Assembly (NCBI RefSeq): GCF_006345805.1
Contig: NC_043012.1
Location: forward strand, 56,668,001 to 56,732,000
Source of the DNA: Octopus sinensis
Taxonomy: Eukaryota
Length of the DNA stretch: 64,000 nucleotides
Direction: 5' to 3'
The translations under genes were made by a program, and so were the position numbers. The notes under the pieces were generated by a model. That model was not told where the DNA came from, did no database searches, and worked only from the letters and a program-made list of their open reading frames with translations. Position 1 is the first letter of the stretch; each line of letters begins with the position of its first letter. Shown piece by piece: positions 1 to 64,000 of this stretch.

Positions 1-1725
1 CAGTTTCAGTCATGGAGACTTTTTTAACTGTAAGTATGGAAAACAATTAAATTTCGGGAAAATTAAATGGAAAGTTTTTTAAAAGAATATTTGCATAGTG
101 TTCAAATACAAGGGGCATTTTCCTTGTTTCTGCCTGTCTCTGTCTTTCTTGTTTACTCTTGTGGGTTCGATACACACAGACACACACATATATATATATA
201 TACATACACACATATATATATATATATATACATACACACATATATATATATATACATACACATATACATATATATATATTTCTTTATTGCCCACAGGGGG
301 CTAAACATAGAGGGGACAAACAAAGACATATATATATATACATACACACATACATATACACACACACACATATATATATGTATATATGCAAGGAGAAGCA
401 GCTGACCTCCCCTGTTCGAAGGTTATAATGGACACAGGTTTGTGTGTCATATAGCTAGATAGAGGCGATGGCCTCTTGGAGCTAATCAATGGCAGCATTC
501 GTCCTATTTTTCTAGACTGTCATGTTAGCTTGGCAATAACTACTAATATCCAGTACCGCTGCAGTAGTCTCCTTTAGAGAGACTTAGCAATATTAATATT
601 TCAATTATATATATACATATACATACATATATATACATACATACATACATACATACATATACATACATACATATAACCTCTTGGCCATGTGCCTCCACAA
701 TCATACATGTAGAACTTTACAAACAAACTTCTAGGTGTTTCTCTCTTGCTAGGTAGGCACAAGGTGTGAGAGTATTTTTGTTACTTTTGATATATTTGGA
801 TTTAGTTCTTTTGCTTCCATAGTGTAAAAATCAAAGATAAAAAGTCCAATATTTAAGCCTTTAGTAATTGGATGTATTAACAAAAGAATGTAGTTAGGTG
901 GTAAGTTTAAGTTAGTCATTTCTTTACTTGTTATTATTTAGGGTATTTATTGTTTTCATTTGTAAGGTTGCGTTATTAGTCAGGCATGTCATGGCTTTGT
1001 TAGTATACAAAATGGCTTCTCTTGAGCTTTTCATGTTTACAAAAGTATTTGAGTTAAGATTGTACTTTTATATATTTCTCATTAGGTGTTCATTGCTCTA
1101 TAAGCAATTTGATTAACATAGAGGTATTTTAAGCTTCTGATTATGTAAGTAGAGTTAGTTTGTTGTTTGCTTATAAAATTTCTTCCAGTTCAGTTCTAGA
1201 TATATGCTAAAGTGGGACAGATATAGGTATATATATGTATTCATGTATGAAAATGGGAACAAAAATATAATATAATTGAATTAAAAAGAAAAAAGAAAAG
1301 AAAGCGTTCTTTCAGTTTGCTTTCGTGTATATTTAGGTTTGTGTAGTTATATTACAAAATCTTATGTGGGGATTTTAGTTGGAGATAGGGAGACTTTTAG
1401 ATAATTTCTCGAATACTAGTTTAGTATCAAAGTGTAAAACTGTAAGAGTGTTTCTTTTTCCATAACAAGCAATATAAAAACCTAATGGGCACCCCACTCA
1501 AACCCATACACCTGAAGAAGATTTTAACTCAACAGAGACTACATAAAGACCAGACTAACTTTAAAGCATTGAAGTCCAATGATGGCTTAGATGGCTGTAA
1601 CTTCGAAGTCACTGTCAACAACAATCTTGTTTAAGAATAATAAATTTGTACTCTACATAAGTATAGAGTGACCCATTTGATTAATGTAATATTGGTTGTA
1701 TTATAACCGAACAGAAAAATAAACA

Positions 1726-1771
<46 letters not shown>

Positions 1772-1772
<1 letters not shown>

Positions 1773-3041
1773 GAGGGGCGTTCAATAAGTAATGCCCCTG
1801 ACCCACTTGCAGTTGTTTGATCTAGCTGAAATTTTGCACGTGCACTTATTTATACCTCTATAGATTAAGTGGCGAATTACAGCTATGAACTAATTGTGGT
1901 TTCTGATTTACAGGTGTTTGAACTGAGTCAAGTGTGAAATGGAGCCTGTTGAGTGTCGAGCAGTGATCTGGTTTTTGTATTTGAAAGGACGCACACCACG
2001 GGAGACTTTTGATGAAATGAAAGTAACTTATGGTGATGATGACCCATCATATGACCTTGTAAAACGCTGGCATTGTGAATTCAAATATAGTCGGAACTCT
2101 GTGGAAACAGCTCCCAGATCTGGTCGCCCCCTTCTGCCATTGATGGGATGTCTGTCCGTCAAGTTGAGGCTGCCATTTTGGAAGGTCAACGCATAACTAT
2201 TCGCTAAATAGCCCATAAGGTCAAGATTAGTACTGGGTCTGTGGAAACTATCATTCATGACCATTTGCATATGCAAAAGGTGTCTGCCAGATGGATTTCC
2301 AGGTTGCTCACACCTTTCCAGAAGCAAGAACGCGTTGAGTGCTCGAGGATGAATTTGGAGATGTGCCAAGAAGATGAGTCAAAATTTTTCAAAAGACTGA
2401 TCACACAGGATAAAACCTGGGTCCATCACTATGATCCATAGACCAAAGCCCAGTCAATGTAGTGAAAGCACCGTGACTCACCTCCTCCAAAGAAGGCAAG
2501 GGTGCAGCCCTCCGCTGACAAGGTTATGCTCACAGTCTTCTGGGACCAGGACGGAGTAGTGATGAAAGATTTCCTGGCAAAGAGTACCACAATTACAGGA
2601 GCCTATTATGCTTCACTCTTGAGGAAATTAAGAGAAGCTATCAAAATCAAGAGGCGGGGCAAGATCAGCAAAGGCATCCTCCTCCTGCAGGACAACGCTC
2701 CGGTCCACAACTCGCGTGTCGCCAGATCAGAAGCACAGGCGTGCAGCTATGAACTCCTTCCCTTGCACCCTCTGATTTTCACCTCTTCCCAGCCATGAAG
2801 TTGATTTTGAAAGGAAAGCGTTTCCCAGATGATGCAGCCTTGATTTCTGAAGTCACGTCGTGGTTGGAGGACCAAGCTGGGGTCTTCTACAAAAACGGTC
2901 TCCAGAGCTGTATCAAACGATGGGAGAAATGCATAACTCTGGGTAGTTCCTATGTAGGAAAAGACTAATAACTGTGCCAAGTGTCGTTGCTCTACTGCTA
3001 TGGGAAGTGGGTCAGGGGCATTACTTATTGAACGCCCCTTG
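1772..3041 (+). mobile_element. Mariner DNA transposon, near full length, inactive
   Basis: TIRs GAGGGGCGTTCAATAAGTAATGCCCCTGACCCACTT / AAGTGGGTCAGGGGCATTACTTATTGAACGCCCCTTG; sits in a (TA)n tract; contains transposase remnants. Confidence 0.95.
1939..2968 (+). pseudogene. Mariner transposase pseudogene (frameshifts, stops, YSPDL motif deleted)
   Basis: ORF pieces 1939-2196 (HTH region), 2241-2441 (WISRLL, TQDKTWVHHYDP) and 2502-2798 (KVMLTVFWD, LLQDNAPVH); reading ends RWEKCITLGSSYVGKD*. Confidence 0.93.
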
Positions 3042-3079
<38 letters not shown>

Positions 3080-3360
3080 ACAAGCTTCTTTCAGTTTCTG
3101 TTTACCAAATTCACTCACAAGGCTTTGGTTGGCCCGAAGCTCAAGTAGAAGACATTTGCCTAAGGTGACACACAGTGGGACTGAACCCGGAACCATGTGG
3201 TTGGGAAGCAAACATTTTACCACACAGCCATGCCTGCACCTATTTTATATATACACACACACACACACACGTGTGTATAATTATATATGTATATATATAT
3301 TACACATACATTTGTCAGTATATACATATATATACATACATATATATATATATATATATA

Positions 3361-4179
3361 CAAGATAAGAAAATGGAGAAATACATCTAAATCAAATATC
3401 AATTACCAGATAATACTCAATCACATACTTTATTAAACCACCACATAAGAGACTGTAGGGTTAAACATAAAAAAGCAGAACAAATCAGTGTACATAAAGG
3501 AATAAAAAAGTGTACATAAAAGAGTGATGTTGTATAATAATCATATAATCATCTCGTTTAAGTCCGTTCTCCATGCTAGCATGGGTTGGACGGTTCGAAG
3601 GGGTTCTGGGAAGCCAGAAGGCTGCACCAGGCTCCAGTCTAATTTGGCAATGTTTCTACCGCTGGATGCCCTTCCTAACGCCAACCACTCCGTGAGTGTA
3701 GGGGTGCTTTTTACGTGCCACCTGCACAGGTGCCAGGCGGGGCTGGCAACGGCCACGGTCAGATTGGTGTATTTTATGTGCCAACGGCACGGAAGCCAGT
3801 CGAGCGGTTGCTGGCATCGGCCACGAGTCGGATAGTGCTTTTATTACGTACCACCAGACCAGGGATCCTGGCTGTTCAATTCGATTTCGATTCGCTTGCC
3901 CCAACATGTCTTCACAAGCAGAGGGGGTTGGCAAGGGTGCCTGTTCGTACGGTCGCATTGGAGTATTTTACGTGCCACGGCCACGAGTCGGATAGTGCTT
4001 TACGTACCACCAGACCAGGGATCCTGGCTGGTTCAATTCGATTTCGATTTCGCTTGCCCCAATAAGTAGAATATATATAAAAAAGAGAATTATACATATA
4101 AGTAAATATAAATATGGTATAGATTACATCTTACCAGTATATACATATATATACATACATTTGTGAGTGTGTCTGTGTG

Positions 4180-4221
<42 letters not shown>

Positions 4222-5038
4222 AGATAAGAAAATGGAGAAATACATCTAAATCAAATATCAATTACCAGATAATACTCAATCACATACTTTATTAAACCAC
4301 CACATAAGAGACTGTAGGGTTAAACATAAAAAAGCAGAACAAATCAGTGTACATAAAGGAATAAAAAAGTGTACATAAAAGAGTGATGTTGTATAATAAT
4401 CATATAATCATCTCGTTTAAGTCCGTTCTCCATGCTAGCATGGGTTGGACGGTTCGAAGGGGTTCTGGGAAGCCAGAAGGCTGCACCAGGCTCCAGTCTA
4501 ATTTGGCAATGTTTCTACCGCTGGATGCCCTTCCTAACGCCAACCACTCCGTGAGTGTAGGGGTGCTTTTTACGTGCCACCTGCACAGGTGCCAGGCGGG
4601 GCTGGCAACGGCCACGGTCAGATTGGTGTATTTTATGTGCCAACGGCACGGAAGCCAGTCGAGCGGTTGCTGGCATCGGCCACGAGTCGGATAGTGCTTT
4701 TATTACGTACCACCAGACCAGGGATCCTGGCTGTTCAATTCGATTTCGATTCGCTTGCCCCAACATGTCTTCACAAGCAGAGGGGGTTGGCAAGGGTGCC
4801 TGTTCGTACGGTCGCATTGGAGTATTTTACGTGCCACGGCCACGAGTCGGATAGTGCTTTACGTACCACCAGACCAGGGATCCTGGCTGGTTCAATTCGA
4901 TTTCGATTTCGCTTGCCCCAATAAGTAGAATATATATAAAAAAGAGAATTATACATATAAGTAAATATAAATATGGTATAGATTACATCTTACCAGTATA
5001 TACATATATATACATACATTTGTGAGTGTGTCTGTGTG

Positions 5039-5080
<42 letters not shown>

Positions 5081-5897
5081 AGATAAGAAAATGGAGAAAT
5101 ACATCTAAATCAAATATCAATTACCAGATAATACTCAATCACATACTTTATTAAACCACCACATAAGAGACTGTAGGGTTAAACATAAAAAAGCAGAACA
5201 AATCAGTGTACATAAAGGAATAAAAAAGTGTACATAAAAGAGTGATGTTGTATAATCATCATCATCATCATCGTCGTTTAACGTCCGTTCTCCATGCTAG
5301 CATGGGTTGGACGGTTCGACCGGGGTTCTGGGAAGCCAGAAGGCTGCACCAGGCTCCAGTCTAATTTGGCAATGTTTCTACAGCTGGATGCCCTCCTAAC
5401 GCCAACCACTCCGTGAGTGTAGTGGGTGCTTTTTACGTGCCACCTGCACAGGTGCCAGGCGGGGCTGGCAACGGCCACGGTCAGATTGGTGTATTTTATG
5501 TGCCACCGGCACGGAAGCCAGTCGAGGCGGTGCTGGCATCGGCCACGAGTCGGATAGTGTTTTTACGTACCACCAGACCAGGGATCCTGGTGGTTCAATC
5601 GATTTCGATTTCGCTTGCCCCAACATGTCTTCACAAGCAAAGGGGGTTGGCAAGGGCCTGTCGTACGGTCGCAATGGAGTATTTTACGTGCCACGGCCAC
5701 GAGTCGGATAGTGCTTTACGTACCACCAGACCAGGGATCCTGGCTGGTTCAATTCGATTTCGATTTCGCTTGCCCCAATAAGTAGAATATATATAAAAAA
5801 GAGAATATACATATAAGTAAATATAAATATGAGTATAGATTACATCTTACCAGTATATACATATATATATACATACATTTGTGAGTGTGTCTGTGTG

Positions 5898-5928
<31 letters not shown>
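3361..5928. repeat. Tandem triplication, 859-bp period; each unit holds an RTE 3'UTR-type repeat (minus) and a (TA)n tract
   Basis: Units begin CAAGATAAGAAAATGGAG at 3361, 4220 and 5079; ORF translations of units 1 and 2 are identical. Confidence 0.95.
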
Positions 5929-5933
<5 letters not shown>

Positions 5934-6483
5934 TACATGCATAATCATATAGAAATATTGATAAACACATCCTGTGACATATATCGAGGTCAAGTACTAA
6001 GCTAAGACTTATATGTAAAACAATAGTGATTTATCTACCTGTGTGACTCATAGCAGAGTATATACAAGATGTAACAAAGTAGTTTGCTTTTCTTACTCAT
6101 TCCTATTATCTTCTGGTTTCCATTTCCTAGTGGCATATGTTTGTATCAATTATCGTTAGTTCTAGTCTGTGCAAAGCCTTTCTTTCTTTTTTTTTTTTTA
6201 TAATTAATGTTATAGTCAGACAAGAAAGGTAACAGGACTAGGAGAGAGAGAGAGAGAGAGAGAGAAAAGGGCAGCAAAACCATGAATCATAAAGTACAGT
6301 AATAGGCAGTGTTGCTCAAAATATATTAATACTGAATACCTGGCCCAAATACCTTACGACAAAGGATTTTAATAAAAGTATCCAATGGCCAGATGTCATT
6401 ATCTTTAAACCTGGTGATGGATTGATGGATTAATGGATTAAGTACACTATCCAAGAGCAAGTGTAGGCTTCTGCACAGTTTCT

Positions 6484-6893
6484 TATTTCTTTACTGCCCA
6501 CAAGGGGCTACACACAGAGGAGACAAACAAGGACAGACAAATGGATTAAGTTGATTATATCGACCCCAATGAGTATCTGGTACTTATTTAATCGACCCTG
6601 AAAGGATGAAAGGCAAAGTCGACCTCGGTGGAATTTGAACTCAGAATGTAACGACAGATGAAATACCTATTTCTTTACTACCCACAAGGGGCTAAACACA
6701 GAGAGGACAAGCAAGGACAGATAAACGGATTAAGTCGATTATATCGACCCCAGTGCATAACTGGTACTTATTTAATCAACCCCGAAAGGATGAAAGGCAA
6801 AGTCGACCTCGGCGGAATTTGAACTCAGAACGTAGCGGCAGATGAAATACCGCTAAGCATTTCACCTGGCGTGCTAACGTTTCTGCCAGCTTG
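6484..6893 (-). mobile_element. SINE family B, head-to-tail dimer
   Basis: Two copies of the GACTTTGCCTTTCATCCTTTCGGGGTCGAT-type core; 13-bp TSD CTGCACAGTTTCT flanks the whole dimer. Confidence 0.88.
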
Positions 6894-7074
6894 CTGCACA
6901 GTTTCTCTCTACCCAATTTCATTCATGTTTTGGATAAACTCGAGTTATGGTGGAAGGCACTTGTCCCAGGTGCTGTGCAGTGGGATTGAAATAGAAATTA
7001 TATGTCAAGTTTAATAAAACTGTGGCTAACCATGCATACAGGCAAGTCCTCTATGGTCTTTGACACCATAATGT

Positions 7075-7447
7075 AAAAAGTGCTTGTGCTGGTGTCACAT
7101 AAAATGCACTCATGCTGGTGTCGTGTAAAATGCACTCATGTTGGCATTGTGTAAAATGCACACATGGTGCCATATACAATGAACATACTCATGCTGGTGT
7201 CATGTAAAATGCACTCATGCCAATGCCACATATAGTGTACATGTACCAGTGCCACATAGCAAGCAGTTGTGCTGGCACCATGTTAACGCACTTGTGGCAG
7301 TATCATGTAAAAAGCACCCAGCACATTAGGAAGGGCATCCCGCCATAGAAACCAAGCCAAAACTGACAATTGGCACCTAGGCATCTGGCCAGCTCCAGTC
7401 AAACTGACACATGTCAGCATGGGAAATAGACTTTAAATGATGATGAC
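7075..7447 (+). mobile_element. Decayed RTE 3'UTR-type repeat with internal ~29-bp tandem units
   Basis: Repeated TGCTGGTGTC..TAAAATGCACTCA units, then AGGAAGGGCATCC and a (TGA)n tail. Confidence 0.65.
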
Positions 7448-7770
7448 GAGGAGGTGGTGGGGGTGAGCTTCTTAACCATACAGCCACGCCCACTTGAGGT
7501 GTTACCAAACTTCTGCTTTCACCAGGACAAACTTGCCATTCTTACAACAAAATCATGAGAAAATTGGTATCAAAAACATCTCTCATCTGGCCAAACTTAG
7601 ACTAATTTTTAGTATGCCAAATGTTTCTTTTTCACTTAATTCACATTAATTTTGAAATATTTTGAGGGAAAATTACTAATTAATACTTCAATCATTTTTA
7701 TTTAATTATTACAAAAAATATATTGCATTGTTGCCTTTCCATTTAAAAAAAAAATATTTTATTACTTTAA

Positions 7771-7973
7771 CCCTTCTGCATTCAGATTACTTTGTCAAAT
7801 GCAATGCTTATTTATTCACATCGTTTAGAATTAATCATGCATTATCTCATAGCTTTGAGGTTTCAATTATGTGATTGTTTACTTTTTAAAATGACCTTGT
7901 AGGGTAGGTGCGAGTGGCCGAATCTGGCCACTTTGAATATAAAACAGATTTGGCCATTTTAAATGCTAAAAGG
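7771..7973. mobile_element. piggyBac-type MITE (TTAA TSD)
   Basis: TTAA|CCCTTCTGCATT...AATGCTAAAAGG|TTAA; a second copy lies at 54232-54451. Confidence 0.8.
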
Positions 7974-8204
7974 TTAAAAGATGTCTGGTTATATTTTGGC
8001 ATTTATGTATTTGGCACATCATTTCTCTTTACTTGCTCCCCACTCACTTACTCTCAGTTTCTACACACACACACACACACACACAAATATATATACACAA
8101 ACACACATACATGTTTTTCTTAAATCCCTGCTCCAGGTAAATGCATTGCCAGCTGTCTTCTAACCTCTCAGCTGTATTTTTACACTCCTCTTATGTTTTT
8201 ACCA

Positions 8205-8237
8205 TTGATGAAGGACAAACGTCCAAAATGTTAAGAC
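8205..8237 (+). ncRNA. Decayed minimal hammerhead ribozyme motif in a Penelope-like pLTR remnant
   Basis: TTGATGAA-GGAC-AAAC-GTCC-AAAATGTT, compared with CUGAUGAA-stemII-GAAACGU; C3 and G12 mutated. Confidence 0.5.
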
Positions 8238-8885
8238 TCTTTTCCTTCATTGTTTTAAGTGTTAAACTGATACAATATGTGTTAAAACTTATTCCTTGTG
8301 TGCTGTCTCTTCATTTTGTTTGTGTTTGTTACATTTCATATATAATGGATGTTAAATGATGATGATGATATACAAAATCAATACAACAAACGAAGGCCAT
8401 CATCGTACACACACACACACCAGCCATATCGTACTATATTTCAATAGATCTGAATTTAGAGAAAAACTTGGAAAACAACAAAGGAATTTGAACAAAAATG
8501 TGTAAGTGAAATGCAACAGACATTCAGCAAACTAAAGTGAACTAACATCTGGGGAAATTATAATATAATGACTAAGATGAATTTGTGTGTGTGTGTGTGT
8601 GTATACATATATATGTAGTTGTGATAACTTCTGTGAACATAGTGCTGACAACTGTACAACACTCCTTTTCAATTAACATATAGAAGGGAAAAAAGAAAAA
8701 GACAATGTGTGGTATGTGTACACTATACACATCCATACACATACACACACACACATACTTTTACCTGAGATATTGATATATATGTAGTTTTATACGAGAT
8801 ATTGAGGTTTACACACGTACACATTTCCACTTTTACTTTGATATGCACTTTTATTCAAGACATTGATTTTATACATACACACACA

Positions 8886-9082
8886 CAAGGGTGTGCTGAA
8901 AACTTCCTGGCTTTAAGGCTGTCACAAAAGGCCTGGTTGAAGGCCCAACCTTCCAACTACTTTTACGGAGCTTAGAAAAATTGAGAGACCGATGCAATAA
9001 GTGTGTAAATCTGAGAGGGAACATAACTGATCTGCCTGTTTTTTCTTTTACCTAAAGCCAGGAATTTTTCAGCACCGCTTTG
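8886..9082 (+). mobile_element. Mariner-derived MITE (~200 bp)
   Basis: TIRs GTGCTGAAAACTTCCTGGCTTTA / TAAAGCCAGGAATTTTTCAGCAC; related copies at 14212 and 15579. Confidence 0.8.
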
Positions 9083-9149
9083 TGTGAATGTGTGTATATA
9101 TATGCATATATGTATGTCTATGTATATATGTGTGTATGTATGCCTGTGT

Positions 9150-9395
9150 CATCCATGTTTTTAACCGTTACTGTCTCCAAAAAAGTTTTTTTCGTTTCAT
9201 GTTCGTCTCTGTTGCGTTGCATTCTTTCCTTCTGTGGCTGGCTGATTCAGAGCGGATCTCAGAATTAAACAGCCGAAATCTGCGATGAGGAATCAGTTTC
9301 TGACTGAAGAACGAAGGCTTTGAATGACCCGTTTGTCTTTTATGTTTGTCCCTTCGTGTATTTCACGTTATTTATTTATGTAAAGGTTTATTATA
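9150..9395 (+). repeat. Dispersed repeat, probably a Penelope-like terminal-repeat fragment
   Basis: GCCGAAAT...TTCTGACTGAAGAA.GAAGGCT.TGAAT is shared with 48533-48650 (+) and 57950-58090 (-); flanked by (TA)n. Confidence 0.5.
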
Positions 9396-9720
9396 TATAT
9401 ATATATAGTTGAAAAATATTGTTATAGGTATAAAAACACCATAAACAATTATAGAAAAATGGAGGAGAAAAAAAGATGTTGAATTAAAATTAGATTTAAT
9501 ATAAAATAGGATTCAATACATATGCGCGTTTCAAAGGACAATACAAATATGTCAGAAAAATTATTTTTCAACTACTATTTTCATATTCTTATTACTTGCT
9601 CTGGCTGCTTTTTATGAATATGATGAATCTTTATGAGAAATCATTCTTTCTCTCTTTTTGGACTTTTCAAAAAGTTTGAATTGTTCTCTTTTGAATTTAT
9701 CCCCCACCCACATATATATA

Positions 9721-10263
9721 TCTGTATATACAAAAGGCAGGATGTGTGTGTGTGTCTGTGCGTACGTGAACGTAATTTATGCACGTCCACAAATTAGTAC
9801 GCATGTCGCTCCAATTTTAGGAGGACATTCGTCATGACCCTAGCTGTATTTTTGTCAACCAGCGAATAGCAGTAAAAATTAATTTTCAACGAAAACTTTT
9901 AACAATTTTCAAGTCAGAGAAATCACCATTGTTTGCAAACAGGAGTTAAGTCCCCTCCTAGTGGCGAGTAAGTTTTTAAGAGTTTTGTTGTTTTTTTTCC
10001 ATCAAGGAAAAAAATGTTTTGTTGATATACGGGCAATACACACACAAACATGTATGCGTGCAAAAAACATGTATGCAATAGGTGTGTGTATGTGTGTTGC
10101 CCATATATATATATATACACACACACACAAACATATATAAACCAATTTCAACGGATTTCACTCAAATTTGACGTCGATGTTACTTGGTTTGGTTTGAAAT
10201 AAAGAACTTAATTAGCTTAATAATCCTAACTTGATCCCGGGCAAAGGTGGGTTATACTGCTAG
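9721..10263 (+). mobile_element. Non-autonomous Helitron
   Basis: A|TC 5' end; 3' CCCGGGCAAAGGTGGG hairpin-like motif then CTAG|T; no TSD. Confidence 0.75.
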
Positions 10264-10486
10264 TATATACTCTTTACTCTTTTACTTGTTTCAGTCATTT
10301 GACTGCGGCCATGCTGGAGCACCGCCTTTAGTCAAGCAAATCGACCCCGGGACTTATTCTTTGTAAGCCCGGTACTTATTCTATCGGTCTCTTTTGCCGA
10401 ACTGCTAAGTGACGGGGACGTAAACACACCAGCATTGGTTGTCAAGCAATGCTAGGGGGACAAACACAGACACACAAATACATATA

Positions 10487-10904
10487 TCTCTTATTATAAA
10501 AGGCAGATTTTATCTGCCTTCCTTTGGGAGTTATACAAATCTACAATATAGGATTTCTTCAATTACAATTTACCTGGCATTTTTAAGAGTACAATGCATC
10601 GCGTCATGCCAGGTCCAGTTTTTAAAATTTAAACTCCAATTAAGCAAAATTTACAGAAAACTCACATTCTGGTGTGTGTGTCAAATGCTTTTCTTAGTCT
10701 GGTTTACACCACACGCAAACACACACACAGTGGGCAACTAATAAAATGAAACTAATTCACTTACTGTAGTGAGTGATTCTTTCACTCTGCCTCCCACTTC
10801 CTATTTCCACACATACACACGCAAATATATAAATAAAATTGTAAGCTAACGTGCGTGTGTGTGAGTGTGTGTGTGTGTGTGCGCGTGTGTGTGTGTGTGT
10901 GACG

Positions 10905-10940
<36 letters not shown>

Positions 10941-10985
10941 GCGTAAGTGTGTGACAGGAAAGTTTTTTTAGACGAATATAACACC
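10487..10985 (+). mobile_element. Helitron-like 5' fragment
   Basis: A|TCTCTTATTATAAAAGGCAG start resembles the 9721 element; 3' CTAG end not found. Confidence 0.5.
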
Positions 10986-11386
10986 TATATCCAAGTAGCA
11001 GAAAGATAAGACAGTAAGGTGTGATTTGGGGGAAATTTTGCTGCTATTTCTACCAGGTCTAGCTACCATGTAGAGGTCCCCCTCAATTCTTTTATTCTTC
11101 TGCTTTTTCCAGCCATTGCTCTGTGGCCATGCTGGGGCAATGCCTTGAAGAATTGTAGTTTAATGAATCAACTCCAGTTTTATTTTTGTAAGCATAGTAC
11201 TTATTCTATCTGTTTCCTTTGTCAAACCACTAGGTGACAGGGATGTAAACAAACCAACATTCGTTGTCAAGCAGTGGTGGAGGACAATCACAAGCACAGA
11301 CACGCACACACACACACACATACATGCATACACATATACACACATACATACATACATACATATATATATATGTGTGTATATATATA

Positions 11387-11710
11387 TTGCAGCATGGAAG
11401 GTGTTTGTAAGCCATTTAAGAAACACACAAAAACCGTTACATTCACTTCAACATTTAAATTTAATTTGCCAAAATATTTTCGTCGCTTTGAGACCGCGAC
11501 CTGTTCACTGACAAAAATATTGTGCTAACAGGTCGCGGTCTCAAAGCGACGAAAATATTTTGACAAATTTAATTTAAATGTTGAAGTAAATCTAATGGTT
11601 TTTGTGTGTTTCTTAAATGGCTTATAAACACCTTCAATGCTGCAACTGTTTTCGTTCCAGCACACGATCTCAGATCAAGTCACTTGCTATGCAAGTACAT
11701 CTCTGTAACT
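11387..11710. mobile_element. Inverted Penelope-like terminal-repeat pair (119-bp arms, 21-bp spacer, extra tail on the right arm)
   Basis: Arms 11387-11505 and 11527-11645 are reverse complements with a few mismatches; contains a hammerhead motif; inserted in (TA)n. Confidence 0.75.
11465..11515 (-). ncRNA. Minimal type I hammerhead ribozyme candidate, G3-C8 variant
   Basis: UUUGUCA GUGAACAG GUCGC GGUCUCAAA GCGAC GAA AAUAUU U UGGCAAA: 7-bp stem I, 5-bp stem II, palindromic stem III. Confidence 0.7.
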
Positions 11711-11805
11711 ATATATATATTTATATATATATATATGTATATTGGTAAAAACAGTAAGATAACAAAAGAAAGAAAGAGACCTCAATATTATGTAAATAGA
11801 GGAAA

Positions 11806-12199
11806 TCTTTATATATAAAAGTGAGGTTGTGTGTCTGTCTCCTACGATTTAGATTCCTAACTACTCCCACATTTTGCGGTGCAGTTTTAACCAAAACCGG
11901 GTATCTTATAGTCGTGATTCATATCGAGACCGTCTGGGTATTAGCGCGCGTCTACGATGAGTCTACGATTTAAAAAAAATTTAACATCAATTTTTCCCAT
12001 TTTTAATCCATTTTTGACATATATAAGGGAAGTAACTCTCTAAAATTTATTATTAAATCTCAGAACGTAAAAAGCTACAGTAACACCCCTCCCCCTTTGT
12101 GGTTAGCCATATTGAGATGGCTATTATACTTTACATCTCTAAAAATGCTTATATAATTATTTCCCTTACAAACCCGAGCAACGCCGGGCGATACTGCTA

Positions 12200-12200
<1 letters not shown>
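11806..12200 (+). mobile_element. Non-autonomous Helitron
   Basis: A|TCTTTATATATAAAAG start; CCCGAGCAACGCCGGG hairpin then CTAG|T. Confidence 0.85.
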
Positions 12201-12231
<31 letters not shown>

Positions 12232-12414
12232 GACAGGCTTCTTTCAGTTTCCGTCTACCAAATCCACTCACAAGGCATTGGTCGGCCCGGGGCTATAGCA
12301 GAAGACACTTGCCCAAGATGCCACGCAGTGGGACTGAACCCGGAACCATGTGGTTGGTAAGTAAGCTACTTACCACACAGCCACTCCTGCGCCTATACTT
12401 ACCACACAGCCACT

Positions 12415-12448
<34 letters not shown>

Positions 12449-13119
12449 TGACCATCATTATTTAACATCCTTTCCTCCATGCTGGCATGGGTTGGATGGG
12501 TTAAATGATGATAGTGACTGAAGCAGCTAAAAGATAAAGATCTATATCTGTTTACAGTCATTTTAATCCAGGTACTTATGGACTTTGGAACAACAATACA
12601 AACAGTAAAAATAATAATAATTTCTAACATTGACACTTTATTTTATTAACCCCAAAGAAGTGTAAGGTAAAGTTGACCCTAGCAAGGGCTGAACTTTAAA
12701 TGTAAATGGTCATAATTAAATACCACAAATGATATGATTTCTCACCAATTCAATGCCACAAATGTGGAGGGAAAGGATACAGTTGACAGAATTGACCCCA
12801 GTATATGGCAGGTATTTATTTCATCAGAGCTAGAAGAATGCAAAGCAAAGTTGATTCTTGTGACAGTAAATTGACAGAGATCATTTGTTTCAGTCATTAG
12901 ATTGTGGCCATGCTGGAGCATCGCCTTGAAGAATTTTCATCAAATAAAATTATCTCGGTACTTATTTTTCTTTAAATCTTGGTACTTATTCTATCAGTTT
13001 CTCATTTGCTGAATTGCTAAGTTATAGGGACATAAATACACCTACACTGGTTGTCAGATGGTGATGGGGGACAAACACAGAGGCAAAGACACATACACAT
13101 GACAGGCTTCTTTCTGTTT

Positions 13120-13351
13120 CTTATTTCTTAATTGCCCACAAGGGGCTAAACATAGAAGGGACAAACAAGGACTGACAAAGGGATTAAGTTGATTACATTG
13201 ACCCCAGTGCGTAACTGGTATTTTATTTATCGACCCCGAAAGGATGAAAGGCAAAGTCGGCCTTGGCGGAATTTGAACTCAGGATGTAATGGCAGATGAA
13301 ATACCGCTAAGCATTTCGCCTGGCACACTAACGTTTCTGCCAGCTCGCCAC
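13120..13351 (-). mobile_element. SINE family B nested in a decayed family A SINE (12885-13500)
   Basis: Matches the 6484 and 42748 copies; TTTCTGTTTCT is duplicated on both sides. Confidence 0.85.
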
Positions 13352-13745
13352 TTTTCTGTTTCTGTCTACCAAATCCACTCACAAGGCTTTGGTCAGCCTG
13401 AGGCTAGAGTAGAAGACACCTGCCCAAGGTGTCATGCAGTGGGAATGAAGCTGGACCATGTGATTTGGAAGCAAACTCCTTACTGTAGAACCACACCTGC
13501 CCCTAGATAAAAACAAAGGTACTTAGCCCCTCATTCTAAAGTAATAACAAAAATCTCAATCATCAGATAATTACCATATTTTCCATGGCCGTCTCTCATG
13601 CTTAGGCTCACAAAATCTTTTGGCTGAAATGGAAGAAGAAAAGAAAGTTACAGTAAATTGGAATACTGAATTATATTACTTAGCATATATTATAACGAAT
13701 TCTAGCATGCAAGGCGGATGTTAAACAATGATGATGATGACTACA

Positions 13746-14150
13746 TACTCTTTTATTTGTTTCAGTCATTTGACTGCGGCCATGCTGGAGCACTGCCTTT
13801 AGTCGAGCAAATCGACCCTGGGACTTATTCTTTGTAAACCCAGTACTTATTCTATCGGTCTCTTTTGCCGAACTGCTAAGTGACGGTGACGTAAACACAC
13901 CAGTGTCGGTTGTCAAGCAATGCTAGGGGGACAAACACAGGCACACAAACATACACACACACATATATATATATACACACATATATACGTCGGGCTTCTT
14001 TCAGTTTCCGTCTACCAAATCCACTCACAAGGCTTTGGTCGGCCCGAGGCTATAGTAGAAGACACTTGCCCAAGATGCCATGTGGTGGGATTGAACCCGG
14101 AACCATGTGGTTGGTAAGCAAGCTACTTACCACACAGCCAGTCCTGCGCC
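13746..14150 (-). mobile_element. tRNA-derived SINE family A, full length
   Basis: Head GGCGCAGGA.TGGCTGTGTGGTAAG with GGTTCAATCCC B-box, internal (TA/TG)n, tail CAGTCAAATGACTGAAACAA.TAAAAGAG. Confidence 0.9.
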
Positions 14151-14211
14151 TGTGAAATTCATTGACAAAAATGATGGCCAAATCTACCTCAAATAACATT
14201 ATGCTGTCATA

Positions 14212-14400
14212 GGAAGGAGTGCTGAAAAGTTCCTGGCTTTGGGTAAAAGAAAATACAGGAGGAACAGGGAACAGTTAATTATGATTTTATGCAACATATT
14301 CTCTTCTCAGATTCACACACTCATTGCAGCAGTTCTTCAGTTTTTCTAAGAAGTTGGAAGGTAGGGCCTCCAACAATACCCTTATAGCCAGGAATCCCCT
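14212..14400 (-). mobile_element. Mariner-derived MITE
   Basis: GTGCTGAAAAGTTCCTGGCTTT end; reverse copy of 15579-15779. Confidence 0.7.
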
Positions 14401-14409
14401 TATATATGT

Positions 14410-14793
14410 GGAAGCACTCCGTCGGTTACGACGACGAGGGTTCCGGTTGATCCGAATCAACGGAACAGCCTGCTCATGAAATTAACGTGTAAGTGGCTGA
14501 GCACTCCACAGACACGTGTACCCTTAACATAGTTCTCGGGGATATTCAGCGTGACACAGAGAGTGACAAGGCCGGCCCTTTGAAATACAGGTATAACAGA
14601 AACAGGAAGTAAGAGTGAGAGAAAGTTGTGGTGAAAGAGTACAGCAGGGATCACCACCATCCCCTGCCGGAGCCTTGTGGAGCTTTAGGTGTTTTCGCTC
14701 AATAAACACTCACAACGCCCGGTCTGGGAATCGAAACCACGATCCTATGACCGCGAGTCTGCTGCCCTAACCACTGGGCCATTGCGCCTCCAC
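14410..14793 (-). mobile_element. tRNA-derived SINE family C, full length
   Basis: Head GGAGGCGCAATGGCCCAGTGGTTAGGG...GGTTTCGATTCCC; 15-bp TSD TCCCCTTATATATGT. Confidence 0.9.
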
Positions 14794-15533
14794 TCCCCTT
14801 ATATATGTATAGCCATGGAATATAGTTCTATATACAAGCTTTTCCTGACAGAAAACAAGCCAGATCCTCCTCAGATTACACTCTAAAGTTTTACATGTGT
14901 AGCAACAGAAGTGTGCCTCTTTATATATAACATAGATCTGGATTTGTTGCCCCCAACATTGCTTGATAACCAATGTTGGCGTATTTACCTCTCTGTAACT
15001 TACCAGTTTGGCAAAAGAGTGAATAAGTCCTGGAGTCAATTTGTTCGACTAAAGGAGGTGCTTCAGCATGGCCGCAGTCAAATGACTGAAACAAGTAAAA
15101 GAATAAAGGAATGTTGTGTGTGTATGCATGTGTGTATTTGTGACTATGTTTATTCCCCTACCATTACTAGACAACCAATGTTGGTGTATTTACGTCCCTG
15201 TAACCTAGCAGTTTACTCTTTTGCTCTTTTACTTGTTTCAGTCATTTGACTGTGGCCATGCTGAAGCACCACCTTTAGTCGAGCAAATCAACCCCAGGAC
15301 TAATTCTTTGTAAGCCTGGTACTTATTCTATCGGTCTCTCTTGCCGAACCACTAAGTGACGGAGACGTAAACACTCGTTTCTCTGTTTGTTTTTTCGATG
15401 TCCTGCACCCATATATGTATGTATATATGCATATATATGTAGGTATGTACATATATGCATGTATATATGCATATATATGTAGGTATGTACATATATGCAT
15501 GTATATATGCATATATATGTATATTATTTATAT

Positions 15534-15574
<41 letters not shown>

Positions 15575-15578
15575 CATA

Positions 15579-15779
15579 CAAGGGGTGTTGAAAAGTCCCT
15601 GGCTTTAATGGTAGGCCAAACCTTCTTAGTTCTTTTACAGAGTTTAGAAAAACTGAAGGACTACTGCAATAAGTGTGTGAATCTGAGAGGGGAATATGTT
15701 GAATAAAATCATAATTAACTGATAAAACTCCTGTATTTTCTTTTACCCAAACCCAGGAACTTTTCATCCTTCCCCCTCA
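15579..15779 (+). mobile_element. Mariner-derived MITE retaining the transposase C-terminal codons
   Basis: TA-flanked TIRs; encodes LEKLKDYCNKCVNLRGEYVE*, homologous to the mariner end RWEKCVTLGGFYVEKD*. Confidence 0.8.
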
Positions 15780-16185
15780 TATATATGTATGTCCGAGTGT
15801 GAGTACATTAGCATCTCCTTGCCTTGACATCACATAATTTCATAAATGAAAATTATCCATTTCCATTATTCAGCTTGAAGGCTTTTGGCCATGGAAAAAT
15901 ATTGCCTTGATTGGAAACAGGTGAAGGTTGGTGACAACAAGGGCATCTAGTCATAGAAAATTCTGCATCAATAAACTCAGGCAAGTATGGAAAAGTGAAC
16001 ATTAAAATGATGATGAATACTTTACACGCCTATTATATTTCATAAGTGTGCCCATGAGAGAGATTGTATTGATCATAGTAATTTTACTATTTAGTAGTAA
16101 AATATAAAGCTGAAATAGAAATAGCAAAAGAACAGAACATTCTAAGTTACTGCTCATATGCTGCTTTGTAGTTTATTGTATATAT

Positions 16186-16581
16186 ACTCTTTTACTTGTT
16201 TTAGTAATTTGACTGCGGCCATCCTGGAGCACCGCCTTTAGTCGAGCAAATCAACCCCCAGGACTTATTCTTTGTAAGCCTAGTAATTATTCTATCGGTG
16301 TCTTTTACCAAACTGCTAAGTTACGGGGACGTAAACTCACCAGCATCGGTTGTCAAGAGATGTTGGTTGGGACAAACACAGACACACAAACACGCACATA
16401 TATATATATACATATATATCACAGGCTTCTTTCAATTTCCGTCTACTAAATCCACTCACAAGGCTTTGGTCAGCCCGGGGCTATAGTTAAAGACACTTAC
16501 CCAAAGTGCCACGCAGTGGGACTTGAACCCGGAACCATGTGGTTGTTAAGCAAGCTACTTACCACACAGCCACTCTTGTGC
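16186..16581 (-). mobile_element. SINE family A
   Basis: Matches 13746-14150 over its full length. Confidence 0.9.
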
Positions 16582-17066
16582 CTATACATATATATATATA
16601 TATATACACACACACATGTGTGTGTATGTATGTATGTATATGCGTGTATGTGTACATATGTGTGTATATATATTCTTTCTTTTTTTCCATGTTTTAGTCA
16701 TTTGACTGTGGCTATGCCGAGGCACCGCTTTTAGTCAAACAAATCGACCCCGGGACTTATTCTTTGTAAGCCTAGTACCTATTTTATCAGGATCTTTTGC
16801 TGAACCACTAAGTATTAGGCCATGGTTCCATGCAGTGGGACTGAACCTGGAACTATGTGGTTGGGAAGCAAGCAGGACCTGAATGTGTGTGTGTGTGTGT
16901 GTGTGTGTCTGGGTGTGGGTGTATGGGTGTGTATGCTACTACAAGAACATAAACTAAAAATGTGTTTTAATAACGTCATATAGTAGGTAATAACACAAAG
17001 TGGTGTTCCAGCTGTGACCATCCAGTCAATATACTGTTACAATCCTTTAACCTATATATATATATA

Positions 17067-19262
17067 TATAAAATATTATTAGAGACAAAAACCACTATTT
17101 TGCAAAACAAACAAGGAAAGACTTAATCAATACATAAAATTTTAATAAATAGTCAAAAAAACCACCACTACAATCGTTTCTTGTCTTGATCGACAATCTT
17201 CTTCATGGACTTCCAATCTAAAAAATCAAAATTTTAAATATAAAAATAATAATTTTAATAATTAAAGTATAAATGAAAAAATATAAGTATATAATCCATA
17301 TATAACCTATATAATCCATATCGAAAATATAGACAAATTACCACGAATTCCCTAAAAAAAAAACCATGATAAAACAAAACTCTTAAAAACATATAACGAT
17401 AAAATCTCCCTGCTTTGCTAAACTCTAAAACAAACCTATATAGTAATCCCCCTAACCTAAACATTCACACACAAATACACACACGTAAACCACAGACCAC
17501 GACTTATACACATACCTATACTAACTTATAAACCTCAATAGACACCAAAACCCACTCCTCCCACACAGACAAATTAACACATACATCCCAAAACCTAAAT
17601 AACAAACCCATATACACATTCACACACAAACACACACACACACGCAAAACACGCACCACAACAGATACATATACTCCCTCACATATACGCATATACATAC
17701 TCACTAAACTCGACATATACACAATACTTACACACCACAAAAATCATTAATACATTTATGAGCTTTAACTCACCTTAGCAGCTCTAACAAACAACTTGCA
17801 GTACCCAATCCCATTCTCTATGCCTACCTCACTACTACACTATTCCATTCACAATTCCAAGCAACGCTAGTCCACCACCCGGTTATTCACGTGGCAAAAC
17901 GAACACCACTCAAAATTATGAATGAAACAATGTAAAAAAATAACCAACATCGAAAATAGACAAATTACCACGAATTACCTAAAAAAAAACCAGATAAAAA
18001 ACCAAAACTCATAAAAGCATATAACGATAAAATCTCCCTTTGCTAAACCCTATAACAACTTATATAGCAATCCCCTAACCTAAACATTCACACACAAATC
18101 ACACACGTAAACCACAGACCCAAGACTTATACACAAACCTATACTAACTTATAAACCTCAAAATACACCAAAACCCACTCCCTCCCACACAGACAAATTA
18201 ACACATACATCCCAAACCTAAATAACAAACCCAAATACACATTCACACACAAACACACACACACGCAAAACACACACAAACAGATCATACTACTCCCTCA
18301 CATATACGCATATACATACTCACTAAACTCGATATATACAACAATATTTACACCACCCACACTCATACAGATAAATAAATTAATTATACAACTAAAAACT
18401 CACAACCAATCTCATATACATAAACACTCCTATGAAACAACATTAAATACATCGTAATTAACCAGAATATCAAAAATAACATATGACATAAGGATAAATC
18501 AAATACATACTTACAATTCAGTTACAAATATGAAGTGAAATTAAATTCTTAGCCGTTAAAAACCAAACAAAAATTACGTTACCATAGAAATAACTTATGT
18601 AAAAAAAAGAATACGCGCCATAGAAAGTAACGTCATTCAAAATATGAATGGAGAATATAATAAATGGAACTAAAAACTATATCCACGTAGCAAACCAACG
18701 CTACTTAAAAAAATTTATTATGAATGGATTCTTTAAAAACTACCATGAAAATCATTATATACATTTATGAGCTTTAGCTCACCCTAGCAGCTCTAACAAA
18801 CAACTTACAGTAACCCATAACTATTCTCGATGCATACCTCACTACCACACTAATCCATTCACAATTCCAAGCAACGCTAGTCCACCACCCGGTTACAATT
18901 CCCAACTCCACCCATTCATTCACAATTTAAACGACGTTCCCTTCCACAACGCTACATATAAGCCTCAACATATACACCGGAGATACACTTACACATCCGT
19001 GCGGATGGGTGAGAGTATACATTAAGTGTAGTGATGGGGCTCCCATTTCTAAACAATTTGTACCTGTGTGGTAGTCTCCATGTGTATATTCACGCACGGG
19101 TATAAATGCAGGGGGTACATGTATATGTATATGTATTTTGTTTTGCAAAATAGTGGTTTTGTCTCTAATAATATTTTATAATATTTTACTATAAAATTGG
19201 ATTTAATCCTAAATCTGATTTTTTTCCCTGTAATTTGGATTTATTCCCTAATATTTATTATT
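17067..19262. mobile_element. 2.2-kb non-coding element bounded by ~45-bp inverted repeats, probably a Penelope-like remnant
   Basis: 17067-17111 and 19137-19180 are reverse complements (one indel); decayed hammerhead at 17165-17208 (-); strong A/C strand bias; (TA)n on both sides. Confidence 0.55.
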
Positions 19263-19264
19263 AT

Positions 19265-19298
<34 letters not shown>

Positions 19299-19907
19299 AT
19301 CTAATGGCAGAAATTACGGAGTGACTCAAAGGCTGAGAGTTTCATGCACTGGCAATTTGGTAAGAGTCATACACAAGACTCATGTCTCTTGAGTCACTTT
19401 GCAACTTCTTAACAATATGTATGTATATTATACACACACACACATTTATATAATAATAATAGTAATTTGTGGAACCATTCCATTAAATTACACAGGAAAA
19501 TGAGTGACAGGCAGTAGACAATGAGAAGCACAGGCGCTTTTAAAAGCACATTCTGAGGCATTCACCCAAAACAAATTAAACATATACATGCACATATTTT
19601 GAGTTATAGTTTGCTGTTTGCATTACTACCATCTCTCTCCCTATATATATATATATACATATATATATAGTAGAATCAATGAAAATAAGTGATAAGAAAA
19701 CTATTTGATAAGATAAATTAAGAATGTCTTACAGGGCTAAGTGTAAATTTTAATTTTTGTTTACAGATTTCCTTTATACACACTGTCACTGTTATTTATG
19801 ACACATTTCATCTCAGTTACATTTGTATGAATAAATGAGTGTATCTGAAGCATGTTTACTTCATGGCACCACCATAATTGTTTGTGCTTCATTTTTCATT
19901 TTTTTCC

Positions 19908-20246
19908 ATAACTCTAACCCTAAAACCCTAACACCTTAGAGCTAAAACCAGTATAAACGCATGAACGATGTCATAAATAACAGTAACAAACAAAATATAC
20001 ACCACCGATAGTTGTTGACAAACAATGACAGTAATTTTATTCAGCTGAATACAAGTCATTGATTGGTTGAAATTACCGAAATACGACAACTTTAACAAGA
20101 AATAACTTCCAAAATACAGAATTTTCTCAACAACGCCAAGAGTTAAAGATGTTTTATGTGACACATTCTACCAGTATATGAAGTTTGAAAGTGTTTAGTT
20201 ACAAAAAATTATTTTTTTAAATCTGTCGGTCAAAAGGTAAAGATCC
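19908..20246. mobile_element. Partial MITE related to 53207-53608
   Basis: Shares GATTGGTTGAAATT...ACATTCTACCAGTATATGAAGTTT...GGTCAAA..AAAGATCC; has internal CCCTAA-like units. Confidence 0.7.
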
Positions 20247-21397
20247 CAAATTATGTAAAAATATTACCTTTTTTTATTAATTATGCATTACATAATTAAA
20301 AGCAATATTCTTTATATATATATTACAAACACTGACAGCTCCTAAATGTCTGTTGTTCAAAAGAAAAAAAAAACACTATAAAAATGTTAGAAGAGTTTTA
20401 ACAACCCATACTTAAATGCTAAGTACTTTATTTCCCAATGACAACACACCCATATGTGCCTCACTGTAGGATCTGAATAGCAAAATTCAATATAAGTTTA
20501 TTTAAATACATGATCATTATCATAATCAAATTGATTTCCTAGAAATATGTGTGTGTGTACGTACACACCCACCCACATGGTCATGTGATTTCTACAGTAT
20601 TAGTTTGGTAGCAGGTGTTAATTTTACACTAGTAAAGTTCAAGGGTTGCACCCCAGTTTGCTTTCTATTTTGTTTGGTATTTGTGAACTTCAACTTTTTT
20701 AATGTATTTTGTACAGTAATTATGAAAAAAAAAAAAGAAACAAATCTGACAGAACTCTTTTTTTACTAGTTGTCATAGTAATACAAAAAATGAAAGAGGG
20801 GGAAAGAACATCAGTGCGTATAAAACATGAGATAAAAGTTTTCTAGGAGTTCATTTCTCAGTTAGTGCTGTGCATTATTACACCAGTGTATAAAGTATCG
20901 TCATCATCATTGTTGTTGTTCTTCTTATTGCCATCATCACCATCACCCATCTTCTGTGCTGGCATGAGTTGGGTGGTTTCACAGAATCTGATGGGTCTGA
21001 AGACTGCACTGTGCCCTAATATCTAATTTGGTATGATTTTTGTAGCTGGACGACCTTCCTAACATCAACCACTTTACAGAGTGTACCAGGTGCCCCCCCC
21101 CTTTTTTTGTGGCAGCAACACTAGGGAAGTTGCCATAAGCAGGGCTACAGTACAGAGGAAGTGATTTTATGGCTAGGCAATGAGAGGTTGAATTATGAAA
21201 TAAGGGACCAGTATGGGTTTCTTGCTGCAAAAGAGCTACATAGCTATTTGCTTTATAGCATCTCCACCCAGCTGAGTCCCTTCATGGGACTGTCACATTA
21301 AGTTGACTGTATACAACTACTTTATCGTATCACTACTGCATAAATATCTCTAGGATATTTAGAAATGTATTATCTATCTATCTATCTATCTATATAT

Positions 21398-21628
21398 ATT
21401 TCTTTATTGGCCACAAGGGGCTAAACATAGAGGGGACAAACAAGGATAGACAAAGGGATTAAGTTGATTACATCAACCCCAGTGCAAAACTGGTACTTTA
21501 TTTATCAACCCCGAAAGGATGAAAGGCAAAGTCGACCTCGGCGGAATTTGAACTCAGAACGTAACGACAGATGAGATACTGCTAAGCATTTCGCCTGGCG
21601 CACTAACGTGTCTGCCAGCTTGCCGCCT
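21398..21628 (-). mobile_element. SINE family B
   Basis: Matches other family B copies. Confidence 0.88.
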
Positions 21629-21984
21629 TTTTAATGATAAATGATGGGCTTCTTTCTGCTTCCAGTTACGAAATCCACTCACAAGGTTTTGGTTGACCCA
21701 AGGCTATGGTAGAAGATACTCGCTCAAAGTGCCACACAGTGGGACTGAAACCTGAAGCACGTGGTTGAGAAGCTAGCTTCTTACTACACAGCTACACCAG
21801 TGTCTAGAGGGTAGCATTTAGAATCTGAGAAAATGGCTTATGGTTTATGCTAGCAAATGTCTGTTAATAAGAAAATTGGGGATAGGTAAGGCTTATTTAT
21901 TGTGAGGAGAGTATAGTCTAACAAGCAACACTAGATCATACTGCAAATATTACACAACATTATACTGCATAGTAACACTTGGAC

Positions 21985-22334
21985 CTGAGCTGAGAGCCGA
22001 GACCCCCTTCGGTCATGACTGACCATGGGATTGCACCTAGAAAGTTACCCTCCCAGGCACAAGTCCAGGCAAGGTTGTTTATGAAAAGCCAGCAGTCACC
22101 CATGCATACCGGCCTCCCCTCTCCATACCACCGATGTTATCCAAAAGAAAGGCAAAGGCTGATACAGCTTGGCACCTGTGATGTCGCAACTCATTTCTAC
22201 AGCTGAGTGAATTGGAGCAACGTGAAATAAAGTGTCTTGCTCAAGAACATAACACACAGCTCAGTCTGGGATTCGAACTAACAACCTCACGATCATAAGC
22301 TCGACGCTCTAACCACTGAGCCATGTGCCTTCAC
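21985..22334 (-). mobile_element. tRNA-derived SINE family D (CORE-like)
   Basis: Reverse copy of 44916-45253; ACTTGGAC repeated at both flanks. Confidence 0.85.
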
Positions 22335-23403
22335 TTGGACAAATGAGGGAACTACTGTTGAACTTGCTAGAAACAGTAGCCAAATTTCTCAATGATGAGG
22401 TAGTGTTGGTGATAATGACGATGACATGATAATGTTGTCTAAGATGCTGCTGCTGTCAGTGGTGGTAATTAACTCAAAAACATTGTAGCAGTGTGCCAAG
22501 AGATTTTTTAAAAATATATTTTTCAATTCTTGGAATTTACAAAATTCTTTCTGACAACATTTACGTAAAATGCTACTACCAACATCCTAGCTATTAACAT
22601 TTTTTTTTCCTTCCTAACTTGTCAGCTGATTTTTATGAGAATAATTAGATTTCAAAATACTCACTATATAAAATATGTTAAACTCTAACATATCTATAGC
22701 TTGTATGAAACGTCTGTCTACTACAGCTCTTGACATTTCAAAGTTTTGGAACATGAACTCTTATCTGTATACATTACCATCTCAACTCTCATCCATTTTG
22801 CTGAACAGTTTTTCCAAATTCCACACTAAATTGGTATATTTATCCAAAGTAATTCTAAAAATTCTAAGGCTGCCTTTCTAAAATAACTTCCAGTTGTTAA
22901 CTGTTCAGTGGGTAGCAAAGTAATAGAACTATTACAGAAATGGATAGAATGCCTTGTGGTTTTTGTTTCGGGTCCCTGTGCTCTGAATTTAAAGTCATCT
23001 TAGCCTGTCATCCTTTTGAGGTTATTAAATAAATTACTAATCCTCTAGTAGGACTTATTCTCCTCTCTCTCTCTTTTATCTGGACTTTGGCCATGTTGGG
23101 GCACCACTCTATAAGATTTAGTCAAACAAACTGACCCCAGTTCTTATTCTAATGGTTTCTTTTGCCTAACCACTAAATTATGTGGGACATAAACAAACTA
23201 ACATTGGTTGTGAAGCAATTAGTAAAGACAAACACAATAAGCTTCCTTTCAGTTTCTGGATACCATATTCACTTACAATGCATTGGTTGGTTTGGGGCTA
23301 TAGTAGAAGAAACTTGCTCAAGGTTCCATGAAGTGGGATTGAACTCAAAACCATGTGATCACAACACAACCATCCTAACCCCACACTACACACACACACA
23401 CAC

Positions 23404-23990
<587 letters not shown>

Positions 23991-25354
23991 GCTTAACTGG
24001 CCCAGACTTTGAAGTCACTGTTAATTACACTCTTGTTTATGAATAATACACACACAAACACACACACGTGTGTGTATGTGTGCATATATATATATATACA
24101 CACACCCACCCACACACATACATGTACACACACACACACTCACATAAACACATAACAGTAAGATTCACGGGTTTGTTAGTGTGTCAGAAAAGAGGTCTTT
24201 GTTCTGGCACATTGTGTTTTGAGTTCAAATTCTGTCTTGATGCCAACAGCCCAGGTAAATCACACTAATATAAGACACTCTGCCCAATCTGCAATTGACC
24301 AGCATGGACAGGTAGGCCTACAACCTGCATAGATAAGCTTGTAATGACATACTGAGGCTTTCGTTTTGCAGTGAACCAAAAATAGTTGAAAAGTAATTGC
24401 TTAGGAAGTAATTTTCTTCCTCTTGATTGCTTCTTAAAAGCAGATATTCAATATTATAAAAAAAAAAAAAATAATCAAATAATGTTGTAACATATAGCTA
24501 CCAATAATATAATTAGCAGTGTGTTTCCATCTCTGTTTGACTGCCTAGCTAAAAAGCAATTATAGGCATGCCCTGTATCAAGGAAATATTGTATTCCTGA
24601 AAATCTTGCCAGAAAGCAAAGCCTGTTTTTCACTGATTTCTATGTTACAGGAAAGCCAATAAGGAAAGAAATATCTTGTTAAAGAATGCCAAATTATTGA
24701 AAAGATTTTCAAGAACACAATGCTTCCATTAACGTGGGAGATTCCTGTAACTGTTACACAGCTCTAAAACCAGGGATGTGAGACATTGATAAAAGAGACA
24801 CTGCAGATCTCAGACTAAAAGGAAGTGTGAAAATATAGTTTGGATTTGAAGTAAAATCTGAGATTCTTGCAACTGCTGACACTGTGTAAGCTATTGTTAG
24901 AAGATGGTGATGATAATGATGGTGATTATACTATGGAACCTAAAACAACTAAAAAAAACACCTTTGTTAGTGGTGGAATTGGTCAAGTGGATAAAACATT
25001 GGCTGAACTACTTGTTTGTAATCACAAGTTCAAACCCTTTGAAGGTACATTTTATAATACCAACTAATCCCATAGTTCTTTATAAAGAATCTACCTGTGT
25101 AGAACAGTGTAAGGAGAGAACTGGATTCATACTCTAACAATGCCAGAAAATTTGTCAGAGTGCTCAAAGACCGCATGGGGTGAGTAGAAATGTTTTAATC
25201 AACAGCGCATTGGATTTGGCTTAACCAGAGACACTGAAGTGAAATGGGGACATAAAATGGAACAGACCAAATCACAGGTCACCAAATGGTTTGTTCATTA
25301 TTGGATTTGAGAAATATAACAATGAATTACATAAAAAAAAGTAGAAAGGTTTAA

Positions 25355-25575
25355 CCATTTCAATACCAACCCAGCTGAAACCAGCTCTGGATCTGAGTAC
25401 AAATGTCTTGTTTTCATAAGTTTTGAATTAAAATCTTCCACCAAACCTTAGTCACAATTTATGTTCCTAACAGTAGCTGAATGACAATTAAGTTATTTTA
25501 CTAAATTCTTTGTTATATTTAAAATCAATTGAAAGAAACACAGAGCATCTCAAAATAGATACAGTAATGAAAGGG
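25355..25575. mobile_element. piggyBac-type MITE (TTAA TSD)
   Basis: TTAA|CCATTTCAATAC...GTAATGAAAGGG|TTAA; closely matches 54891-55111. Confidence 0.88.
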
Positions 25576-25938
25576 TTAATATAGGCACAGAATAATAATG
25601 TAACACAACAGCTAAGTGAATTAATAACTTGAAATCTTTCCTGGGAAATTTATTTGCAATTTGGTGCAGGCATGGTCACAGTGGAGAAGTTTACTTTGCA
25701 AATAAATAGTTCCAGGTTTCATTTCAACCTATAGCAATTTGAGCAAACATCTTCTACTAAAACCTTGAGTTGACCAATACCTTTTGAATGGAATATTAGA
25801 TATGGAAGCTGGGTTGAAGCCATTGTGTGTGTGCCTATGATGTTTGTATGCATGTATCTACATAGGCAAGAGTGTATGTATAAATGCATGGATTTTTCAT
25901 CAATTTATGAAAAAAAAATTGTGCTTTTTGGGATGAAA

Positions 25939-25986
25939 AATGTCAGCAAAAACCTGTTATAAATATAACAGGTTTTTGCTGACATT
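25939..25986. repeat. Perfect palindrome, 23-bp arms, 2-nt spacer
   Basis: AATGTCAGCAAAAACCTGTTATA aa TATAACAGGTTTTTGCTGACATT. Confidence 0.95.
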
Positions 25987-26499
25987 CGAATTACATCAAC
26001 ATTCTTTTGTCACTTTCATCACCAGAAGCAAATCACAGGTAACTGATGACTAGATATTTACATATCTCTCTCACCTAATGCTGCTGCCATTGCCACCACC
26101 ACGGGATATTAGAAGTCATTGACATTCAGGGACATTCACATTGCAACCTCAACAAGACAGTGATTCTGCTTTACTCACACACTTAAATGAGCAACCATTT
26201 TGAATGTTAATTACTTAATGAGCTGACAGATTCTAATCAGGAAGTGAGAGGTGGCGACAAGTGCACAGGGTTGGTGGAATAAGTAGCAATGACATGTACT
26301 CCGTTCCATTAAAAAAAAAACACAAAAAAAAAACAAACACAAAAACAAAACAAAAAAAATACTATCCTTGTGATAATGGAAGAAACTATTTATATACAAA
26401 CAGTACAGTACAGAAAATGTACTTTAACATTTCAGGTAAAACAATATTGTAACAAAATCTTTAACTATGTCCCGTGTTGCTACTGTTTAGAACAATCGT

Positions 26500-26810
26500 A
26501 ATTGAGCAGGATTATGATCATAGCTATCTGTCGCATGTAGTTATATGGACATGCCCTCTGTCTCCCACCAGATCATCCTACCAGGGCTTTACTCTCATTT
26601 GACGCAGCAGCTACGAACTGGAAGAGTCCTCATGCCAGGCCTCGCATCAGATGGCTGGACGTGATTGGAGAAGATCCCCAGAGACATGGTGTTAACTTGG
26701 AAGTTGCAGAGGAGCTGGGACGGATCCATCAATGATGGAAAACTGGTGGACCTGGTCGGCTCTACGCATGAAGATGTCTCTGGGTCCACGAACTTGGGAT
26801 GATCCCAAAC
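26500..26810 (+). mobile_element. RTE-clade LINE 3' fragment (decayed)
   Basis: Translates RM*LYGHALCLPPDHPTRALLSF..NWKSPHARPRIRWLDVI, matching the RTE C-terminal RLRWxGH / GRPRxRWxD motifs. Confidence 0.75.
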
Positions 26811-26945
26811 CACATCAAGCAGGAGCATAAAGCAAAAGCTTGTGACCAGAGATGTTCCAATCATAATTTGTTAAGAGCAGCTGTTCACAAAACTTAATTC
26901 ATCAGGAAACATCATCATCATCATTTTAACATTCATCTTTTATGA

Positions 26946-27372
26946 AGGTGGCAAGCTGGCAGAAATGTTAGCATGCCAAGCAAAATGCTTAGCAGTATTT
27001 CATCTGCTGCTACATTCTGAGTTCAAATTCCACCAAGGTCAACTTTGCCTTTAATCCTTTCGGGTTCGATTAAATAAGTACCAGTTACGCACTGGGGTCG
27101 ATATAATCAACTTAATCCGTTTGTCTGTCCTTGTTTGTCCCCTCTGTGTTTAGCCCCTTGTGGGTAATAAAGAAATAAGAAATGTTAGCATGCCTAGTGA
27201 AATGCTTAGTGGTGTTTCATCTGTCTTTACATTCTGAGTTCAAATTCTGCTGAGGTCAACTTTGCCTTTCATCCTAGGGTTGATAAATTAAGTACCAGTT
27301 GCATACTGGGAGCAATCTAATCAACCAGCCCCCTCCCCCAAAATTCGGGCCTTGTGCCAGGGGTAGAAAAGA
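26946..27372 (+). mobile_element. SINE family B dimer; the second unit has a different tail
   Basis: Two consecutive GTTAGCATGCC...GAGTTCAAATT...CTTTGCCTTT units. Confidence 0.8.
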
Positions 27373-27472
27373 ACGTTCATTTTTTTTATGCTTGCATGGG
27401 TTGGGCAGAGTTCATTGAGGTAAGTTTTCCACGGCTGAGTGCTCTCCTTTTCACTAACCCTAACTTGTTTCC

Positions 27473-27695
27473 TATTTCTTTATTGCTCACAAGGGGCTAA
27501 ACATAGAGGGGACAAACAAGGAAAGACAAAGGGATTAAGTCAATTACATCGACACCAGTGTGTAACTGGTACTTAATTTATCGACTCTGAAAGGATGAAA
27601 GGCAAAGTCGACCTCGGCGGAAATTGAACTCAGGATGTAATGGCAGACGAAATACCGCTAAGCATTTTGCCCGGTGTGCTAACGATTCTGCCAGT
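27473..27695 (-). mobile_element. SINE family B nested in a decayed RTE-tail repeat
   Basis: Family match; GTTTCC duplicated at the flanks. Confidence 0.82.
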
Positions 27696-28392
27696 TTCCA
27701 AGCAAGGTAATATTTCTCCATGGCCAGAACATGTTGTTGCCAAATACTGGAAATGAATGACACTGCTTGTATGGCAGTGACGATCATTTACAACTGCCAT
27801 GTAATGTCAAGACAAGGAGACACAAACATGCAAACATGCACACTCACAGGCATTCACATGCACACACATGTATGATGGGTTTCTTTCACTTTTTGTTTAC
27901 CAAATCCTCTTGCAAAGCTTTGATTGGCCCCAGGGCTATAGTAGAAGACACTAGCCCAAGGTGCCATGAAGTGGAACTGAACTTAAAACCATGTGGTTGA
28001 GAAGCAAACATTTCAACCACACAGCTATGTCTGCCTATAGTGATAACTGAGGTGGAAAAAAGAGAAACAGATCAAGTTTAAGGAGATATTGATTGATTTG
28101 GGATAAAGTAAAGAGAGTGAGATCACTGAAAGTTAGGCCTCACATTTGAAATGATGAAAATACATATATATATATAGAAATTTGGGATGAGTACTTGATA
28201 ATTATAAGCACCTGTGTAAACCGTTTGGTGGTGTAGGTGGTGGAGTAAATTGATCAAAATAAAAACCGCTGAATCCTTGGCATCATGTTTTTATTTTGAT
28301 CAATTATATATATATATATATATATTTTAAAGTTTCAGCTCGGAGCTGCAGCCATGCTGATGCACCGCCGTTTATATATATATATATATATA

Positions 28393-28640
28393 CTAGTATT
28401 ATAACCCGATTTCATTCGGGTCTACCCGGGCCACATTTTAAAGATGAGGAATTTTACCCTAGAGGCCACGCCTTTCAATTGAGCAAACTCAAAGTTTCCC
28501 TGCAAACTCCCCAGCACTTTTAACATAGGTGTGCTAATTTTCAAGTCAATCAGACCACATTTACTAACACTTTTGCCTGCACAACTGCTTATGAGACAAC
28601 ATCCACACTTTTCACAAATATATGCATACATACATATATA
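28393..28640 (-). mobile_element. Helitron-like element
   Basis: Minus-strand end ACCCGAATGAAATCGGGT hairpin followed by CTAG|T, inside (TA)n. Confidence 0.6.
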
Positions 28641-28854
28641 TATATTCTTTTATTCTTTTACTTGTTTCAGTCATTTGACTGCAGCCAAGCTAGAGCAATG
28701 ATTTGAAGGGTTTTCGCCAAACAAATTAATCCTAGGACTTATTTTTTTAAAGCCTCGTACTTATTCTATCAGTCTCTTTTGCAAAACTGCTAAGTTATGG
28801 GGATGTAAACACACCAACACCTGTTGTCAAGCAATGATGGGGGACAACACAAAT

Positions 28855-29220
28855 ATCATCATCATCATTTAACGTCCGTTTTCCATGCTAGCATGGGTTG
28901 GATGGTTCAAGTGGGGTCTGGGAAGCCAGGAAGCTGCACCAGGCTCCTGTCTGATCTGGCAGTGTTTCTACAGCTGGATGCCCTTCCTAATGCCAACCAC
29001 AGGGGCCAGAGGAGGCTGGCAACAGCCACGATTGGTTGGTGCTTTTTACGTGCCACCGGCATGCAAGCCAGTGAAGGCGGCACTGGCATTGGCCATGTTC
29101 AGATGGTGCTTTTTACGTGCCACCGGTACCGGTATCACAACTACAATTTCCATTTGATTTTCATCTTAATGTTGATGTACTTGACTCAATAGGTCTCCTC
29201 AAGCACCGCAGGTTGCCCTA
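28855..29220 (-). mobile_element. RTE LINE 3'UTR repeat inserted into a family A SINE
   Basis: (CAT)n-TTAACGTCCGTTTTCCATGCTAGCATGGGTTGG signature; SINE halves on both sides. Confidence 0.8.
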
Positions 29221-30145
29221 TGATCAGGCTTCTTTCAGTTTCCGTCTACCAAATCCACACACAAACCTTTGGTAAATCCGAGGCTATAGATCACACTTGC
29301 CCAAGGTACCACACAGTGGAACTGAACTTGGAACCATATGGACAGGAAGTAAGCTTCTTACCACGCAGCCAAGCCTGCACCTATATATATGTGTGTGTGT
29401 GTGTGGTGTGTATGTGTGTGTGTGTGTGTGTGTGTGTAAGAATGAATGAAGCTTTTGTTACATAAATTCTAACTCATGTCAGTATGGAAAATTAACAAAC
29501 AGGTTACCTACCATAGAGTAAAATCGAATTTGTGAGTTTGGTATTTATGTAATTAATTAATATAATTGGAAGCATATAATTTTTCCCTACAGCCAACTCA
29601 TTCAAACTAAAACTAAAGCAAAACAACATAAGCAACCAAAAAAAAAAAAAGAATTCATCATTATAATTAACAAAATTAAATTATCCACCTATTTTGTTCC
29701 TTTTTATTAAAATTTTTTTTTTACTGTTCTCTGTTGATTTTTGGCATGATGACAACTCCTTCCATAAAAACTTGACAAATATTTATTTCATTACAAGCTG
29801 CATATTTTAAAAGTAATCCCTCCCACCCATTTTGTTTGTAGACAGAATAATTAGTGAGAGTGCAGTTGGCATTCAAACATTTGCTCTTCTCAGAATTGGC
29901 AAATAATTCATAATATTTCAGGATTTTTGAATGTCGATGAGGAGGAAAGAAACAAATGAAAGCATCTGAGTGCAGATATGGGAAGTATGATTCTCAACAT
30001 CATGGTTTGAGGTTCAAGCCCCACTGTGTGGTACTTTAGGTAAGCATCTTCTACTATAGGCCTCGGGGCTTAGTGAACCAAAGCCTTGTGAATGGATTTG
30101 GTAGATAGAAACAGAAAGAAGCTCATCATGTGTGTGGGGGGGGGG

Positions 30146-30579
30146 GTGAAATGGGAAAATTGAGATGGAAGAAGTGATGTCATCTATTGGACCAGCTATT
30201 GGTGATAGGGTCTCCAATGTCAGATGGAACAACACATCGATTTAAAAACCCAGTGAACCTGCAATGACATCAGCTGAAGTATTGATTTAAGAACAAGCAG
30301 ACTTGCAACAACTGAAGCAACCACTATCTTTTGTTGGTTTCAGTCACTGGACTGTGGCCATGCTGGGGCACAGCTTTGAAGGGTTTTAGTCAAACAAATT
30401 GGCTTTCTGTACTTATTTTTTAAAACCAGATACTTGTTGTATTGGCTTCTTTTGCCACACCGTTAAGTTACAGGGACATAAATAAACCAATACAAGTTGT
30501 CAAACAATGGGGTGGGGTACAAACACAGACACAAAACACACAACACACACACACACACACAAACAATACACAAACTAGA
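30146..30579 (+). repeat. Dispersed duplication of 36882-37320
   Basis: Collinear non-repeat sequence plus the same decayed SINE tail. Confidence 0.9.
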
Positions 30580-31852
30580 TTGATTTTCAGTGCTAATATG
30601 GATATATGTGTATCAGTATACGTGTATGTGAGTGTGTGTATGTTTGTGTCTCCTTGTCTTGACATCACTCACATGATAGTTGTAAATGAGTGTCACTGTC
30701 ATACAAGCAGTGTCATTCATTTCCATTATTCTGCAAAGTCATGCCAGGACATGTGAAAATATTATCTTGTTTGGAAACAAGCTAGGGTTTGTGAAAGGAA
30801 GGGCATCTGGCAGTAGAAAATTTGCCTTGATAAGCTCTGGCCAACCCATTCAACCATAAAGAAGAGGATGTTAAAATACTAATGGTCGTGGTTATAGGAA
30901 TGGCCTGTGTGATTAGGAAATTCAGTTTGGTTCTAAATTTGGTCCCACAATGAAGCAACTCATAATTGCCATCTTCAACCACAATGGTGATGTGTTGACC
31001 AAAGCCTTGAGATTGAAACTTGATAGATGGAATCTATGAAGAAGTGCAGAGTATATGGATGTGCGTGTGTGTGTGTGTGTGTGTGAACATACATATATGT
31101 GTGTGTAGGCATGGGATGAATACTTGCTGTGCTGATCGCAAAAATGACTGCATTGAACAAAAATCCTCAAAGACAACACTCCCAGCATGGCCTCAGCCTA
31201 ATGGCTGAAATTGATAAAAAAACAGAAGAATTGGATTTTTTTTTCAGCATTGTAAAGACATTGGGTGATTATCTTTTAAAAGCACTTCTATCTCTTCATG
31301 CCAAGCTCTCCCCCATCTGAGATTAATGAGGGAAATTAGTCAATTAATGAATCACTAATCTGGGAAATGTCAAATTAATTTGATCAATAGTGTTTCATTT
31401 AATTTATTTTTCTGATGCATGTGCATAGTATTTTAACAAAGTTAAAGTTAAAATTAGCAGGAAATCAGTATAACTAATTAATGCTAACAATAATGACAAC
31501 TGAACAGCAAAGCCAAAAAACAAAAAAAAAAAGAAACGGAAAAAGTAATAAAAAAATGTACTAGTCAAAGAGTACAAGAGGGTAACAAAAGTTAGAGTTA
31601 GAAAAACATTTATAAATTGAAAAGAAATTTACTAAACACTCAATAATAGTATTATTTAGGCAGATTTAAAGAGCAGTGGAAACAACTGAAAGAGTAGACA
31701 GGTGTCTTTTCAGAATTCTTGCTCTACAATGCACTGGGGCTCTGCTTAGCACTGCTTTTCATGGTAGTAAGCAGAAGAGAGTCTGATATTCTTCTCTTAG
31801 ATAGAATATTACCCCTTTTGTTACTCCATTTCTGTTAAAGCACACTTCCTTT

Positions 31853-32303
31853 CATCATCACCATCATTATCATCATTTAGTGTCTGCTTTCCATACTGGC
31901 ATAGGTTAGATGGTTTGATTGGAACTAGTAAGCTGGAGAGCTGCACCAGGTTCCAGTCTGATTTGGCATGGTTTCTATGGCTGGATGCCCTTCCTAATGC
32001 CAACCACTCTGAGAGTGTAATGAGTGCTTTTTATGTGCCACTGGCACCATTTACATGACACCTGTAACAGTCATGACTACAATTTCTTGGGTGCCATTTA
32101 CATGAAACTGTCAATGGCCATGACTATGGTTACACTTAGCTTGAGTCTTCTCAAGCACAGCGTATCGCCCAAGTCACAACCACTTTTATTGTCTCCACGA
32201 GGCCCAGTATTCGATGATCCCTTGTCTTCCTGGGTCTACCTCTTCCACAGGTTCCTTCCACAGTTAGAGCCCAGCACTTCTTTACACAACTGTTCTCATC
32301 CAT
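31853..32303 (-). mobile_element. RTE LINE 3' end: ORF terminus, 3'UTR and (TGA)n tail
   Basis: MDENSCVKKCWALTVEGTCGRGRPRKT..DHRILGL aligns with the end of the 60160-60894 ORF. Confidence 0.85.
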
Positions 32304-35300
32304 ATGTCCTTTATTTAAATTAATTTGGAACATAACGAAGAATTTATTAAAAATAACTGTCATTATTAAGCTGGTGTTGAGGTTGCAAACTGGCAGAACT
32401 GTTAACCTACCAGACAAAATGCTCAGTGGCATTTTCTTTGTCTTTGCATTCTGAGTTCAAATTCTACTGAGCTCAACTTCACCTTTCATCTTTTTCAGGG
32501 CTGATAGATTAACTACCAGTCAAGTACTGGAGTTGATGTAATCAACCAGATCCCCTCCTCAGAAACTACTGGCCCTGTGTCATAATTTCAAATTATTATT
32601 AAGCTGGTTCTAACATGAAATTTTAATGAAAGGTTATGATTGAGATCAGTCAGAGCAAACTGAGTAACTCATAGGACTTTTTGAATGGCACACCAATAAA
32701 AAAAATTACCTTGAAATAATTTTAATAGTGCAGCCCAACTGATTCTGATCCATGTCTTATGCAGCTCACTCCTTGAAAACGGTTGTCTGACTTAAATTAC
32801 AGAACCAAGGGTGCTCTCGGGTAGCCTAATACCCAATAGGTTAATCTATAAAATGCAATTTATTCCACATGAACTGAGCTGAACTCAGTCCAGTAAAGTA
32901 ACAATACATTCATCAATTTTAGTATTCTGTCACTATTGTTTACAGTGGCAAGTTATTCTTACCTTTCAGTGCCTATATATACATACATATATATCTAGTC
33001 TTTATGTTGTCATCATCATTTTGATCACTTTTTATGCTGACATGGGTTGAACTGGTCATCACAGTTCAAGTCAGTCCTTATTTGAAGACATTGCTCTCCT
33101 CGTTGGGTTTGGGGACCATTTCTTACTCGTACATTCCATTTTCACATGTTTTCTACGGGTGGATCTTCTTCCTAATACCAATGATTCTACAGAAAGTGAA
33201 AGTACTGGGTGTATTTTTATTGTGGCGCCAGCACTAGAGAAGTTGTCATGCCCTCAACAAGACTCAAGAGTCCTCTCTGCCGAACAGAGATCCTGTTTGT
33301 TAAAAGGAAACATGACTGCAAATGTAATAAGAGAGTAGGTTATGGAAGAGAGACAGTAACTGGAAGTTACATGTTACAGGGTGGTGAACTAAGGAACAAT
33401 AAAAGTTGGTAAGAAAGTGATACTTAATCATCACTGATATAACTAGATTGTGTAATTTCAATGCTGGAAGTAGAACTGCTGTATGTTTTGCAGAATTGAG
33501 CTTACTTCTCCTGACAGTAAAAGGTACCTACAACATATCAGTTTCACATCCAAGAAAGATTCAACTCTCAGCCAGTTAAAACTACAAAAACCAGAAACAA
33601 ACATCAGTTATATGGGTCCTTGTTGATTTGGAAAGAGTTAGTAACCAAAGAGAAATAAATTTATTGCAGATTTATTGTACTCTTCATAACAAACTATTAG
33701 GACAGAAGAGTAGAATTCTCCAAAATATTGAGAATGGTATATATGGGAAAAGAGATTACGGAATGTACATAATCTTGTGCAGTGGCTATGCAAGAATAAA
33801 CCATAATAGATGTTTACAAAAATTGATGTTTATGGCTGAAACAAAGGCATGTACTTGTCCAGAGATGCTGCAGTTTTGATTTGATTGGCTTGGTGTCTTG
33901 CTGATTCTATCTGGCAGAGACAGACAACAGTTAATTGGTGCTCCATTACAAGGTTCATCCAACAAAGAAAGCAAGACAGGCGCTGTTTTAATAGATTGCA
34001 CATACTGACCAAGCAACAGACGAATGTGAAAAAACACCACTGCATCACTATTTGTTGTAGTCACTCAACAAACTTCAAACATCTGCAAATTTCTCTGATG
34101 TTTCCCCGTATTAATTAAGGAAGTAGTTTGTCCAGAGAACTTTAAAGAACAAACAGTCTCATCTTACTCTGGAACAATGCCAAGTGGTAATGTCCCATTT
34201 CTAGCTGAGCTATTTACACTGAAATTTGGTAATATGTTTAGGCTGCTACAATTTATTTCACATATCGAGAACATGTGTAATGATCTCCAGACCAACTTGA
34301 GATTGTTTCTGATATGGGAAGAAATGGATGCCGTTAAGAATATCAAATCCAGTTCAGTACTTGAATGAAAATTACATTAATTTTATACTGAACTGGCCAG
34401 GGTTTGGGTTCATAAAGAAAGCCCAAGGCTAAGAAGAATGAAAGTAAATGGTAAAAAGAATTTAGGTACCTCAATAACAAATCTGTAATGAGAATGACTT
34501 AATTCTGAATAAATAGTTCTAGAAGGGCTGGATAAGCTGAGAGGTGAAACTTGAAGTTCCAGTTAACTTTTACAATAAATTTGATCTTACTCTCAGTATT
34601 AAGCCACCCCATTATTAAAAGTTTTCTTTATTATTTATCATCATTTAACATCCACTTTTCCATGTTTGAATGAGTCAGATGGAATTTCTTGGGTAGAAAT
34701 TCCACAGCCAGATACCCTTCCTGTTGCCAACCCTCACCGATTTACAAACAAGGTAATGTTTTCCCACAGCTGGGCGTGTTTTTCATGGATGACAAAAAAA
34801 CCAAGACCCTTTCATGAAAAGGAAGCTCACTAACAACTATCATGTGATATCTAAACAGTGGTACACATAAGCACACATGCATATATGTGATGGGCTTCTT
34901 TCAGTTTCCATCTACCAAATCCACTCACATGGCTTTGGTTAGACTGGGGCTATAATAGAAGACACTGACCCAAGGTGCTGTACAAAGGGACTGAACCCAG
35001 AACCACCATGGTCGGAAAGTAAGCTTCTTAACCACACAGCCATGGCTGACATCCCATCAGTATATGTTCTGTTATTTACCTTTTATCTTGTTTCAGCCAT
35101 TGGACTGTGGCCATGCTGGAGCTCGTCCTTGAAGGGTTTCAGTTGAACAAATCAAACCCCTGCCCCCAGTACATATTATTCTTAAGTCTGGTACTTACAA
35201 GTCTTTTTTGCCAAATCACTAAGGGGGATGTAAACAAACCAATACTAGTTGTCAAGTGGGGTACAAACCCTCATAAGGCTTTGGTTGCCATGGGGCTATA

Positions 35301-35772
35301 GTAAAAAACACACTAGCTCAGGTACCACACAATGGGACTGAACCTGGAACCATGTGGTTGGGAAGCAAACTTCTTATCACAGTTTTAAGATAATGACTGC
35401 TATGTGATTCGGGAATTTACTTCACAATTTCATTACATCACACTATATGGAACCTCTGCCTTCTGCCATAGTTTTGAGATGGCTCAAGCCATTTGAGTGA
35501 AGCTGAGTAGACATAAATAAAGCAGAAACTTCTTGATCAGCAGACTGAAGAACTTACTGCCCTGTTTAAAATTACGACCTGGCCCTTTAGTGCTCTCAGT
35601 GAAGTCCACTCTGTTGCAAACATTCAAATCAAGTTTCAAATACTGGATGTCCTGCATAAGGTTATAGGCATTGCCTTTCTTCTCTGATTGAGTCACATTT
35701 TTTAAAAAGTCTGCCAGAGAATATTCAAGTTAAATTTAATGTCAATTGGTTGTGACCATGGTGTATGTATTA

Positions 35773-36026
35773 TCTCTTGTGAAAGGTAGGAGAGTCCAGT
35801 TTGCTGGACATTGTTGTAGAGCTGAAAACGAGGCAATTTCTACTCTTCTCCTCTAGAAGCCATCTACTCGCGATACCAGAGGGCGCACACTCTCCTTTCC
35901 TGATGCAATCTCCAGGGATACAGGCATCCAGCAACAGGACCTCCGTAATGCTATGATGGACCGTGAAGTCTGGCGTAGCATAGTAAATTCCATTGTCTCG
36001 ACCACGGTCGAACAATGATGATGATG
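35773..36026 (+). mobile_element. RTE-like LINE 3' end (different family)
   Basis: LVKGRRVQFAGHCCRAENE...DLRNAMMDREVWRSIV...VEQ* followed by (TGA)n. Confidence 0.8.
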
Positions 36027-36339
36027 TATGATACCAAAAATGTTCAATTTCTGGGTTTAGATTTGTTAAATCTAAACACAGCAATACAATCAATAACACT
36101 GGGCATTAAATTATATACTACTCCATGTTTGTGGGTAACAGTTTCAGCACAAGTGATCAGGAAATAACAGTTGGAATTTAAGGGAGATAATTCTTTTATG
36201 ACTAGCATTTTAGTAAACATATGTTTTGTTTTTTTTTTCTGTCCAGTTAACATAAGAGTGCATAATGTAATTCTTAAAAAGGAAAAAATAGAATGAGAGA
36301 AAATGTGAATTATTATATTTAAATTCGTTTTTGGATTTG

Positions 36340-36432
36340 GTTTGAGAGTGAAGACGACTGAAAAGGTTGCAAGATGCAACGAAAATTTTAGGAAAATAAA
36401 AATAAGTGGAAATTTTACCAGTGAGTGTGTTA
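36340..36432 (+). mobile_element. Penelope-like terminal fragment with hammerhead motif (36355-36391)
   Basis: CTGAAAAG-GTTGC-AAGAT-GCAAC-GAAAATTTTAG; same family as 48173-48363. Confidence 0.6.
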
Positions 36433-38279
36433 AATTATTAGGCACAAAAAGAAAATGACTCTCCCCAGACACAACAGAATTGTATTTAATCTTTTCTCCA
36501 TAAATGTCATTGAAAAGAACAAAGAATCAAAACTCAGAGGAAAATCAAAGAAAAAAATGAAACATTAATTATGTTGCAAAAAATATAAAGGACAAGACTG
36601 AACATATTGCTTTGTTTTGATGGTACAGATATATGAAAAATTGAAAATGTCACAGAAGTCACATAGGAGCCCTGGAGTAAGAATTGTGAAGTTGTGATTT
36701 ATCTTTCTCTTTTTTTTCTTCTTTTTTCTTATGTCTAAGGATAAATTTATGGTGATACAAATAATTCAGACATTTTATATCATGAAGAAGATGTGGGATC
36801 CCAGGTTTTCAATGCAAGTCCTTCATCCTTCAGAGAGGGAAAGTAAACAATATAGTGGTCAGTCTTTTAGGACATCAGACTGTGAAATGGGAAAACTGAG
36901 ATGGAAGAAGTGATGTCAGCTATTGGACCAGTTATTGGTGATAGGGTCTCCAATGTCAGATGGAACAACACATCAATTTAAAAACCCAGTGGAATGCAAT
37001 GGCATCAGCTGAAGTATTGATTTAAGAACAAGCAGACTTGCAACAACTGAAGCAATCACTATCTTTTGTTGGTTTCAGTCACTGGACTGTGGCCATGCTG
37101 GGGCATAGCTCTGAAGGGTTTTGGTCAAACAAATTGGCTTTCTGTACTTATATTTTAAAACCAGATACTTGTTGTATTGGCTTCTTTTGCCACACTGTTA
37201 AGTTACAGGGACATAAATAAACCAACACAAGTTGTCAAACAATGGGGTGGGGTACAAATACTGACAGAAAACACACAAAACACACAATACACATACACAA
37301 TACACAATACACAAACTAGAGGCTTCCACTCAGTTTCTGCCTATCAAATTCATTCACAAGGCATTGTTTGACTCAAGGCTATAAGCAGAAGTAACTTGCC
37401 CATGGTGCCATGCAGTGGGACTGAAACTGAAGCCATGTGGTTATAGAGCAATCTTCCTAACCACACAGCCACGTGTGTACCTAAAGAGAGAAGAATAAAA
37501 TTTAACTGGAAAAAAAACCCAAAATAAACTAGAGTATCTCAATCATTAAGTAATCACTAAATTTTTTTTTTTTCCTATTTATGTCAAATGTTATCATCTG
37601 GGACATTAAATTTCCTTCCTGTGTGTGAAATATACTCGCTATGGTGATTTTTAAAAGCAACAACAACAATGTCAACAACATTGAAGTGAAATTAATGTTA
37701 ACTTTTTAAGGTTAGTTAACGAGACTGAAAACAAAACATTAACACTCTAAGAATAATTAATTAAGATTGGTGATTATTTTTTAACCTCCACAACAATAAT
37801 AGTTGAGGTGAAGGCCTGCCTGTCTGTCTTTCGCGGAAACTTGATGCTGTTGTTTCAAAGTACAGAAAAATTGTGACAGGACAAAACACACCCAAACACA
37901 CACACACACACACAACACACACACACACAGAAGCACATTCACATATATAGACACATTGATATCTCAATTATTTTAATACTGTCTGTCTGAAGAACAAACC
38001 AATGAAACAGTGAAAACATTCCCTCTCTCCCACTGGCGTGTATGTATACATACCTACATGGACAGACACACAACCTTACACCTGGGTACATACAAAATAT
38101 ACAAACACAGACAGGTGCACAATCGATTATTGATGCAGTGAAGACTTGTAAAACACTCCGAAAATTCTGTCAGATGAAATTCTGAGATGAACACACTTGA
38201 AATCAGTGTGTGTGTGACATACATACACACAAATTGCATGCACACTTAACAACACACACACACACACACAAAATAATCC

Positions 38280-38441
38280 CTCACGGAATAATTACACAAG
38301 CAAAATAATCACTCACACACAGAATAATCACGAAATAATCACACAGATACGTAATCAAAGTGTGTATGTGGTACACGTACGCATATAACAAGTACACACA
38401 CACACACATCTAGTGCATTCATTACAGGAGTGCTAGTATTT
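38280..38441 (+). repeat. Dispersed duplication with 43311-43471
   Basis: CTCACGGAATAATTACACAAGCAAAATAATCACTCACACA...CTAGTATTTC present in both. Confidence 0.85.
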
Positions 38442-38763
38442 CCACACTTACACCTCTGTATAGCCTGAGACTCCTGTCTAGTAAAAATGTATGACAGGAG
38501 CAACTGAAACAGATCCAGTTAATCACTTGACATATAAACTCAGATTTCATCATGCGCCGGCCACCGCCGCCACCACCACCACCACCACCACCACCACCAC
38601 TGCTACTATGACAACGATGGTGACGTCCTCAACATCATCCGAGGTCAACTTTAATCCTTTCAGGGTTGATGAAATAGTACCAGTCATGCACTGGGGTCAA
38701 TGTAACTGACTAGTCCCCTGCCCTTCAAATTCAAAGCCTTGTGCCTTTAGTAGAAAGGATTAT

Positions 38764-39280
38764 TGGAAGTATGCTGTGTGTGGGAAAACTCGGCAGGACA
38801 AGTGAGACCATAACCCGTGGCCTCTACCTGGGACGTAGCCAGCCCACTTATGCATACCTTTCCTTCTTGTGACACAAACCCTACTTGTGAAGACCTGTTG
38901 AGGCAAGTGAAAATCAAAATCAAAATTGAAATCGATCAACATCAATGGAAATTGTAGCTGTGATACCAGTGCTGGTGGCACGTAAGAGAACCATCCGAAC
39001 GTGGCCGTTGCCAGCACCACCCCGACTGGCCTCCGTGCCAGTGGCACATAAAAAGCACCATCCGATCATGGCCGTTTGCCAGCCTTGTCTGGCACCTGTG
39101 CAGGTGGCACGTAAAAAGCACCCACTACACTCACGGAGTGGTTGGCGTTAGGAAGGGCATCCAGTTGTAGAAACACTGCCAGATCAGACTGGGCCTGGTG
39201 CAGCCTTCTGACTTCCCAGACCCCAGTTGAACCGTCCAACCCATGCTAGCATGGAAAACGGACGTTAAATGATGATGATG
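38764..39280 (+). mobile_element. RTE LINE 3' end (ORF tail WKYAVCGKTRQDK* plus 3'UTR)
   Basis: Homologous to WRYAVTAKT* of the 60160 ORF; (TGA)n tail. Confidence 0.8.
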
Positions 39281-39295
39281 ATTATTATTATTAAA

Positions 39296-39806
39296 TCAAA
39301 TCAAATCAAATCAAAACAAATCAAAATAGATGAACATCAATGGAATTTGTATCTTTGTGGTACCAGTGCCGGTGGCACACAAGAAAACCATCCGAACGTG
39401 GCCGTAGCCAGTACCGCATCGTCTGGCCTCCGTGCTGTGGGCACGTAACAAACACCATCCGATCGTGGCCGTTTGCCAGCCTCATCTGGCACCTGTGTCG
39501 GTGGCACATAAAAACACCATCCGAGCGTGGCCGTCTGCCAGCCTCGTCTGGCACCTGTGTCGGTGGCACATAAAAAACACCATCCGAGCGTGGCCGTTCG
39601 CCAGCCTCGTCTGGCACCTGTGTCGGTGGCACATAAAATCATCCACTACACTCTCGGAGTGGTTGGCATTAGGAAGGGCATCCAGCTGTAGAAACACTGC
39701 CAGATCTGACTGGCCTGGTGCAGCCTTCGGGCTCCCCAGACCCCAGTTGAACTGTCCAACCCATGCTGGAAAGCGGACGTTAAATGATGATGATGATGAT
39801 GATGAT
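39296..39806 (+). mobile_element. RTE 3'UTR copy with four ~62-bp internal tandem units
   Basis: ACCATCCGA..GTGGCCGT units start at 39387, 39454, 39516 and 39579; (TGA)n tail. Confidence 0.85.
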
Positions 39807-40690
39807 GCAGCGAGCTGGCAGAATCATTACTACGATGGATAAAATGCTCGCATGGTCTAATAAGACCCAACAGATCAAAAGACTACATCTTCTTCCTTGG
39901 TCCTTGTTTAGGTTTGCTTTCTATGGTTGAATATCCATTCCTAGCACTCACTGCTTTACAGAATGTACTGGCTGTCACTGGCACCACCATCGTTTTATGT
40001 TAGCTTTCCATACTGATATGGGTTGGATGGGCTGATAAGACCACAACTTGCACCTATGTCTCAGTTTTGGCTTACTTTCAACATTTTGATACCCCTTCTT
40101 CGCACTATTTTACAGTGTGTACCAGATGCATTTTTTCATGGCACCAGCACTAGAGAAGTTGTCTTATCCTCGACAAAACTAAAGAGTCCTCTCAAGCCCT
40201 GTGTTGACTCTGCCTGTTTACCAACCACTGTATGTATATATTAAATAAGGAAATTTATTCACGATGTATTTTTTGTTGTTTAGCTTCAGATCAACTCTGG
40301 CAGAGTAGGCACTGTTCCAGCTGTGATCACCTTCCTCATATAACACTTCCTCCAAATGAAACTATTTCAAATATTTTTTAACAAAGTCAGTAGGCTGTGA
40401 TTTGAGGGAGATTTGGTTGCTACTTCAAGCAGACTGAGCTATCAAAGAGAACTACATATATTGAGGTACCTTTCTTTTTTTAAGACTTTGAAAAGGTCAT
40501 GAGCACAACCCCTTTTTACAGACCAAACTATTAAAAATAGTGGGGAAAAAAGTCAGTAAGCTGTGAAATAAGAGATATTTGACAGCTGTCTCAACGGGTT
40601 AAATTACTGTGTAACCAATGCCAGCTTAAAGCACAAGCATACTGTGCACTTATCTGAAGGCTCAGCAACAGGTCTAGGGACCCCAATATA

Positions 40691-41261
40691 CGAGGGACGT
40701 TCAATAAGTAATGCCCCTGACCCACTTGCAGTTGTTTGATCTAGCTGAAATTTTGCATGTGCAATTATTTATATCTCTATTGATTAGGTGGAAAATTACA
40801 GCTCTGAACTAATTGTGGTTTCTGATTTACAGGTGTTTGAACTGAGTCAAGTGTGAAATGGAGCAAGAAAGGCATCCTCCTCCTGCAGGACAACGCTCCG
40901 GTCAACAACTCGCTTGTCGCCAGATCAGAAGCACAGGCATGCGGCTATGAACTCCTCCCCCATCCCTCCTACTCTCCTGACCTTGCACCCTCTGATTTTC
41001 ACCTCTTCCCAGCCATGAAGTTGTTTTTGAAAGGAAAGCATTTCCCAGATGATGCAGCCTTGACTTCTGAAGTCACGTCGTGGTTGGAGGACCAAGCTGG
41101 GGTCTTCTACAAAAACGGTCTCCAGAGCTGCATCAAACGATGGGAGAAATGCGTAACTCTGGGTGGTTTCTATGTAGAAAAAGACTAATAACTGTGCCAA
41201 GTTTCGTTGCTCTACTGCTATGGGAAGTGGGTCAGGGGCATTACTTATTGAACGCTCCTTG
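40691..41261 (+). mobile_element. Internally deleted mariner, same family as 1772-3041
   Basis: Both TIRs and TA TSDs present; retains QDNAP...HPSYSPDLAPSDFHLF with 34 residues between the catalytic Ds. Confidence 0.95.
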
Positions 41262-42139
41262 TATGCTGTGACTTGCAGTTAACAAATAAATACCATGGGC
41301 CCCAATGGTTTGCTATAATGTTACTAAGATGGCCTTGCAAGAGTCTTACTCTTGTACTCTTACTTGTTCCAGTCATTTGACAGTGGCCATGCTGGAGCAC
41401 TGCCTTGCATATTTTTTTAGATTGCTATATATATTTTCATGGAGGTGGTAGGGGAGACTTATCCAAAAGTGTTCTGTTAACATGTTTTATGTGATTAATG
41501 TTTTCTAGGCACAGGCATGACTGTGTGGTTAAAAAGCTTACGTTGCAACCACATGGTTCTGGGTTCAGTTCCACTGCATTGCACCTTGAGCCAGTGTCTT
41601 TTATTATAGCCTTGGGCTGACCAATGTCTTGTGAGTGAATTTGTTAGATAGAAACTGTGGAAGCCTGTCACATATGTATATATGTGTGCGTGTGTACGTT
41701 TGTAGGTGCAAGTGTGTGTATGTGTGTGTGTGTGTATTTACCACCAGCAACACCACTTGACAACCAATGTTGGTTTGTTTACAAACCCTTAACTTAGCAG
41801 TGTGGCAACAGAGATCAATAAAATAAGTATCAGACTCAAAAAATAAGCACTGAGTTCAATTTGTTTGACTGAAAACCCTTCAAGGTGGTGCCCCAGCATA
41901 GCCACAGTCCAATGACTGAAAGTAGTAAAAAATATAAAATATATATATATAGGCTACCACTGCTCTGACCACAATCCCTAATCCACAAGTCAGAGCTGAC
42001 AAGGAAGCCTCTACATGGTTTCTTAACCTGCTAGAAGAAGCAGCCAAATTACCCACAGTCAAATCCCTGTTGTCTTAAAGAGAAAATATAAATTGGATAA
42101 TATGGTCCTAAATATTACACCATATTCTGAAAATGAGAT

Positions 42140-42349
42140 GGGGTTGTTATAACCCCAAGATTCCAAGTTCAATTCCAGGCAGTGACCTGAACAACAACAA
42201 CATCGATGACGATGACAACGACGAAAAATACCAAGGTTCGAAATTTCCCCATAACACCTGATGAAGGCTGGAGAGCATATCAACCAAAACGTTTTGTTAA
42301 TAACAAACAAGATGAGGAAAAATATCCGTCAAATGTAAATAATGTAAAT
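42140..42349 (+). mobile_element. Repeat with tRNA-like half, (AAC)/(GAC) tract and hammerhead-bearing Penelope-like tail
   Basis: B-box-like GTTCAATTCC at 42167-42176; hammerhead motif at 42252-42299. Confidence 0.5.
42252..42299 (+). ncRNA. Minimal hammerhead motif, C3-G8, G12 mutated
   Basis: UAACAC CUGAUGAA GGCUG..CAACC AAAACGU U UUGUUA. Confidence 0.62.
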
Positions 42350-42747
42350 CATGTTTTACTATCCTAATCTTTTAGGTTTTACTTGTTTTCAGTTATTAGG
42401 CTGTGGCCATGCTGGGGTACCACCTACGAGAGAGTAGTCAAACAAATTGACCCAGGTACTTATATTTTAAGTCTGGTACTTATTCTATCAGTCACTTTTA
42501 CTGATCTGCTAAGTTACAGGCAATGGGTTTCTATACAGATTCTGTCTACTAAATTTACTCACAAGGCATTGATCAGCCTGGAGCTATAGTAGAAGATACT
42601 TGCCCATGGTGCTGTGCAGTGGGACTGAACCCATATTCACATGGTTAGTTGCAAAGTGAGCTTCTTAACCCCACATCTTGAGAAAAAGAAATCCATTGTG
42701 TATTACAGTCTTAAATAAAATTGCTTGAAATAAAGATAGAATAACCA

Positions 42748-42978
42748 ATTTCTTTACTACCCACAAGGGGCTAAACACAGAGGAGACAAAGAAGGACAGA
42801 CAAACGGATTAAGTCGATTATATCAACCCCAGTGCGTAATTGGTACTTATTTAATCGACCCCGAAAGGATGAAAGGCAAAGTCGACCTCGGCGGAATTTG
42901 AACTCAGAACATAGCGGCAGACGAAATACGGCTACGCATTTCGCCCGGCATGCTAACGTTTCTGCCAGCTCGCTGCCC
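42748..42978 (-). mobile_element. SINE family B
   Basis: Full length; TSD AGATAGAATAACC. Confidence 0.9.
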
Positions 42979-43580
42979 TTTATAGATAGAATAACCGCAG
43001 TTGTAACATCTTGATCTGAGTGGACCTGTGGTTAAACAACACTAACAACCCTCCCCACACTATACCCAGGATCCCCACACCACTTCTTATAAATATCACT
43101 TTACCTCTTGTCTTTGCATTATAGATTAACGCACACAGATAATAGTGTAGTTTAACACTCACAGTTGTAGGTCAACTTTAAACAGCTTGTATTTATTCCA
43201 CCCACTGTGGGCCATTCTTAGTCTGCATTTTCCTTGATCAACAACTTGTCAAGTTGCATTTCGTAATTTATTATATTTTTTTTCTTTTACATTTAAACAT
43301 ATATAATTTACTCACGGAATAATTACACAAGCAAAATAATCACTCACACACATACACACACGGAATAATCACATAATAATCACACAGATATGTAATCACA
43401 ATATGTGGCATACATACACATATAACAAGTACACACACACACATCTATTCATTATAGGAATACTAGTATTTCTCTTCTTCTTAAGATAGCTTGGATCAAT
43501 GTTTGTTTCCCAACTATTCCACACACCCCACTCCCAGACCCCCACCTTAACGTTCCAGAAAAATGTACGCTCCACCCATG

Positions 43581-43965
43581 TTTACTCTTTTACTTGTTTC
43601 AGTCATTTGACTGTGGCCATGCTGGAGCACCGCCTTTAGCCGAACAAATCGACCCCAGGACTTATTCTTTGTAAGCCTATCAGTATCTTATTCTATCGGT
43701 ATCTTTTGCTGAGCCGCTAAGTTACGGGGATGTAAAACACACCAGCATCGGTTGTCAAGCGATGTTGGGGGGGGGGGGCAAACACAGACACATAAACATA
43801 TACACACACACACATACATATAAACGACGGGCTTCTTTCAGTTTCCGTCTACCAAATCCATTCACAAGGCTATAGTTGAAGACACTTGCCCAAGGTGCCA
43901 TGCAGTGGGACTGAACCCGGAACCATGTGGTTGGTAAGCAAGCTACTTACCACACAGCCACGCAT
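43581..43965 (-). mobile_element. SINE family A
   Basis: Family match. Confidence 0.88.
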
Positions 43966-44915
43966 GCGCATTGCAGGCAATGAAGAAATATCTAACAGTT
44001 TAGTATTTTACAGACGAGAAAGCAATATTTCAGTGTAGCTGTGAAAACAGCATAAAGACTATGTATTTTACCCTTACCAAATGGTCTAACAGTTTAGTCT
44101 ACTTGTTTGCATTGGTTGATATTCATAGCGAAAACAAAAGGAAATAATTCTAATTTGGAATGGTGAAGCTTGAAGCAGATCAAACTACAAATAATAATGT
44201 GTAAATATTAGGTTAAAAGCCACCTTTGGATAGAAAATGTCAAAGTCATGTTTACAGAAAATGCAGGTTCGTGTGCATGGGCAGTCTGACATTTTCTATC
44301 CAGATGTGGCTGTGTGGTAAATCACATGGTCCCGGGTTCAGTCCCACTGCATCACACCTTAGGCAAGGGTCTTCTACTATAATCTCTGAGTAGATTTGGT
44401 AGGCAGAAATGGAAAGAAGCATGTTGTGTGTGTGTGTGTGGGTATATATATATATTACTCTGATCAAATCTTCCATGTGTTAACATGTACCTCCTAACAA
44501 CTGATATTTATGTTCCCATAACTTAACAGTTTGGCAAAAAGAGATTGATAGAATAAGTACTAGGTTTAAAAGAAAAATAAATAAGTACTGAGGTTGATTC
44601 ATTCGACTAAAATACTTCGATGCAGTGCCCCAGTATGGCCACAGTAATGACAGAAGCAAGTCAAAGATAAAAAAAATAAAGGAATTTTTAACTCAATATC
44701 CATGTGTTATTTATTAGTTATAGCTTTATCTTCTATGAGTTCCACCATTCTGGTAAAGAATTATTTCATGTTCTCTTGAAGTTTTTAAATTATAACAGCA
44801 ACAAATGAAAATAATTTTGTTTTGAAGATTGTATCTTTTCTGGGAATATTAAACTCATCTTCAGAGTGCACATTTACAATATTTAAACCGGCACTACATT
44901 TTGATCCAGTACATT

Positions 44916-45253
44916 GTGAAGGCGCATGGCCCAGTGGTTAGAGCATCGAGCTTACGATCGCGAGGTTGTGAGTTCGGATCCCGGACCAGGCTGCTTGTTG
45001 TGTTCTTGAGCAAGACACTTTATTTCACGTTGTTCCAATTCACTCAGCTGTGGAAATGAGTTGTGACGTCATAGGTGCCAAGCTGTATCAGCTCCTTTGC
45101 CATTCCCTTGGATAACACTGGTGGCGTGGAGAGGGGAGGCCAGTATGCATGGGTGACTGCTGGTCTTCCATAAACAACCTTGCCCGGACTTGTGCCTGGG
45201 AGGGTAACTTTCTAGGTGCAATCCTATGGTCAGTCATGACTGAAGGGGGTCTC
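44916..45253 (+). mobile_element. tRNA-derived SINE family D (CORE-like)
   Basis: A-box TGGCCCAGTGG, B-box GAGTTCGGATCC, CORE-like TGTGTTCTTGAGCAAGACACTTTATTTCAC. Confidence 0.88.
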
Positions 45254-47529
45254 AACATGTTGATCCATTTGATCTCTGATCATCTTCAGGTGTCTTAGTC
45301 TTGAATAATCTACATGAACATGGACTGGATTTAAGCAAGAAACTTTTATTTCTAAACCAGGATTGGTGTTTTCATCCACTAAGCTGCTGCTTGGTACATA
45401 AACATGCAAGTGGATTAGTGAATAGATAAGAACACAATAGTTGTAATAACAACAGCTTGTCTTAGTCTTATAGGCTAACTATGTAAGTTAAGGGGAGGCC
45501 TGAAGAATAATTAGCAAAATTTCTTGGCAGGAATGTAACAAGTGTATCTAAAGACCCACTATAAAGTATTAACATAGTGTTGTGTTTTTACAGGTGGGGA
45601 AAGGGTTGCACTTCCTTATAGCTATTCAAAAGTGAATTTGTAAAGTTGTCAAAGCATTGGCAAGAATGAGTCACAACATGTGTTCTAACAGCTGTGACTT
45701 GAGTTCAAAACCTGCTGAGATCAACTTTGTCCTTCATTCTTTCGTTTGCTGTGAGGGGAGTTGATTAAAAAAAAGGGTACTCATCCAGAATGGCAGATTC
45801 ACGGAACTGTAAGAATGCCAAACAGGAAGTAATACAGTATTTATCCAGGCTTTTTGCATTTCAAGTTCAAATTTTGCCTTCAACTTACTTGGATAGTAGA
45901 CTTGATCTGCCGCCTAGTTTAACAACGCAACCTTGCAGCCAGGGTATCTTTCAGAGTCTAACCCAGTCGCAAACACTTGGGGTAGATCACTGGTATGGGG
46001 ATATTTCTCCCTTCTACACACCAACTACATTTTAAAATGAAATACAGTATCATCAATCCAGTTAATCATTTGTCAAATACATTATTTGCAACAATAAATC
46101 ATACAGGAAGAGTGATACATAGTTACATTGACTTTATTCTGATTAAAATAAACCTGAATATTTCAGTATACCAAGCATAAATACCAAACATTTTTTCTTC
46201 CAATTCAGACTTGTTTATACAGGCAAATAGCATGTTTGGAGATGGGATGTATTCTTAGAATATAGTTTAGTTGGCAAGCAGTCAGGTACCATTACCGGGC
46301 AACACATAGCACCAGCACTGAAAGCACCAGTGCTGATTGCACTAGACTGATACCATTAGTGTTGATAGAACCAGGCAACTAGGCTAAATAGGGAACAAAT
46401 ATGGAAGGGTTGTCATCATGGTTACCCAGACATACTCTTCAATCCCCTGATCCAGTTCATTTAATTTCTAGTCAATCAAATTTTAAGAGTTCCTCTATTT
46501 ACTTATTGAGAAAGAATTCTCATTAATGCTGAGGAAAGAAATTTTCTTAAAAATTCTTTCTGTTATAGGCAGAGCCCGAAAATTTTTTTGGGGGTGGGGT
46601 CGATTATATCAAACTCAGAATTCAACTGGTATTTTATTTTATCAGCCATAAAAGGATGAAAGGCTAAGCTAATCTTAGTGGAATTTGAACTCAGACTGTA
46701 AAACCAAAAGAATTTGCAGCTAAACATTTTGTCTGGCATGATAATTATTCTACAAAGTCACTGCCTTTTTCTTTTCAATAATTAAATTTCAACTAATTAA
46801 AAAATAGTTTTCAGCTCACCATGTCTAGTTATAATGGCCTGAATATAATGACATTTCCTTCATCCTTCATTTTTAGTGGGCGTTATTAATTTCACAAAGA
46901 TACAAGCAGGAATTTATTCACATAGAAAGAACTGCACCCTGTGACTTTTTATTAGCGGTTTGAAGTCACAAGCTTCTATATTAAAACCTTGTGAATTCTC
47001 TGTCATATTTAGGAAAAAATTATGTGAACATAAGAAACTTCAAGCTGTGACTTCTTGATTAGGTGAGACAGTTGATACCTCTCGCAATGTCTCCATAATT
47101 TGGCTTACAATAGCAGTTGTTTTCTTTTCTTTATTCTTTTGCTTTTACACTATGGGGGTGGTGGGGTTTTAAATGCAATTAAACATAGACTTAAAACAAC
47201 AGGTAGGCAGTAATTAATAAAACTTTATGTTAAACAATGAGTTGGGGGTAATTAATAAAATTTAATGCTACTGTAACACAAGCAAATTCAAAGAACTAGA
47301 TATTAATGAAACACAGGTGCAAATAATAATATGATTAATTTCTTATTTAGGTATAAGGCCAGGAATTTTGAGGGGAAAGAGGTTAGATGATGCCAATGAC
47401 CTTAGTACTTGACAAATATCTTATTTTATCAAATGTGGAAGAATGGAAATTGAAGTTAACTTAACCTTTTTGTTACCATATTTATTTTGAGATGCTCTTT
47501 GTTTCTATCAATTGATTTTGTGCTTCTTT

Positions 47530-47880
47530 ACTTTTAGATACCCATTTTGGCCCATCACGTTTATGCAGACTGCTCACCCCTTAATGTGACAGACTAGCTA
47601 AGCATCCCAACACCAGATATTTAAAGGACCCTTTGTTCCAGCTAATTCCTTAGGGAGGTGGATTTTGTAACCAGAATCTTTGATGCTGTTTTGCATTTTT
47701 TCTAACATTTGTCTTCAACTTTGAGAAGCATTTTGTTGTTATGCCAGTTGATGTATTTCACTTAAGCATCAGAATAAATGTTGCAGTGCAGTCAACTTTA
47801 ACTTGTTTTTGCATTTTCCCAATGTTATTCATCCTGAATCGTATGAACCAGACAACATAATATTATCAGGACTTAAACCA
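47530..47880 (-). mobile_element. Possible highly decayed L1/Tx1-like RT fragment
   Basis: Short minus-strand motifs DSGYKIHL and GISWNKGSFKYL; many stops and frameshifts. Confidence 0.3.
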
Positions 47881-47919
47881 TATTGCATACATTTAACCAC
47901 ATCGCTAAAATACTATTAA

Positions 47920-48110
47920 TAATAGGTAACTGGTGCACTTGGTACAACATCCAAACTGTTGCCTGAGAGGCTGAAGGATATTGAAAGTGAAACCTGCATT
48001 GTTGATCTGCAGAAAAGTACCATTCCATATTTTACTAGAAACCAAAGAAAGATTCTTGAGATTTGAGGAGATTTTGTCACCAAAACTCAGGATGACATCC
48101 AAGCTAATTA
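47920..48110 (+). mobile_element. R4/Dong-like LINE 3' end
   Basis: TGALGTTSKLLPERLKDI...LQKSTIPYFTRNQRKILEI* resembles the RLE C-terminal GALG...LQK...RILRKVL motif. Confidence 0.65.
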
Positions 48111-48172
48111 AATTAGCATATAATATCCTGTTATGTCTGGGGAGAGTCATTTACTTTTTGTGCCTTATAATG

Positions 48173-48363
48173 TAACACACTCACCGGTAAAATTTCCACT
48201 TTTTATTTTCCTAAAATTTTCGTTGCGTCTTGCAACCTTTTTAATAGTCTACTACTGAAAAGCTTGCAAGACGCAATGAAAATTTTAGGAGTTAAGACTA
48301 TTGAAAAGGTTGCAAGACGTAACAAAAATTTTAGGAAAATAAAAATAAGTGGAAATTTTACCG
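48173..48363. mobile_element. Inverted and tandem Penelope-like terminal repeats with three hammerhead motifs
   Basis: Motifs at 48211-48247 (-), 48252-48288 (+) and 48298-48334 (+); outer arms are reverse complements. Confidence 0.7.
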
Positions 48364-48647
48364 ACTCCATTGAAACAATTGTACTGCATATCCTTGTTGC
48401 TTATTTTGATTATAATCACCTTATTTTAAATTGTATGGATAATACCATACTAAATTCTATTGCCTTCAATTTAAGTACCATATTCATCTGAATCTAAATT
48501 TTTACTGAACTTATCTACCGTATATATATATAGCCGAAATTTGCCATGATGAATCGGTTTCTGACTGAAGAATGAAGGCTCTGAATTACTGTCCGTTTTT
48601 CCGTGTTTGTCAATTCGTGAATTTCACGTTCTTTATATATAAGTTTT

Positions 48648-48691
<44 letters not shown>

Positions 48692-48780
48692 TAATCCAAA
48701 CCTGAAAACACAACAACATGAGGGCGTGGAACAAGTATAGTATTATTGGACGCTCAAGAAAGAAGGAAAGAATAAGGAGG

Positions 48781-48815
48781 GTTTAACGTTTCAAGCAGAG
48801 CTCTTTGTCAGAAAC
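48781..48815 (-). ncRNA. Minimal hammerhead motif (CpG-decayed) in a pLTR-like repeat (48690-48895)
   Basis: GUUU CUGACAAA GAGC UCU GCUU GAAACGU U AAAC. Confidence 0.62.
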
Positions 48816-48901
48816 ATAGGAAAAGGAAAGATCCAAAGAAGGGAAGATGGAGGAAAAAAATCACCAACGTTATACACGCGGTCACATTTTGAATGTATAT
48901 A

Positions 48902-48954
<53 letters not shown>

Positions 48955-49857
48955 ATACACACCCATATGCACGTATGTGTCAGGTTACCTCGCAGTTTCC
49001 ATCTCACAAATTCACTCATAAGGCAGGCTGAAGACACTTGCCTAAGGTGCCATACACATTGAAACTAAACCCAAGCAAGCCTGGTCTTGGTTTTATATAT
49101 AGTTTATCTCATTTGATTCATGAAGGGCTAACTACTTCAAAGCAAAACAACACAATAAGTTACTGTAATACCATATTAATTATTAATTGGAGCAGGTAAT
49201 CATAATTATGATGACATTAACTTAGATGGATGGATAGACAGATAGGTAAACCGAGCCACTAATAACAATTAATAATTATAGTGATGGCTTAATTCCAATC
49301 CTTTACAATTGGAGCAGATAATTCAAAGAGGGAAAGGTCAAAGCTAATGAGATAATCTTGCTAATCTTTGGTCAATACACGAAATAAGATGATTGAAACT
49401 TCAATAATAAGAGCATATGTGTGTGTGTGTGTGTGTGTTTGTGTTGTGTGTAGTATGTATGAGTAAGAAGTGGGGGGAGGAGAGAAAGAGAGGGTGAGAG
49501 ATAGAGATAAATAGAAAGAGAGTGTGTGTGTGTGTGTGTGTGATTTAGCATACATGTAAGAAGGAGATTAATTCCGGTCCAGACACAAAGTGCATCTCAA
49601 AATTTGGTACCGGCTTAATCAAACAAACATCACTAAACAAGAGGCCAGCTGCAGATGCTGGTAGGAGTGGTGTCAATGGTAATGGTGACGATATAAGGAT
49701 AATAACTGGTAAATGATGATGGTGAGCTGATAATAGGAGTTATATAAGAGCAAAGAGGATAGAGCAACATTAGTATAGCCATCACTTGCAAGTGGGTATT
49801 ACTTCGTGACATGTACCAGCATCATCATTTAATGCCTGCTTTCTATGTTAGCATGGG

Positions 49858-50119
49858 TATAAGTAAAAGGTAATGTTATCCTTCTTGAATCATGCTGACT
49901 CATAAGAGCTGGTTTCCCAGTTAACATAGCGTATAAATTTTCCACCTGGATGAGACACCAGCACATCACAGGATTACTCACTTTTGCCAGCTGTGTGGAG
50001 TGCAGCAATGTGAAATGAAGTGTTTTGCTCAAGAATACATGTTGCCCGGTCCAAGAATTGACACCACAATCTTATGATAGTGAGTGCAACACTCTAACCA
50101 CTAAGCCATGCACCTCCAC
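49858..50119 (-). mobile_element. tRNA/CORE-like SINE with a tail shared with 53629-53950
   Basis: Family D-like head; tail TGTGATG..CTGGTGTC.CATCCAG...CTGGGAAACC. Confidence 0.7.
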
Positions 50120-50127
50120 ATGCTCAC

Positions 50128-50535
50128 TTTTTACTCTTTTACTTGTTTCAGTCATTTGACTGTGGCCATGCTGGAGCACCGCCTTTAGTTGAGCAAATCG
50201 ACCCCAGGACTTACTCTTTGTAAGCCTAGTACTTATTCTATCAGTCCCTTTTGCCGAACCGCTAAGTTACAAGGGCGTAAACACACCAGCATCGGTTGTC
50301 AAGCAATGTTGGGGGACAAGCACAGACACACAAACATACACACACACATATATATATATATATACATATATAAGACAGGCTTCTTTCAGTTTCCGTCTAC
50401 CAAATCAACTCACAAGGCTTTGGTTGGCCTGAGGTTATAGTAGAATACACATGCCCTAGGTGCCACACAGTGGGACTGAACCCAGAACCATGTGGTTCAT
50501 GAGCAAGCTACTTACCACACAGCCACTCCTACGCC
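50128..50535 (-). mobile_element. SINE family A
   Basis: Family match. Confidence 0.88.
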
Positions 50536-51036
50536 TATATATTAGCATGGGTGAAACGGTTTGATAGAAGCTGACAAGTCAAAAGACTGTGCCAAACTCT
50601 ATGTCTGCTTTGGAAAGAGTTCTACAGCTGGATGCTCATTTTAGGGCCAACCACTTTACAGAGTGTACTGGATGCTTTTTACATGATACCAGCACAAGGG
50701 TTTTCAGTGCCTATTTCTGCTTGCAGCCTCTATATGGGCACCTGACCCATTAGAAATAGCAGCCACACTTCCTCGGTGGCAGAGACAACTGTACAGTGCC
50801 AAATGATAGGCAGACTTGATGTGGGATCATCCCACTTGCTCCTGAGCCAGCAAAATATCGTTAATGTGACAGCAGGAAGGCAAGAGGCTGCACCAGCAAT
50901 CAGCTTGTATTCCTTTTCTGCTAAGTAGATAGGAGCAACATGAAATGATATGCCTGACTCAAAGGAACAATAGACTACCTGGTTCAAAGGTAACATTAAC
51001 AACTGTTGGCAATATGAGTGACTCCAAGGTAGCAAC

Positions 51037-51558
51037 TTGTACTTTACTTGTACTTGTGGTGACATTCACCCTGGGCGGGTTGAGTCCGCTTCTTCTACCA
51101 CCCTCGAGGCATCTCGAACCCATGGTAGCCCACGCACGACGGTCCTGTGCCAGTTCACTGGAGATAGCGAGCCAGTCACGGTTCCATCGGCGCAGGCCGA
51201 TGTTGCCATTGTATTCACCATTGAGAATTCATGGAAGAAGTTTCGTGGGAATATGTGGATTTCACAAGCGGTCCCCAACAATCCCGCATGTAGAGACATC
51301 CTGTTTGCCGCAGATTGTCCGCAGACGCTGGGACAGAATGACCGAGGAGCTGCCGGTTGTCGAAACAGACACTCCGAGGATTTTCACCAGATCTGCCGGG
51401 TTGTGGCCCTAATACCACTAGGTGTCAGACCAATACCACTAGGAGTCAGACCAATACCACTAAGTGTCAGACCAATCCGCCTTGGGTGGCCCTACCCGTT
51501 GCCAGCGTCCCCACCACTGTGAGGAGTGGATGGACTTTGCATCCCCAAAGTCCATCCC
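51037..51558 (-). mobile_element. Non-autonomous, internally deleted RTE element
   Basis: 15-bp TSD CTCCAAGGTAGCAAC; ORF end RRWNRDWLAISSELAQDRRAW...ADSTRPG*; (CAAGTA)-type tail; GC-rich non-coding 5' part. Confidence 0.85.
51411..51476. repeat. 21-bp tandem repeat x3 inside the RTE derivative
   Basis: AATACCACTA(G/A)G(T/A)GTCAGACC repeated three times. Confidence 0.95.
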
Positions 51559-51799
51559 CTCCAAGGTAGCAACAGCAGAATATGAGTAATTATGGTGATA
51601 ACATTGAGTATAAGTGATGGCATGGTGGTAAGTATTGCAATGGTGGTAACGGCTGTCGTATCAGGAGTAATGTGTGATTGCAGGTGTAGCTCTCAGGTCG
51701 AGATGAAATCATATGAGTGCCATTAGGACATAAGTGTGTCATGATATTTTAAACCTGGCCAGGCTCAACCCTCTTCAAGTCTGAACACAGCTGATTTCT

Positions 51800-51864
<65 letters not shown>

Positions 51865-52002
51865 CGGAGAAGAGGGGGAAATCAAATTTGGTACTTGACT
51901 GGTACTTTATTTATAGAAGCTGAATTGAACTCGACACTGCAAGCTGTTCCTGCTGTACCTAGGTGGATTGAGAAATTTGGGAGTAAAACATCCTAAAGAC
52001 AT

Positions 52003-52113
52003 AGGCGCAGGAGTGGTTGTGTGGTAAGTAGCTTCTACTATAGCCTCGGGCTGACCAAAGCCTTGTGGGTGGATTTGGTAGACGGAAACTGAAAGAAGCC
52101 CAACGTATATATG

Positions 52114-52161
<48 letters not shown>

Positions 52162-52198
52162 GTATGCATGTATATATATATATATGTATGTATGTATG

Positions 52199-52235
<37 letters not shown>

Positions 52236-52481
52236 ATGTATGTGTGCGTATATGTTTGTGTCTGTGTTTGTTCCCACCATCACTTGTTAACCAATGCTGG
52301 TGTGTTTACGGCCCACATAACTTAGTGGTTCGACATAAGAGACCGATAGAATACGCACTGGGCTTACAAACAATAAGTCCTGGGGGGTCGATTTGCTCGA
52401 CTAAAGGCGGTGCTCCAGCATGGCCACAGTCAAACGACTGAAACAAGTAAAAGAGTAAGAAGAGAGAGAGTAAAAGAGTAA
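52003..52481 (+). mobile_element. SINE family A with a deletion in the head
   Basis: GGCGCAGGAGTGG..GTAGCTT joined directly to CTACTATAGCC. Confidence 0.85.
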
Positions 52482-53206
52482 AGAATGGGTTAAGCTGACA
52501 CGTGCAGATAAAGAGAATACGAGGTGTGCAAATAACATTTGAGAATTGGCAATGTCTGTTGAAGCTAAGTGGAATAAATTTCAATGTGAAAACTGAGCTT
52601 AAACAACATGAAACAAGAGTGAGATGTTGATAAAGAACAGATGCTCAGATGAAGCTGATTATAATTCTGATGTTAACAGTGATAAACCGTTCACTTTGCA
52701 GTATCATCTTTTACTTACAAAGAGGTCAATTAGACATGGTTTATCATCACTACTGTCAGTTGTTTGGTAAACATAGGAGAAAGGTTTTGTACTTTATGAT
52801 GTTGGTTATGTAAATAGTTGTGACTATACATAAGTGGCTTAGTTTACCTAGTATAGATCCGAAACAAGTGACTATTATCAACAACAAAACAAACAAAAAA
52901 AATTATTGGAAATGAGAAAGACGCAAAACTGTGAAATAGGAGATTTTATGCAAATGTGAGACCAAGATATAATCTATCAGATGACAACCATGAAGTGTCA
53001 AGAAAACACTTATCAAATTCAGATTTTACACACAAACACACAAAAAAAGTCCACTACATTTTCTCCAAATTGTTTAATTCACTTTTTCCTTTATTTTGCA
53101 TCACAAAGAAAATATGAAAGCAACTGTGCTTTATAAGCATCAACTGATGTGTGCAGAAGAGCTGACTACATTGTTAAATGATAAAGAGCATAGGGTAAAA
53201 AATGTG

Positions 53207-53608
53207 GGATCTTTTCGGTTTGAACAGCAGTTTTTTCTAGCGGTGTCATATGAAATTGTCACCCATAATTATGACCCTAGTATCGATCTATTGCATTTCA
53301 ATCTGTTTTAGGGGTGGGGGGAAGGGCATCTTTTTTTTCTTCAGAAATGTAAATAAACCCAATCTGTTTCTTAAACGAGGGACATATTCATACGGCACAG
53401 AATGTTTTCACCTCAACAGACGTCATTAATTGGTTGAAATTGCAGAAAATGAAGAAAACAACAAATATCTTACAAACTATAGAATTTTCTCAATAAAGCC
53501 AAGAGAAAAAGATGTTTTATAAACATATTCTACCAGTATATGAAGTTTAAAAGTGTTTAGTTACGTGGAAATTATTTTAAAAAACTGCCGGTCAAACTGA
53601 AAAGATCC
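53207..53608. mobile_element. MITE with GG..CC termini and 8-bp TSD (Merlin- or hAT-like)
   Basis: TIR GGATCTTTTCGGTTTGAACAGCAGTTTTT / AAAAACTGCCGGTCAAACTGAAAAGATCC; TSD AAAATGTG. Confidence 0.88.
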
Positions 53609-53628
53609 AAAATGTGCTATAAACAATA

Positions 53629-53950
53629 AGTTTTTCTTTATTTTTTCGCCCTTTTCAAGCCTAGCCAGGTTCATGGGCCCGGTTTCCCAGTTTCTGTGGC
53701 GTATGTGTTTCCCCCCAGCTGGATGGGATGCCAGTCCATCGTAGCATTACTCAAAAAACAGGAAGAGAGAGTGAGAGAAAGTTGGGGCGAAAGAGTATGA
53801 CAGGGGTCGCCACCAACCCCTGCCGGAGCCTTGTTGAGCTTTTAGGTGTTTTCGCTCAATAAATACACACAACGCCCGGTCTGGGAATCGAAACTGTGAT
53901 CCTCCAACGGCAAGTCTGCTGCCCTAACCACTGGGCCATTGCGCCTCCAC
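53629..53950 (-). mobile_element. tRNA-derived SINE: family C head with an alternative tail
   Basis: Head matches 14620-14793; TSD ATAAACAATA. Confidence 0.88.
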
Positions 53951-54107
53951 ATAAACAATAGTAGCTATGATAAAGAAAAATCTAGGAAAAAGTGCTGAAG
54001 TTACATCTCAGGGTGTTGGGCAAGCCTGACAAAATGACGCAATACTGAGACAGGTTTTATTATTGACCCACCCATTCCATGCCAGCATGGAGAAAAACAG
54101 ACTTCAG

Positions 54108-55267
54108 TCCTTTTGATATCAACACACCTGAGATTTAGCTCTATGGCACAAACTTCTTGTTTAAAAGTGATTTAAATTGAAACCTTCAATGAAAATTTAT
54201 GCGAATCTATGTTTCTAAACACCAGCTTCATCTTTTAGCATTTAAGCTGGCCATATCCAGCCCAAAGATTCTAATCGTTTTATGGTCAAAGTGTCAAAAT
54301 GTGGCCTCTTACACCTATCCTACAATGTAATTCTAAAAATATACAATCACATCATTGAAATCTCAGAGATACAAGATAATGCATTAATTAATTCAAAACA
54401 ATGCAAATTAATAAGTATTAACTTTTACAGAGTAAACTGAATGCTAAAGGATTAATAATGGCAAAATTATTTTACTGAATTCTTCATTATTTTAAGAATT
54501 ACCGTAAATCTTCAAGTATAATCTGCATTTTTTTCCCAAAATTTAACGGTCAAAATCCCTCGTGCGTACTATATACGAGGTTAAAAATGAAAAATATATT
54601 CTAAGCAATGTCCGAGTCTCTATTTGCTGTCTGGCAATGTTTATTCAGATGCATTTTGTGATTTCTGGTATGAAAATACCTTAAGCCAAGCCTGAAAGCA
54701 ATGAAGTCATAAAAGAATCATCCATAACTTGCAGTAAGCAACATTTATTAAAATAAAAGTATTCAAAACACAGAATAATATGTAACAAAAACAATTTGCA
54801 AACACATTTACATTCCCATATAACAGTGAAGAACATTATTGTATTAAGCATGCACGGAAGTGTTTGTTCGACAAGGTGTTGCTGGATTAACCCTTTCATT
54901 ACCAACCCGGCTGAAACCGGCTCTGGCTCTTAGTACAAATGTCTTGTCTTCATAAGTTTTGAATTAAAATCTTCCACCAAACCTTAGTCACAATTTATGT
55001 TCCTAACACTAGCTGAATGGTAACTAAGTTATTTTACTAAATTCTTAGTTATATTTAAAGTAATTGAAAGAAACACAGAGCATCTCAAAATAAATACAAG
55101 TAATGAAAGGGTTAACTATGCATGACTCAAATTAGAGAAGGGGTGTGTATTACACACAAGGTTCAGGTTTTTCAGAGGTACGGGCCCCCTAAAAATCCCT
55201 TGCGTATTATACTCAAGGGCGGACTATACTCGAGGATTTATGGTAATTGAAATATGGTAATGAAAGG
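54108..55267. mobile_element. Nest of four MITEs: decayed TTAA-MITE holding a TTAA-MITE (54232-54451) and a TA-MITE (54502-55243), which holds a TTAA-MITE (54891-55111)
   Basis: TA|CCGTAAATCTTCAAGTATA...TATACTCGAGGATTTATGG|TA; TTAA|CCCTTTCATTAC...GTAATGAAAGGG|TTAA; the outer pieces rejoin into the 25355-type MITE. Confidence 0.78.
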
Positions 55268-55327
55268 TTAAAGTACAAAAAACGAAAAAAAAACGATGAT
55301 GATGTGAGGAAGGAGGAAGTTGTGAAA

Positions 55328-55359
<32 letters not shown>

Positions 55360-56017
55360 TGATGATGATTTAGGCACAAAGTCAGCAAATTTTGAGGGGT
55401 TAGTTGATTACATCAAACCCTGTACTTGACCAGCACTTTATTTTATTGACCCTGGAAATATGAAAGGCAAAGCTGACCTTCATGGGTTTTGAATTGATAA
55501 CTGTTTCTGACATAGGTAAAAGACGTAACAAATATACCTAAATCAATGTTTAACCCTGGTGTTTACTAGCTGTCCACAGCTTCTACAGTCCTTTGGTAAG
55601 ATGAGGAATTTCCTCATCTAACACAATAGTATTAACACGGATTATACATATTTTTCAGGTAATTTATTGTGTAGTGCATTATAAATCAATAGATCAACCC
55701 ACTTTACCAGTACATGCACTCATGAGGTAAATAAGACAGAGTTGTTTAGCTGGCTTTTAGATCATATACACTGTATAGCTCTAAGCTATAAACTTCTCCA
55801 CAGAATTTGGCTGCTTTTTCACTGATGAACATCTAAGAAGACTAAGACCTTGTTGTTTATTGCCTATGCACAGATATGAACTAATAGTGTGTACTGTTTA
55901 ATTTTTCTATTGTAATTAAAATTGTATGTTTATTTTTTTTAAATTTCAAATTATAAAGAAGACCCCGTAATATGAAAAAGAATATTAAATTAAAATAGTC
56001 ATCTATATACTACATTT

Positions 56018-56411
56018 CTCTCTTTACTCTTTTACTTGTTTCAGTCATTTGACTGCGGACATGCTGGAGCACCGCCTTTAGTCGAACAAATCGACCCCAG
56101 GACTTATTCTTTGTAAGCCTAGTACTTATTCTATTGGTCTCTTTTTGCTGAACCGCTAAGTTACGGGGATGAAAACACACCAGCATCGGTTGTCAAGCGA
56201 TGTTGGGGGGGGGGGGACAAACAGACACACATATATATAAATATATACGACGGGCTTCTTTAAGTTTCCGTCTACCAAATTCACTCACAAGGCTTTGGTC
56301 AGTCCGAGGCTATAGCAGAAGACACTTACCCAAGGTGCCATGCAGTGGGACTGAACCCGGAACCATGTGGTTGGTAAGCAAGCTACTTACCACACAATCC
56401 ACTTCTGTGCC
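56018..56411 (-). mobile_element. SINE family A
   Basis: Family match. Confidence 0.88.
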
Positions 56412-56616
56412 TATATTCTATGCATATACATCATTGAAAAACAATTTACTGTGGTAATCATCCAGAGATAATATTTCTTACGGACATGCTGTGTGGTAAG
56501 ATGCTTGCTTCCCAACCACATGATGCCAGGTTCAGTCCCACTACGTGGAACCTTAGGCTGTCCAAATTCTTGTCAGCAATGGATTAGGTAGATGGAAACT
56601 GAAAGAAGCCTGTCAT

Positions 56617-56648
<32 letters not shown>

Positions 56649-56869
56649 ATTTGTGTTTGTTTCACCCCACTGCTTGACAACTAGTGTTGGTGTATTTACG
56701 TCCCCAATAACTTATCCGTTCAGCTAAAGAGACTGATACAAAAAGTACCAGGCTTAAAAAGAAAATAAGGGGTTGATTAGTGTGACTGAAATGCCTCAAG
56801 GCAGTGCTCCAGCATGACTAGTCTAATGACTGAAACTAGCAAAAGATAAAAGACGTATGTTAATATATA

Positions 56870-57213
56870 TTAGGTTGTCCGGAAAGTTCATGCCGATTTA
56901 TAGTTGCTTACCTTTTAACTTATTTTAGAACATGGTTGAGTCCATAAAATAGGATTTGACTACACCTCCATTTAGAGCACAGTTTAAGCTGTCTTTTCAT
57001 GGAAGAAGGTTTATGTTCCTATAACCTGTGTTAATTCTGTAACCCTTTAAAATGGAAGATAAGAAAGTACATTTTTGGCACTTGATGCTTTGGGAACCAG
57101 ACAAAAATTGCTGCAGCTCAGCTGGGATGTGTTACCCTACCCTCCATATTCACCAGAGATTGTTCCTTCGGATTTCCACTTATTCAGGTCTCTGCAGAAT
57201 AGTCTTAATGGTA
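56870..57213 (+). mobile_element. Mariner fragment of a second family (left TIR, deleted transposase)
   Basis: TA|TTAGGTTGTCCGGAAAGTTC; MEDKKVHFWHLML fused to QKLLQLSWDVLPYPPYSPEIVPSDFHLFRSLQNSLNG; right TIR not seen. Confidence 0.8.
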
Positions 57214-57916
57214 TTAATTGGATGACTTTGTTATATTTGATTCAAGTTGAAAATTCTGGTCTTTTATGCTGAATAGAATTCAACACATGATAAAAAGCAG
57301 AATCTGACTCCTGAGTAATTAGAGAGACACGAAAAGTTGCTGTGTAATAGGGCTTTTATTAAAAATGAAATTGTGTGTGTGTGTGTGTGTCTATTTTGTT
57401 CTGAGTTAAGTCCACCAAGGTCAACTATGCCCTTTGTTCTTCAACAATTACTAAAATAGTTTACTGGTGAAGTACAGGGTGACTGATTTAATCTGTCAAC
57501 AGGCAATGGGTTAAAAACATTATACTTAAAGCTTCAAATCATCACTCAACCGTGGGCTATGATGACAAATGGATGTGACACAAACCAGCTGGAGCACAAT
57601 GCTGTCACAGCTAATATAATCTACTTGTAACGCCCTGTATTACTGCCAACACAACACATATTTTATTGTTCACTCTCACACACACAAGTCCTCTCCCTCT
57701 GTATCTAAAACTGAGCTATGAAGAAAAAAGGATAATGACACACACATATTTGGTAAGAGATGCAAAACAGTTTTACTTCCCAAGAGTACACAGAGAATCT
57801 AAAGTGCATGGCAACCATGATAATATTGCTCTGTGCTAGATTCACTAAATTTTTCACCACATACTTTCATTACATTTACACACGCGCAAACTACAAACAT
57901 ATGCACATCTACACCA

Positions 57917-57949
<33 letters not shown>

Positions 57950-60159
57950 AATAGGTATAAAAATTTTATATAAAAAGGGACAAGAATGTGAAATACGCAA
58001 AGAGACGCACAAAAAACGGATGGGTCATTCAAAGCCTTTAATCTTCAGTCAGGAACCGGATCATCATAGCAAATTTCGGCTGATTAATCCTGAGCACACA
58101 CACACACACCATTGATTATCCATGTCAACTAGGGAGCCTCTACACCATGGTTGCTTGATCTTCCAGAAGCAACAGTCTAGTCTTCCTCAAATCACATTCC
58201 TAATATCTTTTTTTTTTTTTGAAGGAAAAAAAAATGGCTAATGTAGGTTTAAACATACAAAGAGATGTGGTAATCCTATCTGGACTGCATTCAATCATAA
58301 GCCTGTTCAGCCAGAGCTAACCCAGGGTTAAACAACAACAACAACATCAGCAGCAGCAGCTTCCTATACAGAAATGTCTAGACATCTGATACTCTGACTT
58401 GTATAGTATAGTGTAGGTTAGTCCTCACTGAATAGACCTGTAATGAAAGGCACTCCAGCAATGACAATCCCATCTTTATATATTTTACAAACATAGGGCA
58501 ATGTAGTCCAAGATAAATTATGCATAATTTGTTTCTTTAAGACTATGTATACATTGTTCTTGTAGTAGTTTGAGAGACCCCTTAAAAACAAATCTCTATT
58601 CTGAATGAGTTTACTTTCTTAATAAAAATAAAGTGAAATAAAACAATATATGTTAAGAAAGTTATCAGAATACAACTGGGAAATCAAAAATAACAGTCTA
58701 AATAAAAATCTAGCTTTTATTTTGATTTCCGCTTTTCTTTTCCTTCTTTAGCTGCTTTTACTGTTGATCAATCTTTACTAAAAGGAAATGATAGATTCCA
58801 AAGATAAAGATTTCAATGTTTACGGCTAGTTAAGGCCATTTGATTTTATCAACTGATGTGTTAACAATGTCCAAATCGGTGAAATATGAGAGTTAGCAGA
58901 TGAAACGTGTTGCTAGACTTAATCCTAGTTTAACACCACTATCTCAATGAACCTTGGTTGATTTAAGTGCAGTTACACTATGCTGTAAGTATTTCATTCA
59001 TGTCTCTGGTTGAGAAAATTTAAGATCTTCCTCTCTTTCTTACACCAGTCTCGGAAATCCTGCAAAAAGCCATCGGTGTTGCTGTTCCTTTTCCAAGCCA
59101 CACACAACAATAACAACAATATTAGAGAGCTTCACAGTAGTTACATTCAAGACAGCCCTTTATGTCTTCCAACGAGTGATAGTCTTGACATTAAGAGTCA
59201 AATCAATTGACTGTACACTCCTTCCTTATACATGTGGGCCTCTCGCCAATGTAAGAAATCAACACAGCTGTCAGATAAAACAAATGTGGGTATTGACAGT
59301 GATTACAAAAATAACTCTGATGAACTATATTTTCCAGATTTCTAATATTTCGTGTCCTAGCGAGAGTATAGCATGATGCTTTGAGAGCGCTTAACTGTTT
59401 TAATAACTCAGTCTTGCCATCGCCCCAGAGCCATTTCAAGGTATGAGCACACTGAACACTTGCAAGAGGCACAAGGGGTCTAGGGATCCAATGGAAATCT
59501 ATGTAGGTTGTAATTGTGTTTAAAGGGGGTCTCAGGAAATTGTATTGATCTGGACCCTACAGTGTTGTTGAGCTGTCTTAAACAATTTTAAAGGGAAATA
59601 TTGATATTCTGTTATGGTATGTAATTGAGGAAGTGTATATGCTTTTTAACTAATTTTTATTGCCATTGTTTACATTTTTGTTCAATATATACTCCAAAAT
59701 AATTTTTTAAAAAGCCATAAAACTTTACACACACACACAAACATATATCATCATCACTGTTTAATGTCCGCCTTCCATGTTGGCATGAGTTGAACGGTTT
59801 GACGGGAGCTGACTAGGCAGAAGCCTGCACCAGACTTCTGTGTCTGTTTTGGCATGGCTTTCATACACATGTGTATGTGTAAACTGCATAGTAAATATTC
59901 AAATAGGGCAAATCTATTTAATTATTTCTCTGCAGACTGAAAAAAATTGTGAACAGCTTTAATCAATTGTCGAGCATTATTGCATTCTCATCAGTGTTGT
60001 CGGCATCACTTTGACCGATCCCAAAGAAACAAGCAACCAATCTGTTTATATACACAACAAATCCAATAGCTACAGAGAACTAGAGTTATATATATCATCT
60101 TGATAGGACAATGAGTGGCAGGGTTGAATGATCAGTCAGTGGTGAGCCTTTAAAAGAAT

Positions 60160-60894
60160 TTGGATACCCAGTGTAAGATATGGATGCACAAGAGGTGCAG
60201 CAACATCAAAAGAAAATTAACCGAGAAGATCGCTTTTGTGTGCTGCAGATGCACAGGGGAAATAGACACCGCAGATACTCAGAAAACAGATTCCATCACA
60301 CTCCAGGGGGAGAAACTAGAAGTAGTTGTTAGTTTCTGCTACCTAGGTGACCAAGTTAGTAGTGGAGGTGGATGCTCAGAGAGTGTCACTACTAGAATAC
60401 GAATATTCTGGGCAAAGTTTAGAAAGCTTCTACCCCTACTGGTAACAAAGGGTCTCTCACTCAGAGTGAAAGGTAGATTATACGACGCATGTGTGCGAAA
60501 TACCATGCTTCACGGTAGTGAAACATGGGCTGTGACTGCAAAGGACATATGTAGGCTTGAAAGAAATGAAGCTAGCATGCTTCACTGGATGTGCAATGTC
60601 AATGTGCACACACGACAGAGTGTAAGCGCCCTGAGAGAAATGCTGGACATAAGAAGTATTGGATGTGGTGTGCAAGAGAGACGTCTGCGCTGGTATGGTC
60701 ATGTACTACGGATGGATGAGGAGAGATGTGTGAAGAAGTGCCACTCCCAAACAGTTGAAGGAATCCGGGGTAGATGTAGACCCAGGAAGACATGGGATGA
60801 GGTGGTCAAGCATGACCATCGAATGTTGGGCCTCACAGAGGCAATGACGAAAGACCGAGATCTCTGGAGATATGCTGTGACTGCAAAGACCTGA
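60160..60894 (+). pseudogene. RTE-clade LINE ORF C-terminal fragment (244 aa open, 5'-truncated)
   Basis: Cys/His cluster CKIWMHKRC...CCRC, thumb motif FCYLG, HGSETW, RLRWYGH, GRCRPRKTW, DRDLWR. Confidence 0.9.
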
Positions 60895-61624
60895 CAAATA
60901 ACGTGAGTTTATGGCTGTTTCCTGCACCAGCAAAAAATAACTCTTTTCTAAAGAGTGAGTTCCATATGGGAATGAGTTTTATTGAGAAAGTCATCATCAT
61001 TTATCATCCGTTGTCCATGCTGGCATGGGTTGGACAGTTGGACCAGAGCTGGCAAGCAGGAAAGCTGCACCAGGCTTCAGTAGTAGAATATATTTATTAT
61101 ATCTATTTAGAAAGAGATTACAATGTAGGGTTGGTTGGAGGTTTTGGAAATGGTGAAAAAATTTGAAAAAGGGAGCTGGCACCATTATTGTTCATTATTT
61201 TTACAAATATCATGTCATCTCTAATAATAATTCATCTCCATAAAGTTTGTAATTGAAAGTATATTGTTTGCATAAAAATATGATAATTGAAGCATTAAAT
61301 CACCTCAATTAATGACACCTTAATTAATGACAACAAGAGTAACATCTTGGTTAATGTAGTTGCTGGTTTTTCATCAATATATATATATATAATATGCTAT
61401 GTGTCTTTGTGTGAGTGTGCCATGTAAAAAGCACTGAGTACACTCAGTGGGGTGGTTGGTGTTAGGAAGGGCATCCAGCTGTAAAAACCATGCCAAAACA
61501 GACAGTGAAGCCTAGTGCAGTTTTCTGCCTGGCCAGCCCTTATCAAACCATTCAACCCATGCCAGCATGGAAAGAGGATGTTAACTGATGATGATGAAGA
61601 TATATATATATATATATACATATA

Positions 61625-62011
61625 CTAACAGTATAGCCCAGCATTGCTCAGGTTTGTTTTCTTTTCAACCCTTTAGAATTGGAATTTTTGAAAAGTAAAA
61701 ATTTTGCATTATGTAGCTTGTTATTCTCTTTAAGTGAATATTTTTCTGGTTGAAATACACCGAAAAATGGCGACACAGCAGTAAAAAAAATAGGGATTTT
61801 CATAGAAAAAAAGCACCTTTTTGATGTAAATAATTTTTGGTCTTAACATGGTCCGATTTGAATTATTTCTTCTACGGAATGAAGAGCAAGCCTTCTTCTA
61901 TCATACTCTCAATTTTGGTCAGCTGCAGGGTCTCGGAGGAGATAGTGTTAGTTGAAGGCTACCAAACCTGCCACACACAAAGACAACTTCAGCTTTATAT
62001 TATATAGAAGA
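61625..62011 (-). mobile_element. Non-autonomous Helitron
   Basis: Minus strand starts TCTTCTATATAATATAAAGC and ends CCTGAGCAATGCTGGG...(T)TAG|T, like the 11806 element. Confidence 0.72.
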
Positions 62012-62368
62012 TAAAACACTTTTTTTTGTGAGTAACATTCTAGTGTTTGAAGCTGTTGAATTTGTTCAATTCACAAGATTTATTCTTTTTAAATTCAACA
62101 TGAGATGGGGGTTGTTCTGTTTATTTTTTGCATTTGTCTCAAAATGCTTAATAAAATAGCTTTCTAAATTATCCAAGAGCATCTCAACTTAATTGTTATT
62201 TGTATTTTTGTATTTCAAAGATAATTCTGCTAGCAGAAGGAAACTAAAACAGTAAACTAAGTAGGAGTAGGCGATAATCAGAAATGGTAAATGCGGGTGA
62301 AATGTAATGAGATGTTTTGTTCTTAATTTCTTTGGTATTTTAATCAAAATGGAAATAAAATTTTATTG

Positions 62369-62766
62369 TACTCTTTTACTTGTTTCAGTCATTTGACTGT
62401 GGCCATGCTGGAGCACCACATTTAGTCGAGCAAATCGACCCCAGGACTTATTCTTTGTAAGCCTAGTACTTATTCTATCGGTCTCTTTTGCCAAACCGCT
62501 ACATGACGGGGACATAAACACACTAGCATCGGTTGTCCAATGATGTCAGCGGGGACAAACACAGACACACAAATACACACACACACATATATATACATAT
62601 ATACGACAGACTTCTTTCAGTTTCCGTCTACCAAATCCACTCACAAGGCCTTGGTCGGCCCGAGGCTATAGTAGAAGACACTTGCCCAAGGTGCCACGCA
62701 GTGGGACTGAACCTGGAACTATGTGGTTGGTAAGCAAGCTACTTACCACACAGCCACTCCTACGCC
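62369..62766 (-). mobile_element. SINE family A
   Basis: Family match. Confidence 0.9.
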
Positions 62767-63135
62767 TACTATTTATTTTATCAATATCACATGCATATTA
62801 ATATATATGAAATTAAATATCAAACTCTTTTGCTTTCAAAGTATCATTGCGCATGTAGCATTTAAGTTTTACAGTCTCATTGCCTTGACATTAGGAAATA
62901 GTGGTAAGCAAGTGTTGCTGTCATGCAAGAGGTATTCAATCTTCCACAGGATCATGTTTGGGTATGGTGAAATATTACCTTACTTGGAAAGAGGTAAGGG
63001 TCGGTGATGGGGGGGGTTGGCTGTATGAAATCTGTCTGATCCATGAGAGGATGCAAAAGTAGGGGTTTCATATATATTACGAGGGTAATGATATTTTCAA
63101 CCAAGACATTACAACTGTGCTTCAATTCAACATAG

Positions 63136-63533
63136 ACATAGGAATGGCTGCGTGGTAAGTAGCTTGCTTACGAAACATATTTTCAGGTTCAGTCCCACGG
63201 CACTACACCTTAGGCAAGTGTCTTCTACTATAGCCTCGGGCCGACCAAACACTTGTGAGTGGATTTGGTAGACGGAAACTGAAAGAAGCTCGTCGTATAT
63301 ATGTATATATATATGTATGTGCGTGTGTATTTGTTTGTGTGTCTGTGTTTGTCCCCCTAACATCGCTTGACAACCGATGCTGGAGTGTTTACGTCCCCCG
63401 TAACTTAGTGGTTTGGCAAAAGAGACCGATAGGATAGAATAAGTACTAGGCTTACAAAGAATAAGTCCTGGGGTCGATTTGCTCAACTAAAGGCGGTGCT
63501 CCAGCATGGCCACACTACAAAGAGTAAAAGAGT
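63136..63533 (+). mobile_element. SINE family A
   Basis: Family match. Confidence 0.85.
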
Positions 63534-64000
63534 GTAATGTTTATTTACTCAATTGCTGACATTTAGCAATAGCCCTCTCCCATTGTTTTGATCCACCATT
63601 TTCTATCATTAATAAAACTGTCAGCAGTTTTTGATGACACAGGTACGCTAGTGTTTCAAATAGTTTTCATTTCCACTTGTAAAAGGTATTGACATCTCCT
63701 CCAGACAACACAGAAGATACAGATTGATCTAATTTCAAAGACTACATGGTAAATAAACAGCCAAAGAATGATGTTAAGTAAATTATGTAACTATTGTAAC
63801 AAAAATAACCAAGTCAATATAATAATATAAATATTTGTGTATACAGTCAATATGACTACTCGGAAGAAAGTGTCTTATCTTTAATATCTTTAGATCATAT
63901 AGATATCTTGCCAAACTGAAAACAGCAAGAGGAAAATATAAGAACAACAACGATTTTTATGGCTCTACAGCATAATTTAATTACCATTTTACTCTATGTC

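What the first reader, a model, noticed from the sequence alone, without database searches (positions are those of the whole stretch)
11465..11515. Complete minimal hammerhead fold with a swapped G3-C8 core pair
Seen: the minus strand reads UUUGUCA-GUGAACAG-GUCGC(GGUCUCAAA)GCGAC-GAA-AAUAUU-U-UGGCAAA. That gives a 7-bp stem I (one G-U; the mirror arm has the perfect UGACAAA), a 5-bp stem II, GAAA and a self-complementary stem III. Established: Penelope-like elements carry minimal type I hammerheads with palindromic stem III, thought to work as dimers, and core positions 3 and 8 form a Watson-Crick pair (normally C3-G8). Inference: GUGAACA is CUGANGA with that pair compensatorily swapped. This rare variant would be missed by CUGAUGA-based searches. 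The predicted cleavage triplet UUU is suboptimal.
Basis: partly seen in the sequence, partly recalled or inferred. Interest (0 to 1): 0.8.

Follow-up and report, generated by a model that had tools for sequence, protein, structure and literature searches.

The report
Swapped-core hammerhead in octopus retroelement
Thousands of copies of an octopus jumping element carry a hammerhead-ribozyme fold whose core C-G pair is swapped to G-C while related elements keep C-G or U-A, so it is likely a real, slow self-cutting RNA variant that standard searches miss, although cutting is untested and this particular copy is probably an inactive passenger.

Summary
The motif is real (11465-11515, minus strand). 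It is the pseudo-LTR hammerhead of an endonuclease-positive Penelope-like element (PLE) with a Neptune/Nematis-type linker. A full-length copy (L153) has one motif before and one after an RT + GIY-YIG ORF.

G3-C8 is the family state: 5,800 genomic matches, against 599 single and 17 double changes, none of them C3-G8. Six related PLE families carry the same fold with different stems and C3-G8 (3) or U3-A8 (3). The nearest sister family is C3-G8, so the swap is compensatory and derived. The extra G before stem II and U17 are ordinary for PLE hammerheads. Rfam misses the motif.

Limits: cleavage is untested. 92 of 100 unselected copies run across the predicted cut site; most begin 42-62 nt upstream, often after an extra G (likely a cap), so insertions come from uncut RNA. 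The window copy is a truncated inverted pair, predicted to be buried in a 119-bp hairpin and spread by a Helitron-like unit (535 junction matches).

I found no natural G3-C8 hammerhead in the papers I could search; three key papers were unavailable. This scan already noted G3-C8 in protist PLEs and phages.

The parts
11465..11515 (-). Minimal type I hammerhead fold with G3-C8 core pair, extra G after A9, 5-bp stem II, palindromic stem III, U17; predicted cut between 11472 and 11471
11502..11508 (-). 5' core strand G3-U4-G5-A6-A7-C8-A9 (G3 = 11508, C8 = 11503)
11387..11526 (-). Short PLE copy A: starts just upstream of stem I, holds the whole hammerhead, ends without the tail
   Evidence: 89% identical to L153
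11527..11708 (+). Short inverted PLE copy B (mirror arm): starts inside the core at A6, so no ribozyme; carries the about 60-nt tail, which is the start of the ORF
   Evidence: tail matches L153 ORF start
10487..12200 (+). Non-autonomous Helitron-like unit (5' TC after A, 3' hairpin 12173-12188, CTAG end before T) that carries the inverted pair as cargo
   Evidence: terminal features of Helitrons are recalled knowledge
11806..12200 (+). About 395-bp mini unit with its own TC start that supplies the 3' end; also seen alone in L046

Best explanation
The motif is the pseudo-LTR hammerhead of a Penelope-like retroelement family, with its core pair swapped to G3-C8, and it is likely a slow ribozyme that cuts only as a dimer or with help from the element's protein. 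Shown: it sits 57 nt before the ATG of an RT + GIY-YIG ORF and again about 1 kb after the stop codon; G3-C8 is the family state; relatives keep the fold with other Watson-Crick pairs at 3-8. Inferred: the swap arose from C3-G8 in the lineage to this family and was kept because the pair, not its identity, is selected. Inferred: transcription starts about 58 nt upstream of the cut site, so the fold lies in the 5' UTR of a capped mRNA. Inferred: reverse transcription starts internally at two sites just inside the ORF and runs back to the cap, giving thousands of 150-210-bp solo copies from uncut RNA. Predicted: cutting, when it happens, needs two copies to pair through the palindromic stem III and exchange stem I, and would trim tandem transcripts or remove the cap. 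The window copy is one such short copy in a head-to-head pair, later multiplied passively by a Helitron-like unit, and is predicted to be inactive.
For: Parent element: L110, L152 and L153 ORFs with YVDD, a DKSG motif, CX3CxxC linker and GIY-YIG (Pfam PF01541 E 3.6e-05 on L113); two same-strand motifs at L153 1565 and 5926. Counts: G3-C8 5,800; only 8 changed 395; only 3 changed 204; both changed 17 with 13.9 expected, 0 C3-G8, 0 U3-A8. 30 of 30 copies picked on an upstream motif have G3-C8. Covariation: 7 of 7 families with a detectable fold have a Watson-Crick 3-8 pair in three identities, permutation P 0.007 without correction for relatedness; 0 hits in 43,242 reversed control bases. The sister family is C3-G8 with support 100/99, and its stem II changes a G-C pair to A-U. 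In runs labelled organisms B, C and D, differences at 5% or more within the motif fall only in loop II plus one A-to-G that leaves a U-G pair. Stems I and II form with P about 1 in the parent context. An engineered C3G/G8C double mutant of a PLE hammerhead partly restores cleavage, and that ribozyme needs the element's protein (PMC11167929).
Against: No cleavage data. 92 of 100 copies picked on a downstream motif cross the cut site and only 1 starts at it, at an ambiguous inversion junction. Relatives show other core departures (C9 in the sister family and L211, U15.1-A16.1 in L209, G5 lost in L214), which may mean relaxed catalysis in the clade. The hammerhead dimer is about 2 kcal/mol less stable than two monomers in a nearest-neighbour model. 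Conservation among young copies of one family is inheritance, not selection. Published minimal PLE hammerheads cleave poorly even with C3-G8 (PMC4209133).
Confidence: 0.6

Rival explanations
1. The fold is kept for a non-catalytic job, such as a binding or folding signal for the PLE protein near the reverse-transcription start sites, and the G3-C8 form no longer cuts at a useful rate.
For: Inserted copies come from uncut RNA. In the Anolis PLE, hammerhead mutants did not affect insertion in vitro and no RNA reads ended at the cut site (PMC11167929). Core departures occur in 4 of 6 relatives.
Against: The 3-8 pair is a tertiary contact of the active fold (established knowledge); keeping it Watson-Crick in 7 of 7 families fits selection on the catalytic conformation. 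U4, A6, G12, A13, A14 are present in all 7 (partly required by the descriptor) and G5 in 6 of 7.
Confidence: 0.3
2. The hammerhead is decaying: G3 and C8 are two unselected changes fixed in a master copy and amplified by transposition, and their complementarity is luck.
For: One master lineage explains all 5,800 matches. Two older loci carry G3-G8 (L172, L182), and transposition may not need the ribozyme.
Against: All other core bases and both stems are intact, while loop II differs among subfamilies. Two transversions that happen to be complementary, with no other damage, are unlikely without selection. Single changes at 8 are spread over T, G and A, as expected for decay after insertion.
Confidence: 0.08
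3. Chance resemblance to a hammerhead in an AT-rich inverted repeat.
For: Folding z-score is only -2.14; 4 of 200 shuffled windows give a descriptor hit; no Rfam hammerhead match.
Against: It occupies the same position in the element as clear C3-G8 and U3-A8 hammerheads in six relatives, the position where PLE hammerheads are known.
Confidence: 0.02

Closest known systems
Minimal type I hammerheads of metazoan Penelope-like elements (Cervera and de la Pena 2014, PMC4209133)
   Same: Location in the pLTR, unpaired base between 9 and 10.1, G10.1-C11.1, palindromic stem III, H17 (often U), many solo copies and opposite-strand pairs.
   Different: G3-C8. That paper reports C3-G8 and U3-A8 only; in the 44 alignment rows I saw (supplement part 2 of 3) 41 are C3-G8, 2 U3-A8, 1 U3-G8, none G3.
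Hammerhead of the Anolis Poseidon element PAc (Frangieh et al. 2024, PMC11167929)
   Same: Hammerhead at the pLTR-ORF junction, two 3' ends separated by a tail made of ORF-start sequence, uncut RNA as the main template.
   Different: PAc is naturally C3-G8 and G3-C8 was only an engineered rescue mutant; PAc is Poseidon clade, whereas this element has the zinc-finger-like linker; here the fold lies wholly upstream of the ATG.
Natural core variants of hammerheads (Perreault et al. 2011, PMC3088659)
   Same: Natural covariation at positions 3 and 8.
   Different: The passages I saw report U3-A8 only.
EN+ PLEs of the Neptune/Nematis type (Craig et al. 2021, PMC8557442)
   Same: RT with C-terminal GIY-YIG, CX2-5CxxC linker, tandem and inverted truncated copies, optional tail, (TA)n targets.
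   Different: The DKG motif reads DKS, the tail is about 60 nt rather than 30-40, and the clade was not placed against reference sequences.

Membership tests
Minimal type I PLE hammerhead | Literal CUGANGA box (C3, G8) | tested here: not met
   G3 and C8 in the window and in 5,800 genomic matches; hence filed as a variant
Minimal type I PLE hammerhead | Watson-Crick pair between positions 3 and 8 | tested here: met
   G3-C8; 7 of 7 families Watson-Crick
Minimal type I PLE hammerhead | U4, G5, A6, A9, G12, A13, A14, A15.1-U16.1, H17 | tested here: met
   U17 in 79 of 80 copies scored
Minimal type I PLE hammerhead | Unpaired base between 9 and 10.1, and G10.1-C11.1 | tested here: met
   trait described in PMC4209133
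Minimal type I PLE hammerhead | Stems I and II paired, with covariation | tested here: met
   P about 1 in parent context; different paired sequences in six relatives, although stem I is only 2-3 bp in two of them
Minimal type I PLE hammerhead | Palindromic stem III allowing dimers, and tandem copies in one element | tested here: met
   AAUAUU; two same-strand motifs 4,361 nt apart in L153
Minimal type I PLE hammerhead | Site-specific self-cleavage | not testable with these tools
   only assembled contigs were available, no read ends
Rfam hammerhead families | Match to a covariance model | tested here: not met
   no hammerhead family at E up to 1 over the window or E up to 10 on the motif; not checked whether Rfam detects C3-G8 minimal motifs either
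EN+ Penelope-like element | Single ORF with RT and C-terminal GIY-YIG | tested here: met
   Pfam gave no RT hit, so RT rests on motifs read directly (YVDD) and on a UniRef 'reverse transcriptase domain' label of the best homolog
EN+ Penelope-like element | pLTRs, inverted truncated partners, optional tail | tested here: met
   tail in 52 of 100 copies
Neptune/Nematis-type PLE | CX2-5CxxC linker before the GIY-YIG domain | tested here: met
   CX3CxxC in L152; definition from PMC8557442
Neptune versus Nematis clade | Phylogenetic placement with reference elements | not tested
   no named reference sequences were in hand; the tree holds only the nine fetched relatives
Non-autonomous Helitron (carrier unit) | 5' TC, 3' hairpin and CTAG, insertion between A and T | tested here: met
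   same 3' end in 26 of 30 loci and same 5' end in 24 of 30, window copy included, at unrelated flanks; criteria recalled
Non-autonomous Helitron (carrier unit) | Autonomous Rep-helicase partner with matching ends | not tested
   no search made

The most novel reading that the evidence does not exclude
An active natural G3-C8 hammerhead that was tuned down on purpose. It lies between the cap and the start codon of the element's own mRNA, stays uncut while the RNA is translated and copied, and cuts off the cap only when the element's protein binds next to it or a second copy pairs with it. That would be a protein-triggered feedback switch, and it would give PLE hammerheads a function and reveal a large class of genomic ribozymes invisible to CUGANGA searches.
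Probability: 0.2. Interest if true: 0.75.

Novelty: new variant of a known kind. Interest (0 to 1): 0.5.

Why it matters
It completes the natural covariation of the hammerhead 3-8 core pair within one retroelement clade (C-G, U-A, G-C) and shows that descriptor and Rfam searches can miss a family with more than 5,000 copies in one animal genome. The copy ends also give a genomic record on the open question of what PLE hammerheads do: insertions come from uncut and probably capped RNA, which matches the in vitro result for the Anolis element. A natural wild type, a natural C3-G8 sister family and near-intact ORFs make the test direct. It is not a new ribozyme class, and the window copy itself is probably inert.

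Tried and rejected
Rfam scans gave no hammerhead hit; the microRNA hits are simple repeats.

RNA evidence: no RNA holder listed. The runs laid were assembled contigs and showed no start or end pile-ups, so they say nothing on expression or cleavage.

A search for a C3-G8 or U3-A8 subfamily inside this family found none (0 of 17 double changes). A loose search for other G3-C8 families showed none with a clear stem II among the first 100 of 4,974 matches; the reversed control gave 2,212, and families whose stem II starts with GU were excluded by design.

The idea that copies begin at the cut site was rejected (1 of 100). The mirror arm as dimer partner was rejected (opposite strand, core truncated).

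A first control for the extra G (copies starting 3 nt further in) also showed G excess (18 of 26). The split by flank type traced this to fold-back junctions (28 of 42 with an inverted partner, 1 of 4 clean), so the cap reading rests on 27 of 30 overall but only 5 of 6 clean-flank copies.

A MAFFT alignment of the eight motifs misaligned L212 and L214 and was not used for pair counts. Pfam found no RT domain. Of 11 metagenome relatives, 8 were scanned: 5 gave a fold, 3 did not (L213, L215, L217); L216, L218 and L219 are ORF fragments and were left out.

Literature: searches for a natural G3-C8 hammerhead (supplement searches) found none. Lunse et al. 2017, Przybilski and Hammann 2007 and Hammann et al. 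2012 were not held and could contain one.

Full report
Observation. It folds into stems I and II by itself (z -2.14). A descriptor with a free Watson-Crick 3-8 pair gives 1 hit in the window and 4 in 200 shuffles. Rfam has no hammerhead match.

Local anatomy. The motif is in one arm of a 119-nt inverted repeat (11387-11505 / 11527-11645, 94% complementary). The arms are two head-to-head short copies of one element, 88-89% identical to locus L153. The mirror copy starts at A6 and is not a ribozyme. With both arms present the predicted fold is one long hairpin and the probability of stems I and II drops to 0. The pair lies inside a 1.7-kb unit (10487-12200) shared by the 30 best loci (most pieces 92-98% identical). 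The unit starts with TC, ends in a hairpin plus CTAG before T, and sits at unrelated flanks (3' end in 26 of 30 loci, 5' end in 24 of 30). These are Helitron ends (recalled criteria). The junction between the arms has 535 exact matches. So this copy was multiplied as cargo and is predicted to be inert.

Parent element. Following a longer 5' extension led to ORFs with YVDD, DKSG, a CX3CxxC linker and a GIY-YIG domain (PF01541 E 3.6e-05). L153 is a full-length pLTR-ORF-pLTR copy with one frameshift: motifs at 1565 and 5926, ATG at 1657, 57 nt after the predicted cut. Inverted partners, (TA)n flanks and an optional tail (52 of 100 copies) fit EN+ PLEs with the Neptune/Nematis linker (PMC8557442, section 11, passages and a supplement term search). 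The best named homolog is labelled Octopus vulgaris (57%) and matches this genome at up to 99%, so the host is an octopus (inference).

Is G3-C8 the family state? Yes. A 20-letter pattern gives 5,800 matches with G3-C8, 395 with only position 8 changed, 204 with only position 3 changed, and 17 with both changed (one search fixed the extra base as G, the other three allowed A or G). About 14 doubles are expected from independent decay; none is C3-G8 or U3-A8, and 4 are A3-U8. Unbiased samples agree: 30 of 30 copies picked on an upstream motif and 70 of 75 scorable copies picked on a downstream motif. In contigs of runs labelled organisms B, C and D no other letter reached 5% at positions 3 or 8; variation within the motif was in loop II plus one change to a U-G pair. 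This shows inheritance, not selection.

Is the swap compensatory? A sister family in the same genome (57% protein identity; loci L189-L208) and five metagenome relatives (32-47% identity) carry a hammerhead at the matching place: C3-G8 in the sister family, L209 and L210; U3-A8 in L211, L212 and L214 (first read by eye, then scripted with a descriptor relaxed to fit). All 7 families are Watson-Crick at 3-8 (permutation P 0.007, no correction for relatedness). Stems differ in sequence yet pair, all have the extra base, and the reversed control gave 0 hits in 43,242 bases. Three scanned relatives gave no fold and three fragments were not scanned. The protein tree joins this family to the C3-G8 sister (100/99) and then to C3-G8 L210 (82/88), so G3-C8 is most simply derived from C3-G8. 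Against a strong catalytic constraint: C9 in the sister family and L211, U15.1-A16.1 in L209, G5 lost in L214, and only 2-3 bp of stem I in the sister family and L212.

Does it cut? Not testable here. No RNA holder was listed and only contigs could be laid. The genome gives indirect evidence. Of the first 100 of 7,691 copies picked on a motif 55-78 nt downstream of the cut site, 92 cross the site, 1 starts at it and 7 start after it. 67 start 42-62 nt upstream and only 6 clearly extend further (the 16 most upstream starts are mostly microsatellite artefacts, and the group at -43 partly reflects subfamily differences from the reference). Copies that start exactly at the upstream edge are preceded by G in 27 of 30 cases where about 36% is expected, but only 6 have clean flanks (5 of 6, P 0.025). 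An extra G at full-length L1 junctions is read as a trace of the cap (PMC11702581, one passage). I infer a capped start about 58 nt before the cut site, internal initiation of reverse transcription at two sites in the ORF start, and copying of uncut RNA. A 3' splice site at the same place is an alternative: the sequence also resembles a branch point, pyrimidine tract and AG, and the Drosophila Penelope intron ends at helix I (PMC4209133). Absence of copies starting at the cut does not exclude cleavage, because cut RNA may simply not be copied.

Mechanism. Most likely a slow, assisted ribozyme. In the parent context stems I and II form with P about 1, and the two-copy hammerhead is within about 2 kcal/mol of two monomers, on the unfavourable side. 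In the Anolis PLE the engineered C3G/G8C double mutant partly restores cleavage, cleavage needs the element's protein, and insertion does not need cleavage (PMC11167929, parts 1-2 of 4). Partial rescue is also stated in PMC8495972 (one passage).

What is known. PMC4209133 (parts 1-2 of 4, supplement part 2 of 3 and a term search) and PMC3088659 (passages) report natural U3-A8 only. I also saw passages or sections of PMC6765202, PMC6155905, PMC3884650, PMC10085705, PMC13282606 (no hammerhead mention), part 1 of 2 of PMC2920678, and part 1 of 5 of bioRxiv 10.64898/2026.07.22.740005; none of what I saw describes a natural G3-C8. Seven searches found none. Lunse et al. 2017, Przybilski and Hammann 2007 and Hammann et al. 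2012 were not held, and the hammerhead alignment file of PMC8557442 was not among the supplements seen; any of them could hold a prior report. Earlier notes of this scan describe G3-C8 motifs in protist PLEs and in phages (not checked by me); none matched this sequence or genome.

Verdict. Real, correctly interpreted, a new variant of a known kind. The strongest points are the copy number, the natural C3-G8 sister and the three-way covariation. The weakest are the lack of any cleavage evidence and the small, related set of families. Interest 0.5.

Noticed in passing
window 10487-12200 (+): Helitron-like composite that captured a PLE inverted pair and SINE-like pieces; 535 junction matches, some in tandem; its last 395 bp also occur alone.
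   Followed up: partly
L153:1543-1600 and copies genome-wide: Most short copies start 42-62 nt upstream of the predicted cut, with a sharp edge and an extra G; the edge resembles both an initiator and a 3' splice site. It may explain why solo PLE hammerheads are so abundant.
   Followed up: partly
L189:6364-6415 (sister family, L189-L208): C3-G8 hammerhead with C instead of A at position 9 in all 11 loci where one search found it, and an imperfect stem III palindrome; L211 also has C9. The family has open frames of over 1,000 codons.
   Followed up: partly
window 48781-48815 (-): Second minimal hammerhead-like motif from another repeat; this copy is C3/A8, while a related copy in L038/L039 is C3-G8.
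   Followed up: no
G000 contig C1: About 23 of the first 100 rows belong to one canonical C3-G8 minimal hammerhead family with a 5-bp stem II; smaller ones are also present.
   Followed up: no
L172:6647 (-), L182:2381 (+): Two older loci with G3-G8 and A as the extra base; could be decay in a duplicated copy or an intermediate state. This exact form is rare genome-wide (2 of the first 100 rows).
   Followed up: partly
L214:282-335: U3-A8 hammerhead-like motif that has lost G5, upstream of a PLE ORF in a metagenome contig.
   Followed up: no
L116:3257-7305 and L109:5931-6395: Gag-pol-like frames of an LTR retrotransposon inserted in a PLE copy, and a Mariner-like transposase fragment (read from translations, not searched).
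   Followed up: no
window 3679-4924, 6484-6851, 39358-39638, 60154-60894: An 859-bp tandem duplication, a 184-bp two-copy repeat, a 63-bp tandem array, and a 246-codon open frame with no Pfam hit.
   Followed up: no
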